Made by a program: the position numbers and the translations under genes. The notes under the pieces were generated by a model. It was not told the DNA's origin, searched no databases, and saw only the letters and a list, made by a program, of their open reading frames with translations. A stretch of DNA of 15,331 nucleotides from a virus (Duplodnaviria > Heunggongvirae > Uroviricota > Caudoviricetes): IMG/VR virus record IMGVR_UViG_2648501437_000028. The stretch is one strand, 5' to 3'. Shown here in pieces: positions 1-15,331 of this stretch; the stretch's first letter is position 1, and each line of letters begins with the position of its first letter.

Positions 1-165
1 ATGGCAAAGCCGATCATCACGCTCAATGGCCTAAAAATCGTCATTATGTTGGGAATGCTGGTCATTATTCTCTGCGGTATCCGTTTTGCCGCCGAGATCA
101 TCGTGCCGTTTATTCTCGCATTATTTATTGCTGTTATATATAACTTATTTCGCATAACACATTGA
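1..165 (+). pseudogene. tqsA: 5' fragment of tqsA (AI-2 exporter, YdgG); frame diverges after ~codon 45 and stops at 163-165, consistent with interruption by the inserted element
   Basis: Frame +1 from base 1 reads [45 protein letters not shown], which I recognise as the TqsA N-terminus, then IYNLFRITH-stop. Too short to appear in the ORF track. Confidence 0.55.
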
Positions 166-185
166 TTTAATTAAATAATTAACAC

Positions 186-233
186 CGCAAAAAGTGCCAA
201 AAATCGCAAAATGACTACACCAGTGACTACACC
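186..233. repeat. Phased A-tracts (CGCAAAAAGT GCCAAAAATC GCAAAAT) followed by tandem TGACTACACC x2 (212-221, 224-233)
   Basis: Read directly from the sequence; A5-6 tracts recur with 10-bp phase (bent-DNA signature), and a 10-bp direct repeat sits ~80 bp inside the inferred junction. Confidence 0.45.
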
Positions 234-251
234 GTTCGGTGCACTGTATGA

Positions 252-276
252 AACAACGTGGAACAAATAGACACAA
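252..276. promoter_or_regulatory. AACAA repeats phased at 10 bp (AACAACGTGG AACAAATAGA CACAA); the 15-mer AACAACGTGGAACAA is identical to 7715-7729
   Basis: Read directly; the same motif family recurs at 7713-7742 and, reverse-complemented, at 14021-14070. Confidence 0.45.
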
Positions 277-344
277 GAAATATACAGGCGGATCATCTTT
301 CCAGGGGGAAGCACACCAATTCATGAGGGGCGTTAATGTCGATA

Positions 345-609
345 TGGGGATCCCCACCTACCGGAATTTTTTTCCGGTTAAACGTTAATCAGGCTGGTGG
401 GCTTTACCTGTTCGGTAGGTGTTATGATTATCGTAATACCTTTCCCCCAATGGGGTAAAAGCATCAACCGTAACGAAAGTCGTTATGGTTGCCACTGATA
501 CCCCAAATTTGGGTATCACGAGTAAGCCCCAAAATCTGGGTGTTACTCTTACTACCCAAACTACGGGTAGTTTCCGTAGTTTCATGGTCGAGTTGCAGAT
601 CTGCAACTC
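345..609. repeat. Cluster of dyad symmetries: TGGGGATCCCCA (345-356), CCGGAA-T5-TTCCGG (361-377), CCCCCAATGGGG (444-455), GATACCCCAAATTTGGGTATC (497-517), CCCCAAAATCTGGG (527-540), CTACCC-AAACTAC-GGGTAG (552-570), GTAGTTTC x2 (567-583), perfect 20-bp palindrome GAGTTGCAGATCTGCAACTC (590-609)
   Basis: Read directly from the sequence; no ORF here has a credible start or composition. Confidence 0.5.
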
Positions 610-863
610 CCCCATTAACCACAGGCGAATTTCCGCCTTCGGTCATTCCTTAATCATCTGCGTAATCATAATGATTATTCAGCAAGCGCAATTTTGCGCT
701 TTGCTTAAAGTTCAGCGAGTTACCGCGCCGACTTCCTCAAATTGAGGTTTCCGAAAATATCAGCGGGTTAGCGATTAAGCTGACCATTAATTAAACTGCG
801 AAAATGTCGTAGTTGTGAGGGGTGTAGCCAACCCATTTTTGGGCCGTCGGGAATATCAACCAG

Positions 864-1145
864 TTACCGCCGCAACCGCTCCGGCTTCTTCCAGTGGTAC
901 GTTATTTTCTCCTTCTCCCGATACATCTCCACGCGGCGACGGTAGGCCAGCAACTCAAGAACTCTGGTTCGTATGTTGCGCATATCCACGCCATTAAGTT
1001 CTATACCATCACGGCGCATCACCTCAGCAACAACACGCGCATAGTTTTCGGCTGTCACGCTGTCCGGCTGCGTGGCCTGTTCGTCAGCCTGCTGGCTGAT
1101 TCCGGCAACGCGGCGGATTAATCCCGTTATTTCGGCTTCTGTCAT
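864..1145 (-). CDS. Hypothetical 93-aa protein, last gene of the packaging operon
   Basis: ORF track; ATG at 1145 preceded by GAGG; starts 13 bp after the terL stop. No recognisable motif. Confidence 0.5.
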   Translation of the reverse strand: MTEAEITGLIRRVAGISQQADEQATQPDSVTAENYARVVAEVMRRDGIELNGVDMRNIRTRVLELLAYRRRVEMYREKEKITYHWKKPERLRR

Positions 1146-1158
1146 GCTGCTGACCTCA

Positions 1159-2820
1159 TTACACCCCGCTAAATTCTTCCAGTTTCTGGCGGTGGCTGTC
1201 GCTTATATCAAAAGCAAAATCCTCATGCTCTGCCTGGAATGTACCAAACGCCATCAGCGCCGCCACGCTCGGGTCTATCTTGTTCGGTGATTTTTTCTTG
1301 TTCGGCTTGATATTGGCGTTCGCGTCACTCTGCATCACGACGTTACTCATCGACCAGGACAACACCGGATCGCCACGATGCACAATCACCCTGCGGTTAA
1401 CAAAAACTTCGAACGATTTCGCCGCCGGACTGAATCTGAGGTAGGTTTGCGGGAACGGCTCCACCTCAAAACCTGCCCCCTGTAATTGCGTTCTGAGATG
1501 CGTGGCGTTCCACGTATCAAAGCCCACCAGCCTGATATTAAATTTCTCCGCGTCCTGCATGATGTCATCTCTGATCCGGTCGTAATCAATGCAGTCGCCA
1601 GGCGTTGTGCGTATCCAGCCTGCTTTAGCCCACTGACGATAGATGGCGCGGTTTTTATTGGCGGGGTTCTGTAGCTGAAATTCCGGCAGATAGTGACGGG
1701 AAACCAGCATAATGGTTTTACCGACCGGAAAGGCATAGCACACGCTGGAAATATCGCTGGTTGATGATAAGTCCAGCCCCGCGTAACACTCCTGGCCGTG
1801 TAAATCTTCCTCCGTGAACGTTCCGGCACACTCAGCCCATGCGCCGTTACCCATCCACGGGGTAGCCCCCTGGCACCAGATATTAAATCGCTTTGTCATC
1901 ATCTCCACCCACTGCGACGGAATACCCCGCGCTTTCTGGATGGTTGAGGCCAGTTTTTCACGATCGACGGAAACATCAATATTAGGGTTCGCCTTTATCC
2001 ACATCGCCGGATCATCAACCTCGTTTTCGTCGTCCAGTTCGTAAATCAGTACAAAAATTGAATCGTTAACCTCTTCGCCGTCCAGGATCTGGCAGCAATA
2101 ATCATAGTGCTGCTTACAGGCTGAAACGACGTTGCTGCCTGATGTGGTAATGGCAAATAACAGCCCTTCGGGACGTGCGCCCATCCCCAGCTCAAGCGCG
2201 GAATAAACGCCGTTATCGGGGTGCAAGTGGTATTCGTCCACGATGGAAAGGCTGGGGTTTGTTCCCTCGATGGTTGCCGCTTTTGCTGCCAGCGGCTTTA
2301 ACAGGCTGTTGCTTTTCGGGTGTATCACCTTATGCGCCTGAATATTCACCCGCCTGCGTAACGGTCGGGATAAAAGGCACATCTGACGCGCATCATCAAA
2401 GACGATCCGCGCCTGGTCACGGCTCACCGCTGCGGTGTAGATATCCTGCTGACCGTTCTCCATAATCAGAAACCAGTTAGCCAGAATCGCGGCGGTCGTG
2501 GATTTCGCATTTTTGCGCGGCACTTCGATAAAGGCGCTCGTGTATTTGCGCCGTCCGGTGGCCTTAACCTTAAAGCCGAGGATGCACGCAAAGGCGAACT
2601 GCTGCCACGGCTCCAGCTCAATGGGTCTGCCACGCATCGGTCCTTTTACGTGCGGGCACACCCTGGAAAAGGCAATAAACCGCTCCACAACCTCACGATC
2701 GAACGTGTAAAGGGGGCTTTTAAGGTCCGAAAAGTACCGTTTAACGGCCTGTTTCAGCCGTTTACAGGCCGGAATTTTGCCCGTTTTTACGTCTTCTGCG
2801 TACTTATTCCAGGCGGTCAA
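1159..2820 (-). CDS. terL: Terminase large subunit (ATPase plus nuclease)
   Basis: 553 aa; Walker A-like PRKNAKST, Walker B-like LSIVDEYH, overall terminase-like layout. Start is TTG at 2820 with GAGGA 5 nt upstream, overlapping the terS end by 17 bp. Confidence 0.85.
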   Translation of the reverse strand: MTAWNKYAEDVKTGKIPACKRLKQAVKRYFSDLKSPLYTFDREVVERFIAFSRVCPHVKGPMRGRPIELEPWQQFAFACILGFKVKATGRRKYTSAFIEVPRKNAKSTTAAILANWFLIMENGQQDIYTAAVSRDQARIVFDDARQMCLLSRPLRRRVNIQAHKVIHPKSNSLLKPLAAKAATIEGTNPSLSIVDEYHLHPDNGVYSALELGMGARPEGLLFAITTSGSNVVSACKQHYDYCCQILDGEEVNDSIFVLIYELDDENEVDDPAMWIKANPNIDVSVDREKLASTIQKARGIPSQWVEMMTKRFNIWCQGATPWMGNGAWAECAGTFTEEDLHGQECYAGLDLSSTSDISSVCYAFPVGKTIMLVSRHYLPEFQLQNPANKNRAIYRQWAKAGWIRTTPGDCIDYDRIRDDIMQDAEKFNIRLVGFDTWNATHLRTQLQGAGFEVEPFPQTYLRFSPAAKSFEVFVNRRVIVHRGDPVLSWSMSNVVMQSDANANIKPNKKKSPNKIDPSVAALMAFGTFQAEHEDFAFDISDSHRQKLEEFSGV

Positions 2821-3160
2821 GCTCGTCCTCTTCTTCTGTTTCCGGTGGGTTTTTACGGCGGCTTATCGGGTCAAAACCGAGCAAGGAGGCCATTTTTATC
2901 ATCACCCTTTCAGCGTCTGATTTCGCGCTTAATGCGGGGTTTCTGCTCTCGCCGCCCTGACTGTTAACAATGCTGAACCCGCGCGCCGCAAGGTCTGCGA
3001 CGGCTTTCCGGTAAATGGAGTAGTTGACACAATACAGTTCCAGATTGCTCCAGTCGGCGGGGGTCAGGTCTCCCCGTTCCGCAAGCTGCCGCGATTTTTC
3101 CCGCCACTGCTTCACGGCGATGTCATCCAGGTAGGCGGGGGCTTTCGGTGGTCTTGCCAT
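2804..3160 (-). CDS. terS: Terminase small subunit (P27-like size and position)
   Basis: 118 aa directly upstream of and overlapping terL, downstream of HNH; acidic C-terminus. Assigned mainly by position and size. Confidence 0.6.
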   Translation of the reverse strand: MARPPKAPAYLDDIAVKQWREKSRQLAERGDLTPADWSNLELYCVNYSIYRKAVADLAARGFSIVNSQGGESRNPALSAKSDAERVMIKMASLLGFDPISRRKNPPETEEEDELDRLE

Positions 3161-3209
3161 GCTTATTTTTCGTCAGATTATTTTTCAAAAAATTCCCGTG
3201 CATAAAAAT

Positions 3210-3275
3210 TTGAGGAGGCGTTCGGTGCCCGGCGGGGTCGGGTTTGTCCTGAAAACGCCCCCCACCCCGTCATAC
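3210..3275. other. GC-rich block in the HNH-terS intergenic region; candidate cos / terminase recognition site
   Basis: GGTGCCCGGCGGGGTCGGG...ACGCCCCCCACCCCG lies in a ~290-bp gene-free gap between HNH and terS, where HK97-type cos sites sit. Position-based inference only. Confidence 0.25.
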
Positions 3276-3448
3276 AGCCTCATCAGCGATTGCGGAAACA
3301 TTCCATAACCTCGCGGTCACGGTCGGTTAATCGCTTCGCTGTGATGCGTTCTGCGCGTCCTGACGCTTTATCTTTATGCCCTGTTTCCTGTGTCTTCCAT
3401 GCGTCACGCTGCCTTATAAGTCCACGGATAAGGCGGTTTTGTTCCCGC

Positions 3449-3889
3449 TCATTCATCAGCGTCATACATCCAGTTATTGCGGTTAGCGGCCCGTTCTTCC
3501 TCTTCACGAAATCCACCTGCGGCACGCTTGCTTTTTGTTGCCGGATCAAGCCATTTCGTTTTCTGGTTATGACACGCCTGGCACAATGGTTGATGGTTCC
3601 ATTCGGGCCAGAAGAGAACATCATCACCGCCATTAATCGGGATAATGTGATCCACCACCACGGCGGGCGTATATATCCCCTTCTCAAGGCATCGCACGCA
3701 TAACGGGTTTTTACTCAGATACATGGCGCGGTATTTGTCCCACTGTCTGGAATATCCACGCGCGCGGCGGTGTCCTCGTCTGGCATCCTCTGCACGCCAT
3801 GCCGCCCGCCTGTGCTCCTCACACTTGCCGGATTTAACGCGCCTGTTACAGCCTGGTTCTGTGCATCGTCTTAATGGTTGCCACGGCAT
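3449..3889 (-). CDS. HNH endonuclease (packaging-associated)
   Basis: 146 aa; N-terminal Cys cluster CTEPGCNRRVKSGKCEEH and HNH core CVRCL...VVDHIIP...NHQPLCQACHNQK. Its ATG overlaps the connector stop. Confidence 0.85.
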   Translation of the reverse strand: MPWQPLRRCTEPGCNRRVKSGKCEEHRRAAWRAEDARRGHRRARGYSRQWDKYRAMYLSKNPLCVRCLEKGIYTPAVVVDHIIPINGGDDVLFWPEWNHQPLCQACHNQKTKWLDPATKSKRAAGGFREEEERAANRNNWMYDADE

Positions 3890-4185
3890 CAGTACACCCC
3901 CACATCACGGTAAGCCGTCCAGAGTGCGCCTATCGTCATGGGTACGCGTGTTTTTGCGTTATCCGCGACAATCTGGCGATTTTCATACAGGTGAGCGATA
4001 AACATCATGCAGCCAATCTTTATGGCTGGCGTGAACTCCAGCCCGTCATCAAAGCGCCTGCCTATGTGTATCTGGCACGCCTCAAGCGATGCGGCAATGT
4101 ATCCGCTGATTAACTGGTCTTCATCGTCGCCATCGATGCGGCAATGGAGTTTCACTTCTTCCAGGGTGATAAGTTCTTCTGTCAT
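3889..4185 (-). CDS. Head-tail connector (gp6-like) protein
   Basis: 98 aa between adaptor and HNH; ATGA overlap with the adaptor stop. Assigned by size, position and general resemblance. Confidence 0.55.
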   Translation of the reverse strand: MTEELITLEEVKLHCRIDGDDEDQLISGYIAASLEACQIHIGRRFDDGLEFTPAIKIGCMMFIAHLYENRQIVADNAKTRVPMTIGALWTAYRDVGVY

Positions 4186-4520
4186 TTTTCCGCGCCCTCA
4201 CGACAAAGAATTTCAAGGCGTGTCCTGGCGGCATCCGGCAGCGGCTGCCCGATGATATTCAGTACACGCCCCGCCAGCGGCCCCGTACTGACCTTTATCC
4301 GGCTGGTGGCGTTGATGTCCTTCCGGTACCGTATCCAGATCCTTACGGTACCAATCGCCAGCTCTGCGCCCGATGAAATGGCCTCCTTGCTGCTGACCAT
4401 GTTCACGCTTGCCCAGAGTGTGTGACCGTCCTCCCACGTTTCGAGTATTTCGCCGGTTATATCCCTGGTCTGTTTCAGGGTCTGAATCGTTATCCTGTCA
4501 CGCAGTCGCCCTATGTTCAT
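4182..4520 (-). CDS. Head-tail adaptor / head closure protein
   Basis: ORF track gives 4182-4562; I prefer the internal ATG at 4520, which overlaps the portal TGA (ATGA) and gives a ~112-aa product. Identity is by position after portal. Confidence 0.55.
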   Translation of the reverse strand: MNIGRLRDRITIQTLKQTRDITGEILETWEDGHTLWASVNMVSSKEAISSGAELAIGTVRIWIRYRKDINATSRIKVSTGPLAGRVLNIIGQPLPDAARTRLEILCREGAEK

Positions 4521-5728
4521 TCCGGTTTTTCTCCCTCGCTGATTTTTACTTCCTGTTTCCATGCCTGGCTGAACTCATCACCACCATCACGCGGTGACAG
4601 ACCTTCACGTTCGCGGGCTTCGTTCGGACACATAACGCCGGATTTGATGCCGCGCTCATAGGTGGCAAAGCGTTCGCCAGGTGTGGCCCGTAACAGGTCC
4701 GCGCTGTCAAACTCCACCTGATACCGGATACCAGGTACAGGCGAGGCCACCAGCAGGGCGTTTTTTATCTGCTGCTCAAAGTTCGCCAGCCACGGGCGCA
4801 TCGTCATGGTGAGAAATGCGCGGCTTGCCTCGCTGAAATTGCTGTAGGTGCTGTTGCTGTATTCCTGCAAAAAAATCGGCGAGACGTTGAACATTCGGGC
4901 GATGTCTTCAATGGTGAAGCGACGGGAGGCCAGCCATTCAGCATCCTGATTACTCATGCCCAGCTGCTGATAGCTCATACCCCCTTCAAGGATGGGCGTT
5001 TTTCCGGCGTTTCTGGCCCCTTTGTAGCGTTCCAGTGCGGCTAATGCCTGTTTGCCCTTCACGCCGTCCAGCCATTCGCCTGACGTGATAACCCCTGCCG
5101 CCATCATGCCATCACGCATCACGCTCGCGCCGTGGCGTTGTTGGGCCAGCCCAAGCCCCAGCGATTCGCGGCAGATGGTTACAGGTGAGCGCCCCATAAA
5201 GCCGTCATCCGTGGAGTAACGAAGGTGAAGTACTTCCCACGGTAAATAGTTGCGGGTGTTTCCGGTGTAGGCGTCAGTGATGCAGTAGCGCCAGTTGTGT
5301 TCGCCTGTCTGCTCCACGTTCACCGACTGCGGCGGGTAAGGATGTAAAGCCGCCGGAAAACCATCACGCCCCCACTGAATCACCGCATAAGCATTACCGT
5401 TTAACAGGCAGTGGCGGATCATCATTCGCTTAAACTGGTAGGGGGTTTGCCATGCGTTCGGGCGCTCGTTGAGGATGTGATCGACCGGATGAGAATCAAG
5501 CCACTCGCGGGCCTCCTTCCCCTTCTCATTGCGTACCAGGTACAGGTAACACGGCATGGTAGCCACCGCCTCAGAGATGACCGTCACGGCGTTCATGACG
5601 GCGGGCAGTGATTCCGCTGTCCCCGATGATACGTACTCACCCGCCCCCGTGTTCGATGTGCCAGCCAGCGCCATAAATTCATCCAGCGTCATGCTGCGCT
5701 GCTCTTTTTTTCTTCTGAAAGGCCACAT
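4517..5728 (-). CDS. Portal protein, HK97-like
   Basis: 403 aa, typical portal length and composition; GGGGGTG Shine-Dalgarno 5 nt before the ATG at 5728; immediately follows the protease. Confidence 0.8.
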   Translation of the reverse strand: MWPFRRKKEQRSMTLDEFMALAGTSNTGAGEYVSSGTAESLPAVMNAVTVISEAVATMPCYLYLVRNEKGKEAREWLDSHPVDHILNERPNAWQTPYQFKRMMIRHCLLNGNAYAVIQWGRDGFPAALHPYPPQSVNVEQTGEHNWRYCITDAYTGNTRNYLPWEVLHLRYSTDDGFMGRSPVTICRESLGLGLAQQRHGASVMRDGMMAAGVITSGEWLDGVKGKQALAALERYKGARNAGKTPILEGGMSYQQLGMSNQDAEWLASRRFTIEDIARMFNVSPIFLQEYSNSTYSNFSEASRAFLTMTMRPWLANFEQQIKNALLVASPVPGIRYQVEFDSADLLRATPGERFATYERGIKSGVMCPNEAREREGLSPRDGGDEFSQAWKQEVKISEGEKPE

Positions 5729-5729
5729 A

Positions 5730-6302
5730 TCACACCCCCGCTAAATCCACCCACCAGCGGCGATTATCCGCACGCGGCATTTTTTCGGGGTGCTGCTCAT
5801 ACAGGGAACGGCGGGCCAGCTCCACGCCGGAATCGGGGTAAGCCGGTACCGATGTAACGGTAATTTCGTACAGTTCCGCCACCAGCACGGTGCGCACGCA
5901 TGGATCTGTTGTGGTATCCCATACATCCTTACGGGAGCGAAAGCCAAAGCTCATCCCCGAGATGTCCCCACGCTTAACCAGTTCGATAACGTCGCGCCCT
6001 GTACTGGTATCCGGTGGGGTCAGTTCAAAGCGTAACCCTGTTTCGTCCTCTTCCAGTTTCAGCGTGCCGGAACGGGTGCGCCCCAGTAACATGCTGTGGT
6101 CATGCTCATACAGGCCGCGAACGTCATTACCCGCCGCAAGCCACTCAGTAAACGCCCCCCGCTGGAATTTTTCGTGAAACTCCCCCCATAGCAGTTCTGA
6201 AAGCTTATCCCAGCGAACAACGTAGCCCGTCAGCGTACCGGCTCCGCTGGTAGTGATTTCCGATGACCGGATTTCCATACTCTTCATAATTTTTTCACCC
6301 AT
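5730..6302 (-). CDS. Prohead maturation protease, HK97 family
   Basis: 190 aa with the HK97-protease-like stretch GDISGMSFGF and conserved His/Ser context. Start could be 6302 or the internal ATG at 6287. Confidence 0.8.
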   Translation of the reverse strand: MGEKIMKSMEIRSSEITTSGAGTLTGYVVRWDKLSELLWGEFHEKFQRGAFTEWLAAGNDVRGLYEHDHSMLLGRTRSGTLKLEEDETGLRFELTPPDTSTGRDVIELVKRGDISGMSFGFRSRKDVWDTTTDPCVRTVLVAELYEITVTSVPAYPDSGVELARRSLYEQHPEKMPRADNRRWWVDLAGV

Positions 6303-6341
6303 AAAACACTAAAGGGGCTTTTAAGCCCCTTCTGTATGCTG

Positions 6342-7499
6342 TTAATCGTCGTCCTGTGGCAGTTCCAGAATCTTGATCGCGTTCGAATCCACCACGCCAC
6401 CGCCTAAATATTTCTGCGTGAAAATTTTGATGAAGCCCGGCTCTGTGAGGTTGTCCGGTCTGGTGCGAACACCTGTTTCGTGATCAACAATGTAGTAACC
6501 GCGTTTGAAGTCACCCAGGGCAATAACGTTATCCGGCATAAACTCCAGATATTCGACCGGAAGGCCCAGTAACGTATCAGGATCACCCGCCTGTAAACGG
6601 TCGCGCCAGATGTAATCACCGTTCGCGTTCTTCACCTTCTGAAGTTTTGCCGCCGTCGTGGAGTTAACCACCCAGACCGCGTTTTTGCGGTATTTTTTAC
6701 GTAATGCAAATTTCAGGTCGATCAGCGGGTCCGCAGATGTCCACGCCAGAGATTCGGAAGGTTTAATTACCTGCAACGTACCAAAATCACGCTCTTTGTC
6801 GTTCTTCTCTGCACGGGGTACGGATAAAAAGCCTTTTGCTTTTTTGTCACCGTCGCCCACAACCAGATCGCTTTCTTCGGTTTCCGTGAAGTTGTCGCCA
6901 ATCTCGCCCGTCAGCCATGAAAGGATGTCCACATCGGAAAAATCCACGATTTCCTGCGTGGTGCGCGGGTACGCATAGACCGGATACAGCTTAATGCTCA
7001 CCTCGTTAATCTGCGGGGTGCTGGTCTGTTCGCGTGCCTTACCCTCTTCACCGTGGTTAACGGTCGCACCGCCAGCGGAAACAAGCTGCTTAAACTCGTT
7101 GCTGCTGATTTTCTTCACGGTACAGATGCGGCGCATGGTGGATTCATCCGTCAGCATTCGCATGATTTCGGTGTTCAGTTCGGGGATAACGGTATAACCA
7201 CCATCAGCGGGAACGCCTGTACTTAATGCGCGGGTTTCACCTGTCAGAATGTAGTGACGTAGTTCGGCTGGGTCAGTGGTCTGACTGCTTTTACCTGGCT
7301 TGCTGCGCTCTTCGTCTGCAATGGCTTCAAGGCGGGAAATGTCTTTATCGAGGGATTCAGCTTTAGCGCGTAATTCGTCAAATTTTGCGCCCTCAGCATC
7401 GTTAAGACTGCGGTTTTCTTTTTCCGCGTTCTCCAGCATGTCGCGCATCTGATTTTTAATGGCGGTTTTCTGCTGGCGTAATTCGATTATTCTCGGCAT
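6342..7499 (-). CDS. Major capsid protein, HK97 fold, with N-terminal coiled-coil delta/scaffold-like domain
   Basis: 385 aa; charged, coiled-coil-like N-terminal ~100 aa (LRAKAESLDKDISRLEAIADEE) then a capsid-like body; no separate scaffold gene. Confidence 0.85.
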   Translation of the reverse strand: MPRIIELRQQKTAIKNQMRDMLENAEKENRSLNDAEGAKFDELRAKAESLDKDISRLEAIADEERSKPGKSSQTTDPAELRHYILTGETRALSTGVPADGGYTVIPELNTEIMRMLTDESTMRRICTVKKISSNEFKQLVSAGGATVNHGEEGKAREQTSTPQINEVSIKLYPVYAYPRTTQEIVDFSDVDILSWLTGEIGDNFTETEESDLVVGDGDKKAKGFLSVPRAEKNDKERDFGTLQVIKPSESLAWTSADPLIDLKFALRKKYRKNAVWVVNSTTAAKLQKVKNANGDYIWRDRLQAGDPDTLLGLPVEYLEFMPDNVIALGDFKRGYYIVDHETGVRTRPDNLTEPGFIKIFTQKYLGGGVVDSNAIKILELPQDDD

Positions 7500-7712
7500 A
7501 AAAAAAGTCCTGGGGTTAAGTAAGGAACTCCAGGACGCGGCAAAAACTCAACCGTTTTTCATAAGGAAATCAGCAATCGCACCGATCGTTTTCCCGCCTG
7601 GTAATGAATATTGGCGAGAACATTAACAGGCGGAAAAGTGGCCCCAGCGTCCTGGCACCACGGGCGAGAATAATCATGATTCAGTTCGGGTAAAATATGC
7701 CGATCCGCTCAG

Positions 7713-7742
7713 TGAACAACGTGGAACAACCACGAACAAATA
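7713..7742. promoter_or_regulatory. Three 10-bp units GAACAACGTG GAACAACCAC GAACAAATAA upstream of the capsid operon
   Basis: Read directly; shares the 15-mer with 252-266; lies between the terminator after the PerC-like gene and the capsid leader. Confidence 0.45.
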
Positions 7743-7761
7743 ATTTACAAAACATGACAAA

Positions 7762-7779
7762 AAGCCGGATTGCTCCGGC
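7762..7779 (-). terminator. Probable intrinsic terminator after the PerC-like gene
   Basis: AGCCGGA-TTGC-TCCGGCT stem-loop followed on the minus strand by TTTTTGT. Confidence 0.5.
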
Positions 7780-7786
7780 TGTGTGA

Positions 7787-8059
7787 TTATCTGTCCTGGT
7801 AATTTCGCCATATTTCATTACCAGCACCATCCATACCCATTTCGGCATAAGTGCGATCGACCGCCTTTTTCAGGTCTCCGTAGTTATCCGGCGGCTCCGG
7901 TGGCCTCTGTGCCTTCCTGGAACATTCCAGCCGTCGCATCGTGATGTGATGCCGTTCCTTGTCTGTCTCCACCAGTTGCATGACTTCACCCCATCGCGCC
8001 GACGCTCTCCGGTAAAAGCCTTTCGCCTCCAGTTCTTCCGCTATGCGGTCATGTACCAT
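7787..8059 (-). CDS. PerC-family transcriptional regulator-like protein
   Basis: About 90 aa from the ATG at 8059 (the track start at 8068 is GTG); AEELEAKGFYRRASARWGEVM resembles the PerC/Pch N-terminal signature; GAGGGGTGGGG Shine-Dalgarno upstream. Confidence 0.6.
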   Translation of the reverse strand: MVHDRIAEELEAKGFYRRASARWGEVMQLVETDKERHHITMRRLECSRKAQRPPEPPDNYGDLKKAVDRTYAEMGMDGAGNEIWRNYQDR

Positions 8060-8071
8060 CGTCCCCACCCC

Positions 8072-8482
8072 TCAGAACGGAATATCATCACCGTAAGGGT
8101 CATCGCCTCCCGCTGGTGGCTGATTACCCTGTGTGCCTGTGGTCTTGCGTCGGCTCCCACCAGGACGTGCCGCACGGGCACTGATTACGCTGTCTGCAAT
8201 AACCTGATAACCCTGCCGCGTTTCCCCGTTCTGTCCGGTCCACTGGCTGACCTGCATCGTGCCGGATACGCTGGCAACGTCGCCTTTTTGATGTTTAGCC
8301 AGGAAGTCGGCCTGCTTACCAAATGCGATGACCGATAGCCATAACGTCGCCTGTCCATCCTGTGCCTGGCTGCATGGCAGCGATACCGCCATACGCGCCA
8401 GCGTCATCGGTGTACCCTTGCTGGTCTGTTTTACCTGCGGGTCGTCCACCAGCCGCCCGTAAGCTGCTATCTGTGCTGTCAT
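8072..8482 (-). CDS. ssb: Single-stranded DNA-binding protein
   Basis: 136 aa; Gly/Pro/Gln-rich tail ending in the acidic DDIPF motif characteristic of SSB; ATGA overlap with the upstream gene. Confidence 0.8.
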   Translation of the reverse strand: MTAQIAAYGRLVDDPQVKQTSKGTPMTLARMAVSLPCSQAQDGQATLWLSVIAFGKQADFLAKHQKGDVASVSGTMQVSQWTGQNGETRQGYQVIADSVISARAARPGGSRRKTTGTQGNQPPAGGDDPYGDDIPF

Positions 8483-8757
8483 GATTCCACCTCTCCGGTT
8501 TTAACGTTGATGGTTGTTACCTGTTCCGCTTCGGCAATCTCCCGCTCTGTCAGCGTGGCAAAATTTGCCGCCGTCGTGGTCATGAATGCGCTTATCAGTT
8601 CGGGATGTGCTTTCGCGTATCCTTCCCCCGCGTGGCGGTCTATCGTTCTGATTGCCACCTTTAAAGCGTGCTCTGTCATGTCTAACGCGCGATATTTCGG
8701 TTCTGTTCTGTCTCTGCGTTTTTTGAGTGATTTATTAAATTTCCCTGAAGTGTGCAT
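8479..8757 (-). CDS. Hypothetical 92-aa protein, first gene downstream of the putative ori
   Basis: ORF track; ATG at 8757 preceded by GAGGGGG; stop overlaps the ssb start. Confidence 0.5.
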   Translation of the reverse strand: MHTSGKFNKSLKKRRDRTEPKYRALDMTEHALKVAIRTIDRHAGEGYAKAHPELISAFMTTTAANFATLTEREIAEAEQVTTINVKTGEVES

Positions 8758-8804
8758 ATTTATTTTTACCCCCTCGTTTAAAAAGTTTTGAGTTGTGCCT
8801 CCCC

Positions 8805-9030
8805 TTGTCTACCTTATCTACCTTAGTGGCCCTCATACCAGTAATGGCGCGGCTTTCAGCGGGGTAGAGTGCTTTTATCCACTATCTACCCCGTGTCTAC
8901 CTCCCTGTCTGATTCAGGTAAAATCAGGTAGAGAGGGTAGATAGTGGGTAGACAGTAAAAAAAGGTTATCTACCTAACTTAATGCACTGAATTAAATGTA
9001 TTTTTCTTTACTCAGGTAGACAGGGTAGAC
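8805..9030. repeat. Iteron array (about 12 copies of GGTAGAC/GTCTACC-type 7-8-mers in both orientations) with flanking AT-rich stretches; putative replication origin
   Basis: GTCTACC 8805, TATCTACC 8813, GGTAGAG 8861, TATCTACC 8881, GTCTACC 8893, CAGGTAGA 8923, GGGTAGAT 8933, GGGTAGACAG 8944, TTATCTACC 8964, CAGGTAGACAGGGTAGACAG 9011-9030; lies immediately 3' of the primase gene. Confidence 0.6.
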
Positions 9031-9045
9031 AGCAATTACAAAAAA

Positions 9046-10800
9046 TTATAAAAACGCGTCGCACTCGTCTGTTGTTATTGCGTTAGTCTGCGTTACTCCC
9101 TTAACTTTCCGCGTAATATATTCATGTCCGTAAACTTTCGCGGCTGGCTTCATAGCCTTGCCAAAGTCATTTACGTTTAGCGGTTTGCTCCTGCCTGCGT
9201 ACGCCATAAACGCCAGATAGACGCGGTAAAGGCTGTTTCTGGTCGTGTACTTCACTGAATCGCCACCGCCGCCCATCATCAGGCCGCGTGCTTCCTCCAG
9301 AAAATTCAGGAACTGGCAAAACTCAATAACCGGATCCGTCTGTTGCTTTATTGCCAGAGCTTCATCACCGTCACGCTGTTCCAGTAGTAAAGCCCGTGCC
9401 TTCTCAGGGTCGGTAAAGTTCGCCAGCAATCGGCGGATAATGACAGGGATTTCAGCCGCGATCTTTTCCGGTAGCTCCCTGTCTTTTTCGGCCTCACTGA
9501 CGATATTGTCGAAACGGAAAATCACGCGACGACGTGCCACACCTCCGGCCCGTTCGGTGAATATCATCGGGTTATTGTTGGTCGCCAGCACCACCGCCCT
9601 GATTACCGCCGTGAAACGCTTTTCGTATTTCGGGTTAATTTCCACGGGGTCACCGCCCGTGATTTTCTTGATGCCCGTTCCTTCGCCTGTATATTTCGGC
9701 TGGTCAGCCAGGACGATAAGACGACTCCCGACAACCTGCGCACGTCCACCAGCATCATCAAGCGATGTCATTTCAGCGCTTACCGTGTTCTGTTTCCCTG
9801 CCAGAAGGCTGGCTATGTGTGTGAATGTACTTTTACCGCTCCCGCCGTCTCCGGTGGCCTCAATAAACATCTGCCAGTCGTACCGGTTCGCCATAATCAT
9901 GTACAGCGCGGCACATATACGCATCATCTTGCGCGGGTCTTTTCCGGCTGCGTGCTCAAGCCATTTATGAAAGTTTGGCGCGTTATCGCGGATGTTCTCC
10001 CCTGGTGCTGGTGGCGTGTACTCAATGCCGTTGTGCGTGGTGATCCAGTTCTCCGGCGTGTGCGGGGAAAATTCCCCCGTTTTCAGGTCAAGCGCACCAT
10101 TGGCGAACGGCAACAAATCGCCGGACGGCTCGCCCATTGGTTCGGCAATAACTTTTAACGCTTCCACGGCGTTATTGATTACGCGCTTGCTGAAAGTGGC
10201 CCTGTGCTCTGAATAGATCGCCACCATTTCGCGGCTAAGTTCCATTGTGCTGACCGGACACCATACCCCGCCGCGCCATACGTGAACGATTTCACTTTCA
10301 GGATGTACGCAAACGCCATCAAAGCGATCGGCAAGCAGCTGCGCGCGCTCACTGTCCGCCATCTGCGAAAGTTGCGCCTTTTGCTTTACCGGAAGCTCAA
10401 TGACCAGACCATCAGAAAGATTCTGGCGCTCACGGGCCAGATATTCGCGCCAGTTCTCCACCTTCTGACCGTGCATACCATCAGGGTAAAAATTTGCATC
10501 CTGTACGCCTGCCGCCGCCAGCTTCTGACCAATCGCCTTTATCATTACTGGCGCAAGATATCCGGCCCTGAATATGCGCACGGATTTTCTGCCTTCCGGC
10601 ACAATTTGCAGCTTATCCAGTTCGGATAACTGCTGCTCCCCAAGCCACACAGGAGGCTCATTATCTCCGGCCATACGCGCGTCATGTTCCTGCCATTGTT
10701 TTGCGTGTGACCAGGCATCACTACCCGCAAAAATAATGACTTCTGTTTCTTTGTGTTTTATGCCGCGTGACTGCTGTTTTACGTTCGGTGCCAGTTTCAT
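9046..10800 (-). CDS. Primase/helicase, P4-alpha-like (TOPRIM-like N-terminus plus SF3/D5-type NTPase)
   Basis: 584 aa; Walker A GDGGSGKST, Walker B-like LIVLADQ; N-terminal acidic primase-like segment; ATGA overlap with the upstream gene. Confidence 0.8.
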   Translation of the reverse strand: MKLAPNVKQQSRGIKHKETEVIIFAGSDAWSHAKQWQEHDARMAGDNEPPVWLGEQQLSELDKLQIVPEGRKSVRIFRAGYLAPVMIKAIGQKLAAAGVQDANFYPDGMHGQKVENWREYLARERQNLSDGLVIELPVKQKAQLSQMADSERAQLLADRFDGVCVHPESEIVHVWRGGVWCPVSTMELSREMVAIYSEHRATFSKRVINNAVEALKVIAEPMGEPSGDLLPFANGALDLKTGEFSPHTPENWITTHNGIEYTPPAPGENIRDNAPNFHKWLEHAAGKDPRKMMRICAALYMIMANRYDWQMFIEATGDGGSGKSTFTHIASLLAGKQNTVSAEMTSLDDAGGRAQVVGSRLIVLADQPKYTGEGTGIKKITGGDPVEINPKYEKRFTAVIRAVVLATNNNPMIFTERAGGVARRRVIFRFDNIVSEAEKDRELPEKIAAEIPVIIRRLLANFTDPEKARALLLEQRDGDEALAIKQQTDPVIEFCQFLNFLEEARGLMMGGGGDSVKYTTRNSLYRVYLAFMAYAGRSKPLNVNDFGKAMKPAAKVYGHEYITRKVKGVTQTNAITTDECDAFL

Positions 10801-11096
10801 TTTTTACCCCTGAATCCGTTAATCATGGTTTTCAGCTTCTGGATGTTTGCCCGTGCCCTGGCGTTGCTGGTGGACACGTTATGCGGCGCGGTCTGTACCA
10901 GAGAAAAATCACGCCGGAACTGATAAACAGGCATCACGCAATCATATTCGTAACCTTCACGGCGGTAGGTTACGCGCCGTTCTTCCACGCCCTTAATCAT
11001 TACCGTGCCGCCGTACTGGTCGCGGTAAATATCGCCGCGCGTAAATTTAGGGTGAGTGTTGCCACTGGCAGTTAAGCCAGAATATTTAAGTTTCAT
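10797..11096 (-). CDS. Hypothetical 99-aa protein, translationally coupled to the primase
   Basis: ORF track; GGAGA Shine-Dalgarno before the ATG at 11096. Confidence 0.5.
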   Translation of the reverse strand: MKLKYSGLTASGNTHPKFTRGDIYRDQYGGTVMIKGVEERRVTYRREGYEYDCVMPVYQFRRDFSLVQTAPHNVSTSNARARANIQKLKTMINGFRGKK

Positions 11097-11101
11097 TATT
11101 T

Positions 11102-11335
11102 TTATTCTCCGGTGTGCTGTTCTTTATATCTGTCGTGCAATAGATCTATTTCTTGCAGTTCCATTATTACAGGCTCAAGAAGCGTTATTAATGCCGTGGC
11201 AATTCTTGATTTTTGTTTGTCGCGTTCATTGTCGCCAAGTGTTTCAAGCCATATGCGCAATATTTCCAGCATGTTTTCACTGTGAGAAAGTGCAAGAAAT
11301 GCGCGGTCTATTGTTTCGTGGTAAATATCACGCAT
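11102..11335 (-). CDS. Hypothetical 77-aa protein
   Basis: ORF track; GAGGA before the ATG at 11335. Confidence 0.5.
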   Translation of the reverse strand: MRDIYHETIDRAFLALSHSENMLEILRIWLETLGDNERDKQKSRIATALITLLEPVIMELQEIDLLHDRYKEQHTGE

Positions 11336-11401
11336 GGCTTACATCCTCAGGAAATTTTCTTCTATAACGCGCCTCTGCCACATATTCCGCATAATCGGCG
11401 G

Positions 11402-11560
11402 CGATATTCAGTACATCAAGCCCCGTTGATTTATATTCTCTCGTGGAAAGTAAGAAAAAGCCGCTCTAATAAGTTCTGGCATTGACGAAAGCGCATCAGC
11501 CGCATCATCAGGAACGCCGGAAAATTCCTGTTTCAGGGAATTAAAACGATCATCACGCAT
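11402..11560 (-). CDS. Possible 52-aa small protein (below the track length cutoff)
   Basis: ATG at 11560 preceded by AGGGGGG and overlapping the upstream stop (ATGCGTGA); translates MRDDRFNSLKQEFSGVPDDAADALSSMPELIRAAFSYFPRENINQRGLMY. Confidence 0.3.
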
Positions 11561-11918
11561 GTTTACCCCCCTGAATGACCTGATAACCGCAACTGGTCAG
11601 CAACTCGATAAATTCCGGCAGTGTGCCGAAACAGCAATCATCACGCAGCCGTTCACAGGATACCTCGACGCCGTTTTCGTAGTGACTCACCATACATCCG
11701 GTAAAATGCAGATCATCATCGTGATGGCTCGTTGACGGCTTAATCAGTCGCGCACGTTCCGCCAGTTCCAGCAATGCTTCAACGCTTCCGGCAATTGCAC
11801 CATCCGGCAGGTGATAATTACGCACTATGCGCCCGTTCTCCACATTGACCAGCAACTGCCCGGTAAATTTCTCATCAAACTGAATGCTGTTAAGGTCAGA
11901 AATTGACAGATTATGCAT
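11553..11918 (-). CDS. Hypothetical ~121-aa protein
   Basis: ORF track gives 11553-11936; the internal ATG at 11918 has a perfect AGGAGG 7 nt upstream and overlaps the upstream stop. Confidence 0.5.
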   Translation of the reverse strand: MHNLSISDLNSIQFDEKFTGQLLVNVENGRIVRNYHLPDGAIAGSVEALLELAERARLIKPSTSHHDDDLHFTGCMVSHYENGVEVSCERLRDDCCFGTLPEFIELLTSCGYQVIQGGKHA

Positions 11919-12351
11919 GGTGCACCTCCTGCACATCAGCCATGATAATTTTTCCGGCCTTATCCAGTGCCTGATCGGCTTTTAGCTGCACAAATGCTAA
12001 ATGGAAGATGCATTCTGATTCTCTGGCTGCGTGTTTATGCGCCCTGTCAGCAATAACAGAAATATCAATAAGCGCGTGCATCAGCGTAGTGAGCGCGGCG
12101 GCGGCTGCGTCCGGTGTGGTTTTATTGCACATGTACCCCTCCGCATTTTTTTCGTTAGAAATAAGCGTTCTTCTTTCCTGTTCATCGCTCAGGAATACGC
12201 AGACCTCACCGCTAAGGCGTTTAAGTAAGCCGATGATTGCCCCTGATTCGCTGTCGGTCATCATGCTAGGGTAATCCTCTGCCAGTGCGCAAATAACTTC
12301 GATTTGGTGGGCGCGTTCTGCTGCCTGTTGTAGTGTGATTTCCTGGCTCAT
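11911..12351 (-). CDS. Hypothetical 146-aa protein
   Basis: ORF track; ATGA overlap with the upstream 66-aa ORF. Confidence 0.5.
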   Translation of the reverse strand: MSQEITLQQAAERAHQIEVICALAEDYPSMMTDSESGAIIGLLKRLSGEVCVFLSDEQERRTLISNEKNAEGYMCNKTTPDAAAAALTTLMHALIDISVIADRAHKHAARESECIFHLAFVQLKADQALDKAGKIIMADVQEVHHA

Positions 12352-12548
12352 AAGCCTACCCCCTGACGAATACGGGCAGCAAATACCATCACGCAGCCAG
12401 CCGGAGATTGCTGGCGTGCTTCCTGTTCGCTGGTGGCCTCAATGGTAATCACGCGCGGTTGTGCCGTGCTCAGGGCGATAAAACGCCAGATGTATTTATT
12501 CAGGTTGTGCGAGTCCCGCCCTTGCGGGTGTGTGGTATGATTTCTCAT
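12348..12548 (-). CDS. Hypothetical 66-aa protein, first gene of the leftward operon
   Basis: ATG at 12548 preceded by GAGGTAG; it is the 3' part of the 384-aa track ORF, whose upstream extension I reject. Confidence 0.45.
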   Translation of the reverse strand: MRNHTTHPQGRDSHNLNKYIWRFIALSTAQPRVITIEATSEQEARQQSPAGCVMVFAARIRQGVGL

Positions 12549-12583
12549 AGCTACCTCGATACTCTCGTTATCGTTGGTGGTTA

Positions 12584-12724
12584 GAAGCCCCGTTACTGCT
12601 CCAACAGTGCGGGGCTTCGTCGTTTCAATTGCTGAATTGCATGTATCAGCACTTGTGGTATTCACATTACATTTAGGTGAATACCATTTCAAGTCTTTTT
12701 TGGTATTCACTTTTGTATTACACT
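12584..12724. promoter_or_regulatory. Divergent control region: long hairpin GAAGCCCCG...CGGGGCTTC (12584-12618) and operator-like repeats TGGTATTCAC-N11-GTGAATACCA (12656-12686), TGGTATTCAC (12701-12710), GTATTACAC (12715-12723)
   Basis: Read directly; lies between the start of the leftward operon (12548) and the start of the RHH gene (12754). Confidence 0.5.
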
Positions 12725-12753
12725 GCATCCCGTTATTAATGGGAGGTGCAAAC

Positions 12754-13059
12754 ATGTCCAGGAGTTCTGTTAACAATAAGTCACAGCAACTGAATGCCAG
12801 ATTTCCACATGAAGTAGTGAGTGGCATTGAGGCATCCCTACAGTCAGGGGAAACTAAAGCGAATTTTATAGTTACGGCTGTACGCGGTGAGATCGCCCGG
12901 CGCCAGGCAGAAGGAAGTGGAGAAAATCCCCTGGTTTCTTCGCTCGATGCACTGGCGCAGGTGGAAAAACTCGGAATCAAAGCCGCCGAGGAGATCGGGC
13001 AGCTCGTCACTGTCGCACGTGAAGAACTCCAGCGCCGCAAGACCAAAGAACCAGAGTAA
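12754..13059 (+). CDS. Ribbon-helix-helix (CopG/Arc/MetJ-like) DNA-binding protein; candidate repressor of the switch
   Basis: 101 aa from the ATG at 12754 (GGGAGGTG Shine-Dalgarno); N-terminal NARFPHEVVSGIEASLQSGETKANFIVTAVRGEIARR fits a beta-strand/helix/helix pattern; the track ORF starts further upstream at 12574. Confidence 0.55.
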   Translation: MSRSSVNNKSQQLNARFPHEVVSGIEASLQSGETKANFIVTAVRGEIARRQAEGSGENPLVSSLDALAQVEKLGIKAAEEIGQLVTVAREELQRRKTKEPE

Positions 13060-13116
13060 TCACCATCAGCGCCGTGGTGTAAGGTATTACGGCGCATTGC
13101 TATGCAGGACAACACA

Positions 13117-13290
13117 ATGACCGATAAAGAATTGACCAAAACATTATCACCGGCACGGAAAAGACGGCGCAGAAAGATAGAGCATGAATCAGAAAGATTC
13201 GCGCCATGTGCTTTTGCCCTTGAGCAATTCCTTAAAGAGTACAGGGAAAAGCGCTCATTGCAGGTATGGCAACGAACTGAACCAGACTGA
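13117..13290 (+). CDS. Small, highly basic 57-aa protein
   Basis: ATG at 13117 with AGGAC upstream (track ORF starts at 13102); contains the RKRRRRK run; function unknown. Confidence 0.4.
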   Translation: MTDKELTKTLSPARKRRRRKIEHESERFAPCAFALEQFLKEYREKRSLQVWQRTEPD

Positions 13291-13385
13291 TTGCATTGCC
13301 CACCAGCCTGATAACGGCTATCATCCCCGTGCTTATGTTTGGGATCACACACACAAACGGCGCAGCGGGTTATCTGTTCAGAAAG

Positions 13386-13413
13386 GCGGCTCCATTTCGG
13401 GGCCGCTTTTTTT
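13386..13413 (+). terminator. Intrinsic terminator, possibly bidirectional, between the convergent plus-strand pair and alpA
   Basis: GCGGCTCC-ATTTC-GGGGCCGC stem (one G-U pair) followed by TTTTTTT on the plus strand; A-run on the other side. Confidence 0.6.
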
Positions 13414-13559
13414 ATACCTGAAAAACCCCAATTTTGTTGTTTTTCAGTTTCACCAGGGCGAACGAATCCCCGCCCACGTTCTGGCGTATATTCAATCTTC
13501 ATGGTTATAGCTCTGTGTTCAGATGATTGATGTGTGGCGGCTGCGTGCCGCCAGCGTGA

Positions 13560-13748
13560 TTAATGAACTGCCTTGCAGCTATCCTTCCAGGCCAGAACCT
13601 CGGATAAAGACCAGCCAACGGAACGACCGCCAAGTTTACGACGTGATGGGAATTGTCCGGCCTTTTCCAGGCGGTAGCGACACGTACGGCTAAGGCCGGT
13701 TAGTTTTTCGCATTCTTTTTCACGTATAAACCGATCAGTGCTTAACAC
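13560..13748 (-). CDS. alpA: AlpA/Vis-family (excisionase-like) regulator
   Basis: LTGLSRTCRYRLEKAGQFPSRRKLGGRSVGWSLSEVLAWK matches the AlpA-type winged-HTH pattern. I prefer the GTG start at 13748 (AGGGGGG 5 nt upstream, ~62 aa) over the track TTG start at 13829. Confidence 0.7.
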   Translation of the reverse strand: MLSTDRFIREKECEKLTGLSRTCRYRLEKAGQFPSRRKLGGRSVGWSLSEVLAWKDSCKAVH

Positions 13749-14020
13749 TATTGCCCCCCTTTCGTTTCTTAAAGAGTCATCAGGTGTCTTATTGTGTCGT
13801 ATTGTTCCCGCTAGAGTGATGAATGGCAAATACTGAGGATGTATGATTTACAGAAAATGAAACAGTAAGAATAAAATCTTTTAAATTCATGTTAATACAA
13901 AGGCATAAAATATTGTTCCATGCCTTTTTTCTCGCTCTTTAAAGAGTGATTCGCTAGTGTACAAAAAACCAGTAACACATTAAAAATCAGCTACTTATAA
14001 ATCCGTACGCTTTTTCGCCT

Positions 14021-14070
14021 CTTGTTCGTAGTTGTTCCACATTGTTGCTCATTGTTGCACGTTGTATCTG
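14021..14070. promoter_or_regulatory. Five TTGTT-containing 10-bp units in tandem (CTTGTTCGTA GTTGTTCCAC ATTGTTGCTC ATTGTTGCAC GTTGTATCTG)
   Basis: Read directly; TTGTTCCAC is the reverse complement of the GTGGAACAA core at 258-266 and 7721-7729; located in the int-alpA intergenic region. Confidence 0.5.
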
Positions 14071-14080
14071 TTCGCATATC

Positions 14081-14096
14081 CAGTATGCGCATACTG
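14081..14096. promoter_or_regulatory. Perfect 16-bp palindrome CAGTATGCGCATACTG just 3' of the int stop
   Basis: Read directly; no T-tract on the side that would make it an int terminator, so more likely a protein-binding site. Confidence 0.35.
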
Positions 14097-14113
14097 AAAA
14101 AACACGAAAAAAA

Positions 14114-15331
14114 TTATTTTCTTCTGGCTACGGGTAGCGTGGTTACGTTTTCATGTGTTCCCGCCAGTATCCCTAACCGCTCCGTCCACATATCCAGCGC
14201 ATTGCGTTTCGCATCCAGATAACGGGAATGATTATAAACTCGCTGCATTCCTGGCATCTGGTGGCCTGTAAGCTGCTCCACGACATGCGGATCAACGCCT
14301 AAATCGTTCAGCATGGTTGTAAAGGTGCGCCGGATGTCATGCAGTGACCAGTGAGGGTGATTAAGCCTCCTGTGCGCTAATCTTCCATACTGCGATACGC
14401 TGGCCTCCTGTTTCACTTCCCCCAGCAATAAGCCCGTGTGCCTGTTCTGCTCCACCAGCTGCGTGACGAACGGCAGGATCGCTTCCGGTATGGGCCGGAA
14501 TATTGCGACCTTCGTTTTGCTGTGCTCCTTCGGAACGGTCCATAGCATTTCCGTAAAATCCCACTCCCCGATCTCCGATAACCTCAGTTCTACCGTTCTG
14601 GCTCCGAAGACAATCAGGAGGCGGATTAACGCGACGTAGTAAGGGGAGAATATTTTTTTGTCCAGTGCCTGCAATAATTCGCCAAGTTCTTTGTTACTTA
14701 AGACACGTTCGCTTATATCCGGTTTTTTCCCAACGTCCGCAACGTTCAGATCGTCCAGAACGTTGCTGATTGCATAGCGCCGCCTACGGCAGAACTTAAG
14801 CGCCTGTTTGCACGCCTGTAGCACGAATCCGGCAGTAACAGGCGTTCGCTTTGCCACCTGGTCAAAACAGGCCAGCCAGTGCCGTAGCTCGCATTTATCC
14901 AGCGGCATAGCACCAATCTGCTGTATTACGTGATTATTAAGTCGCCTTTTCAGGGCGATATAATCCACGCGGTTTTCCTTTACGTAATACTCAAGCCAGT
15001 AGGTGAGCGCATCGCCAACCGTTACGGGCTTTAACGCTTCCTGTACGGTGTAATTCATCTCATGACGTGGATTTTTCCCCTCAGCCAGCCATGTGCGACA
15101 CTGTGCGGCTTTTTCCCTGGCTGCTTTCAGGCTCAGATCAGGATAACTTCCCAGCTTAATGCGTTCGGGTCGTGTCTCCCTTCCCGTTCCGGCCCTGTAT
15201 GTGAAATACCAGGTCAATTTCCCTGATGTTAAATATTTCACGCTCAGGTTTCCGCCATCACTATAAAACGTGTTTTTCTCCGCTGGCTTACCATGAAGTT
15301 TCCTTAGCAAGGTATCGCTCAGTTTGTTCAT
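14114..15331 (-). CDS. int: Tyrosine integrase (P4-like phage integrase family)
   Basis: 405 aa; C-terminal catalytic signature HDIRRT ... H ... RVYNHSRY (R, H-x-x-R, Tyr nucleophile); ATG is exactly at the window end. Confidence 0.9.
   Translation of the reverse strand: MNKLSDTLLRKLHGKPAEKNTFYSDGGNLSVKYLTSGKLTWYFTYRAGTGRETRPERIKLGSYPDLSLKAAREKAAQCRTWLAEGKNPRHEMNYTVQEALKPVTVGDALTYWLEYYVKENRVDYIALKRRLNNHVIQQIGAMPLDKCELRHWLACFDQVAKRTPVTAGFVLQACKQALKFCRRRRYAISNVLDDLNVADVGKKPDISERVLSNKELGELLQALDKKIFSPYYVALIRLLIVFGARTVELRLSEIGEWDFTEMLWTVPKEHSKTKVAIFRPIPEAILPFVTQLVEQNRHTGLLLGEVKQEASVSQYGRLAHRRLNHPHWSLHDIRRTFTTMLNDLGVDPHVVEQLTGHQMPGMQRVYNHSRYLDAKRNALDMWTERLGILAGTHENVTTLPVARRK

Follow-up and report, generated by a model that had tools for sequence, protein, structure and literature searches.

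In Gram-negative phage-inducible chromosomal islands (PICIs), AlpA acts as the master switch; its role, as excisionase, activator or both, is disputed in the field. In EcCICFT073, AlpA activates its own promoter, PalpA, overexpression of AlpA leads to excision and replication of the island, the activity of Pint is left unchanged by AlpA, and induction was shown by experiment to be helper-dependent and SOS-independent (Fillol-Salom et al. 2018, PMC6092414). That study did not define where AlpA binds or where transcription starts and terminates, and we found no definition of the DNA target of AlpA in the literature that we searched.

Small proteins that act both as recombination directionality factor (RDF) and as regulator are familiar from other elements. 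Apl of phage 186 and Cox of P2 bind direct repeats that are 10-11 bp apart and come in runs of 3-7, with one recognition sequence serving att as well as promoters elsewhere (PMC7498355). P4 has an AlpA-family protein, Vis (ORF88), whose gene is the first in its operon and has three 10-bp phased repeats upstream. RdfS of ICEMlSymR7A binds its own promoter and, in attP, 40 bp that lie immediately upstream of an Int arm site (PMC11963761). In HE-PICIs, a tandem 12-bp motif occurs once per att arm, co-oriented, 81 and 132 bp from the core; the authors left undecided whether Int or AlpA is the binder and reported no phased TTGT arrays (PMC10111431).

The DNA analysed here (the window, 15,331 nucleotides) is, judging from its sequence, a capsid-forming PICI of the EcCIEDL933/EcCICFT073 type inserted in tqsA. 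Its genes run in the order int-alpA-primase in one direction over ~15 kb (L001 annotation, Pfam scans), and it carries its own capsid, portal, protease and terminase genes, no tail genes, and att repeats at its flanks, a content that agrees with the published description of EcCIEDL933 (bioRxiv 10.1101/2022.09.08.507074). Gene calls were taken from the RefSeq annotation of an identical locus, L001. An EDL933-type island, L009, matches the window stretch at 78%; the EcCICFT073 spacer between int and alpA is nearly the same as that of L009, and the Int and AlpA protein accessions of EcCICFT073 are those of L009. The two genes that frame the region under study are:

14114..15331, minus strand: int, P4-family tyrosine integrase with an N-terminal arm-DNA-binding domain (Pfam and RefSeq annotation of L001)
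13560..13748, minus strand: alpA, 62-aa winged-helix excisionase/regulator (Pfam, PHROG, AlphaFold)

The int product matches Arm-DNA-bind_3 (1.4e-18) and Phage_integrase (2.9e-16), and the annotated int start lies 12 nt past the end of the window. The alpA gene, the first of a long island operon in the L001 annotation, starts at GTG 13748, which is preceded by a GGGGGG Shine-Dalgarno sequence at 13754-13759 (RefSeq, identical locus), and not at TTG 13829. An earlier, sequence-only reading had set the control region at 13830-14113; with the GTG start the true spacer is 13749-14113 (365 bp), so that the motif copies which that reading had reported at 13769 and 13801 fall inside it. Besides the true alpA start, that reading had missed the int-alpA hairpin and the repeat copies in the att arms and at the capsid operon. 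Among 5426 complete E. coli genomes, 877 carry a match to the spacer-alpA stretch. Comparison of the spacer with 50,697 phage records (blastn) gave no match, suggesting no obvious promoter mimicry of a helper, and the spacer of another PICI, EcCIMP1, likewise matched none of the phage records. An Rfam scan of 13500-14300 at permissive E-values returned noise only. A 33-codon open reading frame in the spacer, from ATG 13891, was rejected: its start is lost in GF60 and it has no Shine-Dalgarno sequence.

The most conspicuous elements of the spacer are 10-bp repeats, and related arrays were found elsewhere in the island:

14022..14071, plus strand: distal putative operator array, five head-to-tail 10-bp units TTGTTCGTAG/TTGTTCCACA/TTGTTGCTCA/TTGTTGCACG/TTGTATCTGT, candidate AlpA sites
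13792..13811, plus strand: proximal putative operator units TTGTGTCGTA/TTGTTCCCGC, in the orientation of the distal array
247..276, minus strand: attR-arm array TTGTGTCTAT/TTGTTCCACG/TTGTTTCATA, kept in islands at three att sites
7710..7750, minus strand: third array copy TTGTTCGTGG/TTGTTCCACG/TTGTTCACTG plus TTGTAAATTAT, upstream of the capsid gene

The distal units begin with TTGT at 14022, 14032, 14042, 14052 and 14062, exactly 10 bp apart, which bears out the phasing claimed for five TTGTT units; only four of them are TTGTT, however, the fifth being TTGTA. The consensus of the unit family is TTGTTCCACG. Sites of the form TTGT-N6-TTGT-N6-TTGT are all within the island: in the int-alpA spacer, in the attL and attR arms, and ahead of the capsid operon, with three to four units at each location outside the spacer. 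In attL, whose arm is at L001 17860-17960, the array is 40 bp long and lies directly upstream of the arm sites. The array at 7710..7750 is flanked by the perC terminator on one side and, on the other, by a late-promoter-like TTTACC-16-TATTCT before the capsid gene; it is identical in L009 and absent from classical PICIs. The window contains 5 matches to a run of at least three phased TTGT units, where 200 shuffles gave 0.00, and none were found in ~17 kb of flanking chromosome or in 50 kb of CFT073 prophage. A scan of IMG/VR with TTGTT-N5-TTGTT-N5-TTGTT was uninformative, as it returned more than 100 unrelated AT-rich contigs.

The arrays are also conserved. Among 8 relatives, conservation is 95-100% at the TTGT cores but 68-82% at the positions between them, as measured over islands that are 77-100% identical. 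The distal array has 6-7 units in EcCICFT073/EDL933-type islands, and in relatives the proximal site retains two to three phased (G)ACACAA units. TTGTGTC, from this site, recurs as the first unit in the attR array. Three or four of the array locations are common to islands with three att sites and three replication modules. By analogy with the alpha-binding TGTTCACC of P4, the repeats might be origin iterons for the island primase/helicase, a reading that we consider extremely improbable. TTGTTCC has a superficial resemblance to the type 1 repeat of P4, which reads TGTTCACC there, but the TTGT arrays are unchanged whether the island has a D5-type primase, a RepA helicase or a DUF927 primase, and the island has a separate cluster, different from the TTGT units, just after its primase gene:

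8760..9040, no strand assigned: replication-origin-like iterons (GTCTACC / GGTAGAC) that follow the D5-type primase gene (sequence, Pfam)

Most likely, the TTGT units are docking sites of the island's own AlpA. Several lines point to this reading: phased TTGT is found only within the island, its cores are conserved, AlpA has an excisionase fold, and the layout is that of dual-function RDFs. AlpA matches Pfam Phage_AlpA (5.4e-17) and the PHROG 'excisionase and transcriptional regulator' (2.5e-17). Its AlphaFold model (pLDDT 86) has the GIsul2 excisionase 8c3t as top PDB match (TM 0.83-0.90), and RdfS (8dgl), Pukovnik Xis and TorI are the other best matches. Across the array-bearing islands sampled, AlpA is 90-97% identical, which is too little variation for a test of covariation between motif and protein; the sample of AlpA homologues comprised 19 proteins at 10 genomic loci, and the more distant loci differ in architecture. 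We rejected identity with the antiterminator AlpA of P. aeruginosa, since the island protein has 62 aa and an excisionase fold; that both bear the name AlpA is coincidental. The protein from P. aeruginosa is Q21-like and larger, with a different fold (helices H1-H8): its N-terminal segment forms a ring within the RNA exit channel, and its C-terminal HTH has DNA-contact residues up to position 142 (PMC9371919).

Next to the arrays in both att arms is a second, distinct motif, which was mapped in the attR arm as follows:

211..233, minus strand: doubled 12-bp motif GGTGTAGTCACT GGTGTAGTCAT, putative Int arm-type sites of the attR arm
129-137: att core ATAACAGCA

Exact copies of the doubled GGTGTAGTCACT occur in the two att arms only, and the arrays abut the doubled motif in attL and attR, as they do in islands at three att sites. 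The motif has a CAC and a TAA variant, and the variant tracks the type of the Int N-terminal domain in 8/8 islands, independently of the AlpA variant. The sequences thus argue for the doubled motif as the arm-type sites of the integrase and, because it tracks the Int arm-binding domain even in recombinants that part it from the AlpA variants, leave the TTGT arrays for the RDF. There is only a slight chance that the arrays are instead bound by the Int arm-binding domain, as extra arm sites and for autoregulation. The arrays do lie in both att arms and adjoin int, distant relatives (AlpA 60-67% identical) keep TTGTTCA pairs in the attL arm with no array upstream of alpA, and lambda arm-type sites may also be adjacent direct repeats. 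It is, however, the doubled GGTGTAGT(CAC/TAA)T, and not the TTGT unit, that co-varies with the Int N-terminal domain in both arms and has the architecture annotated as arm repeats in P4; the TTGT units are constant across both Int N-terminal types, and an array before the capsid operon would be of no obvious use to Int. The idea that integrase acts in the spacer was likewise not borne out, as we found no arm site there. Of the proposal that the spacer is a compound site for several proteins, the composite control region holds, as do, at the level of sequence, the properties of an AlpA operator; integrase binding and SOS control were not supported.

The array layout is the one known from dual-function RDFs (186 Apl, P2 Cox, P4 Vis and RdfS), a familiar design. 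The spacing of the direct repeats and the use of one sequence at att and away from it are like those of Apl and Cox. Unlike PICI AlpA, which is reported to activate its own promoter, Apl and Cox repress face-to-face lytic and lysogenic promoters; the island array lies ~200 bp upstream, behind a hairpin, with no immunity repressor in the region, and AlpA belongs to Pfam Phage_AlpA, not to the Cox/Apl family. The island and P4 have integrases from one family, a doubled 12-bp arm repeat in each att arm and an Icd-like gene downstream. It differs from P4 in that int and alpA are adjacent, whereas int and vis are far apart; in that the repeats near vis are annotated as ori type 2 (cox-box-like, TGGCTTTAA), whereas the island unit is TTGTTCCACG; and in that its helpers are lambdoid and not P2-like. 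The position of the RdfS site in attP relative to the arm site is that of the attL array, which supports the arrays as AlpA operators, and the RdfS fold resembles the AlpA model. Nonetheless, RdfS shows negative autoregulation, activates PintS, has an extra N-terminal helix, oligomerises without DNA and has no simple repeat consensus defined (PMC11963761). The HE-PICI motif resembles the doubled motif also in its distances, which are roughly 80 and 140 bp in L001, but the att cores differ (TGTATTGC against TGTAGTCA/TGTAGTTA). Also close is the PalpA region of EcCICFT073, where the homologous spacer has the same array, hairpin and promoter blocks; that lineage, unlike the window, has neither the 16-bp palindrome nor the perfect 12-bp palindrome.

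Between the distal array and alpA lie a hairpin and two promoter-like sequences:

13899..13927, minus strand: hairpin AAAGGCAUGGAA-CAAUA-UUUUAUGCCUUU then GUAUU, conserved
13868..13895, minus strand: promoter-like TTAACA-16-TATTCT just downstream of the hairpin; -10 conserved, -35 not
13801..13829, minus strand: promoter-like TTGCCA-17-AACAAT, best PalpA candidate (promoter scan, alignment, EcCICFT073 sequence)

The hairpin is probably the intrinsic terminator of int, which would insulate alpA. A 66-nt segment with the hairpin folds at -16.8 kcal/mol (z -4.1), and 98.4% of cells are paired over 7 sequence variants in a hand-registered pair count. One stem position follows an AU>GU>GC path. In four pairs the only variation is to G.U, which pairs only in minus-strand RNA; covariation statistics were not significant. 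The tail, UUUGUAUU, is only moderately U-rich. A terminator scan did not call the hairpin, because its criteria pair only the 5-bp GGCAU/AUGCC stem and leave a 13-nt loop. The PalpA candidate keeps in all relatives an invariant -35, a -10 of the form (A/C)ACAAT and a 17-bp spacing, suggesting a weak sigma-70 promoter for alpA; the proximal TTGT units overlie its -10 and its predicted start, which would lie near 13794; an alternative alpA start is predicted near 13861.

Four further blocks complete the spacer:

14081..14096, no strand assigned: 16-bp palindrome CAGTATGCGCATACTG, 17 nt after the int stop, lineage-specific
13956..13973, minus strand: T-rich block ACTGGTTTTTTGTACACT, consensus ACTGKTTTTTTRTACAYT, invariant alignment columns
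13935..13947, minus strand: 12-bp palindrome CTCTTTAAAGAG; first boxA-like ACTCTTTAA of the sense strand, with the hairpin 11 nt further downstream
13769..13777, minus strand: ACTCTTTAA(GAAA) in the alpA leader, just before the Shine-Dalgarno sequence, identical in 8/8 aligned relatives

On the minus strand the spacer would read, in order: int stop, lineage-specific palindrome, five units, T-rich block, boxA-like palindrome, hairpin, weak alpA promoter overlapped by two units, leader element and ribosome-binding site. In the explanation that we favour, and hold to be rather probable, this spacer is the master control region of an EcCIEDL933/EcCICFT073-type PICI, and AlpA, acting as RDF and transcriptional regulator at once, fills the operators in the spacer, in the att arms and at the capsid operon. 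AlpA would bind the units cooperatively, one protomer per helical turn. A helper-phage signal would start alpA transcription; AlpA would then occupy the distal array, where occupancy is expected to be high, giving positive feedback, and would fill the att arrays beside the Int arm sites, directing excision together with Int, as well as the array before the capsid and packaging operon, for control of late genes. At high levels AlpA may fill the two-unit proximal site over the promoter and limit its own synthesis. The steps of autoactivation and helper induction are taken from the homologous EcCICFT073 region (PMC6092414). With one 10-bp unit at the alpA control region, the att arms and the capsid operon, a single hypothesis could account for three roles; the arrays give exact candidate sites, set AlpA sites apart from integrase arm sites, and narrow the possible site of the helper signal to conserved blocks outside the arrays and the promoter.

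Some observations count against the arrays as AlpA operators. One is that the more distant AlpA relatives, at 60-67% identity, have no array upstream of alpA although TTGTTCA pairs persist in their attL arm. The distal array abuts the int promoter region, yet Pint was unchanged by AlpA in EcCICFT073. Units over the -10 would be expected to repress, yet the published effect of AlpA is activation. Direct activation from the distal array is also hard to explain, since it lies ~200-250 bp upstream of the candidate promoter with the terminator hairpin between them. By presence and absence, other small conserved island proteins (YlcI/YnfO-like, Icd-like and DUF4222) may also be binders.

We also considered how a helper might act here. 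That the spacer is the point where helpers switch on Gram-negative PICIs, through cross-occupancy by their excisionases or through antitermination, seems to us a tentative and unlikely proposal; if true, either version would name the helper 'inducer', unknown since 2018. In the first version, which we consider rather unlikely, the array would be a helper sensor, with a Xis/Cox-type excisionase of the helper cross-binding TTGT and switching on alpA. This would be compatible with AlpA binding the same sites, with P2 Cox at the P4 PLL/vis cox boxes as the model. The three phased repeats of P4, of the TGGCTTTAA type, lie ~150 bp upstream of vis, its alpA homologue, and activation of P4 by P2 Cox is cited in PMC7498355, which also describes RDF specificity as relaxed. 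An EcCIMP1 alpA reporter was still helper-induced in an alpA deletion, and AlpA-family excisionases cross-complement the Xis of a helper (PMC11773190). On the other hand, no helper Xis is tied by sequence to the TTGT units, and each of several unrelated helpers (lambda, phi80, HK106, HK446) would have to carry a compatible excisionase. The lambda P arm, with its Xis sites, has only short strings in common with the island motifs, e.g. TGTAGTC and TTGTGT.

In the second version, which we judge to be quite unlikely, a helper antiterminator and Nus factors would act at the boxA-like ACTCTTTAA and allow readthrough of the 13899-13927 hairpin into alpA; the upstream transcripts would come from Pint or a spacer promoter. 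A boxA test (CGCTCTTA / GCTCTTTAA) gave three 8/9 matches, all ACTCTTTAA on the sense strand and within 710 nt, at 13769-13777, 13939-13947 and 13232-13240; one lies before the hairpin and one is the invariant element of the alpA leader. The EcCICFT073 version, CACTCTTAAAAAT, agrees with the lambda nutL boxA, CGCTCTTAAAAAT, at 12/13 positions, and the EcCIMP1 int-alpA spacer has near-exact lambda- and P22-type boxA-boxB upstream of a strong hairpin. The EcCIMP1 spacer carries tandem lambda-, P22- and phi21-like nut modules, which point towards this version. However, in all three matches the first G of boxA is replaced by A, the loop of the hairpin is neither conserved nor GNRA-like, and no lambda- or P22-type boxB (5-bp stem with a GNRNA or P22-type loop) was found anywhere in the window or in four related islands (L009, L010, L011 and EcCICFT073), whereas EcCIMP1 has it. 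Lambda nevertheless induces EcCICFT073, and HK106, with a P22-type boxB, induces EcCIEDL933, despite the missing boxB. A CTGAAAAAGG match inside perC was rejected as boxB, its stem being only 3 bp.

Control by SOS through LexA, at CTG-N10-CAG-like sites at 14066-14085 and 13955-13974, is in our view very improbable. These are the two best matches in the window to a matrix built from E. coli SOS boxes, and both lie in the spacer (14.6 and 14.2 bits), but both fall at the low end of the range seen in training. The first, a weak match that overlaps the 16-bp palindrome, occurs in one lineage only, and the second, in the T-rich block, has CAC or CAT and not CAG in every relative. Reporters of alpA were not induced by mitomycin C without a helper (PMC6092414, PMC11773190), which also speaks against the SOS induction that had been raised for this region. 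Besides the LexA-like left half, the T-rich block includes a -10-like TACAYT. As a site for lambda CII, one TTGC-N6-TTGC inside the array of the window was rejected, since it is not kept in relatives.

Finally, the palindromes. The 16-bp palindrome CAGTATGCGCATACTG at 14081-14096 is present and perfect, as had been noted. The chance of a perfect 16-bp palindrome in 365 bp is ~0.006, and there is one other in the window, at 592-607. It is kept in five relatives that are at least 84% identical; in the EcCICFT073/EDL933/PI7/E21845 lineage an extra ACAAC unit takes its place, and for its absence from the EcCICFT073/EDL933 lineage we place it outside the core mechanism. Its RNA form has a folding energy of -12.1 kcal/mol (z -3.6) and lacks a U-tract. 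The 12-bp palindrome CTCTTTAAAGAG at 13935-13946 is likewise perfect, though perfect ones of this length are no rarity (8 in the window, ~3.7 expected); its dyad symmetry is kept in KY172/E2865 by a compensatory T-A to G-C change. The 'near copy' reported at 13769-13780 proved to be only a half copy, TTAAAGAGTCAT, and what truly recurs is ACTCTTTAA on the minus strand. Copies of ATTGTTCC were found at 13801 and 13912, as the sequence-only reading had stated, and form part of TATTGTTCC 9-mers; the copy at 13912 sits in the loop of the hairpin, where the sequence is not conserved. The string CTCTTTAA occurs 5 times in L001 against 0.62 expected.

The E. coli tqsA gene is the insertion site of the ~15.7-kb island represented by the window. 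According to the annotation of the identical FORC_069 locus and to Pfam, all island genes lie on the - strand in the order int, alpA, Icd-like and small genes, D5-type primase, SSB, perC, major capsid, protease, portal, head completion, HNH, terS and terL, the same architecture as that of the capsid-forming PICI (cf-PICI) EcCIEDL933 (bioRxiv 10.1101/2022.09.08.507074). The spacer plus alpA stretch was matched in 877 of 5426 complete E. coli genomes, with identities of ~77% to 100%. RefSeq starts alpA at GTG 13748, with a GGGGGG Shine-Dalgarno sequence ahead of it; therefore, the int-alpA spacer is 13749-14113 (365 bp, G+C 35% vs 51% for the window), and not 13830-14113, the limits that a sequence-only reading had given to a compound regulatory site. 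Every string listed in that reading was found in the window. The 16-bp and 12-bp palindromes are both perfect, the supposed near copy of the latter at 13769 proved to be only a half copy, and the phased units, the last of which reads TTGTA, have their TTGT starts at 14022, 14032, 14042, 14052 and 14062, a spacing of exactly one helical turn. Three phased TTGT units occurred in none of 200 shuffles of the window. The chance of a perfect 16-bp palindrome within 365 bp is ~0.006; perfect 12-bp palindromes are common in the window (8 observed).

A pattern search of the 32.7-kb locus around the island found TTGT-N6-TTGT-N6-TTGT in just four places, all inside the island.

14022-14071, + strand: TTGT array of the spacer
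247-276, - strand: TTGT array of the attR arm
7710-7750, - strand: TTGT array between the perC terminator and the capsid gene
17901-17934 of the FORC_069 locus (L001), outside the window: TTGT array of the attL arm, just upstream of int

The pattern was absent from the flanking chromosome in this locus and from 50 kb of CFT073 prophage DNA. The unit consensus, from 34 units, is TTGTTCCACG. We compared eight further islands, including EcCICFT073 itself, that cover three att sites (tqsA, roxA/phoQ and abgR/smrA), three replication modules (D5 primase, RepA helicase and DUF927) and late regions of the cf-PICI, fused protease-capsid or classical PICI kind. Each retains TTGT arrays at both att arms and, with 5-7 units, in the spacer; the pre-capsid array is likewise retained in the two cf-PICIs of EDL933 type. 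When the spacers were aligned, identity was 95-100% in the ACAA/TTGT core columns vs 68-82% at the six between-core positions; such conserved cores with drifting positions between them are the signature of selection for repeated protein contact. The arrays are independent of replicon type and a separate GTCTACC/GGTAGAC cluster lies past the primase gene, which excludes a role of the arrays as replication iterons. This cluster of direct and inverted repeats (8760-9040, in a 290-bp gap downstream of the primase gene) is probably the island replication origin.

In the 7660-7750 region, the TTGT array stands immediately past the perC terminator, and ~15 bp further is a late-promoter-like TTTACC-16-TATTCT, whose core AATCATGATTAT also occurs upstream of the EcCICFT073 late region. 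At the pre-capsid position, classical PICIs carry no TTGT array.

In both att arms a doubled 12-bp motif, GGTGTAGTCACT GGTGTAGTCAC/T, comes after the TTGT array; its exact copies are limited to these arms, roughly 80 and 140 bp from the att core ATAACAGCA (129-137).

211-233 of the window: doubled 12-bp motif (GGTGTAGTCACT x2), one att arm
17869-17891 of L001, outside the window: doubled 12-bp motif (GGTGTAGTCACT x2), other att arm, co-oriented with the first

The motif comes as either ...GTCACT or ...GTTAAT, and the version (CAC or TAA) tracks the type of the Int N-terminal, arm-binding domain in both arms of all eight islands. Natural recombinants make this association separable from AlpA: E2865 has exactly the AlpA of the window with a type-2 Int and the TAAT motif, and in KY208 and KY172 the S22 variant of AlpA occurs together with a type-1 Int and the CACT motif. 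P4 likewise has doubled, co-oriented 12-bp "attP arm sequence repeats" in each arm, and helper-embedded PICIs have a doubled arm motif whose binder was left undecided (PMC10111431). Because of this tracking, the recombinants and the shared architecture, we assign the doubled motif to Int as its putative arm-type sites. That the TTGT arrays are themselves Int arm sites is disfavoured, since it is the doubled motif, not the TTGT units, that covaries with Int type.

In the P arm of lambda attP (L149 91-125, ATGTTGTGTTTT...TATGTAGTCTGTT), which we take to be Xis-binding sites, an assignment absent from the record, TGTAGTC is common to the island doubled motif and TTGTGT to the array units; these shared strings may be fortuitous or may hint at cross-recognition. 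Distant AlpA relatives (60-67% identical) come from loci of Kosakonia, Enterobacter, Buttiauxella and Hafnia in which the attL arm, upstream of int, still has TTGTTCA pairs (L013 880-936, L014 700-765, L016 ~638 and L019 ~788). In Kosakonia and Enterobacter the pairs are followed by a doubled GTGTAGTCAGT or GTGCAGTC(T/A)GT motif, and a terminator-like hairpin lies immediately 5' of the alpA start. Several such loci, including those of Enterobacter, Buttiauxella and Hafnia, have int and alpA separated by an additional open frame of ~260-320 codons.

The TTGT arrays are the second att-arm motif, identical with both Int types and present also at two non-att regulatory positions, as expected for sites of a recombination directionality factor (RDF). 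AlpA (62 aa) matches Pfam Phage_AlpA (5e-17) and the PHROG "excisionase and transcriptional regulator", and the nearest PDB structures to its confident model (pLDDT 86) are those of the GIsul2 excisionase (TM 0.83-0.90), RdfS, Pukovnik Xis and TorI. RDF proteins bind head-to-tail on tandem repeats with one-turn spacing, require some three neighbouring operators, and put att-type sites to use again at promoters (PMC7498355). RdfS binds its own promoter and also 40 bp of DNA immediately upstream of an Int arm site (PMC11963761); the attL array of the island is likewise 40 bp and directly upstream of the doubled motif. In EcCICFT073, whose Int and AlpA have the same protein accessions as those of the EDL933-type island L009, AlpA activates PalpA, and its overexpression leads to excision and replication (PMC6092414); the TTGT array is the sole motif common to the PalpA region and the att arms. 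We consider it fairly probable that the phased TTGT units are AlpA operators. A less likely reading is that a helper excisionase acts on the TTGT array, by analogy with P2 Cox, which acts on phased boxes upstream of P4 vis.

Along the direction of transcription, the first of the other spacer elements is the 16-bp palindrome. It is present in the five closest relatives, and in the EcCICFT073/EDL933/PI7/E21845 lineage it is replaced by an 11-bp shorter sequence that gives one more ACAAC unit; the palindrome therefore lies outside the core mechanism. All relatives keep the T-rich block ACTGKTTTTTTRTACAYT (13956-13973), which is LexA-like only by a weak score and has a right half that is never CAG. 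LexA control of the spacer is disfavoured. The dyad of the 12-bp palindrome is preserved through a compensatory change in two relatives and has decayed in the EcCICFT073 lineage. Its sense-strand reading is the 9-mer ACTCTTTAA, an 8/9 match to boxA GCTCTTTAA, with three copies within 710 nt.

13232-13240, - strand: ACTCTTTAA, 530 nt downstream of the leader copy
13769-13777, - strand: ACTCTTTAA in the alpA leader, invariant across all relatives
13939-13947, - strand: ACTCTTTAA in the 12-bp palindrome

Three phased TGGCTTTAA repeats upstream of P4 vis resemble this 9-mer.

The hairpin at 13899-13927 is conserved, with 98.4% of stem positions paired in seven sequence variants; one position changes AU>GU>GC, and four others vary only to G.U, which pairs only in - strand RNA. 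These pairing-preserving changes are only suggestive because the covariation statistics were not significant. With its A-tract and U-tract flanks, the hairpin is most simply read as the int terminator, which would shield alpA from int read-through. A promoter scan gave two promoter-like sites downstream of it. One, TTGCCA-17-(A/C)ACAAT, is a candidate PalpA, with the -35, the spacing and a weak -10 retained by every relative; two proximal TTGT-type units (13792-13811) lie over its -10 and predicted start.

In the mechanism that we propose, a helper-phage signal would lead to AlpA synthesis, and AlpA on the long distal array would give the positive feedback measured in EcCICFT073. AlpA on the att arrays, together with arm-bound Int, would drive excision, and in cf-PICIs AlpA would also occupy the late array. 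At high levels it would fill the short proximal site over its own promoter and limit itself. The weak steps are that the distal array lies 200-250 bp from the candidate PalpA with the hairpin intervening, that units overlying a -10 normally repress, and that Pint is unaffected by AlpA in EcCICFT073.

RDFs reusing att-type operators at promoters are a design well known from 186, P2, P4 and ICEs, and the response of the spacer of the sister island EcCICFT073 to AlpA and helper phage was already known. Three predictions from sequence are new: a concrete operator, defined by its unit, number, phase and four locations; the distinction between this operator and the Int arm sites; and a hairpin between int and alpA.

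The boxA-like elements and the hairpin could also form a helper-responsive antitermination switch. This reading is weak for the present island: boxB of the lambda or P22 type is absent from the window and its relatives, yet EcCICFT073 is induced by lambda and EcCIEDL933 by HK106, which has P22-type nut sites. It is unlikely that the spacer is where a helper inducer acts, through RDF cross-talk or antitermination. The Pseudomonas "AlpA" antiterminator was set aside as an unrelated, larger Q-like protein (PMC9371919).

We also examined EcCIMP1 (helper Kapi1; PMC11773190), chosen for its different AlpA allele. TTGT arrays are absent from its int-alpA spacer, which carries, on the sense strand, three tandem boxA-boxB modules upstream of a strong hairpin and alpA.

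18658-19084 of the EcCIMP1 locus (L150; E. coli MP1, NZ_CP139039), - strand: int-alpA spacer with the nut-like modules

The lambda-type module, GCCCTGGAGAAGGGC, matches lambda nutL GCCCTGAAGAAGGGC at 14/15 positions. The second, GTTCTTTAAC...CGCTGACAAAGCGC, corresponds to P22 nutL GCTCTTTAAC...GCGCTGACAAAGCGC, with the same boxB type as HK106, and the third has a CTAATA-loop hairpin resembling the CTAACC-loop hairpins in Kapi1's own nut regions. The EcCIMP1 paper (PMC11773190) makes no mention of nut-like modules, and our literature search found no paper linking PICIs and nut sites. These tandem modules suggest that at least one PICI family senses helpers via N-type antitermination into alpA, and the comparison shows that "int, control elements, hairpin, alpA" is a common layout with different sensors slotted in. 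The nut-like modules may outweigh the AlpA-operator finding in importance.

Downstream of alpA, a 384-codon open frame (12348-13502, - strand) overlaps + strand YlcI/YnfO-like genes (12880-13290) and two terminator-like hairpins; its PHROG match, "transcriptional repressor" (P4 cI-derived), is limited to the C-terminal 90 residues. RefSeq annotation of this stretch in the near-identical FORC_069 island gives Icd-like genes plus an Icd-like pseudogene, and the stretch may serve in P4-like immunity. The AT-rich accessory region close to the attR end contains a second perfect 16-bp palindrome, GTTGCAGATCTGCAAC (592-607), and the first 610 bp of the window hold four further perfect 12-bp palindromes.
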